Shown in pieces: positions 1 through 61,498 of a stretch of DNA of 61,498 nt. Position numbers and translations under genes: made by a program. Every line of letters starts with the position of its first letter. The stretch's first letter is position 1. The DNA comes from Candidatus Woesearchaeota archaeon (GTDB lineage Archaea; Nanobdellota; Nanobdellia; SCGC-AAA011-G17; GW2011-AR18). The notes beneath the pieces are model-generated. The model made no database searches. It worked only from the letters and a program-made list of their open reading frames with translations, and was not told the origin of the DNA. The DNA is taken from the NCBI GenBank assembly GCA_016179945.1, contig JACPCE010000004.1, positions 1 to 61,498 of the forward strand, read 5' to 3'.

Positions 1-24
1 AAAAGAAAAAGTTTTGGTTATGGA

Positions 25-588
25 ATGAAAGCTGAAGCAATCAGGTTGGCTGCATTTGCTTCTCTGCCTTTACCTGGGAGTTATGAATTAACTACTACTG
101 GTTTAGCTTTATTAAAAAAGAAGATTGAAAAAGGAGAAGTTGATAATCTTACACTCAAAGCATTTAGAGATTTTACTCCTTTGAAAAATATTAAAATAGA
201 TAAAAACAAATTAACTGGAAGCCCTTATCTAAGAATTTATACCAAGAATAAAAAATTATTTTTTGATATAATTTATAGAAACAAATTAAATGAGAAGTTG
301 TTTCTTTATGGAAGTTTGATGGATCCGAAAGTTGAGTATTATATAACTGGAGAAATAGTTGAAGGTTATAAGGATATTTTAATAGGTTATAGAAAAAATA
401 ATATTTTAATTGAGAATAAATTTTATCCAATAGCTGTTAAATATATTAATGGAGAAATAGAGGGTAAAATTATTAATATAAATAAAAGGAAAATAAAGTT
501 AATAGATAAATATGAGGGAAGGAATTATAAAAGAAAAAAAGTAGTTCTAAAAAGCGGCATTAGTGCATGGGTTTATGTTAGAAAATAA
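25..588 (+). CDS. Protein with a C-terminal gamma-glutamylcyclotransferase (AIG2-like) domain; probably 5'-truncated by the window edge
   Basis: C-terminal LFLYGSLM...IDKYEG..YKR...AWVY is the GGCT/AIG2 pattern. The frame is open from base 1, so the real start may lie upstream. Confidence 0.7.
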   Translation: MKAEAIRLAAFASLPLPGSYELTTTGLALLKKKIEKGEVDNLTLKAFRDFTPLKNIKIDKNKLTGSPYLRIYTKNKKLFFDIIYRNKLNEKLFLYGSLMDPKVEYYITGEIVEGYKDILIGYRKNNILIENKFYPIAVKYINGEIEGKIININKRKIKLIDKYEGRNYKRKKVVLKSGISAWVYVRK

Positions 589-701
589 TCATTTATATAC
601 TCAATTAATCTAACATAAGATACTTTAAAATTATCTGCAAAGACTGATTTCTTTGCCATGAACTAAATTAAAATAAGAAAAATTATAAAGATAGCTGATA
701 A

Positions 702-1100
702 TTAACGGTACGATTTTTGTCTACTTGCACGTGCCTTGGAATCATTTGGTTTTCTAGTTTCACGAACCCTTATATCCTGCACAAGAAGGTGTCTGTCATA
801 ATCTAAAAATGGTTTTTTTAGTTTTTTATTGAATTCAACTAAAGCTCTTGCAATTGCAATTCTTGCAGCTTCTGTTTGTCCTTGCATTCCACCACCTGAA
901 ACACTTACATTAATATTAACCTTCTGCCATGTATCATCTGAAAGTATTAAAGGTTCCATTAATCTTTGCCTTAGCAACTCAGGCTGTATTGTATCTAAAA
1001 GCTGATGATTGATTCTTATTGTTCCTTTACCAGCAGATAATGTAGCTTTAGCTAAAGCAGTTTTTCTCTTACCAATTGTCTGTATTGTTTTCTTTGCCAT
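702..1100 (-). CDS. rps9: 30S ribosomal protein uS9
   Basis: GKRKTA...GGGMQGQ...RIAIARAL...ASRQKSYR. Confidence 0.97.
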   Translation of the reverse strand: MAKKTIQTIGKRKTALAKATLSAGKGTIRINHQLLDTIQPELLRQRLMEPLILSDDTWQKVNINVSVSGGGMQGQTEAARIAIARALVEFNKKLKKPFLDYDRHLLVQDIRVRETRKPNDSKARASRQKSYR

Positions 1101-1102
1101 AT

Positions 1103-1522
1103 TTATGCAACGCCCTTGCCAACTGATTTGGCTAAATCATTTACTGTTATAAAATTTAATGTTTTTAACTTACTATAATCTGCTCCTTTTATTGTCTCTA
1201 ATTTTTGATTTTTGTATGATTCAGGCAAACCCATAAAACATTTAATACGCTTAAAAGCTTTCATACCTCTTTCTTGTTTGTAAGGCAACATTCCCCTAAT
1301 TGTTCTTTTTACTATACGATCAGGCATCTTTGGATAGAAAGGGCCTTTGTAAGCATGACCCATATGCTGTTTTTCTATAAACCTTTTTAATAATGTTTTT
1401 TTTATTCCTGTAAGTACTATTTTTTCACTATTTACAATTATTACAAATTCTCCTTCTAATGCTGTTTTAGCTGCAAATGAAGCTAATCTTCCTAATATTA
1501 AGTTTGTACCATCTATTATCAT
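1103..1522 (-). CDS. rpl13: 50S ribosomal protein uL13, archaeal type
   Basis: MIIDGTNLILGRLAS...GPFYPKMPDRIVKRTIRGMLP; adjacent to rps9. Confidence 0.97.
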   Translation of the reverse strand: MIIDGTNLILGRLASFAAKTALEGEFVIIVNSEKIVLTGIKKTLLKRFIEKQHMGHAYKGPFYPKMPDRIVKRTIRGMLPYKQERGMKAFKRIKCFMGLPESYKNQKLETIKGADYSKLKTLNFITVNDLAKSVGKGVA

Positions 1523-1601
1523 ATTTATTTGGAAAAGTATTGGGTTTTTAAATGTTTTTCTTTATAAAAAATTTTAAATACACAACATACTATAAGATTT
1601 T

Positions 1602-1793
1602 ATGGGAAAATATACAAAACTTGCTTTAACAGTCAATGTTGTTGTTTTTAGTTTAATATTCTTATTACATTTATTTAGAATAATATCTGGTTTTGAAGTT
1701 AGATTTGGGAGTTTAATTATTCCTAATTGGATAAGTTACATAGCACTTGTTGTAGCTTTGGTTTTGATATATTTAAATTATAAAGGACTTTAG
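1602..1793 (+). CDS. Small two-TM membrane protein
   Basis: Two hydrophobic segments around HLFRI and PNWIS; TATA-like element upstream. Confidence 0.65.
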   Translation: MGKYTKLALTVNVVVFSLIFLLHLFRIISGFEVRFGSLIIPNWISYIALVVALVLIYLNYKGL

Positions 1794-1827
1794 CAATATT
1801 ATTAAATTTTTCTGAGATTTTAATTTT

Positions 1828-2289
1828 ATGAAAATAGCTGTTATTGAAGATAGAATTGCTGATGTAAGAAGAAATTATTCTATGTTAGTTAGAAGTAGAC
1901 ATGATGTTTCTGTATTTTATTTACCACCAAATACATTTGTTGATGTTGGCAGTCTTCTTGAAGAGGCATTCTCATTAGAAATAGATAATTTAGTTTCATA
2001 TGGATTTAGAAGAGACAAAATAACATTTCCTATATTATCTAGGGAAAACCCTTATTATAGATTTGATCGTGAAAAATTAAGATCTGATAGATTTAATATA
2101 TTTTTTATTGATGGTTTAGACGGTGAATGTTTTAATATTATTAGAGACTATGGACTTCCAAAAGATAAAATATGTATTGCAAGCGATTATAGTGCAATAG
2201 TTGATCATGCCAGAGAATTAGGTTATTCAACTGTGGAAAAACAAAATGCTGATATTCATGAATTAGTTGACAGATTAAAAGCAGCTTAA
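1828..2289 (+). CDS. Divergent receiver (REC/CheY)-like protein
   Basis: MKIAVIED start, FNIFFIDG (putative phospho-Asp strand), ICIASD, GYSTVEK; long insertion after helix 1. Confidence 0.5.
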   Translation: MKIAVIEDRIADVRRNYSMLVRSRHDVSVFYLPPNTFVDVGSLLEEAFSLEIDNLVSYGFRRDKITFPILSRENPYYRFDREKLRSDRFNIFFIDGLDGECFNIIRDYGLPKDKICIASDYSAIVDHARELGYSTVEKQNADIHELVDRLKAA

Positions 2290-2324
2290 GCAAAGTTTAT
2301 TAATATTATTTACTCTCATTTATT

Positions 2325-2885
2325 ATGGAAACTGAAAATTTTATTACAAAGGAAATGACTATTGGAGATGTAGTAAATAAATATCCAGAAACAACTTCAA
2401 TTATGCTAAATTATGGTTTACACTGTGTTGGCTGTGCTGTCAACCCTTATGAAACTATAGAAAATGGGTGCTTAGGCCATGGCATTGATGAAGAAACAAT
2501 TGATAAATTAATTAAGGACTTGAATCAAGAAATAGCAAAAAGAGATGAAAGATTTAAGAAAATTATTTCCATTACTGATAATGCTTCAAAGAAATTCAAG
2601 GAATTTATAAAAGGAGAAAATAAGAATTATTGTGGTATAAGGTTTGGTGTTGTTGATACAGGGAGTACTTTGCAGTATACATTAGATTTTGCAGATTCTG
2701 CTAATGAAAATGAAGAAGTTTTTGAGGATAATGGATTAAAAATATTTATTGAAAAAGAATCTGTTAATTTAATAAAAGGAACACAAATTGATTATATTGA
2801 AAACGAAAGAGGAAGTGGTTTTAAAATAGATAATCCAAGTGCTGAAAAATCTAGTGGATGCGGATCTGGCTGTGGCTGTCATTAA
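2325..2885 (+). CDS. DUF1858-domain / A-type Fe-S carrier (HesB/IscA-like) fusion
   Basis: ITKEMTIGDVV...GLHCVGC..ETIE (DUF1858), then ITDNA...IDY...GFKIDNP...CGSGCGCH (HesB). Confidence 0.8.
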   Translation: METENFITKEMTIGDVVNKYPETTSIMLNYGLHCVGCAVNPYETIENGCLGHGIDEETIDKLIKDLNQEIAKRDERFKKIISITDNASKKFKEFIKGENKNYCGIRFGVVDTGSTLQYTLDFADSANENEEVFEDNGLKIFIEKESVNLIKGTQIDYIENERGSGFKIDNPSAEKSSGCGSGCGCH

Positions 2886-2936
2886 GTATATTCTACTATA
2901 TAAAAATTTATATAATTCTATTTTAGATTAGAATTT

Positions 2937-3704
2937 ATGCCTGAAGTATCTGAAAGAATTCACAGGGTTAACAATCCAACTTTAACCGGGGTTCTTGATG
3001 TTGGAGATTTTGTTTTTACACATTGTGGTACAAAAGGAGATTTTCCTACTTATGGTGTTATTGTTTATTTGTGGTCTGGTAGACCAGAACATGTAAGTGT
3101 GTATCATTATGGTTTAGGTTTTCCAACATTAATTGCTAGAAAACCTTCTGAAAGGACTATTAAAAAAGTTTCTAGAGATGAAGCACTTGAAGATTTTAGA
3201 AGAACATATCAAGGCATTCAAGCTGAATCAGATAGAAGAAGTCTTCCTAATCTTCAACGTGCTTTAGTGTCAAGAAGAGCTGATTACTTAAGACAAATAG
3301 TAGAATATTTAGATAGTGGAGGAGATAGTTCTAGTCTTGGCTTGTATCCTTCTAATAGTTTTATACCAAAGCAACCAGAAAGCACTAGTTATATTGTTAG
3401 ACCTTTATATCGTGGTAAGGGACAATATTATGGCAGTCTAAGTCTTTTAGGAAATAATGAATATTTTTATGAAGACCAATTTGATGATCCGAAACTTGAA
3501 GAGTTGATAGGTGTTACTACTGAGGAACATTATGATGAAAGATTTTTATCAGATTTATTACATAATTTAAGACCTAGAGGAATAGGGAAATTTGCTGGTA
3601 CTAAAGTAAATCCAATAATTGGCTACAAAGCATATGCAGTTCCAGAAGATAGTGCTGGTTTAGTTAAAGGTTACAAAGTTGTTCTAAGATTATTAGGAGA
3701 ATAA
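2937..3704 (+). CDS. Hypothetical protein
   Basis: 255-aa ORF with upstream TATA; no recognisable family. Confidence 0.65.
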   Translation: MPEVSERIHRVNNPTLTGVLDVGDFVFTHCGTKGDFPTYGVIVYLWSGRPEHVSVYHYGLGFPTLIARKPSERTIKKVSRDEALEDFRRTYQGIQAESDRRSLPNLQRALVSRRADYLRQIVEYLDSGGDSSSLGLYPSNSFIPKQPESTSYIVRPLYRGKGQYYGSLSLLGNNEYFYEDQFDDPKLEELIGVTTEEHYDERFLSDLLHNLRPRGIGKFAGTKVNPIIGYKAYAVPEDSAGLVKGYKVVLRLLGE

Positions 3705-3761
3705 ATATTAAAAAATTATTTAATCAATAAATTTATATACAAATCAATTTTTATTTTTCTT

Positions 3762-4697
3762 ATGAATAAAAAAGAGTATGATGTTATTATTATTGGTTCT
3801 GGACCTGGTGGTATAACTGCTTCTATTTATACTGTTAGAGCAAATCTAAAAACTTTAGTGATAGGTGGAAGTACTCCTGGTGGCCAATTAATGATAACTA
3901 CAGATGTAGATGACTTTCCTGGATTTCCTGGCGGAATTCAAGGCCCTGAATTAATGCAAAGAATGAGAAAGCAGGCAGAATTATTGGGTGTAGAATTTTT
4001 GGATGAGAATGTTACTAAAACTGATTTTAAAAAAAGACCTTTAAAATTATTTGCAGAAGAAAAAGAATTTTCTGCTCATGCAGTTATAGTTGCAACTGGA
4101 GCAAGCGCTAAATGGTTAGGAATACCTTCAGAGAAAAATTTAATTGGTAAAGGTGTTAGTGCATGCGCAACGTGTGATGGATTTTTTTTCAAAAATAAAA
4201 ATGTATTGGTAATTGGTGGCGGGGACACTGCAATGAGGGAAGCACTTTATTTAGCTAAAATATGCAAAACAGTTACTGTTATCCATAGAAGAGATAAATT
4301 AAAGGCACAAGCTGCTTTGGAACAAAAAGCAAAAAATACAAAAAATATAAGCTGGGTTTGGAATTCAGTTGTTGAGGAATTTTTAGGAACAAATAAATTA
4401 GAAGGTGTAAAATTAAAGAACATTGTTACTAATAAAATTAGTGAATTAAAGTGTGAAGGTGTGTTTGTTGCTATAGGTCATAAACCAAATACTGGATTTT
4501 TAAAAGGAAATATTGAATTAGATGATCACAATTATATTGTAGTTAATGATCAGGTTAAAACAAATGTTGAAGGTGTATTTGCAGCTGGTGATGTTCATGA
4601 CTACAGATATATGCAAGCTGTCACTGCAGCTGGTGCAGGGTGTATGGCTGCTTTAGAAGCTAGTGATTATATAGAAGAACTAAAACATAAAAAATAA
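3762..4697 (+). CDS. trxB: Thioredoxin-disulfide reductase
   Basis: GSGPGG, CATCDG redox motif, GGGDTA, FAAGDV. Confidence 0.96.
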   Translation: MNKKEYDVIIIGSGPGGITASIYTVRANLKTLVIGGSTPGGQLMITTDVDDFPGFPGGIQGPELMQRMRKQAELLGVEFLDENVTKTDFKKRPLKLFAEEKEFSAHAVIVATGASAKWLGIPSEKNLIGKGVSACATCDGFFFKNKNVLVIGGGDTAMREALYLAKICKTVTVIHRRDKLKAQAALEQKAKNTKNISWVWNSVVEEFLGTNKLEGVKLKNIVTNKISELKCEGVFVAIGHKPNTGFLKGNIELDDHNYIVVNDQVKTNVEGVFAAGDVHDYRYMQAVTAAGAGCMAALEASDYIEELKHKK

Positions 4698-4698
4698 A

Positions 4699-4854
4699 AT
4701 GCCAAGACAAAACATAATAATATACAAGCAATCAAAAAAAGACATTAGAAAGCCAAAAGAAGTAAAGTTTCTTCACTGCCATAAAAATGTTAAATTCTTA
4801 AGTGCACATGTTAAGGCAAAACACATAGGTAAAAAACTAATTATTAAAAGATAA
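4699..4854 (+). CDS. Small basic protein, 51 aa (not in ORF track)
   Basis: ATG 1 nt after the trxB stop; MPRQNIIIYKQSKKDIRKPKEVKFLHCHKNVKFLSAHVKAKHIGKKLIIKR*. Confidence 0.5.
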   Translation: MPRQNIIIYKQSKKDIRKPKEVKFLHCHKNVKFLSAHVKAKHIGKKLIIKR

Positions 4855-4908
4855 TTATATTTACTTGTTAGTAGTAAAATATATAAACTTTATATTAATA
4901 TTATTTCT

Positions 4909-5592
4909 ATGATAACAAATCCAGATTTAAAAGAATTACACAGACTTTTAGCTAGATCTGAAGAATTTATTGAAATTAATGATGCTAAAAATGTTAAATT
5001 AAATATACCTGACTTAGGATTTTCTACATTATATTGCAGAAAAAGAGATCATTTAGTTGGCAGTGGAAAAAAGAGGTATTTGGTTGTTTTGATAGACAAA
5101 GAATTTCCTAATTTTAAAAGTGAAAAACATGTTGAATCATTTCTAAATTATGCTAGAGAATTAAATGAGAAGGGATATTATTTTGCTCCAGTATTAAAAA
5201 GCCCACCCTATTTAAGACATGATGGAAGAAGCAAATCAAGAGTTGAAATAGGTGATAAAAGATCAAGACATGTCAGAACTAAAGACATAGAAAGATTATT
5301 GATTAGAACTACAGAAAACAACTTGACTTATTATGTTCCTAATAGTGAAGAAAGCAAATTAATTTTAGTTTCTTTTGCATCTGTTCAATCTAGTTATGAT
5401 CATTTACCAGATGATCATGGAGCTAGAGTATTTGCTCCTGATGGAAGAACTTTGGAAAGAAGCATGCGTTATGATATAAAAACAAAATTTTATGACAGAA
5501 TTACTTTTGTTCCTGTTAAATCTAGAGGAAATTTAGCTATTGCTGCTAATAAAACAACAACTATTGAAGAAAGTCAACGTAGATTAATTTAG
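4909..5592 (+). CDS. Hypothetical protein
   Basis: 227-aa ORF with TATATAAA about 28 nt upstream. Confidence 0.65.
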   Translation: MITNPDLKELHRLLARSEEFIEINDAKNVKLNIPDLGFSTLYCRKRDHLVGSGKKRYLVVLIDKEFPNFKSEKHVESFLNYARELNEKGYYFAPVLKSPPYLRHDGRSKSRVEIGDKRSRHVRTKDIERLLIRTTENNLTYYVPNSEESKLILVSFASVQSSYDHLPDDHGARVFAPDGRTLERSMRYDIKTKFYDRITFVPVKSRGNLAIAANKTTTIEESQRRLI

Positions 5593-6134
5593 CAGTAATT
5601 TTGCTGGACAAAATAAGCAAGTTGTCTTTTACCTCTGTGAACCCTTGTTTTAACAGCACCAACACTGTCTATTTCTAATATTGTTTTTATTTCATCTATA
5701 TTATAACCAAGAAGTCTTAGTTCTAAAGCCCTACGATTTGTTCCATTTACTTCACTTAAACCATTTTCTAACAGTTCTTGTCTTTCTCTATCCTGTAAAT
5801 AGAATAATTGTGCTGGTTTTACTTTATCATATACTGCGCCTGGCAGATACCCTGTCCTTCCTCTAACATGTCTTCTCTCCTTTTTTAATTTCATTAATGC
5901 AGTATTTTTTGTTACTCTGTATATCCAAGTTTTAAATCTTGATTCTCCTTTAAAATTTCTTAGATTTTTATGTACTGCAAGAAAAACTTCGCTTGTTACA
6001 TCTTCTGCAAGTGTTGGATCTTTTACACAACCAACTGCAATACTATAAACATATCTATAATTATCTTTGTATAAATCTACAAAACTAGAATATTCTAAAC
6101 TTGGATGAATTCTTCTTCCTAATTGTTCTTTCAT
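5589..6134 (-). CDS. Sigma-70 family, ECF-type sigma factor homologue
   Basis: Region 2 AEDVTSEVFL...FKGESRFKTWIYRVTKNTALMKLKK; region 4 GYNIDEI...GAVKTRVHRGKRQL. Confidence 0.88.
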   Translation of the reverse strand: MKEQLGRRIHPSLEYSSFVDLYKDNYRYVYSIAVGCVKDPTLAEDVTSEVFLAVHKNLRNFKGESRFKTWIYRVTKNTALMKLKKERRHVRGRTGYLPGAVYDKVKPAQLFYLQDRERQELLENGLSEVNGTNRRALELRLLGYNIDEIKTILEIDSVGAVKTRVHRGKRQLAYFVQQNYC

Positions 6135-6173
6135 AGTTAATTAATTGAATGATAAATTTTATAAAATTAATCT

Positions 6174-6836
6174 TTATCTGTGTTTTTTGATATTTATTTT
6201 ATGGCAATATTTTTTTACTGGGCATTTTGAGCAGAATGGACTAATTGGAACACAAATATTTTGTCCAAAAACCACAAACAAATCATTAATATCATGATAA
6301 TATTCTTTTGGTATTATTCTAAGCAATTGTTTTTCTGTTTCATCTGGTTTTTTAGTTTTTATCCATCCCAACCTATTTGGTATTCTATGAACGTGTGTAT
6401 CAACAGCAATATGATTTTTGCTGTGGAATCCATAAGTCATGACTATATTCATTGTTTTTCTGCCAACACCTTTTAATTTTAATAATTCTTCTTCATTATC
6501 AGGAACTTTTCCACTGTAATTTTTTATTAGAACTTTGCAAATTTCTTTTATTCTTCTGGCTTTAGTCTTATAAAAACCAACTGGATAAATTAATTTTTCA
6601 ATTTGTTTTGTATTAAGTCTTAGAATTTTTTCTGGAGTATCAGCTACCTTGAATAATTGGCGAGATGCGATAGCAGTAACTGCATCTTTTGTTCTCAAGC
6701 TTAATAAACAAGAAATTAGAACTTTAAAAGGATTTTTTGTTATATCTCCTATTTCTGTTACTATTGCATTATTATACTTTTCACATTCTTTTTTTATTAG
6801 ATTAATCACTGCTTCTATATTATTAGATTTCAGCAT
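6174..6836 (-). CDS. nth: Endonuclease III
   Basis: HhH motif LKGVGRKT, AVDTHVHRI, C-terminal CxxxxxxCxxCxxxxxC Fe-S motif. Confidence 0.95.
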   Translation of the reverse strand: MLKSNNIEAVINLIKKECEKYNNAIVTEIGDITKNPFKVLISCLLSLRTKDAVTAIASRQLFKVADTPEKILRLNTKQIEKLIYPVGFYKTKARRIKEICKVLIKNYSGKVPDNEEELLKLKGVGRKTMNIVMTYGFHSKNHIAVDTHVHRIPNRLGWIKTKKPDETEKQLLRIIPKEYYHDINDLFVVFGQNICVPISPFCSKCPVKKYCHKINIKKHR

Positions 6837-6867
6837 TGGTTAAATAGCTATAAATTTTTATGAAATT

Positions 6868-7503
6868 ATGTCTGTATGCCTCATAACCTATGCTACATTT
6901 ATGAATCCCAGGTTATTTTCAGGATTGATTGGTCGTCTTGGTCATTCTACTAATATTTCTTATGATTTAGTATATGTCGCAGAACATCAGAGATTTTTTG
7001 GCTTTCCTGAAATAAGTGGTAAAATAATTTGTGATGTTTTTGATGATTCTGGTAAGGTAAAAATTCATGGACTTGGTGCTATGACTATTAGAGAATCTAG
7101 AAAAAATTGGTATAATGCAGTTTTGTATAAATATTTAGATGATGGACTTTTTGGAGAGTTAGATAGAATAGAAGGATCATCTTACTTAGTTAGAAAAAGA
7201 ATAGAAAAAGAACATATATTTAATTTTAGAGATAAATCTCCTTGGAACGAAACTACAGATGATATATATGTATATGAAGCATTAAAAGATATTCCATTAG
7301 AAGGTCGTAATTTACAATATGTTAGAAGAGGCATTGCTCCAAATAAAGATTATTTAGAAAAATGTAGAAATGGCCTTAGGCTTCATAGTTGTGCTTTTAG
7401 ACAAGAATTTGAGAGAACTACTTTTTTAATAGGGAAAGGTAATAACTCTAATGCTTTCTCTTTGGAAGATAGTGTGTTTTCAATAAATAATAGAATGTTT
7501 TAA
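6868..7503 (+). CDS. Divergent gamma-glutamylcyclotransferase-like protein
   Basis: LITYATFMNP, NAVLY, ELDRIEG, PNKDYL resemble GGCT/ChaC motifs. Confidence 0.5.
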   Translation: MSVCLITYATFMNPRLFSGLIGRLGHSTNISYDLVYVAEHQRFFGFPEISGKIICDVFDDSGKVKIHGLGAMTIRESRKNWYNAVLYKYLDDGLFGELDRIEGSSYLVRKRIEKEHIFNFRDKSPWNETTDDIYVYEALKDIPLEGRNLQYVRRGIAPNKDYLEKCRNGLRLHSCAFRQEFERTTFLIGKGNNSNAFSLEDSVFSINNRMF

Positions 7504-7530
7504 ATAATCAATATTATTTTAGAAAATAAA

Positions 7531-7653
7531 GGGGATGTAGTATAACTTGGTTCAGTATAGGGGCCTCCAGTAATGGAAATATGAGCTGTAAAGCGATGAT
7601 ATTATTTTTTGAGAAGAAAGCCTCGGATCAGGGTTCAAATCCCTGCATCCCCA
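7531..7653 (+). tRNA. trnW: tRNA-Trp(CCA) with a 48-nt intron at 37/38 (7571-7618)
   Basis: Acceptor GGGGATG/CATCCCC-A; anticodon stem GGGGC/GCCTC, loop CT-CCA-G^A; T arm CAGGG-TTCAAAT-CCCTG; relaxed BHB (CTCC/GAAG, AAA bulge). Confidence 0.92.
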
Positions 7654-7705
7654 CTTAATAATAAAAAATTTAAACATGCGAATTTCTCTTTGATAATTTT
7701 TAAAA

Positions 7706-8752
7706 ATGAGATTAGAAAATCTAGTTAGGGGTATTGTGAGTTCATTTATATTAGCTATGCCATCAGCATGCACTCCAAGCAAAGGCTCTATTCAGGATAT
7801 TAAGGAACATCAAGTTGAAAGAAAACAAAAGGGCTTTAATTTTGTTTCGTGGAAATCTGAAGAATATGAAAATTTATACTCAGATAATTCCTTGGAAGAA
7901 ATAAAGTTCCTTGGTAGTAATTTTGTTGCTTTAACTCCTATTCATTTTCAGGATGGAATTAATTCAACATTAATTTATTCACTTCATGGAACTACTTCAA
8001 CTTACTCTGCTTTAAGACATGCTATTGAAAAAGCGCATAGACTTGGAATAAAAGTTATGTTAAAGCCGCATATAGAATTAAAAGATGGAAACTGGCGTGC
8101 TATGATAAATTTTTCAAGTGATTATGAATATAGAATGTGGTTTTATAATTATCAAAGGTTAATAGTAGAATATGCAAAATTTGCGCAAGATAATAGTGTT
8201 GAACAAATTTGTATTGGAACTGAACTTGATGGCTTAACTTCTAGAGATGGAGACTGGCGTAGATTAATAAAAGAGATAAGAAATGTATTCAAAAGTAACA
8301 TAACTTATGCTGCAACATATAGCAATGCAAGATTTGTAAATTGGTGGAATGATTTAGATTTTATAGGTATAAATGCTTATTTTGAATTAACAAATAAACA
8401 AGACCCAAGCCCTTTAGATTTGTACAATTCATGGGTTGTATATTTAGATGATATTAAATTACTCTCAGATAAATATAAAAAAGATATTATATTTACAGAA
8501 GTTGGCTATAGAAGCTTGAATGGCACAAACAAAGCACCATGGGATTTTCTTTCTCAAGGAACAACAGATCTTGATGAACAGAAGGATGCATATGGTTCAA
8601 TATTTTGGTCTTTTTGGGATAAATCTTGGTTTAGTGGTGTTTATTTCTGGGCATGGGAAGCAAATCCAAAAAACACCCATGTGCTTGATAATGGATATAG
8701 TCCTAAAGGAAAACCAGCTGAAATCCATTTAATGGATTGGTTTAATAGATAA
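7706..8752 (+). CDS. Secreted/lipoprotein glycoside hydrolase, GH113-like TIM barrel
   Basis: Hydrophobic N-terminus with SAC; VMLKPHI, IGTEL, DFIGINAYF, FTEVGY, FWAW. Confidence 0.8.
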   Translation: MRLENLVRGIVSSFILAMPSACTPSKGSIQDIKEHQVERKQKGFNFVSWKSEEYENLYSDNSLEEIKFLGSNFVALTPIHFQDGINSTLIYSLHGTTSTYSALRHAIEKAHRLGIKVMLKPHIELKDGNWRAMINFSSDYEYRMWFYNYQRLIVEYAKFAQDNSVEQICIGTELDGLTSRDGDWRRLIKEIRNVFKSNITYAATYSNARFVNWWNDLDFIGINAYFELTNKQDPSPLDLYNSWVVYLDDIKLLSDKYKKDIIFTEVGYRSLNGTNKAPWDFLSQGTTDLDEQKDAYGSIFWSFWDKSWFSGVYFWAWEANPKNTHVLDNGYSPKGKPAEIHLMDWFNR

Positions 8753-8950
8753 ATTAGTAAGTGAACTAAATAATTGCTAAAGTAAAATATAAACAGATGT
8801 TGACAATTTATAGCTTGTATTAGTGTAAGATTTAAAAAAATTTACTCAATTCTATTAAAAACTTAATTCGCTAGCTAAATAGAAATGTTGTTACTTCAAA
8901 ATAGATACATACAGAAAACTTTATATAATAGTTCACATATCTTGAGACTT

Positions 8951-10762
8951 ATGAAATATTCAAAATTTTTAGTTGTGGTTTTAGCGATATTATTGTTATT
9001 TTCTTTTACTGTATCAGCAGCACAAGTTTCAATTACTCCGGGAAATCCAAATGACAATGATAATTTAACATGTAATATAGACGGAGTAGCACCTAATGAT
9101 TTAGCTAGATATAGTTTTCAATGGCATGTTAATGGTGCGCAAGATAAAACAATAGGAAATACTTGGGTTTATCCTTTTTCAAAAACAAAGACAAATGATT
9201 TTATAACTTGTGTTGTATTCGCACCTGGTGGATTTTTTGTAGGACTAGATAGTAAAACAATAGCAGCTATTCAGCAGCCAAAACAAAACAACCCACCAAG
9301 CGTAAATATTATTTCTCCAGCTAGCGGATCTAATTTCTTTAAAGGAAATAATATTAATTTTAATGCTTTAGCTAGTGATCTTGACAATGATCCTTTATTT
9401 TTTACGTGGGATTTTGGAGATGGTTTTATTTCACAAGGCATACTGAATCCTAATCATATTTATAATTTAGCTGGAAATTATTTAGTTAAATTAACTGTTA
9501 GTGATGGTAAGGTTGATGTTTCTGATAGCATAATTTTAAACATTGTAGATCCAATGGGCGGTCAAAAGAAAAATCCTTCTGCTGTTATTGATGCACAAGC
9601 AAATGCAAAGGTTGGTGATTTTGTATTATTTAGAGGAGATAGAAGTTTTGATCCTGATGGAAACATTGTAAATTATGAGTGGGATTTTGGAGATGGAATC
9701 AAAGCAAATGGACCTGTAGTTCAACATCAATATAATTTAGCTGGAAATTATGCTGTAAGTTTGACTGTTACTGATAATGATGGTTTGAAAAATGCAGTTG
9801 TGGTGTTTGTAAATGTTGTAAATCAAAATGTTTTAAATCAGGTACCTGTTGCTGTTATTGAATTAAGCGCTGCAAATTTAATTGCTGGTGAGCCTTTTGA
9901 TGCTAAAGGAATAAAAAGTTTTGATCCTGATGGAAACATTGTAAATTATGAGTGGGATTTTGGAGATGGGAGAACACACAATGGTGTAAATGCAAGATTA
10001 ATTTATCCAAATCCAGGAAATTATAAAATAACATTGACGGTTACTGATGACAAAGGTGCAAAAGGAACAACAAGCACAAATGTTGTAGTAAATCAAAATG
10101 TTTTAAATCAGGCACCTGTTGCTGTTATTGATGCAAGCAGTATTGAAGCGTTCTTAGGTTTTCCAATTAGATTAAGTGGTTCTAGAAGTTTTGATCCTGA
10201 TGGAAACATTGTAAATTACGAATGGAATTTTGATGATGGAACTATTGCTGACGGTGAATTTATTGAACACACATTTTTTAATCCTGGAATTTACAATGTT
10301 GTATTGACTGTTACTGATGACAAAGGTGCTACTGGCAGCAAAGTCTTATCTATAAATGCTGGCAATGTAAATAGAGGGCCTGATTTTGACAAGCTTAGAG
10401 TAGATCATAAGAAAAATAATGATTTAGATGATAACTATAGAGATACTAGAATAGCAAGATTAATGCCTTTAAATTTTAAGAATTTTTACAATAAAGGTGA
10501 AAACTTTGCACTTTTAGCTAAACTAGTAAATGAAGGAACAGCTAATGATGTTGTTGATGTAAAAGTAAGTGTTCCTGAATTTAATTATGTGCGTGTTGTG
10601 AAAAATGTTCATATTGAAGCAAATGAAGTAAAATGGGTAATGCTTAATGTTGAAATCCCGGTTTCTGCAGCTTCTGGTGTGTATGTTGTAAAGGTTGAAT
10701 TATTAGCAAATAAAGGGTTTATTGAAAATAATAAAGCGTTTTGGGATTTTGTAGTTGCTTAA
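8951..10762 (+). CDS. Secreted surface protein with four PKD domains
   Basis: Signal peptide MKYSKFLVVVL...VSA (start reassigned from 8885; TATA at 8920); repeated SFDPDG..YEWDFGDG...Y..LTVTDD. Confidence 0.9.
   Translation: MKYSKFLVVVLAILLLFSFTVSAAQVSITPGNPNDNDNLTCNIDGVAPNDLARYSFQWHVNGAQDKTIGNTWVYPFSKTKTNDFITCVVFAPGGFFVGLDSKTIAAIQQPKQNNPPSVNIISPASGSNFFKGNNINFNALASDLDNDPLFFTWDFGDGFISQGILNPNHIYNLAGNYLVKLTVSDGKVDVSDSIILNIVDPMGGQKKNPSAVIDAQANAKVGDFVLFRGDRSFDPDGNIVNYEWDFGDGIKANGPVVQHQYNLAGNYAVSLTVTDNDGLKNAVVVFVNVVNQNVLNQVPVAVIELSAANLIAGEPFDAKGIKSFDPDGNIVNYEWDFGDGRTHNGVNARLIYPNPGNYKITLTVTDDKGAKGTTSTNVVVNQNVLNQAPVAVIDASSIEAFLGFPIRLSGSRSFDPDGNIVNYEWNFDDGTIADGEFIEHTFFNPGIYNVVLTVTDDKGATGSKVLSINAGNVNRGPDFDKLRVDHKKNNDLDDNYRDTRIARLMPLNFKNFYNKGENFALLAKLVNEGTANDVVDVKVSVPEFNYVRVVKNVHIEANEVKWVMLNVEIPVSAASGVYVVKVELLANKGFIENNKAFWDFVVA
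9643..10239 (+). repeat. Near-identical 54-bp internal repeats in the PKD modules (9643-9696, 9916-9969, 10186-10239)
   Basis: Copies 1 and 2 identical, copy 3 near-identical; ~270-bp period. A second block GTAAATCAAAATGTTTTAAATCAGG occurs at 9818 and 10088. Confidence 0.9.
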
Positions 10763-10851
10763 ATTTCGTTACTACCAAAAGATTTATAAATAAGTAGCAA
10801 CTACACAATGACAACACTTTTGAGTAGTGTTTTTGAAGGAGGAAAATTAAG

Positions 10852-12189
10852 ATGAAAAATTTCAGATTATTTGCATTGGTTATGTTGACTTTAGTTTTAT
10901 TTACAACTAGTGCAGTTACAAGTGTGTTTGCAATAAGCAGTGGATTTGTAAATTTCAATGATCCATTTGTTACAATAAACAGAATTGAAGTTAATGATCA
11001 AGTTGCTGATGAATTCTCACCAATTTATTTAGAAAGAGAGCAAGATGTTATAGTTGAAGTTTATTTTACAGGGAATCCATATGGAAAATGCAGATCAGGA
11101 AATAATAATAAATGCTATGATGTAAAGGTTGATGCTGAAATAAACGGCTATGAATACGGTGATATAAGGGATGTAGAAGGTCCTTTTGAAGTTGAACCTG
11201 GAGTTCAGTATAGAAAGGTTTTGAGATTTAAATTACCAGAAGACATGCCTGCAAGCGATGATTTAACTCTTAATGTTGATATTAAAGATGATGATGATTT
11301 AGTTATTATAAGATATCCTGTTAGAATACAGGAAATAAGACATAGATTGAATATTTTTGATGCAATATTTAATCCTACAAACAATGTACAGGCAGGACAG
11401 CCTTTGTTTGCTAATATAAGACTAGAAAACTTAGGAGATAATACTGAAAGCAGTGTTAAGGTTACTGTTGCTATTCCTGCTTTAGGATTACAAACTAGCG
11501 AATATGTTGACAGATTATCAACATTAGAATCTGATGATAGAGATGATGATGAAGATGTAAATGATGCTGCAACATCAAATGATTTAATGCTAATGATACC
11601 TCAAACTGTAAATGAGGGAGATTACAATGTACTTGTAACATTAGAATATAATAGAGGAAGAACATTAGAACAGAAAACTTACAAGATGCATATAAAAGGT
11701 GCACAACCTGTTATTCAAATTAAAGATTTGAAAGCTACTACAACAGTAAGTGTAGATTCACAAGCACAAGTTGTAGAGAAAGGAAATGGCGCAGTTTTCA
11801 AGTTTAGTGTAGGAAATCTTGGCCAGCAAGCAACATCTTATACATTTGAATTAGTTGGTGTATCTGACTGGGCAAACACAAGAGTTGAACCTCTTAATTT
11901 AGTAGTTCAACCTAACAGTGTATCTGATGCATATGTTTATGTTGCTCCTAAAGAAAATGTTAAGGGAATAAAAACATTTACTGTAAAAGTAATGTCTGGA
12001 ACTAGCTTAGTAGCAGAAAAGAACTTAAGCCTAGAAGTTAAAGAGGCTAAGGGAGCAGACTTAAAAACAGTATTTACTTGGATATTCATTGTATTGCTAG
12101 TTATATTGGCAATATTAGTAGTGGTTGTCTTGGCTAAGAAACTTGCTTCAAAAGAAGAGAAAGGAATTGAAGGACAAACTTACTACTAA
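10852..12189 (+). CDS. Secreted Ig-like (CARDB/NEW3-like) surface protein with C-terminal TM anchor
   Basis: Signal peptide, beta-rich modules (LENLGD, VGNLG), C-terminal TM plus basic tail ending QTYY; GGAGG SD upstream. Confidence 0.75.
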   Translation: MKNFRLFALVMLTLVLFTTSAVTSVFAISSGFVNFNDPFVTINRIEVNDQVADEFSPIYLEREQDVIVEVYFTGNPYGKCRSGNNNKCYDVKVDAEINGYEYGDIRDVEGPFEVEPGVQYRKVLRFKLPEDMPASDDLTLNVDIKDDDDLVIIRYPVRIQEIRHRLNIFDAIFNPTNNVQAGQPLFANIRLENLGDNTESSVKVTVAIPALGLQTSEYVDRLSTLESDDRDDDEDVNDAATSNDLMLMIPQTVNEGDYNVLVTLEYNRGRTLEQKTYKMHIKGAQPVIQIKDLKATTTVSVDSQAQVVEKGNGAVFKFSVGNLGQQATSYTFELVGVSDWANTRVEPLNLVVQPNSVSDAYVYVAPKENVKGIKTFTVKVMSGTSLVAEKNLSLEVKEAKGADLKTVFTWIFIVLLVILAILVVVVLAKKLASKEEKGIEGQTYY

Positions 12190-12198
12190 AATTAGTAG

Positions 12199-14223
12199 GT
12201 GAATTTAATGCAAAAAGAAAGGTTTTTTTTAGTTTTATTTATTAGTCTTCTTTTAATAATTTCTATAGTTAATGCTGTTGAAATTAATCCTTTAAGCTTA
12301 AGCGGAAGTTTATGTCCTAGAGAAACTGGATTATTTACGCATGTTGTCAAAAACAATAACAATGTTGTAAAAGATTATAGTTTGAACATTAAAGGAAGTG
12401 CTTCTGCATGGGCAACTGTTGTTCCAAGCGGATTTATTTTAGGGCCTGGAGAACAAAAGAATATTTTTACTTATATTACCCCATCACAATCAACAGAACC
12501 TGGAAATTATGACTTACAGATTGAGGCAAGCTCTCCAGGTGACAGCAAAAGTATATCTCATACTGTAACTGTCAAAAATTGTTATAGTGCAAATTTAGGT
12601 GTTAGTTCAAATTCTAAATCATCTTGTCCAAGCGATGCTATACAATATACAGTTAATTTGAAAAACAATGGTGAATATGCTGAAACATTTAGTTTAAGTG
12701 TTACTGGCAATTTAGCTTCAAGAACAAGTTTAAGTGATAACCTTGTAATTCTTGGCAAGGGAGAAACTAAAAATATTATAGTATTTGTCAACTCTCCTGC
12801 TGATTCAGGAAGCTACAGCCTTACATTAATAGCTGAATCTGAAAGCGGAAGAGTAAGAGAATCTGTGCCTTTATTATTGAATGTCAATCCTTGTTATGAT
12901 TTTAATTTAGCAATCAATGGAAATAATACTTACAATGTGTGCGATAGGAGCTATGTTGTTATTCCTTTAAATTTAAAAAATATTGGAACTACTGTTAATA
13001 GCTATAAAATTAATGTTGACGGACCTGTATGGGCAAAGGTAGAAAAAACAGATATTGTTTTAAAAGACAAGGAAGCTAAAACTTTTAATTTAATGTTTGC
13101 TCCAGATTATGGATCAGCAGGAGAATATGGTATTAGATTAACTGTGACTCCAGAAAGGGGAAGCATGAAATCTATAAGTGATTTTAGTGTAACTGTTAGA
13201 AAATGTCATTCTGTTGATGTTGAATTTTTAACTAAAAAATCTGATTCATGTAAGGGAACAATTGAAAGTTATGATGCTGTGATTAATAACAATGGTGAAG
13301 TAAGAAAGAGCTATAGAATAGAACTTGACGGCCCTCCATGGGCAAGTATTGATGATAAATATAAATTATTAATATTAGGCCCTAAGGAACAGAAGAAAGT
13401 AACTATAAGGGCAGCTCCGACAAGCGCTGTTAAGGAACAAAATTATGCTGTGAAACTAAAAGCAGTGGCAACTGATGAAAGCAGTGCTTCTGCTAAAGAT
13501 GTTGATGAATTAATATTAAATTTGAAAGATGCAAATGAATGCTATAAACCTGCAATAGAATCAAAATATATGGATGTAGTAGTTTATTATGATTCAAGTG
13601 TTGCATTTCCTATAGAAGTAAGAAATGATGGTGTTAGAAGGGCTGACTTTAGTTTATTTTTAAGCGGAAATGCTGCAAAATTTTCTACATTAAATCCTAG
13701 TGCAATTAGTTTAGATCCTGGAAAGAGCGATATTGTTTATTTGTATATTGCTCCTGATATAAATGTTAAGCTTGGAAGTTATGATGCAAATATTGCTTTG
13801 AATATAAAGGACGGTCCTTTACTAACAAATAAGAAATTTAACATTGAAATAACTAATGTAAAGGAAAGAGCTACAAATTTACAGTCAAATACTGAAGTTG
13901 TTAAAACACCTGTTACAAATGAAGTTTCATACTGGCAAAGATTAAAATCTTGGTTTGGCAGGAATTTTATTGGAAGTGAAGAAGAAAGAATATCTTTTTC
14001 AAATGTTACACCAATAATAAATGTTACAAATACAAATACTCCAAAATTTATTAAATATAAATATTATATTTTAGGAGTTCTTATAACTATACTTGTAATA
14101 ATACTTTTAATAATTATATTCTCTGGAAGAAAAGAAAGTATAAATAAGAAAAACAAAAAGAAATCTAAAAAAACTGATTACGAAGCCGAAGACATAAAAG
14201 GAAAAGTAGAAGAAGATAATTAA
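12199..14223 (+). CDS. Large Ig-like repeat surface/S-layer-associated protein with C-terminal TM
   Basis: Signal peptide; five ~100-aa modules with NxG motifs and linker Cys pairs; C-terminal TM plus Lys-rich tail. Confidence 0.75.
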   Translation: MNLMQKERFFLVLFISLLLIISIVNAVEINPLSLSGSLCPRETGLFTHVVKNNNNVVKDYSLNIKGSASAWATVVPSGFILGPGEQKNIFTYITPSQSTEPGNYDLQIEASSPGDSKSISHTVTVKNCYSANLGVSSNSKSSCPSDAIQYTVNLKNNGEYAETFSLSVTGNLASRTSLSDNLVILGKGETKNIIVFVNSPADSGSYSLTLIAESESGRVRESVPLLLNVNPCYDFNLAINGNNTYNVCDRSYVVIPLNLKNIGTTVNSYKINVDGPVWAKVEKTDIVLKDKEAKTFNLMFAPDYGSAGEYGIRLTVTPERGSMKSISDFSVTVRKCHSVDVEFLTKKSDSCKGTIESYDAVINNNGEVRKSYRIELDGPPWASIDDKYKLLILGPKEQKKVTIRAAPTSAVKEQNYAVKLKAVATDESSASAKDVDELILNLKDANECYKPAIESKYMDVVVYYDSSVAFPIEVRNDGVRRADFSLFLSGNAAKFSTLNPSAISLDPGKSDIVYLYIAPDINVKLGSYDANIALNIKDGPLLTNKKFNIEITNVKERATNLQSNTEVVKTPVTNEVSYWQRLKSWFGRNFIGSEEERISFSNVTPIINVTNTNTPKFIKYKYYILGVLITILVIILLIIIFSGRKESINKKNKKKSKKTDYEAEDIKGKVEEDN

Positions 14224-17200
14224 ACTTTTAAACTAACAATTTTACTTACATTATCCTGCATTGATACGCCGTAAATATAATTTGCTTCTGAAATAATATT
14301 ATCATTATGACTTATTACTATATATTGGGCTTTATCTGCATACTTTTGTATTAATTTTGATAATAATTCTGAATTCCTCTTGTCTAAAGCAGCATCAACC
14401 TCATCTAGTAAATAAAATGGAGAAGGATCATATTCTTGTATTGCAAAAATAAATGCTAATGCTGCCATTGTTTTTTCCCCGCCAGACAAGCTTCTTATAT
14501 CTAATAATTTATTTCCTGTTATCCTTACTTGTATATCCACTCCTGCTTCAAATGGATTTTCCTGATTTTCTAATTCTATGTGGGCTTCACCTTTTGTTGT
14601 TAACTGATTAAATATATCTTTGAAATTTTTCACTATAATATTGTATGTTTTCATGAATATATCTTTCTTTTTACTTTCTATCTCTGACATCATTTTTAGA
14701 ACGTCTTCCTTTTCAAGTTTTAACTTTTTAACTTTATCAATAACCTTTTCATATTCTTCTTGTATTTGCTCGTAAACTTCCAATGCTCTTAGATTTACAT
14801 TACCTATACTGTTTAGTTCTTTTTCATCTTCACGTATTTTAAGCTTTAATTCTTCTATTGACAATCCTCTTTTTATTTTTGCTTCTTTAAATGGCTCAAA
14901 TTCCTTTTGTAATGCTTCTAACTCTGCCACTGCTTTTGCCCTATCTATATTTACATTATTTAATCTCTGGTCATTGCCTTTTAGCTTTTCACTTTCCCTA
15001 GCAATATCTGTTTCTAGTGACTGAATTTTTTCTAATAATTTATTTCTTTTGTTAATAAGATCTTTAAAATTAGAATAAAATTTCTTTTCTTCCTGCTCTT
15101 TTGTTTTAAGCTCTTGTTCTCTTTTCTTTGTCAAATCTTTCACATTATTTAATTCTTTTATGAAATCATCATATTCTCTGTCTTGCTGCTTGATTATTTT
15201 CTCTGTTTTTTCTCTTTCTGGTGCAAGCATCGACTCTATCTGTGTATCTATATTTTTTATATTTCCAATAATCTCAAGTATTTTTTCTTTGATCTTAAGC
15301 TTGTTATCTTCTAGTTTTTCTAGATTATTTGAAAGATTTGGATCTGCAATTTTTTCTTTTAACTTTTGTTTTTTAACTTTTGAATTTTCAAGCTCTTTTG
15401 AAAATTGCTTTATTTTTGATTCTGTTTCAGATAATTCCTTATCTAATTTTTTTTGCTCATCAAGAAGATCTTTTTTATTTTCTATCAAATTGCTTGTATC
15501 TGTATCTATATTTAGTGATTTTTCCAGTTTTATTACATCTGCTTCTAAATTTGCTCTTTTCTCCCTTAACTTTCTTATTATATCTTCATTACTTAATTTT
15601 TTATTTTCAATATGATTAATTAGTGTTTTTTTCTTGTTAATTTCTTCTTCTAGATTTTCTACATTTTCATTTAACTCCTTTTCTTTAAATCCAAGGCCTG
15701 TTTTTTGCATACGGTAACCACCAATCATTGCACCTGATGGTTCTAATAAATCTCCTTCTGTAGTTACCATCCTAGCTCTTCCTATACCAATTCTTCTGCC
15801 TGTTTCTATATTGTCTATAACTAAAGTTGAACCAAGAGTGTATGAAAATACATCTTTGTATTTTTGATCATATTTTACTAGGTCAACAGCAAGTCCATGA
15901 ACTCCTTTCTGATTTAATATTTCTTTTATTCCTTGCTCCACAATCCTTGATTTAATTTTATTCAAAGGTAAAAATGTAGCTACGCCTAACCTATTTATTT
16001 TAAGATGTTCTATACATTTTTGTGCTGTTATTTCTGAATCAACAACAATACTGCTTAATCTTGAACCTGCTGCAACTTCCAGAGCTAATGCATATTTTGT
16101 TTCTATCTCGCCTAGGCTTGCTACTGTGCCATTTATTCCTTTTATTGTGCTTTTAAGCTCAAGGATTTTTCTTACAGCTGAATCATTCAAATTTCTTTCT
16201 TGTATACCTATCTGTCTAGATCTCTGCTTTGCAAGTTCTTCTGTACTATTAGAAAATTCCTGCCTTAATTTGTTTAATTGTAATGAATATGAAGAATCTT
16301 CGTTTACTGCTTTAGATAAATTTTCATTTATTTCTTTTAATTCTTTCTTGTTTCTCTTTAGGTCTTCTAATTCTTTTCCACTTCCCTTTAATGCATTTAA
16401 TCTTTCCTCTATTGAATTTAATTTGAATTGAATCTGATCCTTGGTTCTTATTACGTTCTGCTTTTCTTCATTTATTTTATTTAATTTACTAAGCAAGTTA
16501 TCAATATTTTCATCTATTTCTTCCAATGATTTATTTATGTCTGTATCTACACCATGTTTTTCTTTAAATAATTCCAACTGCTTTTGTAATTCTTTTTCTT
16601 CATTATTTATATCTTTGAGATTTTTTTCTTGTTCTTGTTTTTTTAATTTTAATTCTTTTATTTTGTCTTCAACTTCTTTTATATTATTATTTAATTGTTC
16701 TTTTCTTGATTTTATCTTTACTATTTCACTTTGACATACTTCTAATCTTGAATTTGCCTTTACTATTTCTGTTTTTAACTCTTCAATTTCTTTTCTTATT
16801 ATTAACTGGTCTTTTTCACCTTTAACTTCCACTTCATTATTTATGGTATTTATCTGTTCTTTGTTGTTTTGAATTAATTGTCTTACCGAGTCTATTTCCT
16901 TATTTATTTTCTCTGTTTTTTCTTCTGCTTCTTTTTTTCTCTTTTCTATTTCATTTAGTTTTTCTTCTTTTTCTTTTATCTGTAAGTGTACTAATGTCGC
17001 TTTATGATCCTTAACTGACTCCTGCAAATCCTTATATTTAATTGCCTGATCTCTTTCTTTTTTTAATTCTCTTAAATTTACTTCTCTTTCAGTCAAAATA
17101 ATTTCAGCCTCATTTAATTTAACATCAACTTTTTCCAGTTCGCTTAAACATTTATTCTTTTTATCTTCATACATAGAAATTCCTGAAATCTCCTCTATTA

Positions 17201-17681
17201 CCTGACGTCTTTCTATTGGCTTCATTTCTGCAAGTGAAACTATATCGCCTTGAAGAACTATGTTGTGACCATCTGGATCTAACTTTGCAGAATTTAAAAG
17301 TTCTAGAATTTGTTGCCTTGTTCTTGTTTCTTCATTTATTTTGTAAATACTTGTTCCATTTTGCTTAACTACTCTAGTTATTCTTACTTCTTTTTTGTTT
17401 ATTGGAAATTTTCCTGTAGAATTATCAAATTCTATTGTTACTTCAGCTTCTTTTGCAGGAGAACCTTTTTTTCCACCATTAAAAATTAAATTGGCTGATT
17501 TTTCTGCACGCATTTCATGCGCTGAAGATTTACCAAGAACAAAACATACTGCATCGCTAAGATTGGTTTTTCCAGAGCCATTTGCTCCTATTATACAATT
17601 AAAACCATTTCCAAAAACTAATTCTGTTCTGTTGGAAAATGACTTAAAACCCCTAGCAATTAACCTTTTAATAACCACCAT
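14220..17681 (-). CDS. smc: Chromosome segregation protein SMC
   Basis: GFKSF, Walker A GANGSGKTN, hinge, coiled coils, LSGGE, LLDEVDAALD. Confidence 0.97.
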   Translation of the reverse strand: MVVIKRLIARGFKSFSNRTELVFGNGFNCIIGANGSGKTNLSDAVCFVLGKSSAHEMRAEKSANLIFNGGKKGSPAKEAEVTIEFDNSTGKFPINKKEVRITRVVKQNGTSIYKINEETRTRQQILELLNSAKLDPDGHNIVLQGDIVSLAEMKPIERRQVIEEISGISMYEDKKNKCLSELEKVDVKLNEAEIILTEREVNLRELKKERDQAIKYKDLQESVKDHKATLVHLQIKEKEEKLNEIEKRKKEAEEKTEKINKEIDSVRQLIQNNKEQINTINNEVEVKGEKDQLIIRKEIEELKTEIVKANSRLEVCQSEIVKIKSRKEQLNNNIKEVEDKIKELKLKKQEQEKNLKDINNEEKELQKQLELFKEKHGVDTDINKSLEEIDENIDNLLSKLNKINEEKQNVIRTKDQIQFKLNSIEERLNALKGSGKELEDLKRNKKELKEINENLSKAVNEDSSYSLQLNKLRQEFSNSTEELAKQRSRQIGIQERNLNDSAVRKILELKSTIKGINGTVASLGEIETKYALALEVAAGSRLSSIVVDSEITAQKCIEHLKINRLGVATFLPLNKIKSRIVEQGIKEILNQKGVHGLAVDLVKYDQKYKDVFSYTLGSTLVIDNIETGRRIGIGRARMVTTEGDLLEPSGAMIGGYRMQKTGLGFKEKELNENVENLEEEINKKKTLINHIENKKLSNEDIIRKLREKRANLEADVIKLEKSLNIDTDTSNLIENKKDLLDEQKKLDKELSETESKIKQFSKELENSKVKKQKLKEKIADPNLSNNLEKLEDNKLKIKEKILEIIGNIKNIDTQIESMLAPEREKTEKIIKQQDREYDDFIKELNNVKDLTKKREQELKTKEQEEKKFYSNFKDLINKRNKLLEKIQSLETDIARESEKLKGNDQRLNNVNIDRAKAVAELEALQKEFEPFKEAKIKRGLSIEELKLKIREDEKELNSIGNVNLRALEVYEQIQEEYEKVIDKVKKLKLEKEDVLKMMSEIESKKKDIFMKTYNIIVKNFKDIFNQLTTKGEAHIELENQENPFEAGVDIQVRITGNKLLDIRSLSGGEKTMAALAFIFAIQEYDPSPFYLLDEVDAALDKRNSELLSKLIQKYADKAQYIVISHNDNIISEANYIYGVSMQDNVSKIVSLKV

Positions 17682-17996
17682 CTTTAATGGAAATTAACTG
17701 CAGTGTATTTATAAAGTTTTTGCAAAATTTTCTGCAATTTATAAATAAAGAGAATTTTTATACACCTTATTACTGTATTTTAAAAGTGATTTTCAAGCCT
17801 ATAAAGCAGTATTATTAATATTATTGATTTTTGTTACCATTTTATAGTAGATACTAACCAAAAGCTTTATATATTAGTGAATATACTATAATTATATCAC
17901 CTCTTTTTCCCAGGGAGAAGATTCTTCGGAGTCTTATCCTTGGGTTTTATTAAAAAATTATTTTCTATTACTCAAAGAAATTTTAGATTGAATAAA

Positions 17997-18422
17997 ATGG
18001 CAAGACGAATTTCTAAATTTGTTCAAGTATCAAATCTTGTTGCTCGGGGAAAAACCGAGAGAGAAATAGTTGATGCAACAGATATAAAATTAGGAACTGT
18101 CAAAGTATATTATCACGCTGCAATACAGGGATATACTTCTGTTGTCGGATATCTTTCTTATTTGGCGGGCAAAAGACAGAAAAAACCAAACTATAAATTT
18201 TTAAGTGAACTTATAAGGTACAAATTAAAAGAATTGGGAGAAAGGCAAAATTATCTTGTGAAATCAACAGGAATCGCTCGTCCTTATGTTCACTTCTATT
18301 TTTATGGTAAGAATATGCCTTGTAAACATAGGATTGAGAAGATTTTTCAAGCTTTAGAAGTTCATAATTCTTTAGAAGATTTAGTTGATAAAGAACAGTT
18401 ATATTTTTCTTTTAATAATTAA
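17997..18422 (+). CDS. HTH / XRE-like DNA-binding protein
   Basis: N-terminal HTH-like EREIVDATDIKLGTVKVY; C-terminal XRE-like QNYLVKSTGIAR...GKNMP...IFQALEV..LEDL; ATG start chosen over TTG at 17940. Confidence 0.6.
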   Translation: MARRISKFVQVSNLVARGKTEREIVDATDIKLGTVKVYYHAAIQGYTSVVGYLSYLAGKRQKKPNYKFLSELIRYKLKELGERQNYLVKSTGIARPYVHFYFYGKNMPCKHRIEKIFQALEVHNSLEDLVDKEQLYFSFNN

Positions 18423-18423
18423 T

Positions 18424-18606
18424 TTACTTCTTCAAGAATTCAGTGTATTTACAAGAACCACAATATAGTCTATCTTTATGAACACCTAAGAACATTCCAG
18501 GCCCACATTTAGGGCAAGTTTTAGCTTTTTCTAATTTATTTCCAGATAATTTATATTTTGTCCAACGCTGACTTGGTTTTTTATTTTTAGCTTTTTTCTT
18601 TACCAT
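18424..18606 (-). CDS. rps27ae: 30S ribosomal protein S27ae (eS31)
   Basis: CPKCGPG.FL..HKDR.YCG.C. Confidence 0.96.
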   Translation of the reverse strand: MVKKKAKNKKPSQRWTKYKLSGNKLEKAKTCPKCGPGMFLGVHKDRLYCGSCKYTEFLKK

Positions 18607-18615
18607 ATTAACACC

Positions 18616-18903
18616 TTATTTAGCTGCCTTAGGCTCTGATTTTTTTCCTTTAGGAGTTTCAAGAAATTTTAATGTTCTCTCATCTTCATAAATATGCGCA
18701 ATAATTTTTGCTTTTTGAATTCCAAATTTTGTGTAAATATGTCTTACAGAAACCAATTCAGGCTTAGTATTATATTTTTTAGCTATTTCTTCTTTGATTG
18801 TTGCTTTTGTTGGTGTAGGAGCATTTGGATGCTCTAATTCAAATTTTATTCTTTTTCTTGCCAACAAAGGCATTTCTAATTCTTTTAAATTTTCAACTTT
18901 CAT
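18616..18903 (-). CDS. rps24e: 30S ribosomal protein S24e
   Basis: PLLARK...HPNAPTP...TKFG...AHIY; conserved gene order. Confidence 0.93.
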   Translation of the reverse strand: MKVENLKELEMPLLARKRIKFELEHPNAPTPTKATIKEEIAKKYNTKPELVSVRHIYTKFGIQKAKIIAHIYEDERTLKFLETPKGKKSEPKAAK

Positions 18904-19088
18904 CTTGTTTTTATTGCATATTCTCCCTTAACATTTATATTCATCTTCTTAGCAATTTCAGATTTACTTGAATCAAATATAATTATACGCCCCTTCCATG
19001 ATGTTGTTAGATCTGTAGACTTACATAATGGACATTCATTTCCCTTTACAAATGCCTTACAAGATTTGCATGCTTTTTTCTTTACCAT
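18900..19088 (-). CDS. spt4: Transcription elongation factor Spt4 (RpoE'')
   Basis: KACKSC...CPLC...WKG...SEIAKKMNI...GEYA. Confidence 0.95.
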   Translation of the reverse strand: MVKKKACKSCKAFVKGNECPLCKSTDLTTSWKGRIIIFDSSKSEIAKKMNINVKGEYAIKTR

Positions 19089-19129
19089 TTAAAAACTTCT
19101 CCTGAATAATTTGTACATAATTTTCATTA

Positions 19130-19690
19130 TTATTTTTCTTTACCTTTCTTGCTTTTCTTTAAATCTTCTTCAATCCATTTGATATTTCCCAAAGCAGGCT
19201 GTCTCATTGTAAGACCTACTTTTGGATTTGTCAAATCTTTATAACTTACTGCAATGACTCTTGCCCGGCATTTATCACCTACTTTAAGAGATTTTTTGCT
19301 CTCTTTTCCTGTCAAAACTTTTGATTTGCTAAAACTTATAAAATCATCCATTGTTTGTGAGACGTGAATCATTCCATCTACAGTTCCGATATTTATGAAA
19401 GCACCAAAGTTTGTTATATCTGTTATTTTTCCAAGACAAACTTCTTGTAATTCTGGTAAAAATGTTAGCATTTTAAATTCTGTCTCATAATATGGTGCTC
19501 CATCTCCAGGTATAATTATTCCTTCGCCTATATTTAGGATTTCTGTGACATATATAACGAATCCAACATTATTGCTTATGTGACCTTCAAAAGTCTCATT
19601 AAGTCTTTGTAAAATTGCTTCTTTTGTGTTTTGCTTTAGCAATACGGGTGGAACCCTAACATGACTTTTAGCTTTTATCTCGTAGAACAT
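19130..19690 (-). CDS. rpo7: RNA polymerase subunit Rpo7 (RpoE')
   Basis: IIPGDGAPYY, FGAFINIG..DGMIHVSQ, GLTMRQP.LG. Confidence 0.96.
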   Translation of the reverse strand: MFYEIKAKSHVRVPPVLLKQNTKEAILQRLNETFEGHISNNVGFVIYVTEILNIGEGIIIPGDGAPYYETEFKMLTFLPELQEVCLGKITDITNFGAFINIGTVDGMIHVSQTMDDFISFSKSKVLTGKESKKSLKVGDKCRARVIAVSYKDLTNPKVGLTMRQPALGNIKWIEEDLKKSKKGKEK

Positions 19691-19757
19691 TTTTAATTGG
19701 TATTTAGACTTGCTTTTTAAAGATTTTGGTTTAATAATGATCCCTAAAAATACTTTG

Positions 19758-20111
19758 TTAAGCTTTATTTCTCAATTCTAAGTATTTTTTCTGCCTTATC
19801 ACTATAACTGGACATTCTAATTTTTTTTTCAATTCCAAATCTTGTGTTGCTATGATAAAACCTTTTTTTGATAATGAAATTAACTCTTTATCCACATAAT
19901 TTTCATTTGATTTTATAACCTGTATTTTTTCTATAAATTTTTTGATTAAATTAAGTTCTTTTGGCTTTACTTTTTCTAATTCTGTTATTGTTTCATCTAC
20001 AACTGCTAATTTATATGGAAAAAAACATAATCTGTCTATTTCTGAAAAAAAATCTATTTTATATTTTGCACAATATATTAAGAAATTTGTATCTAATACT
20101 ATTGTTTTCAT
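19758..20111 (-). CDS. PIN-domain protein (Fcf1/Utp24-like)
   Basis: IVLDTNFL...ELEK...VD...IATQDLELK; usual position upstream of rpo7. Confidence 0.85.
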   Translation of the reverse strand: MKTIVLDTNFLIYCAKYKIDFFSEIDRLCFFPYKLAVVDETITELEKVKPKELNLIKKFIEKIQVIKSNENYVDKELISLSKKGFIIATQDLELKKKLECPVIVIRQKKYLELRNKA

Positions 20112-20183
20112 TTTAAAATAGCATTTTTTGTGGTTTATAAGGGTTTTTAGAGTGGCATTTTACATATTTAAAATGGCTTTATA

Positions 20184-20219
20184 CAGCTTATAAACCTAAT
20201 AGAATGCGTTTATAGGCTG
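20184..20219. promoter_or_regulatory. 12-bp inverted repeat just upstream of the gyrB TATA box
   Basis: CAGCTTATAAAC-N12-GTTTATAGGCTG (one mismatch), followed by GAAAGCATTATATA. Confidence 0.5.
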
Positions 20220-20278
20220 AGAAAGCATTATATAGTTTAATTACTTGTTTTTTTAATAATAAAAGTGCTTATTTTTAG

Positions 20279-22237
<1,959 letters not shown>

Positions 22238-22238
22238 A

Positions 22239-23108
22239 ATGAGAAATATAAAAAAACTTGATCCTAGAGAATATATTTTGAGACAATCCTCAATAGATAA
22301 AACTGCATTTAGAACTTTACTTGAGATACATTACTCTGATATGAGAAGAATAGGTTATAATCTTTCACAATTAGGTGCTTTACCATTAGCAGAGGAACCA
22401 AATGGTTCTGGTAATTTAGTTACAACTGGAAACTATAGTGTTAGAGTTCCCGAAGGTGGATTTTTAATAACAGGAAATAGTATTAATAAAATAAATTTAT
22501 CTATAGATGGAATATTATATATTGAAAATATAAATTTTAATGATGGAACTTACTTTGTAAGTGGCAAAGCAAAACCATCTAGGGAAACTTTAATTCACCA
22601 TCAAATTTATTCAAGGCGTTCTGATGTTAATGTTATTTTACATACACATGATAGACTAGCTTTAAAATATGCTAAAACTAGAAGTACACATAGGCCAATA
22701 TTCTTTGCTAATTTAGAGGATGCTGTAGATGTTGTTGATGCTTTGGGCGATGGAAATTATGTTTCTTTACCAACCCATGGGCAATTTGTTGTTGGAAGAG
22801 ATGTAAACGAAGCCTTACAAACTGCTGAATTTTATCACAATTATAGTTTTGATAGAAAACCTACATCAAGAATTGCTAAAGTTGGAATTGCAACTTCTTT
22901 AGCTGCTGGTTTTGCATTAATTTTAAGTTCAATTGGTGTTGATTACTTTAGATTTAGAGACTGTGATACTATAAACAATTTTGATGACACTTTTACTGTT
23001 GTCTGTTCTACTCAGAGGAATTGTGGGTATATAAAACCATGGGAAGGAGAATCTGCTAAAAATATTGATGGGCACACAGAATGTACTTATTGGGTTGGAG
23101 GAAATTAG
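22239..23108 (+). CDS. Class II aldolase/adducin-family domain with C-terminal TM and Cys-rich tail
   Basis: GNYSVR, FLITG, PSRET.IH..IY, LHTH, HG; then hydrophobic helix VGIATSLAAGFALILSSIGV. Confidence 0.75.
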   Translation: MRNIKKLDPREYILRQSSIDKTAFRTLLEIHYSDMRRIGYNLSQLGALPLAEEPNGSGNLVTTGNYSVRVPEGGFLITGNSINKINLSIDGILYIENINFNDGTYFVSGKAKPSRETLIHHQIYSRRSDVNVILHTHDRLALKYAKTRSTHRPIFFANLEDAVDVVDALGDGNYVSLPTHGQFVVGRDVNEALQTAEFYHNYSFDRKPTSRIAKVGIATSLAAGFALILSSIGVDYFRFRDCDTINNFDDTFTVVCSTQRNCGYIKPWEGESAKNIDGHTECTYWVGGN

Positions 23109-23111
23109 TAG

Positions 23112-25724
23112 ATGGCAGAAGAAAATATAAAAATTACAGTTATTGAAGATCAACTTAAGGAAGCTTACTTAGATTATTCTATGTCGGTTATAGTGGGAAG
23201 AGCACTACCTGATGTCAGAGATGGATTAAAACCAGTTCATAGAAGAGTTTTATTTTCCATGAATGAAATTGGATTACAGCACAACAAGCCTTTCAAGAAG
23301 TGTGCAAGAATAGTTGGTGATACTTTAGGAAAATATCATCCACATGGGGACATTTCTGTTTATGATGCTTTAATCAGAATGGCACAGGACTTTAGTTTGA
23401 GATACCCATTAGTTAAAGGTCAAGGCAATGTGGGCAGCGTTGACGGAGACAACCCAGCTGCAATGCGTTACGTAGAGGCAAAGTTAAGCAAACTAGCTGA
23501 AGAAATTCTCGCAGATATAGACAAAGAAACTGTTGACTTTGTTCCTAATTTTGATGGGAGTTTAAAAGAGCCTTTAGTATTGCCAAGTAAAATTCCAAAT
23601 TTACTAATTAATGGCAGTTCTGGTATTGCTGTTGGTATGGCCACAAATATTCCCCCACATAATATTTCAGAAGTATGTGATGCAATGATTTTTTTAATTG
23701 ATAATTTAGAAATCAACGATTCACAATTAATGAATTTTGTTAAGGGTCCGGATTTTCCTACTGGTGCTCAGATTTTAGGCACTACTGGAATTAAACAAGC
23801 TTACAAAACAGGCAGAGGCAAGATAATTATTAGGGCAAAATGTGAGTTAGAAAACGGAACTATAATAATTAAAGAAATTCCTTATCAGGCAAATAAATCT
23901 TTACTAATAGAACAGATAGCAGAACTAGTAAAAGATAAAATTGTAGAAGGAATTTCTGACATTAGAGATGAATCTGACAGAGAGGGAATGAGGATTGTAA
24001 TAGAAATTAAAAAAGGATTTGATAGTAATATTATTTTAAATCAGTTGTACAAACATTCTCAATTACAGACTACTTTTGGAATAATTAATTTAGCTTTAGT
24101 AAATGGAGAACCTAAAGTTCTAAGCTTAAAAGATATGTGTGTAGAATTTATCAAGCATAGAAAAGAAGTTGTTATAAGAAGAACTAAATATGAACTTAGA
24201 AAAGCAGAAGAAAGAGACCATATTTTGCAAGGTTTACTAATAGCTTTAAAATCTATTGATGAAATTGTGAAATTAATTAAAAACAGTAAAGACGTAGAAA
24301 ATGCAAGAAATGATTTAATTAAAAATTATATTCTAACAGAAATACAGGCTAATGCAATTTTAGATATGAAGTTAAGCAAATTAGCTGCATTAGAACAACA
24401 AAAAATATTAGATGAACATAATGAATTATTGAAATTTATTGCAGAAATGAAAGATATTTTAGCCTCTGAGATTAGAATATATTCTATAGTAAAAAATGAA
24501 TTAATAGAAATTAAAAATAATTATTCTGATAAAAGAAGAACTGAAATTATTGAATCTGGGGAAGAAAACATAGAAACTGAAGATTTAATTGAGAAACAAG
24601 AAGTTGTAGTTACTATTACACATTCTGGATATATAAAAAGAATATCTTTAGATAATTATAGGGCACAGCGCAGGGGTGGAAAAGGAGTAATTGGAGCTGA
24701 AACTAAAGGTGATGAAGACTTTGTGGAACATTTATTTGTTGCTAATACACATAGTTATATTTTATTTTTTACAGACAAAGGTGTTGTACATTGGCTTAAA
24801 ACTTATCAAATTCCTGAAGCTGGAAGATATGCTAGAGGAAATGCTTTAATTAATTTAGTTAAATTAAATCAAGGTGAAAAAATAACATCAATGGTTGCTG
24901 TTGATGAGTTTAAAGAAAATAATTACCTAGTTATGTCTACTAAAAAAGGAATAATTAAGAAAACCTCTCTTGTAGAATATTCAAGACCAAGACAGGGTGG
25001 AATTATTGGAATAAATTTAAGATATGATGATAAATTAATTGATGTAAAAATGACTGATGGAACAAAACAATTAATAATTGCTACAAAAGATGGAAGAGCT
25101 GTTAGGTTTAAAGAAAGTGATGTTAATGTTGTTGCTAGAAATAGTATTGGTGTAAGAGGAATTAATGTTAGAGGTTCTGAGGTTGTTGGAATGGAAATTG
25201 TTAATGTTCCCTATTTATTAACTGTTACTGAAAAAGGTTATGGAAAAAGAAGTGATGTTAATGATTATAGATTAATTAAGAGGGGTGGAAGCGGTGTAAC
25301 TAATATCAAGATTACTGAAAAAAATGGAAATGTTGCTGGAATTAAAGTTGTTGGTGAAAATGATGAAATTATGCTTATTAGTAAAAATGGCATAATAATT
25401 AGAACCCCTGTTTCTGGTATTTCTGTAATAGGAAGAAACACACAAGGCGTAAGGATAATTAATTTGGATGAAGGAGATAGTTTAGCTACTGTTGCTAGAA
25501 TCATTAATGAAGAAACTGACTTGGAGAAAAAAGAGGAATATAAACCTAGTGAAGAAACTATTGTGGATTCTAATGGAGAAGCATTAATAGAAAATAATAC
25601 TGAAATTCGTGATAATAATATAACTGAAGATGAAGTTAAAGAATTTATGGATAAAAATGAGGCAGACAGTGATGGAGAAAAACCCTCTAAGAAAGATTTT
25701 ACTTTAGATGGTTATGAAGAATAG
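23112..25724 (+). CDS. gyrA: DNA gyrase subunit A
   Basis: DGLKPVHRR, YHPHGD, AAMRY, GyrA-box QRRGGKG, CTD blades, acidic tail. Confidence 0.97.
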   Translation: MAEENIKITVIEDQLKEAYLDYSMSVIVGRALPDVRDGLKPVHRRVLFSMNEIGLQHNKPFKKCARIVGDTLGKYHPHGDISVYDALIRMAQDFSLRYPLVKGQGNVGSVDGDNPAAMRYVEAKLSKLAEEILADIDKETVDFVPNFDGSLKEPLVLPSKIPNLLINGSSGIAVGMATNIPPHNISEVCDAMIFLIDNLEINDSQLMNFVKGPDFPTGAQILGTTGIKQAYKTGRGKIIIRAKCELENGTIIIKEIPYQANKSLLIEQIAELVKDKIVEGISDIRDESDREGMRIVIEIKKGFDSNIILNQLYKHSQLQTTFGIINLALVNGEPKVLSLKDMCVEFIKHRKEVVIRRTKYELRKAEERDHILQGLLIALKSIDEIVKLIKNSKDVENARNDLIKNYILTEIQANAILDMKLSKLAALEQQKILDEHNELLKFIAEMKDILASEIRIYSIVKNELIEIKNNYSDKRRTEIIESGEENIETEDLIEKQEVVVTITHSGYIKRISLDNYRAQRRGGKGVIGAETKGDEDFVEHLFVANTHSYILFFTDKGVVHWLKTYQIPEAGRYARGNALINLVKLNQGEKITSMVAVDEFKENNYLVMSTKKGIIKKTSLVEYSRPRQGGIIGINLRYDDKLIDVKMTDGTKQLIIATKDGRAVRFKESDVNVVARNSIGVRGINVRGSEVVGMEIVNVPYLLTVTEKGYGKRSDVNDYRLIKRGGSGVTNIKITEKNGNVAGIKVVGENDEIMLISKNGIIIRTPVSGISVIGRNTQGVRIINLDEGDSLATVARIINEETDLEKKEEYKPSEETIVDSNGEALIENNTEIRDNNITEDEVKEFMDKNEADSDGEKPSKKDFTLDGYEE

Positions 25725-25772
25725 ATTTTAGTTTCTAATTTTATTAGATTTTAATTTCCGGTATACACATTG

Positions 25773-25837
25773 AATGAAGTGAAAGTTGAATTTTGGTACA
25801 ATGATACTGAAGGCAAAAATCTCGAGTTCTGAGCATT
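25773..25837 (+). ncRNA. Candidate box C/D guide sRNA
   Basis: AATG/CATT terminal stem; C-like GTGAAAG 25779, D' ATGA 25801, C' TGAAGG 25808, D CTGA 25829; guides of ~14-15 nt. Confidence 0.45.
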
Positions 25838-26381
25838 AGGAAATAATTCTATTTTTAATTTCATTTAAAACTTCAAACCAATAATTTCCGTGAGGCACAT
25901 ATTTGCTAGGATTAATCTTTAATTCTTCTTCAATTTTATCAATCGGAATAAATTGTATTTTTTGAACTTCTTCTTTCTGTAATTTCAACTGATTAACATC
26001 TCCATCAAAATTAAAAAAGTAAATATAGTAAAATTCATTATTTTTAATTTCTCTAAAAATTGTTTTAACTTTTCTAATCATCCAAAAATTCAAATCTTCT
26101 TTTTTAAGTTTTAATCCGATTTCTTCCTCAACTTCTCTTAATCCAGATGTAAACGGATCTTCACCAGCACTAATATGTCCCGCAGCGGAAATATCCCACA
26201 TATCTGGATAAAGAAGTTTTTCTTTAGCTCTTAATTGAAGAAGAATTTCTCCTTTAGAATTATAAATCCAAATATGCGAAGCTCTATGCCATAAGCCGTT
26301 TTTATGTGCCTCACTTTTCATCTTTTTAACATTAAGGAAATTATTGTTTTCATCACAAATGTCGATTAATTCGTCTGCCAT
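25836..26381 (-). CDS. Nudix hydrolase, isopentenyl-diphosphate isomerase type 1-like
   Basis: AHKNGLWHRASHIWI, LLQLRA..K..YP..WD.SAAGH, REVEEEIG; start reassigned to MADELIDICDE. Confidence 0.85.
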   Translation of the reverse strand: MADELIDICDENNNFLNVKKMKSEAHKNGLWHRASHIWIYNSKGEILLQLRAKEKLLYPDMWDISAAGHISAGEDPFTSGLREVEEEIGLKLKKEDLNFWMIRKVKTIFREIKNNEFYYIYFFNFDGDVNQLKLQKEEVQKIQFIPIDKIEEELKINPSKYVPHGNYWFEVLNEIKNRIIS

Positions 26382-26841
26382 AATATTGGTTTGAAGTTTA
26401 TAATTTAAAATACTTTTCCTTGTTATCCCACAAATAAAATTGAATATAATTCCTGTTATATGAACGTGGTGCAAGAAAGTATGCTGACTTGTATGAAAAA
26501 ACTTTTGGAAGAGAAGTTAAAATCCATGTTGTTCCATTGAAGAAATGTTTAATGTGAGTGTTGTATCTGGAAGTTTTTTCCTAAAAATTTTGGTTTCATT
26601 CCATATGTTAGAAATTAGTGCATTATTATTTTTGACTTATTCTAAACTTAGTTCATATCCTATCTACCAAACTTCAAGTTTGTGGAAATTTCTTGCCATA
26701 AAAATACATATAGAAACTTTTCATTTACAGAAGGTGTGGAAACTTAGTTTCTATATAGAAATCTGCAAGTAATTTTGTTTAATTTAGATTTCTTAGAAAT
26801 AAAAACCTTTTTAAAGAATTCAAAAACTCTTAAAAGTTAGA

Positions 26842-26946
26842 ATGAAGAGAAGTTCAAGACGTTGGAAGAAGAAAAGACAGATGCGTTGGAAGTGGCAGCG
26901 TAAAAGAATGAGAAAAGAAAAACGCAGAAGAAAGGCAAATAGATAA
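26842..26946 (+). CDS. rpl41e: Ribosomal protein eL41, 34 aa (not in ORF track)
   Basis: MKRSSRRWKKKRQMRWKWQRKRMRKEKRRRKANR* has the MRWKW.RKRMR core of L41e. Confidence 0.88.
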   Translation: MKRSSRRWKKKRQMRWKWQRKRMRKEKRRRKANR

Positions 26947-26976
26947 ATTGATTAAATTTTTCTAGAATGTTATTAT

Positions 26977-27303
26977 ATGTTTGATAAACCAAGATTGAAG
27001 AATTATTTAGAAGATAGAGTTGGAAAATCAGGTTACTCAGGGTTTAGTATTAGATCTGGCAAATTACCTCTTATTGCATATAGTGTTGTTTTAGTATTCA
27101 ATAGAAAATTGATTGAGGGTGCAATTTTTGGTTTAGTTAGAGATTATTTTGGTAATTTAAGTTATAAAGAAGTAAAAATTTATCGCTTTGGTGCAATTTT
27201 TGAGAGGAAGAATTTAAATTCTGTAGATATGGTCTTTGTTGAAACGAAAAATGATGAGAATATTTTATCTCTTGTTGCTTCTTATAATCGTGTTTATCTC
27301 TAA
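26977..27303 (+). CDS. Hypothetical protein
   Basis: 108-aa ORF with TATA-like element upstream. Confidence 0.55.
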   Translation: MFDKPRLKNYLEDRVGKSGYSGFSIRSGKLPLIAYSVVLVFNRKLIEGAIFGLVRDYFGNLSYKEVKIYRFGAIFERKNLNSVDMVFVETKNDENILSLVASYNRVYL

Positions 27304-28219
27304 TTTTTTATCAATATTAACAACAACCTTTAAATATGAATTCTATTTCCATCTAACTAGTTCATGCATGAAGAAGAGTTATTAGTACTTTTCTAATGTA
27401 ATTATGTGTACTTAATAATTTACATTTTAAGTACGAGAGAGCAAAACCAATAGAACGTAGTGATCTCTATATAAAATTGCGACAATATAAATCCCATTGA
27501 TCCTGTGGGAGATTGCTGCTATTGGGATCCGACTAAGCCATGCAAGTCATAGGGGTAGCAATACCACTGGCATAAGGCTCAGTAACACGTCGATAATTTG
27601 CCCTTAGGTCTGGGAAAACCTCGGGAAACTGAGGCTAAACCTAGATAAGAAAAAGATACTGGAATGTTTTTTTTCTAAAAGGCAACGCCTAAGGATAAGT
27701 CGGCGGCTGATTAGGTTGTTGGTGAGGTAATGGCTCACCAAGCCTAGGATCAGTAGGGGGGATGAGAGTCCTAGCCCCGAGAAGGGCACTGAGATACTGG
27801 CCCTAGCCCTAAGGGGTGCAGCAGGCGCGAAAACTCTGCAATGCACGAAAGTGTGACAGGGGGATCCCAAGTGCTTTGTCTTCGGATAAAGCTTTTATTA
27901 AGTCTAAATAGCTTGGTGAATAAGTGGTGGGTAAGACGGGTGCCAGCCGCCGCGGTAACACCCGCGCCACTAGTGGCAATCACTTTTATTGGGTCTAAAG
28001 CGTCCGTAGCCGGTTTAATAAGTCTCTTGTGAAATTGTTGGGCTTAACCTAACAACGTGCAAGAGAAACTATTAGACTTGAGACTGGGAGGAGGTAGAAG
28101 TATTCTAAGGGTAGCGGTAAAATGTTATAATCCTTGGAGGACTACCAGTGGCGGAGGCGTCTACCTAGAACAGGTCTGACGGTGAGGGACGAAGGCTAGG
28201 GGAGCAAAACGGATTAGAT

Positions 28220-28330
28220 ACAAGAAATTTTCTGAGAGTAAATTTCTGTACAGGCAAGTAAAATTGATCAATAAAAAACTACTTTATTTGTTAAGATGCA
28301 GAAATTAATATGGAAATTTGCTTGCTAAGT
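28220..28330 (+). other. 16S rRNA BHB intron 1 (111 nt, ~E. coli 793/794)
   Basis: Central helix TTAG/CTAA, bulges AT^A and GT^A, inner helix CAAG/CTTG; splicing restores GGATTAGATACCCGAGTAGTCC. Confidence 0.9.
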
Positions 28331-28614
28331 ACCCGAGTAGTCCTAGCAGTAAACTCTGTGAGCTATGTGTTGCACAATCTTAGTGATTGTGCAGTGCCTA
28401 AGCGAAGGTGTTAAGCTCACCACCTGGGAAGTACAGTCGCAAGACCGAAACTTAAAGGAATTGGCGGGGGCTCACTACAAGGGGTGAAGAGTGCGGTTCA
28501 ATTGGATTCCACGCCGGAAATCTCACCAGGGGCGACGGCAATATGAAGGTCAGATTAAAGGTTTTACCTAATGCGCCGAGAGGTGGTGCATGGCCGACGC
28601 CAGCTCGTGCCGTG

Positions 28615-28672
28615 AAATTCCGTTGTAATATTCCAATGAATCGATCAATATAGTTACAACTTGATTCGGTAA
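28615..28672 (+). other. 16S rRNA BHB intron 2 (58 nt, ~E. coli 1079/1080)
   Basis: Central helix GCCG/CGGT, bulges TG^A and AA^A, inner AATT/GATT and GTTGTAA/TTACAAC; splicing restores GCCGTGAGGTGTC. Confidence 0.9.
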
Positions 28673-29220
28673 AGGTGTCACGTTAAGTCGTGCAACGAGC
28701 AAGACCCATATCCGCTTTTACCAGCAGGTACTATGGTACGACTGGGTACAATGCGGAGACTGCCTCCGTAAGGAGGAGGAAGGCGTGGGCAACGTTAGGT
28801 CCGTATGCCCCGAATCTCCTGGGCTACACGCGCTCTGCAATGGTGGAGACAATGGGATGCAACTCCGAAAGGAGAAGCAAATCCTCGAAATTCCATCTTA
28901 GTCTGGATTGAGGGTTGTAATTCACCCTCATGAAACCGGAATCCCTAGTAATCGGGCTTCATTACGGCCCGGTGAATAACGTCCCTGAGCCTTGCACACA
29001 CTGCCCGTCAAACCAACCGAGCATGGCTTAGATGAGATATAGTTTTTTGATTATATCGAATCTGAGTTAAGTAAGGTGGGTTAAGTCGTCACAAGGTATC
29101 CGTAGGGGAACCTGCGGATGGATCACCTCCTTTTTATGATCTTAAACTACTTCTATTGGTGCTCATATTTTATATTCAAATGGGCTCGTAGCTCAGCCCG
29201 GTAGAGCATCTCCCTTGCAT

Positions 29221-32634
<3,414 letters not shown>

Positions 32635-32730
32635 GAATATACAAGAATCTGTGCACCGATTAATTTTTTTCTTTTAATTTTTATATTTTAGAATTTTATT
32701 AGTGAGAACTATAACGAAAGCTTGTTTGAA

Positions 32731-33468
32731 TTATTTCTTAGCGAGATTCCAAATTAAATCAAAATAATTCCTGTAACTTTGAGCAATTTTTTCATTTACT
32801 ATGAAGAAAGCTAAAGGAATATCTTCAGATAAACCTATTAATAAACAGGGTCCATAAGTTGAAATCCATGACGGAGTAATAATATTTTCAGGCATATATT
32901 TAACTTGAGTTAATTTATAAAAAGCTTTTAATTTTCCATATTTTCTTGCATCTTTGTTGAAAACAAGTTTTGCTTTGATATTTAATTTACTTCTTCTATT
33001 ATGAAAATAATTAAAATATGCATCTAACTTTTTATGTAATGATGTAGAAGCCCCAAACATTAAATAATTATATTTATTTTTGAATTTTTCCATATAAATA
33101 AAATAGTTTTCTTGTGCTGACTTAATTCCTGAAAATCCTTCATATGCTAGAACACTCTGTTTTATATCTTCTTTTTTTGTAATAGTTTTAAATTTTAGTA
33201 TTAGGGATTGTGCTATTAATTCTTTTTCTTTTATTATTTCAACTATTTTTTCTGGTTTTTCAGCCACAAAATTTTTACGATTATTTTTTACGAAGAAACT
33301 TACTAAACCCTTAGATATCAATTTATATAATGTGTCATATAATATTACTCTATATATTCCTGTTTTTTTTATTAATGGCCCCGTTGTAGTTGGTCCCAAT
33401 TGTAATAAATTAATATATATTTTAGCTTCATTTTTGTTTAATCCCAAATCAATTAATTCTTTTTCCAT
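32731..33468 (-). CDS. TrmB-family transcriptional regulator
   Basis: LGLNKNEAKIY..LL.LG.....LIKKTGIYR...YD.L..L..KGLV; C-terminal IAQSYRNYFDLIW. Confidence 0.9.
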   Translation of the reverse strand: MEKELIDLGLNKNEAKIYINLLQLGPTTTGPLIKKTGIYRVILYDTLYKLISKGLVSFFVKNNRKNFVAEKPEKIVEIIKEKELIAQSLILKFKTITKKEDIKQSVLAYEGFSGIKSAQENYFIYMEKFKNKYNYLMFGASTSLHKKLDAYFNYFHNRRSKLNIKAKLVFNKDARKYGKLKAFYKLTQVKYMPENIITPSWISTYGPCLLIGLSEDIPLAFFIVNEKIAQSYRNYFDLIWNLAKK

Positions 33469-33553
33469 AAATTTACTAAATTTATTTAATATATAAATTT
33501 TATTATAAATTATTTTTTAACAGAATTTTATATATAAGAATTACTTTCTAGTA

Positions 33554-33671
33554 GTAATTGGAGGAATCATGAGAGCAATAGGAAAAATAGGACTTTACTT
33601 GAATTTAATATTTATAGGTGGCTTTGCTGGTTTTTAAACTGCTAATTACAAAATTTCCTTGTGCTCTTGAT
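33554..33671 (+). promoter_or_regulatory. Structured 5' leader containing a 22-codon uORF (33569-33637), upstream of the cysteine desulfurase
   Basis: GGAGG SD then MRAIGKIGLYLNLIFIGGFAGF*; two interleaved helices, 33554-61/33642-49 and 33566-85/33654-71. Confidence 0.5.
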
Positions 33672-33679
33672 AAAAATTT

Positions 33680-34996
33680 ATGCAAATAGAAGAAGCAAAA
33701 TACTTTTGGACTAAAGAAATTAGACCAAGATTTTCTAAAAGTGCATTAGAAGCCAAAGTAAGAGGCATTAGTAAATTTTATGTAAGGTATGTAAATCTTG
33801 ATAATGCTGCAACTACTAAACCATTTAGAAGTGTTGTTGACAAAGTTAAGGAATTTTTGGATGAATATGGAAGTGTACATAGGGGAGCAGGACAACATTC
33901 CATAATAACAACTGAGAGATATGAATCAGCAAGAGACAGAATTAGAAGATTTGTGGGTGCTTCAGATAATAATTATATTTTATTTACTAAAAACACTACA
34001 GAAGCTGTAAATAATTTATCTACTTTACTTAAATATGAACTAGGTAAAGTTTTGGTTTCAGAAATAGAACATTCTTCAAATTTATTGCCTTGGTTAAAAA
34101 ATGGAGAAATAAAACAATATAAAACAAATGAGAAAAATGAAATTGATTTAGATGATCTTGAAGCAAAATTAAAAAATAATGAAATTAAATTAGTAGTAGT
34201 AACGGGAGCATCAAACGTTACTGGTTACAAACCACCAGTATATGAGATAGCTAAATTAGCACACAAATATGGAACAAGAATATTTGTAGATTGTTGTCAA
34301 TTATTACAACATGAAAAAGTAGATGTTTTAGAAGATGATGATTTAAGACATTTAGATTTTATTGCATTTTCAGGACATAAAATGTATGCACCTTTTGGTT
34401 CTGGTTGTTTAGTAGGACCTAAGGATTTTTTTGATGAATCTTCACCATATCAAATAGGAGGAGGCAATCTACCTTATATAACACACAATTTAGAGATTAA
34501 AAGATTTAAAAATGTAAGAGCCCATGATCCTGGCTCTCCTAATGCTGTTGGAGCTATTGCAATTGAAGAAGCGATAAATAATTTAGAAGACATAGGCTTA
34601 AACAAAATAGCTGAATATGAAAACACACTTATGAAAGTTGCCATAGAAAAAATTAAACAAATACGCGGGGTTAATTTGTATATTGATCAAGAAAATATTC
34701 CTGGTACTGTTATACCTTTTGATATGGAAGGAATTAACCATAAAATAGTAGCTGAAAAACTTGCTGAATATCATGGAATTGGTTTAAGATCTGGTTCATT
34801 TTGTTGTTATGAACTTGTAAGAAGATTAAAAAATATTTCTCGTGAACAAGATCAAAAAATTGCTGATGAAGTAGAAAGTGGAATAACTACAAATATTCCT
34901 GGAATAGTAAGAGCAAGTATTGCCTTATGTAATAATTTAGAAGACATAGATACGTTTGTAGAAGGTCTAAGTTATCTAGTTACTTATAAAGGATAA
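33680..34996 (+). CDS. PLP-dependent class V aminotransferase; cysteine desulfurase (SufS/CsdA-like)
   Basis: LDNAATT, SVHRG, NTTEA, EHSSN, FSGHKMYAPFG, RSGSFCC, RAS. Confidence 0.9.
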   Translation: MQIEEAKYFWTKEIRPRFSKSALEAKVRGISKFYVRYVNLDNAATTKPFRSVVDKVKEFLDEYGSVHRGAGQHSIITTERYESARDRIRRFVGASDNNYILFTKNTTEAVNNLSTLLKYELGKVLVSEIEHSSNLLPWLKNGEIKQYKTNEKNEIDLDDLEAKLKNNEIKLVVVTGASNVTGYKPPVYEIAKLAHKYGTRIFVDCCQLLQHEKVDVLEDDDLRHLDFIAFSGHKMYAPFGSGCLVGPKDFFDESSPYQIGGGNLPYITHNLEIKRFKNVRAHDPGSPNAVGAIAIEEAINNLEDIGLNKIAEYENTLMKVAIEKIKQIRGVNLYIDQENIPGTVIPFDMEGINHKIVAEKLAEYHGIGLRSGSFCCYELVRRLKNISREQDQKIADEVESGITTNIPGIVRASIALCNNLEDIDTFVEGLSYLVTYKG

Positions 34997-35184
34997 TAAT
35001 TCTACTTAATACTTAAATTATTGAAATATTAATGTATACTCAAAATCTATTTTGACAATAAATAAAATGCCTAAGAATTAATTAGATAACGCTAGAATTT
35101 ATTTTAAATTGTTACTACTATATTATAATATAATTATATTACTACCGTAAAGTATATAAACTTTTAATTTATTTTATATATAAA

Positions 35185-37089
35185 ATGAAAATTAGATTTA
35201 TTGTTGTGATATTGGGAATATTTTTAATGTTATCATTTCCTTTTTATGCTGAGGCTTATACTCAAGATTCTTCTAATCAAGAACCTGTTAATGATGTATC
35301 TAATGATTTTTCTGACAATCCTAACTTTGATCCTGTTCTTTGCAAAGAAAAAGGACCAAAAGAATTTTGGGTCAGTACAAGAGAAGATACAGTAGATGAT
35401 ATTCCTGGTGACTGCAAATGCAAAGATAAAAATGGCAATTGCAGTCTTAGAGCTGCTGTAATTGAAGCAAACGCTTATGAAGAAGGCAATGTAAAAATAA
35501 ATGTTCCAGCAGGAGTATATTCATTGACAATTTCAGGTCCTGATGAGGATAATTCATTTTCAGGTGATCTTGATATAACCCGTCCACTTACAATACAAGG
35601 CGCAGGAATAGGCAGAACAGTCATATTTGGAACAGGTCCTGATTTTGGCACTGATCCTTATGCTGTTTATGATTATTTTAATGGTGAAATTATGGATCGT
35701 ATTTTTCATATAAAAACTCATGAAGCATTATTTAATATTGTAAATATCAATGGTGTTGATATAAGAAATGGTTATGCATATAGTGGTGGTGGTGTATTTG
35801 TTGATCAATCAAATTTAAACCTAAATAATAGTCGTATATTTTTTAGTGCAGCATCATTTGAAGGCGGAGGCATCCATGTATTAAATGGTAAGTTAACATT
35901 AGGAAATAGTGAAATAAGGAATAATGTAGGTTTCTGGAGGGGTGGAGGGATAAGTTGTGATTCTCCTAACTATGCATATAACTCTTTAGATATTTTAAAT
36001 AGCAGTATAGGTTTGTCTTTAGATGCTGAAGTAGGCACAGGAAATAAGGCTCAATTAGGCTCTGGAGTTTATTCAGAAAATTGCAATATAAATATTAAAG
36101 AAAGTGTAATAAGAGCAAATACTGGTATTTCTAGATATGGAAGTGAGACATTTGGTGGAGGGATATTTATTGAAAGCGGACCTAAAATAAATATAATAAA
36201 AACAAAAATTTTCCAAAATGTAGCGAAATTTGGTGGTGGCTTATTTTTTAATTATAATTATCCTTATTCTGTTTATATGGAAAATAGTGATATATTCAAT
36301 AATGTTGCTCTAATGGCTGGTGGTGGAATTTACAATAATAATACAATATTAACTGTTAAATCAACTTCAATTAGAGATAATTCAGCTAGGCCTGTTTTTG
36401 AAGATAAGAAAACTAAAGAAGCAATGGGTGGCGGAATATTTAATAATATAAATGGTGTGCTTACCCTTTTATCAAGCACAATAAGCGGTAATGAAGCTTA
36501 CATTTTTGATGCACCATCACATGGCGGTGGAATTTACAGCTTAAGTTCAAAACCTATAACTATGAAAGATGTTACTGTAAGTGGTAATACTGCTAACTTT
36601 GGCGGTGGAATTTATTCAATATCCCCTGTTATTAATGGAATTCAATATACTGGTGGTTTTATTGCAAACAGTGTTACAATTACAGAAAATAAAGCAACTA
36701 AAAAAGATAATTTTCCAGAAACAGGAATTGGCGGTGGAATTCATGCACAAAGGTCTGAATTATCAAATACAATTTTAGCAGGTAATTTTGATGATAGTGG
36801 AAAAGGTCCTGATAATTTTGGCGGTACAATATGGTCTAATGGTTACAATCTAATAGGAATAGATCCTAAACTAGCACCTTTGGCAGATAATGGAGGACCA
36901 ACAAAGACTCATGGCCTTAAATATGGAAGCCCTGCTAAAGATACAGGAAGTCCAGAATCAGATCCAAGTAAATACGCATGCGAAAAAACAGATCAACGTG
37001 GTATTGCTCGTCCTCAAGGTCCAAGATGTGATATAGGGGCTTATGAAATAATGGTTAATTATAATAATAACGTTTTAATATTAGGTTAA
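35185..37089 (+). CDS. Secreted CSLREA-type right-handed beta-helix surface protein
   Basis: Signal peptide, CSLRAA, GDLDI, many N.A..GGGI repeats, PLADNGGPT.TH...SPA.D, DQRG..RPQG..CDIGAYE. Confidence 0.88.
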   Translation: MKIRFIVVILGIFLMLSFPFYAEAYTQDSSNQEPVNDVSNDFSDNPNFDPVLCKEKGPKEFWVSTREDTVDDIPGDCKCKDKNGNCSLRAAVIEANAYEEGNVKINVPAGVYSLTISGPDEDNSFSGDLDITRPLTIQGAGIGRTVIFGTGPDFGTDPYAVYDYFNGEIMDRIFHIKTHEALFNIVNINGVDIRNGYAYSGGGVFVDQSNLNLNNSRIFFSAASFEGGGIHVLNGKLTLGNSEIRNNVGFWRGGGISCDSPNYAYNSLDILNSSIGLSLDAEVGTGNKAQLGSGVYSENCNINIKESVIRANTGISRYGSETFGGGIFIESGPKINIIKTKIFQNVAKFGGGLFFNYNYPYSVYMENSDIFNNVALMAGGGIYNNNTILTVKSTSIRDNSARPVFEDKKTKEAMGGGIFNNINGVLTLLSSTISGNEAYIFDAPSHGGGIYSLSSKPITMKDVTVSGNTANFGGGIYSISPVINGIQYTGGFIANSVTITENKATKKDNFPETGIGGGIHAQRSELSNTILAGNFDDSGKGPDNFGGTIWSNGYNLIGIDPKLAPLADNGGPTKTHGLKYGSPAKDTGSPESDPSKYACEKTDQRGIARPQGPRCDIGAYEIMVNYNNNVLILG

Positions 37090-37119
37090 ATTTTTATACA
37101 AAGAATACTTTACAGAAAA

Positions 37120-37905
37120 ATGAGAACGAGAACAAAAGGAATTGGTTATCTTCTTATTTCTTCACTATTTGGCTGCAGTATAGAAAGGCCTTTGCCAATA
37201 CTTAGCGAAACACTTAGTGAAAAACCAGACTGTGGAAATTCAGTTGATTTAGGTAGAGAGAGAAAAAGATGTATGGTTAATTATGATTTTGATGATCAAT
37301 TCAATCCGCTTAAAGATTCATGCAATGGAAATGATGGTGATAATGTAAGTTCTATAGGAACAAAAGGTTATTCTAGATACGGAAGAAGTTTTAACAGCGA
37401 TGCTCATTTTACTGTAAGAAATAATGATTCTTTGGCATTAGAAAATAATTATTTGTTAGTGAAATTTTATGTTTTTTTAGCTTCTTATCCTAGAAATGGT
37501 AAATTTCACATATCTCATTCAGGAGATTTATCTGAAAAAACAACAGAAGGTGATCTTAGCTGGAAAGTTACAATAACTGATGGTCCAGGTTTTTTACGTT
37601 TTGATAAATCAGCTGATTGTTATAAAATGGATAGTGAATTTGGTAAAAATCCAATTAGCAATAAATTAATTCCAAATAGTGAATGGGTAGGAATAGAAGT
37701 TGTTTATGATGGAAAAGAAGTTGTTGGTACAATGTCGAGATCTTCAGGAGAAAAAGAAGAGATTTTAAGATATTATCCTGCGACTAGGGGCATATGCAGA
37801 CTACCAAAACAAACTGATTTATTTATAGGACATGATAGGGGTGCTGTAACATCAGATTTATCAACTTTTTTAGACAATGTTGAAATTAATAATTCGCCAG
37901 AATGA
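37120..37905 (+). CDS. Lipoprotein with LamG/concanavalin-like domain
   Basis: Lipobox LFGC; YDFDD...DS.NGNDG, W..I.VVYDG, LFIG, LDNVEI.N. Confidence 0.6.
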   Translation: MRTRTKGIGYLLISSLFGCSIERPLPILSETLSEKPDCGNSVDLGRERKRCMVNYDFDDQFNPLKDSCNGNDGDNVSSIGTKGYSRYGRSFNSDAHFTVRNNDSLALENNYLLVKFYVFLASYPRNGKFHISHSGDLSEKTTEGDLSWKVTITDGPGFLRFDKSADCYKMDSEFGKNPISNKLIPNSEWVGIEVVYDGKEVVGTMSRSSGEKEEILRYYPATRGICRLPKQTDLFIGHDRGAVTSDLSTFLDNVEINNSPE

Positions 37906-38029
37906 TTTTTCTACTTTCTTTATTATAACTAAATACAAATAATACATTTTTAATCCTTGGCAACAAGAAATAACTTTAGAATATTAAACTTAGGATATTC
38001 AAGTTTACTTTAAATAAGGTTTCTGAATG

Positions 38030-38308
38030 TTATTTTTCATCTACTTTCTTTATTATGTGATAGCCAAACTGAGTTTTTACAATGCCTAACTCCCCTTTTT
38101 TCAAATTAAAAGAAGCATTTTCAAACCCCCTAACCATTCTTCCCCTTCCAAACCATCCTAAATCTCCACCTTTTTTTCTGCTAGGACACTTTGATTCTTC
38201 CTGGGCAATTTTTTCAAAATTATAACCTGTATTAATTTTATTTAACAACTCATTTGCCTTTTCCTGAGATCCAACTAAAATATGTGAAACTTTTACTTCT
38301 TTTACCAT
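38030..38308 (-). CDS. ppiC: Parvulin-type peptidyl-prolyl isomerase
   Basis: SHILV, S.CPS..KGGDLGWF.RG.MV..FE, KTQFGYHII. Confidence 0.93.
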   Translation of the reverse strand: MVKEVKVSHILVGSQEKANELLNKINTGYNFEKIAQEESKCPSRKKGGDLGWFGRGRMVRGFENASFNLKKGELGIVKTQFGYHIIKKVDEK

Positions 38309-38319
38309 AGAAAAAGAAA

Positions 38320-39195
38320 TTAATTTTCTTTATTTAATTCTTTCTTTTTAAAATTTCCATAAGCCTTAGAGACTTTCTGAGACCAGAAACTAGGAAGCTC
38401 ATTAGAAATAAATCCCCTGTAATCATTTGAATAAATGTAAGCTAATCCTTTATTAGATTTTAAATCTTCAAATTCTTTTTTAACTTCTTCATAAATATCC
38501 TTAATCTTTTTTCTTTCAAAATCTCTCTGCAACAAAGAAGAAGGTTTTAAAATCATGTAATCTGTTTGTCTGATTGCATTTATTTCTATATTACTTGAAT
38601 TCTGAGAAATAAAAAGTAAAGACAAATCTTTATGCCTTGCTATCAACAATAAATTTGTCAAGAATTTATTCTTATCAGACATGCTTTCCCTTGAAGAAAA
38701 TTCAATCCCAGATTCATCTGCCAATAATACTGAACCATTTTCTATTTCGTCTACAGACTTAACTACATTAATCCAGTTTGGAAGATCATCTGCATTAAAT
38801 CCTAAGGCATAAATTTTCTTATTTGTCTTTGATTTAAATTGTTCCAGCAAAGCCATTCCTATTGCAGATTTTCCAGTTCCTCTTGCTCCTAAAATTATTC
38901 CTATAGTTGAATTAGAAGTAAATAACTTATTTAGAAATGAATTAAAGTTACCATTTAATGATTTTAATACCATAAATGGTCTTGGTCTGGGCTGGTTTTT
39001 TATTCTGCCTTTTTTTACTTTTTCATGAAATTTTTCAGTATTTTTCTTCTTTCTTTTATTCATCAAATATTTAATTCCCAGATAGATATATTTAAATAAA
39101 TAATAAATTCCTTTAAATAAATAATAGAATAGCTTACAAATCATTTTAAAAATGAACTTAATTCCTTTAAGATTTTTGGATTTTTTCCTTGACAT
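38320..39195 (-). CDS. Membrane-associated P-loop NTPase (Zot-like)
   Basis: N-terminal aromatic amphipathic segment; Walker A GARGTGKS; Walker B LLADE; ARH...ISQ. Confidence 0.65.
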   Translation of the reverse strand: MSRKKSKNLKGIKFIFKMICKLFYYLFKGIYYLFKYIYLGIKYLMNKRKKKNTEKFHEKVKKGRIKNQPRPRPFMVLKSLNGNFNSFLNKLFTSNSTIGIILGARGTGKSAIGMALLEQFKSKTNKKIYALGFNADDLPNWINVVKSVDEIENGSVLLADESGIEFSSRESMSDKNKFLTNLLLIARHKDLSLLFISQNSSNIEINAIRQTDYMILKPSSLLQRDFERKKIKDIYEEVKKEFEDLKSNKGLAYIYSNDYRGFISNELPSFWSQKVSKAYGNFKKKELNKEN

Positions 39196-39280
39196 AGCTT
39201 TATTAAAACACCAAGTTATTTAAGATTTTTGGAATAATACTATGTTTTAGCAATATAGTATAAATTGGTGGAATTTGTGT

Positions 39281-40270
39281 TTAAATATTACTATTAATTA
39301 ATTCTTCAGACATTGGGAAATTATTTATTGATATATCTTCAAATATAGGGATAATTTCATAGTTTCCTATAATCGGATAATTATTCCTTAATTCTATTAT
39401 TAAATTTTGTAATTCTCTTTCATCTTTGATTCTTATATGCAATAATAAACTCCAAGAACCAAATAATTTTATTGATTGTGTTACAAATTTGTTATTTTTT
39501 GCATAGCTAAACAATTTCTTTTCTATTTCTCTTCCATAATTTTGAAATGAAATTAGAATTAAATATGCTTTATAATTAAGTTCATTAGATTTAATAAAAA
39601 TTCTATAACCACTAATAAGTTCTTTGTTCTCTAAATTTTTTATTCTATTCTGTATTGTTTTGTAATTGACTTTGCATTTCTTGCTTATTTCCAAGCTTGA
39701 CAATCTACAATTTGATTTTGTCTCATTTAATATTTGTAAGTCTATTTTGTCTAATTCAATTATTTTTTCTGGATTTTTAAAATCTAGTTTTATTGGTTCT
39801 AAAATTTTATTTTCATGCAAATATTTATGTTTATATAATTCATGATACAGTGCATAAACTGAATCATAATCTTTTAGTTTGTTTTGAAATTTATTAAATA
39901 ATTCATCTAGTAGTTTTTCAAATTCTTCATAATTATTTACAAATACAACTGCTAATAAATCCCATTTTCCTCCAACTATTGCCGCCCAATAGACCTTAGG
40001 GTGTTGTTTTAGATAATTAATTATTTCTTGTTTCTCCTGCTCTGAAATCTTATTCAACTGAAACAGAATTCTATATTGTTTGTATCCTATTTTTGATAGG
40101 TTTATTATTGTTCCAAATTGAGATATTATTTTATTTTCTATTAATTTATTTATTCTGTAATTTGTTACTTGGTGACTTAATCTTATGTTTTTAGCTAATT
40201 TTGATGTTGTTATTTTTGGATCTAAATCTAATTCTTGTAATATTTTCCTATCTTTAACATCTAGTTTCAT
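39281..40270 (-). CDS. Tandem Lrp/AsnC-family regulator
   Basis: Two HTH+RAM modules (LDVKDRKIL..., LDKIDLQIL...). Confidence 0.9.
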   Translation of the reverse strand: MKLDVKDRKILQELDLDPKITTSKLAKNIRLSHQVTNYRINKLIENKIISQFGTIINLSKIGYKQYRILFQLNKISEQEKQEIINYLKQHPKVYWAAIVGGKWDLLAVVFVNNYEEFEKLLDELFNKFQNKLKDYDSVYALYHELYKHKYLHENKILEPIKLDFKNPEKIIELDKIDLQILNETKSNCRLSSLEISKKCKVNYKTIQNRIKNLENKELISGYRIFIKSNELNYKAYLILISFQNYGREIEKKLFSYAKNNKFVTQSIKLFGSWSLLLHIRIKDERELQNLIIELRNNYPIIGNYEIIPIFEDISINNFPMSEELINSNI

Positions 40271-40277
40271 TTGTTAA

Positions 40278-40637
40278 TTATTTTTTCTTGTAACCAAAAA
40301 TTTTATTATATTTATCATGATTCATAATTTCTAAAATAAAACAAATTATTTCTATTTGATCTCCTTTTATTGTATATAACATTCTCCAGAAATTTGTAAG
40401 CTCAACTCTCCATAAGTTTTGCACACCATATTCTTTTGGGATTAAATTTTTACGTATATTTTCACCGTAGAACGGATTTGCTTTAATAAAATCTATTTTT
40501 TGTTTTATTGATTTTAATAATTGTATTTCTTCGCTATTTTCTTTTCCATTGCTAATTTGCCCACCAACTATTTCATTTAATTTTTTATATTCCTTATCTG
40601 CTTCATCTATAAGAATTACTCTAACTGATTTATTCAT
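40278..40637 (-). CDS. RelE/ParE-like toxin
   Basis: NPFYG..I...LIPKEY...NLWRVEL...WRMLYTI...HDKY.KIFGY; ATGA overlap with the upstream gene. Confidence 0.7.
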   Translation of the reverse strand: MNKSVRVILIDEADKEYKKLNEIVGGQISNGKENSEEIQLLKSIKQKIDFIKANPFYGENIRKNLIPKEYGVQNLWRVELTNFWRMLYTIKGDQIEIICFILEIMNHDKYNKIFGYKKK

Positions 40638-40918
40638 AATTCAGTTCCTCTTTTTATCATGCCCTCTAATTCCTTTCTTTCAGTAAATACCCAAAGAACA
40701 CCTTTTGTTCCAATTATTATTTTTCCACTAAGTTGCAAGTAGTCAAGTACTTGAATTAAAGTTCTATGCATTACCTTTTTTGGCAACCTTCTTTTTAATT
40801 CTGCTATAGTTATAACTTCTCCTATATTTTTTAGAACCTCTTCTATCATAAGAACTGTATTTAAAGTAGGAGAGTGAACTAATTTTTCTTTACTTTGTAT
40901 TTGGATTGCTTTTGACAT
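40634..40918 (-). CDS. Winged-helix protein, putative antitoxin
   Basis: HSPTLNTVLMIE...ELKRRLPKKVM..TL...LDYL..SGKI; coupled to the RelE-like gene. Confidence 0.65.
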   Translation of the reverse strand: MSKAIQIQSKEKLVHSPTLNTVLMIEEVLKNIGEVITIAELKRRLPKKVMHRTLIQVLDYLQLSGKIIIGTKGVLWVFTERKELEGMIKRGTEL

Positions 40919-41097
40919 TTTTAATATTTAATTTATATAATTATATATCTAATTTAGATTAACTTATATATAAAACTATTGTTTTTTTGTATTTTATAAT
41001 ATAATAGTATAATTACTATATAAATATTACTAATTTACAAAAAATCTTAGGGAATATTTTAATTATAAGATTTACTTATTTATTTTTATGATAGAAA

Positions 41098-41448
41098 ATG
41101 GCTGAAAATAATTTAGAAACAAAATTAAAGTTAGTATTAATTAAAGAAATATCTAGATCACTTAAAATATTACGTGAATCTCAAATAAGACTTCTTGTAA
41201 AGGAAAAAAGGAAAAATTATACTGATGGTAACGGTTATTGGTCTGAAAAAAATATATTTACTTATATTGGTAAGGAGCAAGTATTAGTAACAAAAGAAGT
41301 AACTAGTCCGAGTTTTTATTATCGTGGAACTTATGCAAATTATGATACTCGTAGAGAAATTAGAGGAGTAATTGATATTAAAGATTTTTACAAAGAATTG
41401 AACTTAAATGAATTAAATTTAGTGCATAAAAAATTACATAGAGATTAA
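41098..41448 (+). CDS. Hypothetical protein
   Basis: 116-aa ORF, first of three co-oriented orphans. Confidence 0.6.
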   Translation: MAENNLETKLKLVLIKEISRSLKILRESQIRLLVKEKRKNYTDGNGYWSEKNIFTYIGKEQVLVTKEVTSPSFYYRGTYANYDTRREIRGVIDIKDFYKELNLNELNLVHKKLHRD

Positions 41449-41454
41449 ATTAAA

Positions 41455-42072
41455 ATGACACAAAAGTTTTATCTTTCAAAAGGAATTATTCCTGTGTATT
41501 ATAACTCCATAAATGATGAAAAAATTGATTTTAGTAAGGACGATCCTATAACTATAATCAAAAAAACTTTGAAGAGTGATCCAAATAGAAGATTATATGA
41601 TGAAAGTACCTTTAATTCATTTAGAAAAGAAGAATGGTTTAAGGAAAATGGCTGGCTTGTATATGAATTACGACGTCATGAAATATCTGAAGAAATTCCT
41701 ACATATAAGGGTTGGACTCCTTCTTTTGACTTTATAAATTCTAGTTTTAAGTTTGAGGATGATGTTAGTTTAATAGAAGTTGGCAAACCAAGTTCTAAAA
41801 TTAATGAAGGAGCATATCAAGTAGGGGATGGTAAAGTTATAAAAGTGGATCCTTCGAAATTAAATTATGCAAGAGCAAATGTTGGAAGCATTGAACTAAT
41901 TGAAGCAAACAAAAATAGAATTGAAAAAACATTTGACAGGTTAAATGAAGCAAGAATAGATTTTATTTTATTTAGAACTTATAGGGCATGGCCTGCTGTT
42001 TGGGATAATATCTGCTTTTTTTCAATCGGGGATTTTGAAAATGAAAGGAAAGTTCGAATTAAATCATACTAA
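41455..42072 (+). CDS. Hypothetical protein
   Basis: 205-aa ORF. Confidence 0.6.
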   Translation: MTQKFYLSKGIIPVYYNSINDEKIDFSKDDPITIIKKTLKSDPNRRLYDESTFNSFRKEEWFKENGWLVYELRRHEISEEIPTYKGWTPSFDFINSSFKFEDDVSLIEVGKPSSKINEGAYQVGDGKVIKVDPSKLNYARANVGSIELIEANKNRIEKTFDRLNEARIDFILFRTYRAWPAVWDNICFFSIGDFENERKVRIKSY

Positions 42073-42319
42073 TAATGGAAGGCTTGAAACTTTGATAATA
42101 AATGAAATAAGTAAACAAGAAACAAAAAATAAAGTTTTACTTGGATCAGCTTATTGTGTAAACATAGGACATTGCGCTTACTTGGGAACTAGACACTGCA
42201 ATAATTTCTTGAGTAGGGTTAAATATTATTTTCTTGATGAAGAAGCTATTAATTTGAAAGATTATAGAAAAATGGAACCTAATGGGATTTGTGTGGAATT
42301 TTACAGTGATAAAAAATAG
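42035..42319 (+). CDS. Small Cys-containing hypothetical protein
   Basis: C..I.HC......C...C pattern; start uncertain. Confidence 0.5.
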   Translation: MKMKGKFELNHTNNGRLETLIINEISKQETKNKVLLGSAYCVNIGHCAYLGTRHCNNFLSRVKYYFLDEEAINLKDYRKMEPNGICVEFYSDKK

Positions 42320-42409
42320 CAATATTAGAAGATATTGAAAATCTTACGGGATTTTCATAGAAAGATATATAAATAAGTATAACTTTAATTATACAATAAT
42401 ATAACTAAA

Positions 42410-42622
42410 ATGGGAATAGAAGTAACAGTAAAGAAATGGGGAAATTCTATGGGAATAATATTATCAAAACAAATTGTCGAAAAAGAAAAATTGAATGAAA
42501 ATGATAAAATATCGATACAAATCATTAAAGAAGCTAACTTTAAAAATGTTTTTGGATCTTTGAAAAGAAAGATGTCTGGTCAACAAATGAAGGATTTGGT
42601 GAGACAAGGATGGGAGAATTAA
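42410..42622 (+). CDS. AbrB/MazE-family antitoxin (VapB)
   Basis: VKKWGNSMGIIL...FGSLK. Confidence 0.88.
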   Translation: MGIEVTVKKWGNSMGIILSKQIVEKEKLNENDKISIQIIKEANFKNVFGSLKRKMSGQQMKDLVRQGWEN

Positions 42623-42987
42623 TTGATTATTTTTTCGATACATATGCACTATACGAAATAATTATGGGCAATAAAGATTATAATAAATTTAGTGAAAAGA
42701 TAGGCATTATCACTACTAAACTTAATTTAATGGAACTACATTATACACTTTTATTGGACTTTGGTATTGATATAGCAAATAAATATTATAATAAATTTAT
42801 TGGATTTACTGTAGATATAGACGATGAAACTATAATTATTTCCAATCAATTCAGAGCGTCTATGAAAAAAAGAAAAATGTCTTATGTTGATTGTTTAGGT
42901 TATACAATTGCTAAAATTAGGGGAGTAAAATTTTTAACTGGTGATAAAGAATTTTTTGATTTAAATAATGTTGAATTTGTTAAATAA
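42610..42987 (+). CDS. VapC-like PIN toxin
   Basis: FFDTYALYE, LMELHY, MSYVDCLGY, FLTGDKEF. Confidence 0.88.
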   Translation: MGELIDYFFDTYALYEIIMGNKDYNKFSEKIGIITTKLNLMELHYTLLLDFGIDIANKYYNKFIGFTVDIDDETIIISNQFRASMKKRKMSYVDCLGYTIAKIRGVKFLTGDKEFFDLNNVEFVK

Positions 42988-43477
42988 TTATTTTAATATT
43001 TTATAATAACTAATTACCAAACTTAATACTGTTAAATGTGTTACAACAGCTACAACACTTGCTTTTGGTTAAGGCAGCACCAACATTAGAAATAACACTA
43101 ATTATTACTGAACCAAATACTGCAATTATAACCCAAATATAACCTGGAATTAAAAATGAAGGTGTAATAAAAGCATAACCTAAGCCAATTAGTCCTTCTA
43201 CATATTTATCTAAACTAACATCAAAAATTACTCCAAATTTAGTTTCTTTATGGCTTAATCTAGCAACCCAACCATCACACAAATCACATAAACCACTTAA
43301 AATTAATGGAATAATAGCTAACAATAAAAAATGCTTGTAAATTAAATATGCAGCAATAATACCAAATATTAATCCAAGAAATGTAATTAAGTTTGGATTT
43401 ATTTTTAACATTACTAATTTGCTTATTGCTTTAGAAAACTTTGTATTATATAACCATTTTCTGTATCTATCAAGCAT
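42988..43477 (-). pseudogene. CDP-alcohol phosphatidyltransferase, frameshifted near 43060
   Basis: PNLIT and D..DG.VAR......G...D...D motif; last TM helix VVAVVTHLTVLSLVISYYKILK* is in another frame, with its stop at 42988. Confidence 0.7.
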
Positions 43478-43685
43478 TATTTATTTTAGACTATTTTGCT
43501 TATATAATTATCGCTAAAATTTTTAATTCTCATATTGTTTATGCAAATACTTTTTTAGGCACGATCCATTAACTTATTAAGGTATTGAATTTAATTATAT
43601 TTGTCTTAAAAAATCTGAAAAACTTACAAAATTTATGGAAATTTTTTACCGTAATGTTTAATAATAATTATCTTATCGAATTTTC

Positions 43686-44450
43686 ATGGTTAATGTATTA
43701 TTTGAAGATGTTAAAAAGAGTAATAGGATAAATAAAGATATGGCTGTTGTGGACATGCACTGCCATACTAATCTTTCTGATGGTAGAGATGATCCAATAA
43801 CTATGATAAAACAAGCACAAAAATTGCAAATTGGCATTTCAATAACAGACCATAATAGAATTGCTGGATCATTAGAAGCATGCAAACGCACTTTTTCCAT
43901 ACCTGGAATAGAAATAACTTCTTCAGATGCAATAGACTTTTTAGTTTATTTTTATAAACCCAAAGATTTAGAGCATTTTTATAATAAATATATTAAAGAT
44001 AAACATCTTAGTTCTAGAATATTTAATTTATGGAAATTAAAGTGGAATACTGAAGAATTATTAGATCATGTTAAAAAATACAGCTGTGTAATAACTTTGC
44101 CGCATCCACTTGCTATGAGGCCAAAGAATAGCTATATATTTATGCATAAATATCCAAATTTTATGAAAAATATGCATGCTGTAGAGGCAATAAATTCTTT
44201 AATGCATGAAGAACACAACCAAATTGTAAGTGAATGGGCTAAAACATTAAAAAAAGGCGTTACTGGAGCAAGTGATTCCCATAGTTACGAGCATTTGGGA
44301 AAAGCCTTGACTGCAAGCTATGCTAATGATGTTGGAGAATTTTTAGATAATATAATTAAGGAGAAAAATATAGTTGTTGGTAATAGTCTAGACAGATTTT
44401 CTAAACTGCATACAAAATTTGGAATACTCAGAAGGAACTTAAAATGGTAA
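43686..44450 (+). CDS. PHP-domain metal-dependent phosphoesterase
   Basis: DMHCHT..SDG, ITDHN, PGIEI, PHP, GASDSH. Confidence 0.9.
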   Translation: MVNVLFEDVKKSNRINKDMAVVDMHCHTNLSDGRDDPITMIKQAQKLQIGISITDHNRIAGSLEACKRTFSIPGIEITSSDAIDFLVYFYKPKDLEHFYNKYIKDKHLSSRIFNLWKLKWNTEELLDHVKKYSCVITLPHPLAMRPKNSYIFMHKYPNFMKNMHAVEAINSLMHEEHNQIVSEWAKTLKKGVTGASDSHSYEHLGKALTASYANDVGEFLDNIIKEKNIVVGNSLDRFSKLHTKFGILRRNLKW

Positions 44451-45280
44451 AACATTATGTGGGCGGACAGGCTTTAGTAGAAGGTGTAATGATTAAATAT
44501 AAAAATAGAATTGCCATTGCAGTCAGGCAGCCAAATGGAAAAATAAATGTTAAGAAGGAAAAATTAAAGTATAAAGACAGCAATATTCCTTTTATAAGGG
44601 GTATAATAAATTTATTTATTATATTATATATAGGTGTTAAATCATTAAATTATTCTGCCAACGTAAGCACTGGAAATAAGGAAAAGGTAAGCACTTTAGG
44701 AATAATTTTCAGTTTTGTATTTGCTATTGTATTTGCAATAGTGTTGTTCAAACTTCTTCCACTTGGACTTGTTTATATCTTAGACAAAAATTTTGGATTA
44801 AATAATATTGTTTTTAATATTTTAGATGGTGTTTTTAAAGTTTTATTGTTTGTTTTATATGTTTATGCTATTTCTTTTATGAAAGATGTATATAGGGTAT
44901 TTCAGTATCATGGGGCAGAGCATAAGGCTGTTGCTTGCCATGAACACAGCAATAAATTAAATATAAAAGATGTACAGAAATTTAGCAAAGAGCATATCAG
45001 GTGCGGCACTAGTTTTATTTTTTTGGTTTTATTTATTAGTATTATTGTATATACTGTTATTCCTAAAGATTATGGATTTTGGCTGAAATTTAGTTTAAGG
45101 ATTTTGTTATTGCCTATTATCGCAAGTTTGAGTTATGAATCACTTAGATTAGGTGCTAAATATAAAGCATTTAGTTTTTTTTCTTATCCTGGGTTATGGA
45201 TTCAGAAAATTACTACTAAGGAACCTGATGAGAAACAAGTTGAGGTAGCTATAAAAGCCTTGAAAGCTGCTTTAGAATAA
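44444..45280 (+). CDS. DUF1385 membrane protein (putative metallopeptidase)
   Basis: GGQALVEGVM, FQYHGAEHK, HIRCGTSF, QKITTKEP. Confidence 0.9.
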   Translation: MVKHYVGGQALVEGVMIKYKNRIAIAVRQPNGKINVKKEKLKYKDSNIPFIRGIINLFIILYIGVKSLNYSANVSTGNKEKVSTLGIIFSFVFAIVFAIVLFKLLPLGLVYILDKNFGLNNIVFNILDGVFKVLLFVLYVYAISFMKDVYRVFQYHGAEHKAVACHEHSNKLNIKDVQKFSKEHIRCGTSFIFLVLFISIIVYTVIPKDYGFWLKFSLRILLLPIIASLSYESLRLGAKYKAFSFFSYPGLWIQKITTKEPDEKQVEVAIKALKAALE

Positions 45281-45289
45281 TTCTCAAAA

Positions 45290-46189
45290 TTAATATGTTA
45301 AAATTTTCTCTGAATTCTTAATTTCAGAACCTGATAAACTAGGAATTTCAGGCAGATAACTGCTTATTAGGTCTGAAGGCAATATTTTTATTAATATATT
45401 TATAGATATTCTTTCCGGGTAAATTTTTATATTTCCATTTTTTAGTTCATCTATTAAGTATTTTGGGCCTTCTTTTTCTAAAGTTTTTTCAAGCAAAAGA
45501 AGAAAAGCCATTGTTTTAATTTGATCAGTATTCTGAAACTGTTGTTTTAATGCTTCCTGTGATAAACCTTGAGTAAGTTCTTTCGGTAGTTTATCTGTCA
45601 AAATTGGTATTGGATCATCTGATTTTAATAATTCAAATATATCTTCTTTGGTTGCAGTCAATTTTAGATCTTTAATATAAATTTCATTAACATTTCTAAA
45701 AACTTCTTTCTTTAATACAAATATTACCTTATCTTTGTTTTTCTGTATTATATCATTTTCAATTTCTATTAATTGTTTTGATGTTAATGTTGAAAATTGC
45801 TCACCTGAATCTTTGTTATTTATATTTAACTTTAAACCAAATATTAAATTATTATCTTCTAGCAGGATATATTTTGGATTATTTGAAAAGTCTTCAGAAA
45901 ATTGCATTAAGTCTAAGGCTAATATTCCACCCAATAACGGTATTATTAAAATTAAAATATTTAGCCATACTGAAAATGCAAAAAATACAGAAGCAAAACC
46001 CATCTTTATCCATTTGTAGATTAATATGTATAACATTGCTGGAAGATATACAGAAATAAATAAAATTCCAGAAATAAATAAAGGTGCTAAAATAAAAGTT
46101 AATATTGTTAATAGTAAAACAACAATAAATGTTATCCAAGCTATTCCTATTGATTTTATCTTAGATTGAACCTCTTTTGATTCTTCCAT
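45290..46189 (-). CDS. Hypothetical membrane protein
   Basis: Three N-terminal TM segments followed by a soluble domain. Confidence 0.65.
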   Translation of the reverse strand: MEESKEVQSKIKSIGIAWITFIVVLLLTILTFILAPLFISGILFISVYLPAMLYILIYKWIKMGFASVFFAFSVWLNILILIIPLLGGILALDLMQFSEDFSNNPKYILLEDNNLIFGLKLNINNKDSGEQFSTLTSKQLIEIENDIIQKNKDKVIFVLKKEVFRNVNEIYIKDLKLTATKEDIFELLKSDDPIPILTDKLPKELTQGLSQEALKQQFQNTDQIKTMAFLLLLEKTLEKEGPKYLIDELKNGNIKIYPERISINILIKILPSDLISSYLPEIPSLSGSEIKNSEKILTY

Positions 46190-46197
46190 TTAATTCT

Positions 46198-46644
46198 TTA
46201 TTTTTTCTCTGTTTTAAAAGCTTTACTTTTTGGAATAAACTGGTATATTAGAAAAGCCAATAATATTATTATAACAATACCTAAAATTATTTTTGGAAAT
46301 GGGATTTGGCTTTTATCTTCTAAATTTTGTTCTGTTACATTTGCTCCATATTTTTTAAGGGTAATACAATCATAACACTTAGTCGGGCTTAAACTATATC
46401 TGCACATATCACTATAGGATTTAATCAATATATGTTTAACATGTGGTTTTTGCTCATTAAGTTCAGTTATGTTTGTCAATGGATTTCCATCGTTTAATAT
46501 AAATGAATAATTTTGGCTATTATCTGCATATTTTGTATAACACCCATGTTCTATTAAAGGAAGATTTAAAGACAATAAAGAATCAGCAAAAACTATGCTA
46601 ACTAATAACAAAAACATTATTAATAATATTTTTAGCAGTTTCAT
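46198..46644 (-). CDS. Small secreted protein with C-terminal TM anchor
   Basis: Signal peptide, 4 Cys, C-terminal TM. Confidence 0.6.
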   Translation of the reverse strand: MKLLKILLIMFLLLVSIVFADSLLSLNLPLIEHGCYTKYADNSQNYSFILNDGNPLTNITELNEQKPHVKHILIKSYSDMCRYSLSPTKCYDCITLKKYGANVTEQNLEDKSQIPFPKIILGIVIIILLAFLIYQFIPKSKAFKTEKK

Positions 46645-46722
46645 TTTAATTAATGATAAATATACTATTTATAAAAATTACGCAAGACCAATATTTAAAT
46701 AAATTCCTATTTTCTTATTTAT

Positions 46723-48393
46723 ATGGAAAAAGTAATACAAGAATTATTGCAAAGGCTTGAGCCTGGAATTGATGTTGAGAAAGTAAAAAAAGAGCTATCA
46801 AAAAAATATAAGTTACCTAAACTACCTACAAATATAGAAATTCTAGAAGAATTAGATGATGAACAAAAAATACTATACAAAAATTTTTTAATAACCAAAC
46901 CTGTAAGAACATTATCTGGAGTTGCCCCATTAGCAATAATGACTAAACCAATTGCTTGTAGCCATGGCAAATGTATTTTTTGTCCTGGTGGACCAAAATC
47001 GATTTTTGGAGATGTCCCTCAAAGTTATACTGGAAATGAACCAAGCACTATGAGGGCAATTAGGGCAAATTATGATCCTTATTTAATTGTATTTAACAGA
47101 TTAGAGCAATATACTTTATTAAATCAGGTTCCTGATAAAACAGAAGTTATTATACAAGGGGGAACTTTTTGCAGCTTCCCAAAAGAATATCAGGAAGAAG
47201 TCATAAAATATACTTTAAAAGCCATGAATGATTTTTCAGAAATGTTCTTTGAAAATAATAAATTTAATTTTATAAAATTTAAAGAATTCTTTGAACTTCC
47301 AGGAACAATTAAGGATTCTTCAAGAACTTCTAGAATACATGAGAAATTGTTAAAACTAAAAGGAGAAACATATTTAGAGAAAGAACAATTGAGAAATGAA
47401 ACTGCAAGAATTAGAGCAGTTGCTTTGGTTATTGAAACCAAACCAGACTGGTCTAAAGAAGATGAAATAAATGAAATATTAAAGTTAGGAACAACAAGAG
47501 TAGAATTAGGGGTGCAGACTTTAAAGGAAAATATTTTAAAAATTACAAACAGAGGGCATACATTAGAAGACACTAAAGAAGCAACTAGGTTGTTAAAAGA
47601 TTCATTTTTAAAAACTACATTTCATATGATGCCTGGGCTTCCAGAATCTAATAAGGAAGAAGATATTTTAATGTTTAAAGAATTATTTGAAAATGAAGAT
47701 TATAAGCCTGATTCCTTGAAAATTTATCCTTGTCTAGTTATGCCTGGAACCCCTTTGTATTTGCAATATGAGAAAGGATTGTTTAAGCCATTAAATACTG
47801 AGGAAGCTGCTGAAATTATTTCTGATGCTGAGAAATATGTTCCTGAATATTGCAGGATTATGAGGATTAACAGAGATATACCATCAACTGTAATTAAAGA
47901 TGGAGTAATGAATACTAATTTAAGACAAATTGTTGACAAGAAAGTTTCTGATTCTGGTAGAAAATGTAGATGTATTAGGTGCAGAGAGCCCATGGGAAGA
48001 GAAGTAGATTATAATTCTATTGAAATTAAGAAATATTACTATAATTCAAGTGGTGGAAAAGAAGTATTTATTTCTATTGAAGACGTTAATAAGGATATTT
48101 TATTAGGATTTTGCAGATTAAGAAAACCTTGCAAACCATTTAGAAAGGAAATTACCGAAAGTTCTTGCGGTGTAAGAGAGTTGCATGTTTATGGAAGTTC
48201 TACAGCTCTTGATAAAGAAGGTGTTGTTCAACATAAGGGTTATGGAAAAAAATTAATGGAAGAAGCTGAGAAAATTGCAAAAGAAGAATGGAGTTGTGGC
48301 AAAATTTTAGTTATTTCTGGTATTGGAGTTAAAGAATATTATAGAAAACTTGGATACTCTAAAGATGGTGTTTATATAAGTAAAAATTTATGA
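46723..48393 (+). CDS. elp3: tRNA uridine(34) acetyltransferase (radical SAM + GNAT)
   Basis: KPVRTLSGVA, CSHGKCIFCPGG, PQSYTG.EP, RELHVYG, QHKGYG, ISGIGVKEYY. Confidence 0.96.
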   Translation: MEKVIQELLQRLEPGIDVEKVKKELSKKYKLPKLPTNIEILEELDDEQKILYKNFLITKPVRTLSGVAPLAIMTKPIACSHGKCIFCPGGPKSIFGDVPQSYTGNEPSTMRAIRANYDPYLIVFNRLEQYTLLNQVPDKTEVIIQGGTFCSFPKEYQEEVIKYTLKAMNDFSEMFFENNKFNFIKFKEFFELPGTIKDSSRTSRIHEKLLKLKGETYLEKEQLRNETARIRAVALVIETKPDWSKEDEINEILKLGTTRVELGVQTLKENILKITNRGHTLEDTKEATRLLKDSFLKTTFHMMPGLPESNKEEDILMFKELFENEDYKPDSLKIYPCLVMPGTPLYLQYEKGLFKPLNTEEAAEIISDAEKYVPEYCRIMRINRDIPSTVIKDGVMNTNLRQIVDKKVSDSGRKCRCIRCREPMGREVDYNSIEIKKYYYNSSGGKEVFISIEDVNKDILLGFCRLRKPCKPFRKEITESSCGVRELHVYGSSTALDKEGVVQHKGYGKKLMEEAEKIAKEEWSCGKILVISGIGVKEYYRKLGYSKDGVYISKNL

Positions 48394-48543
48394 TTTATTA
48401 TATTTCATAAATTCTTCATAGTATTCAAGTTCGTCAAACTCTTGTAACTCCTCACTAGCCTTCTGATAAAGCAAATATTTAATCACGGCAATATCTCTCT
48501 TCAAGATTTTTATATATTCATTTAACTCTTTTATTTCTGTCAT
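48388..48543 (-). CDS. Small acidic coiled-coil protein, 51 aa (not in ORF track)
   Basis: MTEIKELNEYIKILKRDIAVIKYLLYQKASEELQEFDELEYYEEFMKYNKS*; TATA-like element upstream on the minus strand. Confidence 0.45.
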   Translation of the reverse strand: MTEIKELNEYIKILKRDIAVIKYLLYQKASEELQEFDELEYYEEFMKYNKS

Positions 48544-48608
48544 TATTCATAATTTAATTATAAAGTTTATATTTGTTTATGTAAATTTATTGGAAATTTT
48601 TCAGAAAT

Positions 48609-49338
48609 TTATTTCACACCCATATTCCAAACAATATTGAAATAATTTCTAAATGCCTCTGCTGCTTCTTTACTTTCAATTAGAAAACCTATCGGCGTTT
48701 CAGTCCATACAATTATTGCTACGTTATCACCAAAAATTAAAGTAGCTGTCGGACTATCAAATTCTTTTGGTAGAAACCTGACATCTGAAATCTTAGTATC
48801 TCCCATTGGTGTTCCTTTCATTCTTTCAGAAACTATTAGCCTTGTTTTGATCTTCAATTTCTTTTTTCTTTTTTGAAACTGGTGAACCTAAAGTCTGTCT
48901 AAATCTTCCATGGCTTCCAAAAACCCAGTTTTCTTTATATCTTAACACCATTTCATAAATAGATTTAACAGCTTTCTTTCCTACAAAAATATGTGCTTCT
49001 TGTTTGCTCAAAGCTGATTCTTTTATCTTTTCCAGCTCTTTTACTAAATCTTCTGTACTTTGCTTTTTTTGTTTTAATTTTTGTTCTTCTTCAAATACGA
49101 AATCAAGAAATCTATTGGGATTTGTAGCTTGAAAATATCTAGTTTTTTGTTTTGTTATATAATTTACTAGGCCTTTTTCCATCAATCTTTTCAAAATATC
49201 ATATACAGTTGCTCTGTGTAGTTCAGATTTTTTAACTAATGGTCCTGTAGTTGTAGAACCTAATTTAAGAAGTTCTAAATATACTTTGGCTTCTGTTTCA
49301 GTAAGCCCTAGTTTCTGCATTATATTAATTCTATCCAT
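48609..49338 (-). pseudogene. TrmB-family regulator split by a frameshift near 48885
   Basis: HTH half (49338-48826) and C-terminal half HQFQKRKKKLKIKTRLIV...AFRNYFNIVW are in different frames; joined, they are colinear with the intact paralogue at 32731. Confidence 0.8.
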
Positions 49339-49425
49339 AAACAGAGTAATATCAAAATCTTTTTAAATGTTGTCATGTTATATGACTACACATTTTTAAA
49401 TACTTTCTTATTGTCTTCTTAAAAA

Positions 49426-50396
49426 ATGAAAAGTTATAAAATTATATTATGGTCATTGGTATTTTTATTAGTGATAACGGGCATTGTAATAGCTCTAATT
49501 CCTGGGGAAAACAATGAACAAATACAGGGCTTAGAAAAAATTAAAGTTGCGTATAAACCTACTTCACATTATTTATCTGTATTTATAGCTAAGGAAAATG
49601 GCTTCTTTTTAGAAGAAGGACTAGATGCTGAACTAATTAATTTTGACAGTTCAAATCAGGCAATGGATGCTTTACTAAATGGACAAGTTGATGTTTCTAG
49701 GGGTGGTTTATTTCTACAATTAAAAATTGAGGCTGAAAAACCAGGACAAATAAAAACCTTCTTGGTTAATAATCAATCTAAAGAAAATTTTGTTGATTAT
49801 ATTATTATTAATAAGGATTCTGGTATAAATTCCATTTATGACTTAAAAGGTAAAAAAATTGGTACTAATACTGGTTTAATTGAAGAGAGTTATATAAAAC
49901 AAATTTTAAAATATTTTAACTTAGAGAATGATGTACAAGTTATTGGAATTAAACCTGCTTTGGTACCTAATGCTTTAGAAACGAAACAAGTTGATGCAAT
50001 TTTTGTTTATGAACCAGAAGCAAATATTGCAATAAACAAAGGCTTTGGAAGGGTGTTGATTGGGCATCCTGTTGAAAATTACCTATTAAATCCTTGGATA
50101 GGTGGGGGGGTTTACATTAAAGCTTCTTTAATAAAAGAAAATCCTAAAAAAAAAAAAAAAATAATGAATGCTTTTTACAAAGCTGGACAATTTATAAAAC
50201 ATAATCCTGATGAATCTAAAATAATATTGGCTAAATATACAGGTCTTGATCAAACTATAAATTACATGTACTTCCGGAGTATTCATCTTCAGACCCAGGA
50301 ATTAAGGAAGCTGCACAACAACATTCAGATTTTTTGTATAATAACGGATTATTACCTAGAAAAGTTGATGTGGGTGATTTATTATATGCAATATGA
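49426..50396 (+). pseudogene. NitT/TauT (SsuA-like) ABC substrate-binding protein, frameshifted near 50255-50270
   Basis: Typical SBP motifs (ENGFF.EEGLD, DLKGKKIG, VDA...EP); family-like C-terminus QQHSDFLYNNGLLPRKVDVGDLL is in another frame ending in an ATGA overlap at 50393-50396. Confidence 0.75.
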
Positions 50397-51082
50397 TAGA
50401 AATAAAGAATTTAGAGAAAAAATATGGGAATTTAGTAGTTTTGAAAGATATAAATCTAAAGATAAATAAAAATGAATTTATAACTATTTTTGGGCCCAAC
50501 GGTTGTGGAAAAAGCACATTGCTTAATATTATAAGTGGATTAGAAACTTACAATGGTCTAATTAAAAAAGATGAAAATTTGAAATTTAGTTTTGTATTTC
50601 AGAACTATTCTGAATCTTTATTGCCTTGGAAAAATGTATACGATAACATTAATTTAAACTGTGTTAATAATACTAAAGCATTGGATTTACTAAAAACTTT
50701 GGGATTGGTTGAGTATGAGAATTTTTATCCTTATCAGTTATCTGGCGGTTTACAGCAGAAAGTTGCTATTGCAAGAGCATTTCTTAATAATCCAAATATT
50801 ATTTTTTTAGATGAACCATTTTCTTCTTTGGATTACAGTACTTCTAGAACTTTAATGTTAGAATTAATGAATTTGTGGGAAAGAGAAAGAAAGACTGTTG
50901 TATTTGTATCACATGATATTGATGAAGCAATAATGTTGGCTGACAGAGTAATTATACTTAGCAATAAGCCCTCTAAAATAAAAGGAGAAATTAGAGTAAA
51001 TTTACCTAGACCAAGAAATTTGAAATTATTAAATGATAATAAATTTTTAAGGATAAAAAACAAAGTTTTAAAACTAATTTAA
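50393..51082 (+). CDS. NitT/TauT ABC transporter ATP-binding protein
   Basis: GPNGCGKST, LLPWKNV, LSGG, FLDEPFSSLD, SHDIDEA. Confidence 0.93.
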   Translation: MIEIKNLEKKYGNLVVLKDINLKINKNEFITIFGPNGCGKSTLLNIISGLETYNGLIKKDENLKFSFVFQNYSESLLPWKNVYDNINLNCVNNTKALDLLKTLGLVEYENFYPYQLSGGLQQKVAIARAFLNNPNIIFLDEPFSSLDYSTSRTLMLELMNLWERERKTVVFVSHDIDEAIMLADRVIILSNKPSKIKGEIRVNLPRPRNLKLLNDNKFLRIKNKVLKLI

Positions 51083-51083
51083 A

Positions 51084-51827
51084 ATGAGAAAATTATATAG
51101 AATTATATTTGGAATAATTATTTTAATTTTTATTTGGGAAATAATAGTTCTGTTATCTGGATCTATTTTTTTACCATCTTCATTTGAGATTGGTAAGGGC
51201 TTTGTTAAACTCTTGGACAATATTTATTTTTATTCTGACATTGGAGCTACATTAATAAGGATGTTTTTAGGTTTGATTATTTCAATATTAATTGGCATTC
51301 CATTGGGGTTATTTTTTGGTTACTATGGAAGAATTTATTTGTTATTTGAATTCATTATAGATTTTTTAAGAAGTATTCCCCCTCCTACTTTATTTCCCTT
51401 ATTTATGTTAATATTTGGAATAGGAAATGTTTCTAAAATAGCACCAGTTGTTTTTATGTGTACTTTTTTTATTTTAATCAATACTATGTATGGTGTAAAA
51501 AATGTAAAAGATATACGCTTAAAAACCGGCAAATTGTTTAGACTGTCTAAATTTTCTTTAGTAAAAAATATTATAATTCCTGAAGCCCTGCCTTATATAG
51601 CCGCTGGTTTGAGAATTTCCATATCTTTATCATTGATATTATCTATTGTGTTTGAGATGTTTGTTGGAACTAAATATGGTATTGGGCAAAGAATAATAAA
51701 TTTTCAATTATTATATGATATACCTGAAATGTATGCAATGATTATAGTTGCTGGATTATTTGGATATATTGTAAATAATGTTTTTGTATATTATGAAAAG
51801 AAAACAATACACTGGAGTGGAAAATAA
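51084..51827 (+). CDS. NitT/TauT ABC transporter permease
   Basis: Multi-TM; RSIPP, IIPEALPYI.AGLR. Confidence 0.9.
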   Translation: MRKLYRIIFGIIILIFIWEIIVLLSGSIFLPSSFEIGKGFVKLLDNIYFYSDIGATLIRMFLGLIISILIGIPLGLFFGYYGRIYLLFEFIIDFLRSIPPPTLFPLFMLIFGIGNVSKIAPVVFMCTFFILINTMYGVKNVKDIRLKTGKLFRLSKFSLVKNIIIPEALPYIAAGLRISISLSLILSIVFEMFVGTKYGIGQRIINFQLLYDIPEMYAMIIVAGLFGYIVNNVFVYYEKKTIHWSGK

Positions 51828-51879
51828 ACTAAATTTCCTTAATCTCAAACTTAATAAATAATTGATTATTATTAATATT

Positions 51880-52527
51880 ATGATTAAAGCAGTAATTTTT
51901 GATATGGATGGTGTAATTTTTGACACAGAACCAATAGGATATGAAGCTACAAAAAAATTATTTAAATTATACAATAAAGATTTAAAATTTAAAGATGTAA
52001 TTCCTTATTTTGGAACTGGTGTAAAGAATTACGTTGGGAGTGTAGCTAAAAAATATAAAGTAAATGAAGATATGGAAACTTTAATGAAAAAAAGGAGAAA
52101 ATATTTTTTACAAATAGCAAAGAAAAGATTAATGGTCTTTCCAGGCGTAATTAATTTAATTAAAATTCTAAAGAATAATAAAATAAAAATAGCACTAGCA
52201 ACTGCATCTTCAATTAGATCTGTAAAATATAATTTTAAGATAACAAAACTAAATATTAAATTATTTGATGTTGTAATTACAAGAAATGATGTGAAAAAAT
52301 TGAAACCAAATCCTGAAATATTTATAGCTGCAATAGAAAAATTAAAAGTAAAGCATAACGAAACTGTTGTTGTAGAAGATGCTGTTTCTGGAATAATTGC
52401 TGCAAAAAGAGCCAAAACTAAGGTTATAGCTATAGCAAATTCTTCGCAAAAGAATAAATTAAAAATGGCTGATTTGGTTGTTAATTCATTTAAAGAAATA
52501 ACATTAAGAAAATTGGATAATTTGTAA
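51880..52527 (+). CDS. HAD-family phosphatase (beta-PGM/CbbY-like)
   Basis: IFDMDGV, ATAS, KPNPEIF, VEDA..G; start reassigned to ATG 51880. Confidence 0.92.
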   Translation: MIKAVIFDMDGVIFDTEPIGYEATKKLFKLYNKDLKFKDVIPYFGTGVKNYVGSVAKKYKVNEDMETLMKKRRKYFLQIAKKRLMVFPGVINLIKILKNNKIKIALATASSIRSVKYNFKITKLNIKLFDVVITRNDVKKLKPNPEIFIAAIEKLKVKHNETVVVEDAVSGIIAAKRAKTKVIAIANSSQKNKLKMADLVVNSFKEITLRKLDNL

Positions 52528-53460
52528 TTATTTTCTTAAATATTTTTTATACATAGCTGCAATAAATTCAAAATCTTTATCATAATTTATTTCGTCAAAC
52601 AATATTTCTTCTTCAGGATTATTTTCCTTTACTTCTTCTATTATGTAATTAAAAGTTTCTATTTTCTCATTTTCAACTATTTCAGCATTAACATCTACAA
52701 GAACAAATGGAATTTCATTTTTTAATTCCATTCTTTCATTGTACTTGTATGCACTAAATCCTGTCAAGCACAGCATTGATGCTGCTGCAAGAAATTTAAG
52801 AAATGAGTTAAAATTTTTACTTCTTTTTACTGGGGGCCAAGTTATATCACAACAATTACTAAGATCTGGTGGTGTGTAATAATTATATCTTGTATTTTTA
52901 AATGCTTGTTTGTTGTTATTCCATCTTACCCTAAAAAAATTACAAAAGTCATGAACTTCCTTATCTGTGTATATTTTGTAAGTTGGGTGGTTAATTCCAA
53001 ATTTCTTATATGTTATATCTACTAAAGTTATATTTTGACTGTTTAAATAAATTCCTGCACAAACATGGGGTGTTTTTTGTCCTACATTATCTTCATATAC
53101 ATCAACAAATCTTGCATCTATTCCTGCTAGCCTGGCCATAACTACATAAAGGAAAGTAAAATCAACGCATACACCCATTCTATCTTTAAATGTTTGACTA
53201 GCACTTCTATAACTATAATAAGCCAGCTCTGTTTTATCATATCTTAAATTTTCTAAACACCATTCGTATAATCTTAATGCCTTATCAGTACTTTCTTCAG
53301 GACAATTTTTTATAATATCCCATGTGGTATCAAGAACTTCTCTTGTTGCATCATATGGCGGTGAATTTAATTTTAATTTTTTTGCCCTTCTATCAAACTC
53401 TTTTCTAGATTCTAACAAACTATCATAATTAACTATATCTTCTAGTCTAGATTCATTCAT
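52528..53460 (-). CDS. Transglutaminase-like Cys protease domain with C-terminal TM
   Basis: Triad GVCVDF...HVC...DIT; TM FLAAASMLCLTGFSAY. Confidence 0.8.
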   Translation of the reverse strand: MNESRLEDIVNYDSLLESRKEFDRRAKKLKLNSPPYDATREVLDTTWDIIKNCPEESTDKALRLYEWCLENLRYDKTELAYYSYRSASQTFKDRMGVCVDFTFLYVVMARLAGIDARFVDVYEDNVGQKTPHVCAGIYLNSQNITLVDITYKKFGINHPTYKIYTDKEVHDFCNFFRVRWNNNKQAFKNTRYNYYTPPDLSNCCDITWPPVKRSKNFNSFLKFLAAASMLCLTGFSAYKYNERMELKNEIPFVLVDVNAEIVENEKIETFNYIIEEVKENNPEEEILFDEINYDKDFEFIAAMYKKYLRK

Positions 53461-53516
53461 AAATTGTATTTTATTTTAGAGTTTAAATTCTCAATTAAAG
53501 AATTTCTGAAAAATTT

Positions 53517-53939
53517 TCAATCTGTTAATAAGTCATACATTTCCGAGAATAAACTTTTAGATTTTTTATCTTTGGGAATTTTAGTATTTTTTGCTGTGTT
53601 TGAATCGTAACAGAAAAATGCTCTTTCCTTTGGTGTAAAATTACTAAAATTATATTGGGCTGAACCAACCATTATGCCGTATTTTCTTGAATATATTGGC
53701 AGGTTATTTTCATTAAGTTTCAAATAGGTTTCTAGGTTACCTTCATTGTTTTTACTATGTTTTACTTCTAATCTTAGTGATCTTCTTTTATCTACAAACC
53801 CTTCTTCAACATTAGAATCATAAAATCTAAGACCATGAACAACCTTTTCTACTCTATCATGGTTTGTGTATGTTAAACCAGCTACAGTCAAACCTACTAA
53901 AGGCCATTTGATTAATGATGCAATAAGTTTTAATACCAT
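53517..53939 (-). CDS. Hypothetical protein with N-terminal TM/signal
   Basis: Hydrophobic N-terminus. Confidence 0.6.
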   Translation of the reverse strand: MVLKLIASLIKWPLVGLTVAGLTYTNHDRVEKVVHGLRFYDSNVEEGFVDKRRSLRLEVKHSKNNEGNLETYLKLNENNLPIYSRKYGIMVGSAQYNFSNFTPKERAFFCYDSNTAKNTKIPKDKKSKSLFSEMYDLLTD

Positions 53940-54069
53940 AAATATTACTTTGTTCTCAAACTTAAAATAGGTTTTGTAGAAATTTTTGAAAAATTTTCAG
54001 AAATAGTGAAAATTATATTATTATTTTAGACAACTAAACGTTTATAAATTCAATTTTATCTTTAATTCT

Positions 54070-54354
54070 ATGGAAATTAACAAAGAATTAATATTAAAAG
54101 TAGCTAAAAATTCCAGAATAAAATTGACAGATAAAGAAATCGAAGAATTTGTTCCGCAATTTAAGGAAATACTAAATTCTTTTTCTGAATTAGATAAAAT
54201 CAATACTGAAAATGTTAATCCAAGTTTTCACCCTGTAGATATAAGAAATGCTTTAAGAGAAGATAAACCTAAAGATTCTATCCCAACTGAAGAATTATTA
54301 AAGAATGCAAAACATAAAAAAGGAAATTACTTTTTAGGACCAAAAGCACTATGA
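54070..54354 (+). CDS. gatC: Asp/Glu-tRNA amidotransferase subunit C
   Basis: VAKNSRIKL..EI...IL..F..L...LRED...NA......YF.GP. Confidence 0.92.
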   Translation: MEINKELILKVAKNSRIKLTDKEIEEFVPQFKEILNSFSELDKINTENVNPSFHPVDIRNALREDKPKDSIPTEELLKNAKHKKGNYFLGPKAL

Positions 54355-54728
54355 AAGCACTATCAATGATGCAACCAGTTCCAGAATTAATTTTACAGAA
54401 AAAAAAGACTATTGAAACAAGAACCTGGAAATCTAATTTTTTAGGTGAGTTTTATCTTCATGCTTCTAATGGTATTATTCAAGAAATGTTAGATAGATTT
54501 GAGTTTGATAAAGAAAGACTGATTAAAGGAGCAATTGTTGGAAAGGCAGAAATTACTGGTTTAAAAGTTTATAATAATTTAGAGGAATTTAATAAGGATT
54601 TTAGGAAACATTTAGTTGAAATTCCAAAAAAATTACCAAGTTATGGTTATGTTCTAGAAAATGTTCAAAGACTAGAAAAACCACTTAAATTAAAGGGAAA
54701 ATTAAATTTTTTTGATTTTAAAATATGA
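54351..54728 (+). CDS. ASCH-domain protein
   Basis: MKALSMMQP..ELI...KKTIETRTW...LHAS...GAIVG...KGKLNFF. Confidence 0.88.
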   Translation: MKALSMMQPVPELILQKKKTIETRTWKSNFLGEFYLHASNGIIQEMLDRFEFDKERLIKGAIVGKAEITGLKVYNNLEEFNKDFRKHLVEIPKKLPSYGYVLENVQRLEKPLKLKGKLNFFDFKI

Positions 54729-56137
54729 AAGTCCAAGAATTTATTAAAAAAGTTCAAAATAAAGAAATTGATATAGTAGAACACACATACAAGGTTCTAG
54801 AAGAATGCAAAAAAATAAATAAAGAATATCATTATCTAAACACAATATCTGAAGAATTAGCTTTAAGGCAAGCTGAAGCTGTAAATAAAAATCCTAAAGG
54901 CAAGTTAGCTGGACTTCCAATATCAATCAAAGATTCAATTTGTGTTAAAGATGTAGAAAGCACTGCAGGATCTAAAATTCTTAGAGGATATAAACCTTAT
55001 TTTCATGCAACTGCTGTTGAGAAAGCAATAAAAGAGGGGGCAATTGTTATAGGAAAAACTTCTCAGGATGAATTTGGTTTTGGAGGATTTGCAACTAATG
55101 TTGGGATTGATTTAAAAATTCCTTTAAATCCATTTGATAAAAACAGAGCTACTGGCGGAAGTTCCGGGGGTGCTGGCGGGTTAACTCAAAAAGCAAGTTT
55201 TGCTCATATTGCACTTGGAGAATGCACTGGAGGGAGCATTGAAAGCCCTGCTAGTTTTTGCGGGGTTTTTGGTTTGGTTCCTACTTATGGAAGAGTTTCC
55301 AGATATGGCCTAATTGATTATGCAAATTCATTTGATAAAGTTGGACCTCTGGGGAAAAATATTTACGATTGTGCTTTGATGCTGGATGTTATTTCAGGCT
55401 ATGATGAAAAAGATTCAAGTTCTTTAAATGAAAAAAAAGACGATTTTTTTAATTTTTTGAAAAAAGATATAAAAGGATTGAAAGTTGGCGTTATAAAAGA
55501 ATCTTTTGGAGAAGGTGTTGATGAAAAAGTTTCTAAACATGTCTGGGATGGCATTAAAAGACTAGAAAAAAATGGGGCTTCTTACAAGGAAACCTCATTG
55601 CCAATTACAATGAAGCATGGTGTTCCTACTTATTATTTATTAGCCACAACTGAAGCATCTACTAATTTAGCGAAGTACTGCGGAATGAGGTATGGTGCGA
55701 GTGAAGAGTTAAAAGGAAATTTTGATGAATATTTTACAGATGTAAGAAGCAAAAACTTTGGCAAGGAAGCAAAAAGAAGATTAATGCTTGGAACCTTTGC
55801 AAGAATGAGTGGATTTAGAGATGCTTATTATATAAAAGCTGCTAAAGTAAGAACGCTAATTATTGAAGAATATAAAAAAGCTTTAAAAAATTTTGATGTT
55901 TTAATAACGCCTACAATGCCAATATTACCTCCAACATTTGATGAATTAAAAAAATTAACACCTTTGCAAGATTATATGATGGATATAATGACTGTTGGCC
56001 CTAATTTAGCTGGTTTACCACATATGGGTGTTCCTGTTGGTTTTGAAAAAAATTTACCTGTAGGAATGATGATTATTTCTGATCATTTAAATGAAGGGAA
56101 ATTATTGCAAGTTGGAAAAGAATTTGATAAGAATTAA
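54725..56137 (+). CDS. gatA: Asp/Glu-tRNA amidotransferase subunit A
   Basis: ISIKD, GGSSGG, TGGSI, PTYGRVSRYGL, KRRLMLG, YYIKA.KVR. Confidence 0.95.
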   Translation: MKVQEFIKKVQNKEIDIVEHTYKVLEECKKINKEYHYLNTISEELALRQAEAVNKNPKGKLAGLPISIKDSICVKDVESTAGSKILRGYKPYFHATAVEKAIKEGAIVIGKTSQDEFGFGGFATNVGIDLKIPLNPFDKNRATGGSSGGAGGLTQKASFAHIALGECTGGSIESPASFCGVFGLVPTYGRVSRYGLIDYANSFDKVGPLGKNIYDCALMLDVISGYDEKDSSSLNEKKDDFFNFLKKDIKGLKVGVIKESFGEGVDEKVSKHVWDGIKRLEKNGASYKETSLPITMKHGVPTYYLLATTEASTNLAKYCGMRYGASEELKGNFDEYFTDVRSKNFGKEAKRRLMLGTFARMSGFRDAYYIKAAKVRTLIIEEYKKALKNFDVLITPTMPILPPTFDELKKLTPLQDYMMDIMTVGPNLAGLPHMGVPVGFEKNLPVGMMIISDHLNEGKLLQVGKEFDKN

Positions 56138-56160
56138 AATAAAAAAATAATTTTTATCTT

Positions 56161-56394
56161 TTAATCATATCCACCATCAGAATCAAAACCTTCACTATCG
56201 TCCATATCGTCTTTTTCCATATCCTCATTATCGTCATCATCATCAAGTTTCCAATCTTCATTATCATCACTAACATCCTTACCTTCATCCTCATCTTCTA
56301 TCGGTTTTTTATGATGCTTGTGTTTTGCTGGAGCTCCAAAAAAATAATTACTTGTTTTAATAATTTCCCATTGACTTACTAATCCAATTTCCAT
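56161..56394 (-). CDS. Small Asp-rich low-complexity protein
   Basis: GGAGG SD upstream; highly acidic C-terminus. Confidence 0.6.
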   Translation of the reverse strand: MEIGLVSQWEIIKTSNYFFGAPAKHKHHKKPIEDEDEGKDVSDDNEDWKLDDDDDNEDMEKDDMDDSEGFDSDGGYD

Positions 56395-56490
56395 TTATCT
56401 TCCCTCCTATTTATACAAACATTATTGGCATTATTTAGTTAATTTATTTATATATTTTTTGGTTCTAGGATTTTTATGTAGTATCCTATT

Positions 56491-57183
56491 TTAATGTATT
56501 AATAAGCCATATTTTCCATCTATAGTAGGACCCCTATTTACTCTATCAACCCCTGAATATATTATATGGATTACATTGCCTGGATTTTCATAAGAAACAA
56601 CAAAAACTTCTAATTGATCTGCCAACCTCATAGTTCTCATCTTACTGTTCTTTCTTTTACCTGCACCCCTTAACCATCCAATCATACCATTATAATTAAA
56701 GCCTTTACCATTATCTTCTATTGTTATTATATGGCCTTCATGTCCTTCGTCAATTATCAATCTTACTTCATCTTTACTTCCATATAAAAAAGCATTTTCT
56801 AACAAACCACTAATTAATGCTTTTAATACCGGGGGTGTTCTTTTTGGTCTCAACATCACATATCCAATATCATGCAATTTACTTTCTAATTCTCTTAATT
56901 TTCCTATACTTTGTGGATTTCCAAATCTCAGACTATGTAAGATTTGCTCTCTTCTACTAGCAAGCTCAATGCTTCTTTCCTCTAGAAGCCTACTTACACC
57001 TAATGTATATAGTGAAGGACTGTCATAATTAGCTTCTCTTTGTTCATAAAATCTTGATCTTCTTTCCACATTTGCAGGAAATAAAGATTTTTCTGAATAA
57101 GGTTTTATTACATCAAACAATATTCTATTATTTACACCAACTCTTGCATACATATCACTAAGATTAAGATTTTCAAATGTCAT
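56491..57183 (-). CDS. HATPase_c (RsbW/anti-sigma kinase-like) domain protein
   Basis: N box GLLENAFLYG; G1 box IEDNGKGFN; G2 box appears degenerate. Confidence 0.65.
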   Translation of the reverse strand: MTFENLNLSDMYARVGVNNRILFDVIKPYSEKSLFPANVERRSRFYEQREANYDSPSLYTLGVSRLLEERSIELASRREQILHSLRFGNPQSIGKLRELESKLHDIGYVMLRPKRTPPVLKALISGLLENAFLYGSKDEVRLIIDEGHEGHIITIEDNGKGFNYNGMIGWLRGAGKRKNSKMRTMRLADQLEVFVVSYENPGNVIHIIYSGVDRVNRGPTIDGKYGLLIH

Positions 57184-57280
57184 TTTTCAAATTGATGTTT
57201 TTATGTTTATATACTTTACCATTTTATAGTGGTGATAATTTAGAAAGATTTTTAAATATTTTACTTATTATAAAAACATT

Positions 57281-57889
57281 ATGCCAGGAAAAAAAGAATC
57301 TTTAGAAATAGTACTAAGATATTTTGATGCTGTTTTTGTAGATTCTTCTTTCATGACATATTTAGGAAGAAGTGAAGGATTTTATAGTGTTGATAAAAGA
57401 CTTTTAGACAGAGCGTTAGAAGTATGGAGAGAAAATAGTGGGCTTTTTAGAAGATATAATGAAGAATTAAAAGTTTATACAACAAATGGTATCATACAAG
57501 AATTAAATGAATTTGCACTTGCTTTAGAGGAAGCTTCTTATAAGAAAAAGCAGACATTAAGAGCTAATAAACTAAAAAGTATGTCTGATTTAGTTAAGGA
57601 TACAGCTGATACATTAATAGTTTATCCCTTTAGAGCCTATATTCAAGTTGTCAGATATGATGGAGCTTCTGATAATGATATTTCTTTAATATCTGCTATG
57701 CTGCATTTTTTAGTTGATAACAATCGCAGCACCAGCACAATAATTACTAAAGACAGTGATATAAGCAAAAGTTATGGCCTTACAATATCGGGATTTGATG
57801 AAGGATTGAGAGCTAATATTTCAAGAAGAGGAAAAATTTATTGGTATGATTATAAGCAAAATTTACTAGAAAAAGTAGTTATAAATTAA
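57281..57889 (+). CDS. Divergent PIN-like protein
   Basis: VFVDSSF, YTT.GIIQEL, SDNDISL, IITKDSDI. Confidence 0.6.
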   Translation: MPGKKESLEIVLRYFDAVFVDSSFMTYLGRSEGFYSVDKRLLDRALEVWRENSGLFRRYNEELKVYTTNGIIQELNEFALALEEASYKKKQTLRANKLKSMSDLVKDTADTLIVYPFRAYIQVVRYDGASDNDISLISAMLHFLVDNNRSTSTIITKDSDISKSYGLTISGFDEGLRANISRRGKIYWYDYKQNLLEKVVIN

Positions 57890-57960
57890 GTTTGAGTCTC
57901 ATACGTTCTTACTGTCTGCTATTAAATAGCAAAGGTTCTGTTCATATCATTGACCCAAAC
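57890..57960 (-). ncRNA. Candidate K-turn / C/D-like guide RNA with two segments complementary to 23S rRNA
   Basis: 9-bp terminal stem GTTTGGGTC/GACTCAAAC; AAT-GA / GA K-turn geometry; internal hairpin; guides match 23S 30324-30333 and 30340-30347. Confidence 0.55.
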
Positions 57961-58005
57961 CATTATTGTGCATTAATAAGAAATCAAATAGGTATTTAAT
58001 GTTTA

Positions 58006-58818
58006 CTAAGTTTTAATTTCAAACCATATTAAATAATGATCACTATGCTCTTTATTTATAGATTTGTCTATTCCATAATTAGTAATTTGACTTTTTAAGT
58101 TATCACTAACTATAATTCTATCATAAGCACAGTTTGTTTCAGATACAGTTGTGTCTTCATTATCTTGAATTATCCAGTTCCAATTATCAAATTCATTTTC
58201 TTCTTTGTTATTATAATAAGAACAATCTGCATTCAAATCACCAATAACTGCAGTGTAATCATTATTTTTTACTATTTCATCTAAATAATATAATTCATTT
58301 TTTACATCATCTGGTTTTATATGAATATTAAACAAGGTTAAGTTATAATTATTTAAATTGAATTTTACTTCAATAGGTGGCCTTTCCCACCTATCTAATT
58401 TATCTGGATTGTAATCTTCTATTAATTCAATTTTAACTCCTTTCTTTACTAAAATTCCATATTGTTCTTTTGATATAGTTCTGCCAGCTCTTGTGGAGAT
58501 ATAGCAATTATATTTATCTAAATAAGAACAAAGCTTTGGAAATGCACCTTCTGAAGAATCTCTAATTTCTTGCAAAAATACAATATCATAATTTTTTATT
58601 TTATTAGCATAATAATTCATTAAATCTAAATTACTGGCTTTTGAATGTCCAAATACTTGTAGATTCCAATTTGCTATTTTTATTGTATCTTGATAATTAT
58701 TTATTTGAGGATTTATTTTAACTGCACTGGCTGTTATATTATCTTTTAAATTATCTTTGTAGTAATAAGTAATTAATACTAGAATTAATATTACAAATAA
58801 CACCTTTTTTTTCATCAA
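58006..58818 (-). CDS. Extracellular DNase I-like (EEP-family) nuclease
   Basis: N-terminal TM; ANWNLQVFG, LQEIRD, WERPP, HIKP, GDLNADC, AYDRI, SDHY. Confidence 0.92.
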   Translation of the reverse strand: MMKKKVLFVILILVLITYYYKDNLKDNITASAVKINPQINNYQDTIKIANWNLQVFGHSKASNLDLMNYYANKIKNYDIVFLQEIRDSSEGAFPKLCSYLDKYNCYISTRAGRTISKEQYGILVKKGVKIELIEDYNPDKLDRWERPPIEVKFNLNNYNLTLFNIHIKPDDVKNELYYLDEIVKNNDYTAVIGDLNADCSYYNNKEENEFDNWNWIIQDNEDTTVSETNCAYDRIIVSDNLKSQITNYGIDKSINKEHSDHYLIWFEIKT

Positions 58819-58919
58819 TTTTACTATCTTTATTTAAATTTAATACTTGCCATATTTTGTTGTCTTTTTATAGTAGTAAATTTAGTAAGCTTTATAAAGG
58901 TTTAAAATAGACTTTTTTT

Positions 58920-59444
58920 ATGGATATTGGTGCTTATTTGAGGGCTTTGAAGGCATGTCCTGATCCTGATTTAACTGATAATCTAGGGATTTATGACAAT
59001 TGGCCAATATTATTAGATGTGGATACTAATATCTTTATAGATTATTTAAGGAACTGTGAAAAATATAGTGAAAAATCACAAAATGTAAGCAGAGAAATTG
59101 CTGAGGAAGTTGCTGCAAGTGGTAGATTAAGTGCTGCTAGAATATTAAGGAAAGGGAAGGGGGTTTATTTTGATTATGGCAAAAGACTAGCTAAATTTAG
59201 AGTTTCAAGGGGTTTAATACTTGAATTCTGTAGCAAAGATGAACCACATAGAACAAAACAGTTAGCTAAAGAATATAGAACTACAGTATTACTTCATCCT
59301 TATGCAATGAATGGAAACTGGACAAGAAATTTAGCAGATATTGTTGTTGACATTGGTGAGTATGCTCAAAGAAGCAAGGTTGGTCTTTGTTTTCCAAAAT
59401 CTATAGGTTCTAAAAATAAGGAGGTTGTTTATTACGAACCTTAA
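58920..59444 (+). CDS. Hypothetical protein
   Basis: 174-aa ORF, 2 nt upstream of the LysM peptidase gene. Confidence 0.6.
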   Translation: MDIGAYLRALKACPDPDLTDNLGIYDNWPILLDVDTNIFIDYLRNCEKYSEKSQNVSREIAEEVAASGRLSAARILRKGKGVYFDYGKRLAKFRVSRGLILEFCSKDEPHRTKQLAKEYRTTVLLHPYAMNGNWTRNLADIVVDIGEYAQRSKVGLCFPKSIGSKNKEVVYYEP

Positions 59445-59446
59445 AA

Positions 59447-60487
59447 ATGAGAAAACTAATTCCTTTTATTGTTGGATTGTGTACTGTTGTTGGATTAAGT
59501 TGTGGAAGGACAAGTATTACTAGAAAATCTACAGGAGATGGCGGAGGTTCACAAGCAGAAAAAAACTATTACATAGTAAAGAAAGGCGGCAGTATAGATG
59601 ATATTGCTAAAAAAACAGAAATTCCTGCATGGTCTATATTAAATTGCAATCCTGAATTAGATGAAAATACAAAATTCGGACCTGGAGAAAAAATTAAACT
59701 TTATGAAAAATATTATGAGATTCAACCTAATGATACATTATATGGAATTGCTTTACAAAATCATGCAAATTATGGCGCTTTAATAGATCTTAATAATATA
59801 GAAAATCCTGATTTAATATTAGCTGGCGATAAATTGAGAATTCCTTGTCCTGGAAAAAAATCAAAACATAAATTGGAAAGAGAGGAAAAAAATCATGCAT
59901 ATATAGAAAGAAAAGAACCAAGAAAAACTGGCTATGTTGTTTTTCCTAGCGGCTTAAAACTTCAAATTGTCAATGATCCTAAATTAACTAGGAAAGGAAA
60001 AGAATTTTATGATCCAAGAAGCTCTGGTAATCCATTATTTAAAGTTGAAGTTAAAGATTTAGGAAGGGCTGTTTCTAGACATTTTACTTTAGGTGACTTT
60101 CTTGAAATACATGTGCCTAGATTGGAATCACCCAATTATAAACTAAAACTTAATGGCGATGAGTATTTTGCTTATGGACGTTTAGATCCTGATTTTGTAG
60201 GAAGATTAGAAAAAACTAGGACTTGTGTAGGTGAACCTATAGAAGTAGACTCAGGTTATAGACCTTGGGGTTATCACAAAAGGATTTATCGAGATATATA
60301 TGGAAAAATGGAAACAAAGAAGAGTTTACACCCTTCAGGTATGGCAGCTGATATTTCTTCAAGAAGCACTAGAAGATTAAATAGATGTGTTGCTGATATA
60401 TTTAATAATAGTGGTATTGGCACTTATGATGATGAAGGTTTTGTGCATGTAGATAATAGGAAAGGAAAGGCTCGCTGGTCATTATGA
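59447..60487 (+). CDS. Lipoprotein with two LysM domains and a peptidase M15-type domain
   Basis: Lipobox GLSC; LysM YIVKKGG...IA and YEIQPNDTL.GIA...N.I.NPD.I..G..L.IP; SGYR, SLH..G.AADI, GIGTY...FVHVD.R...ARW. Confidence 0.9.
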   Translation: MRKLIPFIVGLCTVVGLSCGRTSITRKSTGDGGGSQAEKNYYIVKKGGSIDDIAKKTEIPAWSILNCNPELDENTKFGPGEKIKLYEKYYEIQPNDTLYGIALQNHANYGALIDLNNIENPDLILAGDKLRIPCPGKKSKHKLEREEKNHAYIERKEPRKTGYVVFPSGLKLQIVNDPKLTRKGKEFYDPRSSGNPLFKVEVKDLGRAVSRHFTLGDFLEIHVPRLESPNYKLKLNGDEYFAYGRLDPDFVGRLEKTRTCVGEPIEVDSGYRPWGYHKRIYRDIYGKMETKKSLHPSGMAADISSRSTRRLNRCVADIFNNSGIGTYDDEGFVHVDNRKGKARWSL

Positions 60488-60527
60488 AAACAGAATTTAA
60501 ATATAATAAGATTAGGAGAAAGAAAAT

Positions 60528-61067
60528 ATGGTAAAAATAAAAATTAAAGGAAATGAAATTGATGTTATCTTTACTACTAATTCAGCTTCTAGGTATGCAA
60601 CACTTTTTAGAAATAAAATATTTTTCTCTTTGAAAAAAATTGGTGTTTCCCAGGATTATATTAAATTAAAGGAAGAAGTATTTCCTATAAGAAAATCAGG
60701 AGCTGAAGTTTACTGGTACTTAAATGGTTTTAATTGCTATTATAGTTATAATAGACAAGAAAAATATGTTGATAATTTGCAAATTATATCAAAACTTATT
60801 GATGCGGAAGTAAACAAAATATTGGAAGGAAGTAAGAATTTTGAGGAATTTCTAAATGATTTTATAGAAGATGATTATTTAATTGAAAAAAGAAAAGAAG
60901 CTAGGCAATTTTTGGGTTTAGAAGAAAACGAGAATAATATTGAAATTATAAATAAACAATATAAGAAAATGGCAAAAGAATTTCATCCAGATACGGAAAA
61001 TGGAAGCACTGAAAAATTTAAGAAATTAAATGAAGCTCATAAAATTCTAAGAAAGGAACTTGAATAA
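60528..61067 (+). CDS. Protein with C-terminal J domain
   Basis: YKKMAKEFHPD...FKKLNEAH.IL. Confidence 0.85.
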   Translation: MVKIKIKGNEIDVIFTTNSASRYATLFRNKIFFSLKKIGVSQDYIKLKEEVFPIRKSGAEVYWYLNGFNCYYSYNRQEKYVDNLQIISKLIDAEVNKILEGSKNFEEFLNDFIEDDYLIEKRKEARQFLGLEENENNIEIINKQYKKMAKEFHPDTENGSTEKFKKLNEAHKILRKELE

Positions 61068-61350
61068 AATGAAAGAACATCCAAGAATTTCTACTATGAT
61101 TAAATTTTATAGAGATGAACAAAAAGTTTGTCCTTTTATGAGTCCTTATATCACACAATTTGTTTTAGTTCAAGAAAATTATACTAGATCTTATATAGCT
61201 AATCCTTTATTATCTTGGGTGAAATTTAAAGATCTAAAAGTTTTAAGTTATGTTTGGGAAAAAGATCCTAGATTTGAAGATGAAAGAAAAACTGCAATTA
61301 AGATGTTTGGCGATCTTGCACATATTTTATATGAAGATCAAAACAATTAA
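61060..61350 (+). CDS. Hypothetical protein
   Basis: Short ORF; likely ATG at 61069. Confidence 0.5.
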   Translation: MNKMKEHPRISTMIKFYRDEQKVCPFMSPYITQFVLVQENYTRSYIANPLLSWVKFKDLKVLSYVWEKDPRFEDERKTAIKMFGDLAHILYEDQNN

Positions 61351-61411
61351 AGTTCTAACGGTTCAATATTTAGTCCAATTTTAATTCCACCGCATTAATT
61401 TATAGAATGTA

Positions 61412-61498
61412 TGCGCGAGCCGGGATTTGAACCCGGGTCGGAACGTGTTTGCTTATTAAAATGGCAACGTCCCATATAGGTCGGTTTTTTTGAACCTC
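61412..61498 (-). tRNA. trnG: tRNA-Gly(GCC), 5' end outside the window; 15-nt intron at 37/38 (61447-61461) and a probable D-arm intron
   Basis: Minus strand GGACG-TTGCCA^..^A-CGTTC, CCGGG-TTCAAAT-CCCGG, CTCGCGC-A; BHB TTGC/GCAA; sequence 5' of the D-stem 3' strand is not a D-loop. Confidence 0.88.

Follow-up and report, generated by a model that had tools for sequence, protein, structure and literature searches.

The gene at positions 5589..6134 on the minus strand is an intact bacterial ECF (group 4) sigma-70 family gene in the genome of an archaeon assigned to Candidatus Woesearchaeota. It was analysed in its window, that is, the whole stretch of 61,498 bases, which makes up one entire contig of a 782-kb genome assembled in 27 contigs. 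We tentatively propose, at somewhat less than an even chance of being correct, that its product is an accessory, rapidly diverging, sequence-specific regulator, which would be expressed from its own archaeal promoter and act through the helix-turn-helix of its region 4 (sigma4), possibly together with its region 2 (sigma2), without the canonical docking on a core polymerase. Bacterial-type sigma genes are common in the phylum and have been in print since 2021 (PMC8204110), so no new phenomenon is described here. Beyond the analysis of Castelle et al. 2021, the present work adds the syntenic presence and absence of the gene within its genus, a contrast in evolutionary rate, the placement of a TATA box, and a comparison of residues in the polymerase clamp.

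Castelle et al. 2021 (Front Microbiol) described sigma-70 genes (fam00359) as "particularly prevalent in Woesearchaeota" and excluded mis-binning via co-encoded proteins; they found no anti-sigma factors and called the mechanism unclear (PMC8204110). The gene studied here resembles these DPANN genes in that it is of bacterial type, lies on a contig verified as archaeal in an archaeon with a small genome, has no anti-sigma factor nearby, and has a host in which both TBP and TFB are encoded. The likeness to fam00359 is drawn from the published description and is not an assigned membership. In our tallies, 162 of the 401 genomes sampled from the phylum contain a match above the cut-off to the Pfam family Sigma70_r2, which is more specific than the NCBIfam model TIGR02937, and 145 of its 280 genera contain a match at E <= 0.001, both counts taking in G510, G439, and G565, which are flagged as unpublished. 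Among the controls, it was found in 0 of 4 archaea and in 10 of 10 bacteria. Within the window's order, the NCBIfam model TIGR02937 was matched above its cut-off in 128 of 240 genomes. Two kinds of sigma factors occur in this order, namely ECF-like proteins of 155-230 aa and longer proteins of about 290 aa that comprise regions 1.2, 2, 3, and 4; N-terminal extensions bring some members up to 630-650 aa. The window's protein is of the short, two-domain ECF type, unlike the many sigmas of the same order that have about 290 aa and regions 1.2, 2, 3, and 4.

The open reading frame starts with ATG and encodes 181 aa without any internal stop across its 181 codons. Its layout is that of an ECF sigma, with regions 2 and 4 connected by a short linker and without regions 1.1, 1.2, and 3; no Pfam match to Sigma70_r1_2 or Sigma70_r3 was obtained in the 181-aa protein. 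Region 2 (residues 21-88; 5871..6074, minus strand) matches Sigma70_r2 (PF04542) with 60.1 bits against a cut-off of 24 and contains the motifs D45-x3-E49 and F67-K-T-W70. The helix-turn-helix of region 4 (residues 126-172; 5619..5759, minus strand) matches Sigma70_r4_2 (PF08281) with 21.6 bits, slightly below the cut-off of 25.7, but it is also spanned by the match to TIGR02937 (sigma70-ECF), a full-length superfamily model with a cut-off of 42.9 bits, which the protein passes at 65.1 bits while covering model positions 3 to 161 of 165. A complete ECF-type sigma factor with the named region 2 residues and a region 4 helix-turn-helix is what the sequence-only reading had claimed, and the claim holds in each of these parts, supported further by the structure prediction described below. 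It is the sole ECF-type sigma in the window's genome. No NCBIfam equivalog was reached, the best being NF007223 (SigW) with 69.6 bits against a cut-off of 209, and the 25 subfamily and equivalog models listed for the protein all scored far below their cut-offs.

In an alignment with 213 reference ECF sigmas, 44 columns reach a conservation of 60% or more among the references, and the window's protein keeps the consensus residue in 32 of them. The residues kept include D45, E49, W70, R73, N77, R134, R164, and R167, which, apart from W70, are counted among the charged surface positions. Many of the conserved columns hold fold-core residues, which fold constraint by itself could preserve. The glutamine of region 2.2, present in 95% of the references, is replaced by a serine (S48), a substitution that counts against the regulator proposal. 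The serine is also found in the closest relative (P0002), and the glutamine is retained in the sigma of one congener (G002) and in a further relative (P0004).

An AlphaFold2 model built from 90 sequences reached a mean pLDDT of 91 and consists of two helical domains and a linker, with low confidence only at residues ~94-106. The helices of the modelled sigma4 domain span residues 131-141, 146-153, and 158-180. The top Foldseek matches are solved ECF sigmas, with a probability of 1.00 throughout. The sigma2 domain superposes on region 2 of E. coli sigmaE (4lup_A) with 0.8 A over 74 columns, and the sigma4 domain on 3hug_E with 1.3 A over 68 columns. By sequence, the nearest solved proteins are B. 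subtilis SigW (3e-11), P. aeruginosa AlgU, M. tuberculosis SigH/SigE, and E. coli sigmaE. The comparison set comprised SigW (5wuq), AlgU (6in7, 8z6g), and E. coli sigmaE (1or7, 4lup, 6jbq), along with the M. tuberculosis SigH/SigE/SigL holoenzymes. The window's protein shares with these bacterial sigmas the sigma2-linker-sigma4 architecture and the family motifs, with sequence E-values of 3e-11 to 4e-8, but its identity to the solved chains is merely 20-28% over nearly full-length alignments in the fold search. Unlike them, it belongs to no NCBIfam equivalog, has no adjacent anti-sigma factor, and carries a serine in place of the region 2.2 glutamine. Moreover, its host has an archaeal polymerase whose clamp would lack the three beta' residues that are required for holoenzyme formation in bacteria.

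The chromosomal setting is archaeal. Among the features of the contig are archaeal SSU (16S) rRNA at 27490-29131, which is 21 kb from the sigma gene, archaeal LSU (23S) rRNA at 29540-32640, and Rpo7 at 19130-19690. Two TrmB regulators, ELP3, SMC, gyrase, and ribosomal proteins are also encoded there, and an intron-sized tRNA match is present. The genome is estimated to be 73.8% complete with 0.41% contamination. The composition of the sigma gene lies within the spread of its host, with a GC content of 30.6% and a GC3 of 12.6%, against means of 28.4 +/- 3.2% and 16.0 +/- 2.9%, respectively, across the 54 ORFs of the window. The archaeal neighbourhood and the matching AT content noted by the sequence-only reading were thus both found.

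Upstream and on the same strand, the sigma gene is preceded by an endonuclease III gene (nth; 6174..6836, minus strand), which was identified by TIGR01083 (186 bits, below the cut-off of 211.7) and by Pfam HhH-GPD (86 bits). On its other side lies a convergent gene of 227 aa (4909..5592, plus strand), and the stops of the sigma gene and this neighbour overlap by 4 nt. The 227-aa protein has no match in Pfam, NCBIfam, or PHROGs and no fold match; it is weakly similar, over about 55-70 residues, to the convergent genes of two congeners, G002 (E 4e-5) and G001 (E 2e-4). A co-encoded anti-sigma factor is typical of the ECF family, albeit not universal. No anti-sigma domain was found in the flanking ORFs by Pfam, NCBIfam, or PHROGs. 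The idea that the convergent gene might be a hidden anti-sigma factor was rejected, as a counterpart is kept in G001, which has no sigma, and as family and fold searches gave no match. A provirus or mobile-element context was likewise rejected, with no PHROGs match in five neighbouring ORFs. A 10-nt perfect inverted repeat (5581-5590/6164-6173) that flanks the sigma gene has no counterpart in G002 and is one of 15 inverted repeat pairs of such kind in 1.2 kb, and its bracketing position is therefore treated as chance.

The same locus can be followed in both congeners. In G002, nth is again followed by a co-directional sigma gene, and this in turn by a convergent gene with a 4-nt stop overlap. 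In G001, which is estimated to be 100% complete, nth, the convergent gene, and trxB are present, and 63 bp stand in place of the sigma gene. Neither a protein search nor a Sigma70_r2 family search detected a sigma anywhere in the G001 genome. The nth gene is syntenic in both congeners, and its product in the window is 77% identical to that of G001 and 74% identical to that of G002. Furthermore, nth and SMC share one contig in all three genomes. The sigma proteins of the window's genome and G002 are 37% identical, compared with 74-77% for nth, 79-81% for gyrA, and 78-79% for SMC among the congeners. On account of its absence from G001 and of this difference in identity (37% against 74-81%), the sigma gene is accessory within the genus and evolves much faster than its neighbours. 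The convergent gene is fast-evolving as well, its copies in G002 and G001 being 40% identical. Judged by nth, gyrA, and SMC, the two congeners lie at about the same distance from the window's genome, and gain and loss of the sigma gene at the nth locus are consequently not separable.

A putative promoter was found in the spacer of 39 nt that separates the stop codon of nth from the start codon of the sigma gene. It contains a TATA-like box, TTTATA (6160..6165, minus strand), which starts 31 nt before the sigma ATG (-31). In 18 of 53 window ORFs, a TTTAWA motif starts at -38..-24, compared with ~5% expected from the window-wide rate. When counted per 5-nt bin, TTTAWA occurs 6 times in the -35 bin, 11 times in the -30 bin, and 0-5 times in every other bin. 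The sigma orthologue of G002 has TTTATA at -29. This arrangement is consistent with transcripts that would start from an archaeal TATA box and have a short leader or none.

Within its family the protein is isolated. Among 1.84 billion representative sequences, 30,991 match at E <= 1e-3 and one, P0002, at E <= 1e-30. This closest relative is 60% identical and is the only representative above 50%; the next are P0003 (36%), which is nearly the G002 protein, and P0004 (42%). The single relative above 50% among 1.84 billion, like the dispensability of the gene in G001, would also fit a drifting passenger gene. The best 80 loci from named genomes are all bacterial (80/80; Chloroflexota, Paenibacillaceae, Bacteroidota, Acidobacteriota, and others) and at most 34% identical over spans of at least 130 residues, in a search that may omit records very near the window's genome. 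With these values, and with one representative above 50%, a close donor lineage was not found.

A quick maximum-likelihood tree was computed from 112 rows, comprising 37 ECF-like sigmas of the order, 72 bacterial sigmas, P0002, P0004, and the window's protein; 12 ORFs outside the range of 140-260 aa and five fetched loci without a profile-passing ORF were left out. The window's protein, P0002, the G002 sigma, and P0004 form one clade (SH-aLRT 96), and the deeper nodes are unresolved. The other ECF-like sigmas of the order, which have the same domains and the same type of host but are 15-22% identical to the window's protein, are scattered in the free tree (10 changes). A tree in which all 40 archaeal-side rows form a single clade was 78 lnL better and was not rejected (p-AU 0.959 under LG+G4, a model more easily misled by long branches and composition than a site-heterogeneous one). 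The archaeal rows are long-branched and several are compositionally odd, and the bacterial rows were chosen as the best matches of the query. Taken together, the constraint result does not show a single origin of the archaeal ECF-like sigmas. A DPANN clade is what the sequence-only reading had proposed to test by phylogeny, and the data are compatible with such a clade.

ECF sigmas bind the bacterial core RNA polymerase and direct promoter-specific initiation. The sequence-only reading had offered two options, repurposing as a DNA-binding regulator or action on the polymerase of a bacterial host or prey, and the former is the most plausible of the two. In our proposal, the archaeal machinery would transcribe the sigma gene from its TATA-type box, and the protein would act inside the archaeal cell as an accessory transcription regulator, binding DNA chiefly via the helix-turn-helix of sigma4 and perhaps aided by sigma2. 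In this proposal the protein forms no holoenzyme of the bacterial kind, in view of an archaeal clamp without the docking residues and of a genome that encodes neither a bacterial polymerase nor an anti-sigma factor. We infer expression, DNA binding, and a regulatory role from the features of the gene and its locus. Free bacterial sigmas generally bind promoter DNA poorly without the core enzyme, and a stand-alone regulatory role would therefore require a changed behaviour of the protein.

Second in weight, yet unlikely, is the explanation that the gene is a laterally acquired passenger that is functionless now and not yet degraded. The gap at the corresponding position of the G001 genome, which is estimated to be complete, and the low identity between congeners relative to housekeeping proteins are what such a passenger would leave, and it would have neither a partner anti-sigma factor nor a bacterial polymerase to work with; the substitution of a near-invariant residue points the same way. 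On the other hand, the reading frame is intact in two diverged species, where a neutral ORF would be expected to gain stops. The retention of 32 of 44 family-conserved columns, the confidently predicted fold, the TATA-like box at a like distance in both species (-31 and -29), and a composition that is wholly host-like also argue against a decaying gene.

Somewhat more doubtful is the possibility that the sigma binds the RNA polymerase of the archaeon itself, with sigma2 placed on the clamp coiled-coil of Rpo1N, which is the TFE/Spt5 site, and serves as an alternative or modulating initiation factor. The assembly of the window's genome contains neither rpo1 nor rpo2, and the clamp was therefore compared in congeners and other members of the order; a bacterial alpha-CTD was not found in the window's genome. 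In the sigma carrier G002, Rpb1_1 gave a single match, which is of archaeal type, and a match was obtained in 38 of 41 genomes of the order, nearly always a single one. When the beta' subunit of E. coli (NC_000913.3) was aligned with archaeal Rpo1N, the clamp coiled-coil aligned gap-free, and G002 shares 13 of the 50 residues of beta' 260-309, among them the A-P-x-I-I tip. This alignability speaks for a contact, as do the family-conserved sigma2 residues, which are largely kept. Furthermore, sigma-70 genes, including forms with regions 1.2, 2, 3, and 4, have been retained and multiplied across the order and phylum, which is hard to explain unless the architecture is used.

The residues that matter for docking in bacteria point in the opposite direction. 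The beta' substitutions R275Q, E295K, and A302D are described as leading to deficient holoenzyme formation, and the beta flap-tip helix, the docking site of sigma4, as commonly absent in archaea (PMC8321222). Each of the 24 archaeal Rpo1N sequences compared has I, L, and H where beta' has R275, E295, and A302. Because of these clamp residues and the common absence of the flap-tip helix, a bacterial-style holoenzyme with the archaeal polymerase looks unlikely. The same I, L, and H occur in both congeners, the one with the sigma (G002) and the one without it (G001), and the clamp shows no sign of adaptation to the sigma. The serine in place of the region 2.2 glutamine likewise disfavours binding to the polymerase. 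A wider version of this thought is that the sigma-70 proteins of the phylum, the ECF type included, dock on the archaeal polymerase through a non-bacterial interface and would gate or redirect initiation alongside TBP and TFB, which we regard as a long shot.

More remote still is the idea that the sigma is exported and targets the RNA polymerase of bacteria that serve as host or prey. The protein does look like a normal ECF sigma, the named-genome loci nearest to it are bacterial throughout, and DPANN archaea are generally considered symbionts (PMC8204110). Yet inspection of its N-terminus by eye revealed neither a hydrophobic signal nor a recognisable export tag, searches of the flanking ORFs with Pfam, NCBIfam, and PHROGs showed nothing related to secretion, and the gene is dispensable within the genus. 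The known DPANN episymbionts are described as having other archaea, and not bacteria, as their partners (PMC8204110). Of the two options offered by the sequence-only reading, action on a bacterial polymerase was therefore not borne out, given the N-terminus just described and a TATA box of archaeal type.

That the gene reached the contig through mis-assembly or as mis-binned bacterial DNA, finally, is very unlikely, to the point of being negligible, in view of the per-run contigs, the identical gene order in G002, and the linkage of nth and SMC on one contig. The stretch was found in four groundwater metagenome runs (X1-X4), all from one study, and the contigs of these runs show 0 differences from the window and no variants within the sigma gene. 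The contigs of X2 (4195-5912), X3 (4476-6085), and X4 (5367-5961) each link the convergent gene to the sigma gene, and that of X1 (3700-6794), which may be the source sample, covers both sigma junctions. No point speaks for an artefact, and the sole gap is that the junction between sigma and nth (6134-6174) is bridged by X1 alone among the contig pieces listed. A chimeric assembly, which the sequence-only reading had raised as an objection to its own claim, is further contradicted by the flanks shared with G001 (trxB, the convergent gene, and nth), the host-like GC3, the archaeal rRNA on the contig, and the low contamination estimate.

The role of bacterial sigmas in cells that initiate with TBP and TFB is a question that has been standing since the report of 2021. 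The present gene is a new and rather isolated instance that leaves existing knowledge unchanged, and the phenomenon is worth experiments. It is also a convenient test case, being short, intact, and confidently modelled, with its orthologue at the same locus in G002 and a natural knock-out there in G001. The clamp comparison narrows the options, since with a bacterial-style contact between sigma2 and the clamp being unlikely, either a new interface or a polymerase-independent binding to DNA must be assumed. If docking through a non-bacterial interface were true, these archaea would possess a hybrid bacterial/archaeal initiation system, of which the 181-aa sigma would be the smallest tractable member.

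The sigma gene, which is of the ECF type within the sigma-70 family, is bracketed by the two arms (5581-5590 and 6164-6173 of the window) of an inverted repeat that is 10 nt long and free of mismatches. This repeat has no counterpart in the congener G002, which carries a sigma orthologue at the same locus, and the flanking pair is one of 15 perfect 10-nt inverted-repeat pairs within 1.2 kb of AT-rich DNA; its origin is therefore probably chance. Upstream of the sigma gene lies the endonuclease III gene (nth), which is separated from the divergent gene at 6868 by a spacer of 31 nt. Contigs of X1 and X3, two of the four groundwater metagenome runs whose contigs match the window, hold 80 additional letters at 6836/6837, between these two genes, which points to a strain variant within the divergent spacer.

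A tRNA was matched with Rfam at window 7531-7653 (45.7 bits), while ARAGORN reported no tRNA anywhere in the window. The Rfam match stretches across 123 nt, which suggests an intron in this tRNA. Matches to contigs of other depths are confined in the tRNA region to 7531-7571 and 7616-7657, the presumed exons, and each of the four runs includes a contig in which one base at 7553 is missing. The 16S and 23S matches (27490-29131, 1642 nt, and 29540-32640, 3101 nt) are longer than their models of 1478 and 2987 positions, respectively, and both rRNA genes may therefore contain insertions. Their GC content is 43%, compared with approximately 28% in the rest of the window.

At a distance of 1.6 kb from the sigma gene, the stretch 7706-14223 encodes a GH113 glycoside hydrolase, then a protein of 625 aa containing four PKD domains and two more large proteins with Ig-like domains, and has the appearance of a surface- or carbohydrate-related cluster.

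Outside the window, gyrA of G002 lies inside a 1336-aa open frame (G002:C24:1481-5467), which the window's GyrA matches in two parts (residues 4-128 and 121-870) approximately 1.3 kb apart; the interruption looks like an intein-type insertion. In the window's own genome (G000:C26:6492-6752), a further TFIIB-type match, the weaker of two (32.9 bits), contains an in-frame TAG and has an open frame of just 90 aa, and may be a broken TFB paralogue.

Elsewhere in the order, some genomes carry tandem arrays of two or three sigma genes of approximately 290 aa with regions 1.2, 2, 3, and 4 (e.g., loci L021, G114:C36:86-3736, and L023, G208:C10, among others), and other sigma genes possess long N-terminal extensions in ORFs of 448-648 aa (e.g., loci L012, L031, and L034).

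Follow-up and report, generated by a model that had tools for sequence, protein, structure and literature searches.

The window analysed here, a stretch of 61,498 nucleotides, is a whole contig of a 782-kb genome in 27 contigs that is 74% complete with 0.4% contamination. About 1 kb from one end of this contig, among orphan ORFs, lies a gene (P0001) whose product is predicted to combine a signal peptide, two LysM domains and a zinc peptidase domain of the M15/LAS type (Table 1). The orphan ORF immediately upstream may be co-transcribed with it. This orphan has no match in Pfam, NCBIfam or PHROG; its best Atlas score, 0.80, is noise of a size that shuffled proteins also reach; and it was found in none of the homologue loci that were fetched, where no conserved link to the LysM–M15 gene was found. 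With neither a family match nor conserved linkage behind it, an immunity or partner role for the orphan was rejected as unsupported.

The last 5 kb of the window (56491-61350) may represent a variable region. Its ORFs are lineage-specific or only weakly annotated: besides two orphans and a further one of 96 aa, the stretch has an HATPase-like ORF, a DnaJ-domain protein and an exported nuclease of the Exo_endo_phos type.

Table 1. Features of the LysM–M15 gene and of the sequence upstream of it (window coordinates)
Feature	Position	Strand	Remarks
Putative promoter, TATA-like box TTTATAAA	58891..58898	+	About 25 nt upstream of the orphan ATG; such strings are common at 28% GC
Upstream orphan ORF, 174 aa	58920..59444	+	Stop ends 2 nt before the LysM–M15 ATG
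LysM–LysM–M15 gene (P0001)	59447..60487	+	ATG to TAA, 346 aa
Signal peptide with permissive lipobox V-G-L-S-C19 at its end	59447..59503	+	Sequence read directly; residues 9-36 low-confidence in the model
LysM1, degenerate (about residues 42-84)	59570..59698	+	20 bits, E 6.5e-4; pLDDT above 90
LysM2, canonical (about residues 90-133)	59714..59845	+	48 bits; matches 4xcm LysM domain
Lys/Glu-rich disordered linker (residues 135-159)	59849..59923	+	pLDDT below 50 at residues 139-158
M15/LAS zinc peptidase domain (residues 160-346)	59924..60484	+	Pfam, alignment, fold, profile
Codons H295 to D302 (S-x-H-x2-G-x-A-x-D), Zn ligands 1 and 2	60329..60352	+	Invariant in 23/23; aligned to 1lbu SRHMYGHAAD
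Codons H334-V-D336, Zn ligand 3 and invariant Asp	60446..60454	+	Invariant in 23/23; H334 is the last His of the 1lbu match

Domain organisation of the LysM–M15 protein

The N-terminal part of the protein reads MRKLIPFIVGLCTVVGLSC. Cys19 passes a permissive, PROSITE PS51257-like expression and fails the strict rule [LVI][ASTVI][GAS]C because the box is G-L-S-C, so that the lipobox of the original prediction stands in its permissive form and falls by the stricter one. An AF2 model of the protein, built on an alignment of 23 sequences whose members are 26–39% identical to the window's protein, has a mean pLDDT of 85.2. Disorder in the model is limited to residues 1-3, 9-36 and 139-158, which correspond to the signal peptide and stalk and to the inter-domain linker.

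The Pfam LysM profile (PF01476 / CBM50) matches two stretches of the chain with 60.7 bits against a cut-off of 20.9. When the repeats are scored singly in a genome-wide LysM search, the second lies well above this cut-off and the first just under it (Table 1). The spore-cortex enzyme SleL/YaaH (4s3k) matches both repeats jointly over residues 41-144. In fold comparison with VIA-align, the LysM domain of 4xcm superimposes with Z 9.0 and an rmsd of 0.8 Å for 46 residues, and DSSP assigns the succession E-H-H-E, that is, beta–alpha–alpha–beta, to both repeats of the model. All 12 of the closest homologues with LysM conserve C67 and C134, and a disulfide between them may tie the two repeats together.

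The assignment of the C-terminal part to the M15 peptidases is marginal by Pfam. Peptidase_M15_3 (PF08291) matches residues 251-336 with 24.3 bits, just past its cut-off of 23.2; close homologues reach 27–39 bits, and Peptidase_M15_2/DUF882 (PF05951) gives 19.6 bits, under its cut-off of 27. The call is rescued by fold comparison and by two profile matches. When the model was compared by VIA-align with 48,161 chains, the best solved match was 1lbu, the Zn D-Ala-D-Ala carboxypeptidase of Streptomyces albus, with Z 10.5 and an rmsd of 2.4 Å for 115 residues (model residues 168-346), which places the modelled domain in the Hedgehog/DD-peptidase fold. LysM domains come next at Z about 9, and Hedgehog N-domains, LysB4, Ply500, VanX, VanXY, VanY and LdcB are found at Z 5–6.7. 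A profile of the catalytic region of the family retrieves 1lbu at E 8.1e-9, with the motif S-R-H-x2-G-x-A-A-D and the final His aligned, followed by ChiX, LysECD7, the RB49 L-Ala-D-Glu peptidase, VanY and LdcB. The protein also matches phrog_894, annotated as 'endolysin', at E 1.3e-12. LysM matches dominate a Foldseek search with the whole model; the catalytic match comes from VIA-align and from the catalytic-only profile.

The zinc ligands H295, D302 and H334 are invariant in all 23 aligned sequences, as are R245, Y271, R272, Y276, G298, D336 and W344. Both the pair of LysM domains and the intact H, D, H ligand set that had been read from the sequence at the outset are thus confirmed. Ahead of its catalytic core the M15 domain bears an N-terminal extension of roughly 55 residues with the motif EFYDPxxSGNPL. 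The protein scores 27.3 bits with the MepK LD-endopeptidase equivalog (NF053624), whose cut-off is 185. Because the M15_3 match is marginal and the MepK score so far under its threshold, bond specificity is not transferable from either family.

Archaeal origin and distribution of the gene

The contig that carries the LysM–M15 gene also bears archaeal 16S and 23S rRNA genes and encodes archaeal-type S24e, Rpb7, ELP3 and TrmB. The gene has a GC content of 0.32 and a GC3 of 0.138; the corresponding ranges for six further genes of the contig are 0.30–0.33 and 0.15–0.19. Short contigs from four DNA runs tile the region with zero differing letters, and pieces from two of the runs (X3 and X4) bridge the junction between the orphan and the gene; the four runs belong to one groundwater study, and X1 may be the source sample. 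A contig from X2 that seemed to skip 56196-58590 was discounted as too weak, having just 21 letters on its shorter side. The neighbouring ORFs carry no PHROG sign of a provirus: five of the six lack any PHROG match, and the DnaJ-domain ORF matches only PHROGs of unknown function. From the archaeal rRNA genes on the contig, the matching composition and the archaeal-labelled homologues described below, we conclude that the gene is native to the archaeon. A chimeric contig had been named beforehand as one circumstance that would refute the proposal; the rRNA genes, the composition, the tiling and the contigs of the homologues all fit an archaeal genome.

Some other elements of the window are of separate interest. 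The 16S match (27490-29131) spans 1642 nt against a model of 1478 positions and the 23S match (29540-32640) spans 3101 nt against 2987 positions, which suggests insertions in both rRNA genes. An Rfam tRNA match at 7531-7653 (+) extends over 123 nt with 45.7 bits and is probably an intron-containing archaeal tRNA; ARAGORN finds no tRNA in the window. At 5589-6134 (-) there is a sigma-70-like ORF, with region 2 at 60 bits and region 4 at 21.6 bits; sigma-70 factors have already been described for Woesearchaeota (PMC8204110). This ORF and the giant SLT protein described below, both typical of the lineage, are, with the taxon labels of the LysM–M15 homologues, the grounds for placing the genome in DPANN among the Woese- and Pacearchaeota.

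Homologues of the full length are few. A word search of 5.8 billion proteins returned only five of the same length, at 33–40% identity. An exhaustive search with residues 150-346 gave 413 representatives at E <= 1e-3, 104 at E <= 1e-10 and nine at E <= 1e-30. Among 41 family representatives that were scanned for domains, nine bear LysM and are 327–378 aa long; many of the others are long proteins in which the domain is joined to VanY, NlpC/P60, glucosaminidase, Amidase_2, PG_binding_1 or OmpA. In a quick maximum-likelihood tree, a branch with 100% SH-aLRT divides the 95 domain rows into a side of 44 rows, which includes all eight archaeal-labelled rows, and a side of 51 rows, which includes all three bacterial-labelled rows and consists mostly of domains in proteins of 500–1900 aa. 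Identical domains were merged before the tree was built, so that loci L004, L009, L011, L013 and L017-L019 have no rows of their own. The phylogeny called for in the original prediction sets the archaeal-labelled rows apart from the bacterial-labelled ones. Labels obtained after the tree was made identify three further members of the 44-row side (P0041, P0115 and P0120) as Nanoarchaeota. Taxon names were available for seven of the 30 clusters looked up, and all seven are Woesearchaeota, Nanoarchaeia or Nanoarchaeota.

A search of species-representative genomes with an alignment of the 12 closest sequences gave seven full-length matches, all on archaeal-labelled contigs, two of them labelled 'uncultured Methanosarcinales'. 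Six further matches cover the catalytic domain only and fall in Actinomycetota (three loci), Planctomycetota, Vicinamibacterales and Flavihumibacter. The neighbours of the archaeal homologues are ordinary chromosomal genes (RadA, Lhr, archaeal-type PEP carboxylase), and in three of the loci there is a divergent malic enzyme gene; none of the ORFs flanking the gene in the window was found in the homologue loci fetched. On viral contigs, 26 of 27 loci match only residues from about 236 to 346, a generic core of about 100 residues, and the remaining one matches residues 163-336 at 27% identity.

Within the archaeal order the M15 domain occurs in three of 41 genomes, the present one counted, all of one genus. 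One congener (G002) has, next to the gene for ribosomal protein S11, a version of 207 aa (L004:1492-2115) in which a signal peptide precedes the M15 domain and LysM is missing. In the other (G001), the same gene, on contig C27, is broken up into two overlapping ORFs, one of 123 and one of 100 aa (L005:1221-1842 (-)), through either a frameshift or an assembly error. At the syntenic site of the present genome, on contig C24, no S11-adjacent M15 copy was found. In a wider sample of the phylum, 16 of 401 genomes match the M15 profile, 12 of them strongly. The LysM–M15 gene can therefore be regarded as accessory and rare, and of sufficient age to have acquired native composition; its rarity among close relatives and across the phylum argues against a core symbiosis gene.

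What the clade has in common is predicted export. When the N-termini of 27 of its members were inspected by eye and by regular expression, each of the 27 proved to be of a hydrophobic, a lipobox or a twin-arginine kind. A lipobox-like motif occurs in four of them and the others have cleavable or twin-arginine signals, so that tethering would be particular to the window's protein and a few others.

Lipoprotein machinery and wall-related genes elsewhere in the genome

The genome encodes a bacterial-type Lgt (contig C11, 9315-10025; L022:1501-2211), which scores 218.8 bits with PF01790 and exceeds the TIGR00544 equivalog cut-off (162.2 against 118.9). Comparison with Escherichia coli Lgt (5azb) gives E 7.4e-26, with the GRxGNF and RHPxQxY motifs aligned. 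Across the archaeal order, Lgt (PF01790) is present in 39 of 41 genomes and LspA (PF01252) in 38 of 41, that is, in 38 of the 40 relatives of the present genome, both congeners included; LspA was not found in the present, 74% complete genome itself. Among 14 control genomes, two of them archaeal, Lgt and LspA match only the ten bacteria. The lipobox expression is passed by 32 ORFs of the genome, and in many of these the start is of the classic MKK...L-x-[AG]-C kind.

A 2025 paper (PMC12462473) states that archaeal homologues of Lgt and Lsp are unknown, and the occurrence of both in this order may be newer than the wall-hydrolase finding itself. It bears on the anchoring of surface proteins in archaea with bacterial-like lipid genes.

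A second protein with wall-directed domains is encoded on another contig of the genome (C17:35668-42393 (-); L021:2669-9394 (-)). This ORF of 2241 aa has an N-terminal hydrophobic segment and, towards its C-terminus, an SLT domain (54.9 bits) and a Peptidase_M23 domain (74 bits); the flanking ORFs of 678 and 420 aa have no Pfam match. SLT is found in 210 of the 401 phylum genomes sampled, a tally that takes in the unpublished genome G266. It is co-present in 12 of the 16 genomes that match M15 and in 10 of the 12 strong ones, a mild excess among related genomes that are not independent. A separate ORF of 164 aa on C24 (4111-4605; L023:1429-1923) matches NlpC/P60 at 57 bits. It lies among ribosomal protein genes and has no signal peptide, and it was accordingly set aside as unlikely to be a secreted wall hydrolase. 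A search of the genome for Amidase_2 found none.

Signs of murein synthesis are lacking where we looked for them. Mur_ligase_M was not found in the present genome, a result that is weak taken singly because the genome is incomplete. A stronger result is that the SEDS polymerase was found in none of the 41 genomes of the order, 25 of which are at least 90% complete. The two findings together make it unlikely that the protein serves to remodel a wall of the archaeon's own.

Proposed function and relation to known systems

The peptidoglycan-targeting role put forward in the original prediction is supported as far as domains and fold go: every sequence and fold test that was run indicates a wall hydrolase, in a genuine archaeal genome that encodes SLT and M23 domains elsewhere and belongs to an order with no SEDS polymerase detected in 41 genomes. 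The further proposal of a bacterial partner is not new. Peptidoglycan hydrolases have already led others to propose that Woese-, Pace- and Nanoarchaeota have partners or targets among bacteria (PMC8204110, PMC9723730, PMC12352652). For Woese- and Pacearchaeota, Castelle et al. (2021) report giant murein-transglycosylase proteins together with sigma-70 factors, and they raise the question of bacterial hosts for DPANN archaea (PMC8204110); a predatory way of life has been proposed for Woesearchaeota by Vigneron et al. (2022), who based it on GH23 genes (PMC9723730). The bacterial-partner idea is thus a published hypothesis; the LysM–M15 protein adds a well-defined new member to this class of proteins and accords with the published view that archaea of this type live in association with bacteria or at their expense. 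Among the best-matching papers on DPANN taxa, we found no mention of M15 or of a carboxypeptidase.

We infer the activity, bond specificity, lipidation and ecological role of the protein as follows. It is likely to be an extracellular, LysM-targeted, Zn-dependent peptidase that acts on murein peptides, and to judge from its N-terminus it is probably lipid-tethered. After Sec export, Cys19 would be lipidated by the genome's bacterial-type Lgt, which would leave the enzyme tethered by a flexible linker on the outer face of the archaeal membrane. The LysM pair would dock on murein glycan strands, the GlcNAc-containing glycan being most likely bacterial peptidoglycan. The H295/D302/H334 zinc site would then hydrolyse a bond outside the cell, most likely in the stem peptide or cross-link of peptidoglycan, in the manner of a DD- or LD-carboxypeptidase or endopeptidase. 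Together with the 2241-aa SLT and M23 surface protein, the enzyme would make up a toolkit for cutting murein, carried by an organism that does not build murein itself, for use on bacteria that it touches, whether host, prey or competitor, or on wall debris. To our knowledge, a bacterial host has yet to be demonstrated for any DPANN archaeon. The tether and the SLT and M23 protein favour action on living bacteria; scavenging of debris is in equally good accord with the nuclease and the GH113 enzyme of the window and with the patchiness of the gene.

A bolder extension can be offered tentatively. Lgt and LspA would constitute a complete bacterial-type lipoprotein pathway in a DPANN order, and would tether the LysM–M15 protein beside the SLT and M23 protein as a contact-dependent apparatus for opening the wall of a bacterial host. 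Were this so, archaea would possess true Lgt and Lsp homologues, contrary to the 2025 statement, and an archaeal-specific M15 clade (44 of the 95 tree rows, the labelled rows all Woese- or Nanoarchaeota) would have diversified for cross-domain episymbiosis.

A purely nutritional role seems rather unlikely. The same enzyme would then trim free muropeptides or the debris of dead walls in groundwater and supply amino acids to an auxotrophic archaeon of small genome, with no specific living partner. The original prediction had pointed to a secreted DNase, a GH113-like enzyme and adhesins in the window as compatible with scavenging, and we did find a PKD-repeat protein, a GH113 protein (220 bits) and an Exo_endo_phos nuclease whose N-terminus has a hydrophobic segment; the last two would be further exported scavenging enzymes. 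An accessory nutrient gene would be expected to be as patchy as this one is among its close relatives, and most members of the clade have cleavable or Tat signals and not anchors. Against this, a lipid tether and the giant SLT and M23 surface protein would be better suited to action on contact.

It is improbable that the substrate is something other than bacterial murein, with LysM binding chitin, an archaeal host glycan or pseudomurein and the peptidase cutting a different peptide. LysM does bind chitin and other GlcNAc polymers besides murein (PMC12352652), and many DPANN archaea have archaeal hosts (PMC8204110). However, all the solved relatives of the catalytic domain that we found act on murein peptides or D-Ala-D-Ala, and in bacterial relatives the domain is fused to murein-specific modules. 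The same genome moreover encodes an SLT domain, the chemistry of which requires MurNAc. As for pseudomurein, Strock et al. count just two peptidoglycan-hydrolase homologues in the classes that make it (PMC12352652).

A catalytically inert adhesin, in which fold and ligands are kept and the bacterial wall is bound for attachment only, has very little to recommend it. Attachment is one of the roles proposed for murein-binding proteins of DPANN archaea (Castelle 2021, PMC8204110), but the zinc ligands and R272, Y271, Y276 and D336 are invariant over 23 sequences that are 26–39% identical to the window's protein, and such invariance among divergent sequences argues for selection on catalysis. That a bacterial or phage gene was mis-assembled or mis-binned into an archaeal contig is highly improbable: the nearby contig end, the stretch of orphan ORFs and the bacterial type of the family would suit this explanation, but the contig carries archaeal rRNA genes, GC and GC3 resemble those of the neighbours, the local gene order recurs in tiling pieces from four runs of the one study, seven independent contigs with archaeal labels bear homologues, both congeners have a relative beside S11, no PHROG match in the neighbouring ORFs points to a provirus, and viral contigs mostly hold just the generic core.

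The likely murein peptidase can be set beside several known systems. Its best structural and profile match is 1lbu, which we take to be MEROPS M15A and with which it shares the S-x-H-x2-G-x-A-x-D motif and the final His. The two proteins are only about 19% identical, however; 1lbu has a different N-terminal wall-binding domain in place of LysM, and the EFYDPxxSGNPL extension belongs to the window's protein. The M15 endolysins of phages (phrog_894, Ply500, LysB4, LysECD7) resemble it in the phrog_894 match and in fold matches at Z 5–6.5, but the LysM–M15 gene lacks a viral genome context, and nearly all the viral loci match just the C-terminal core. From Pfam M15_3 and DUF882/MepK it is separated by marginal scores and by a MepK equivalog score under the cut-off.

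Closest in overall design are the archaeal modular peptidoglycan hydrolases reported by Strock et al. (2025) in 175 of 3,706 archaeal genomes, with prominence in Nanoarchaeota (PMC12352652). These too are archaeal proteins in which a signal peptide is combined with one domain for wall binding and another for catalysis, and LysM and Peptidase_M15_3 are both on the domain list of that study (S10 Table, PMC12352652). The enzymes tested there differ in being haloarchaeal and M23/zoocin-like, two of which kill bacteria, and the term 'M15' is absent from the main text (PMC12352652). The giant transglycosylase proteins of Woese- and Pacearchaeota (fam00969, PMC8204110; PMC9723730) come from the same type of lineage and share the proposed target, bacterial murein; the 2241-aa SLT and M23 protein resembles this family of Castelle 2021 (PMC8204110). 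The LysM–M15 protein, by contrast, is predicted to cut a peptide and not a glycan bond, is small and LysM-targeted, and is much rarer (16 of 401 genomes, against 210 of 401 for SLT). Being small, soluble and easily expressed, with clear catalytic residues, it is a more tractable test object than transglycosylases of 2000–3000 aa, and its binding and bond specificity could indicate the wall chemotype, and hence the bacteria, on which these groundwater archaea act.
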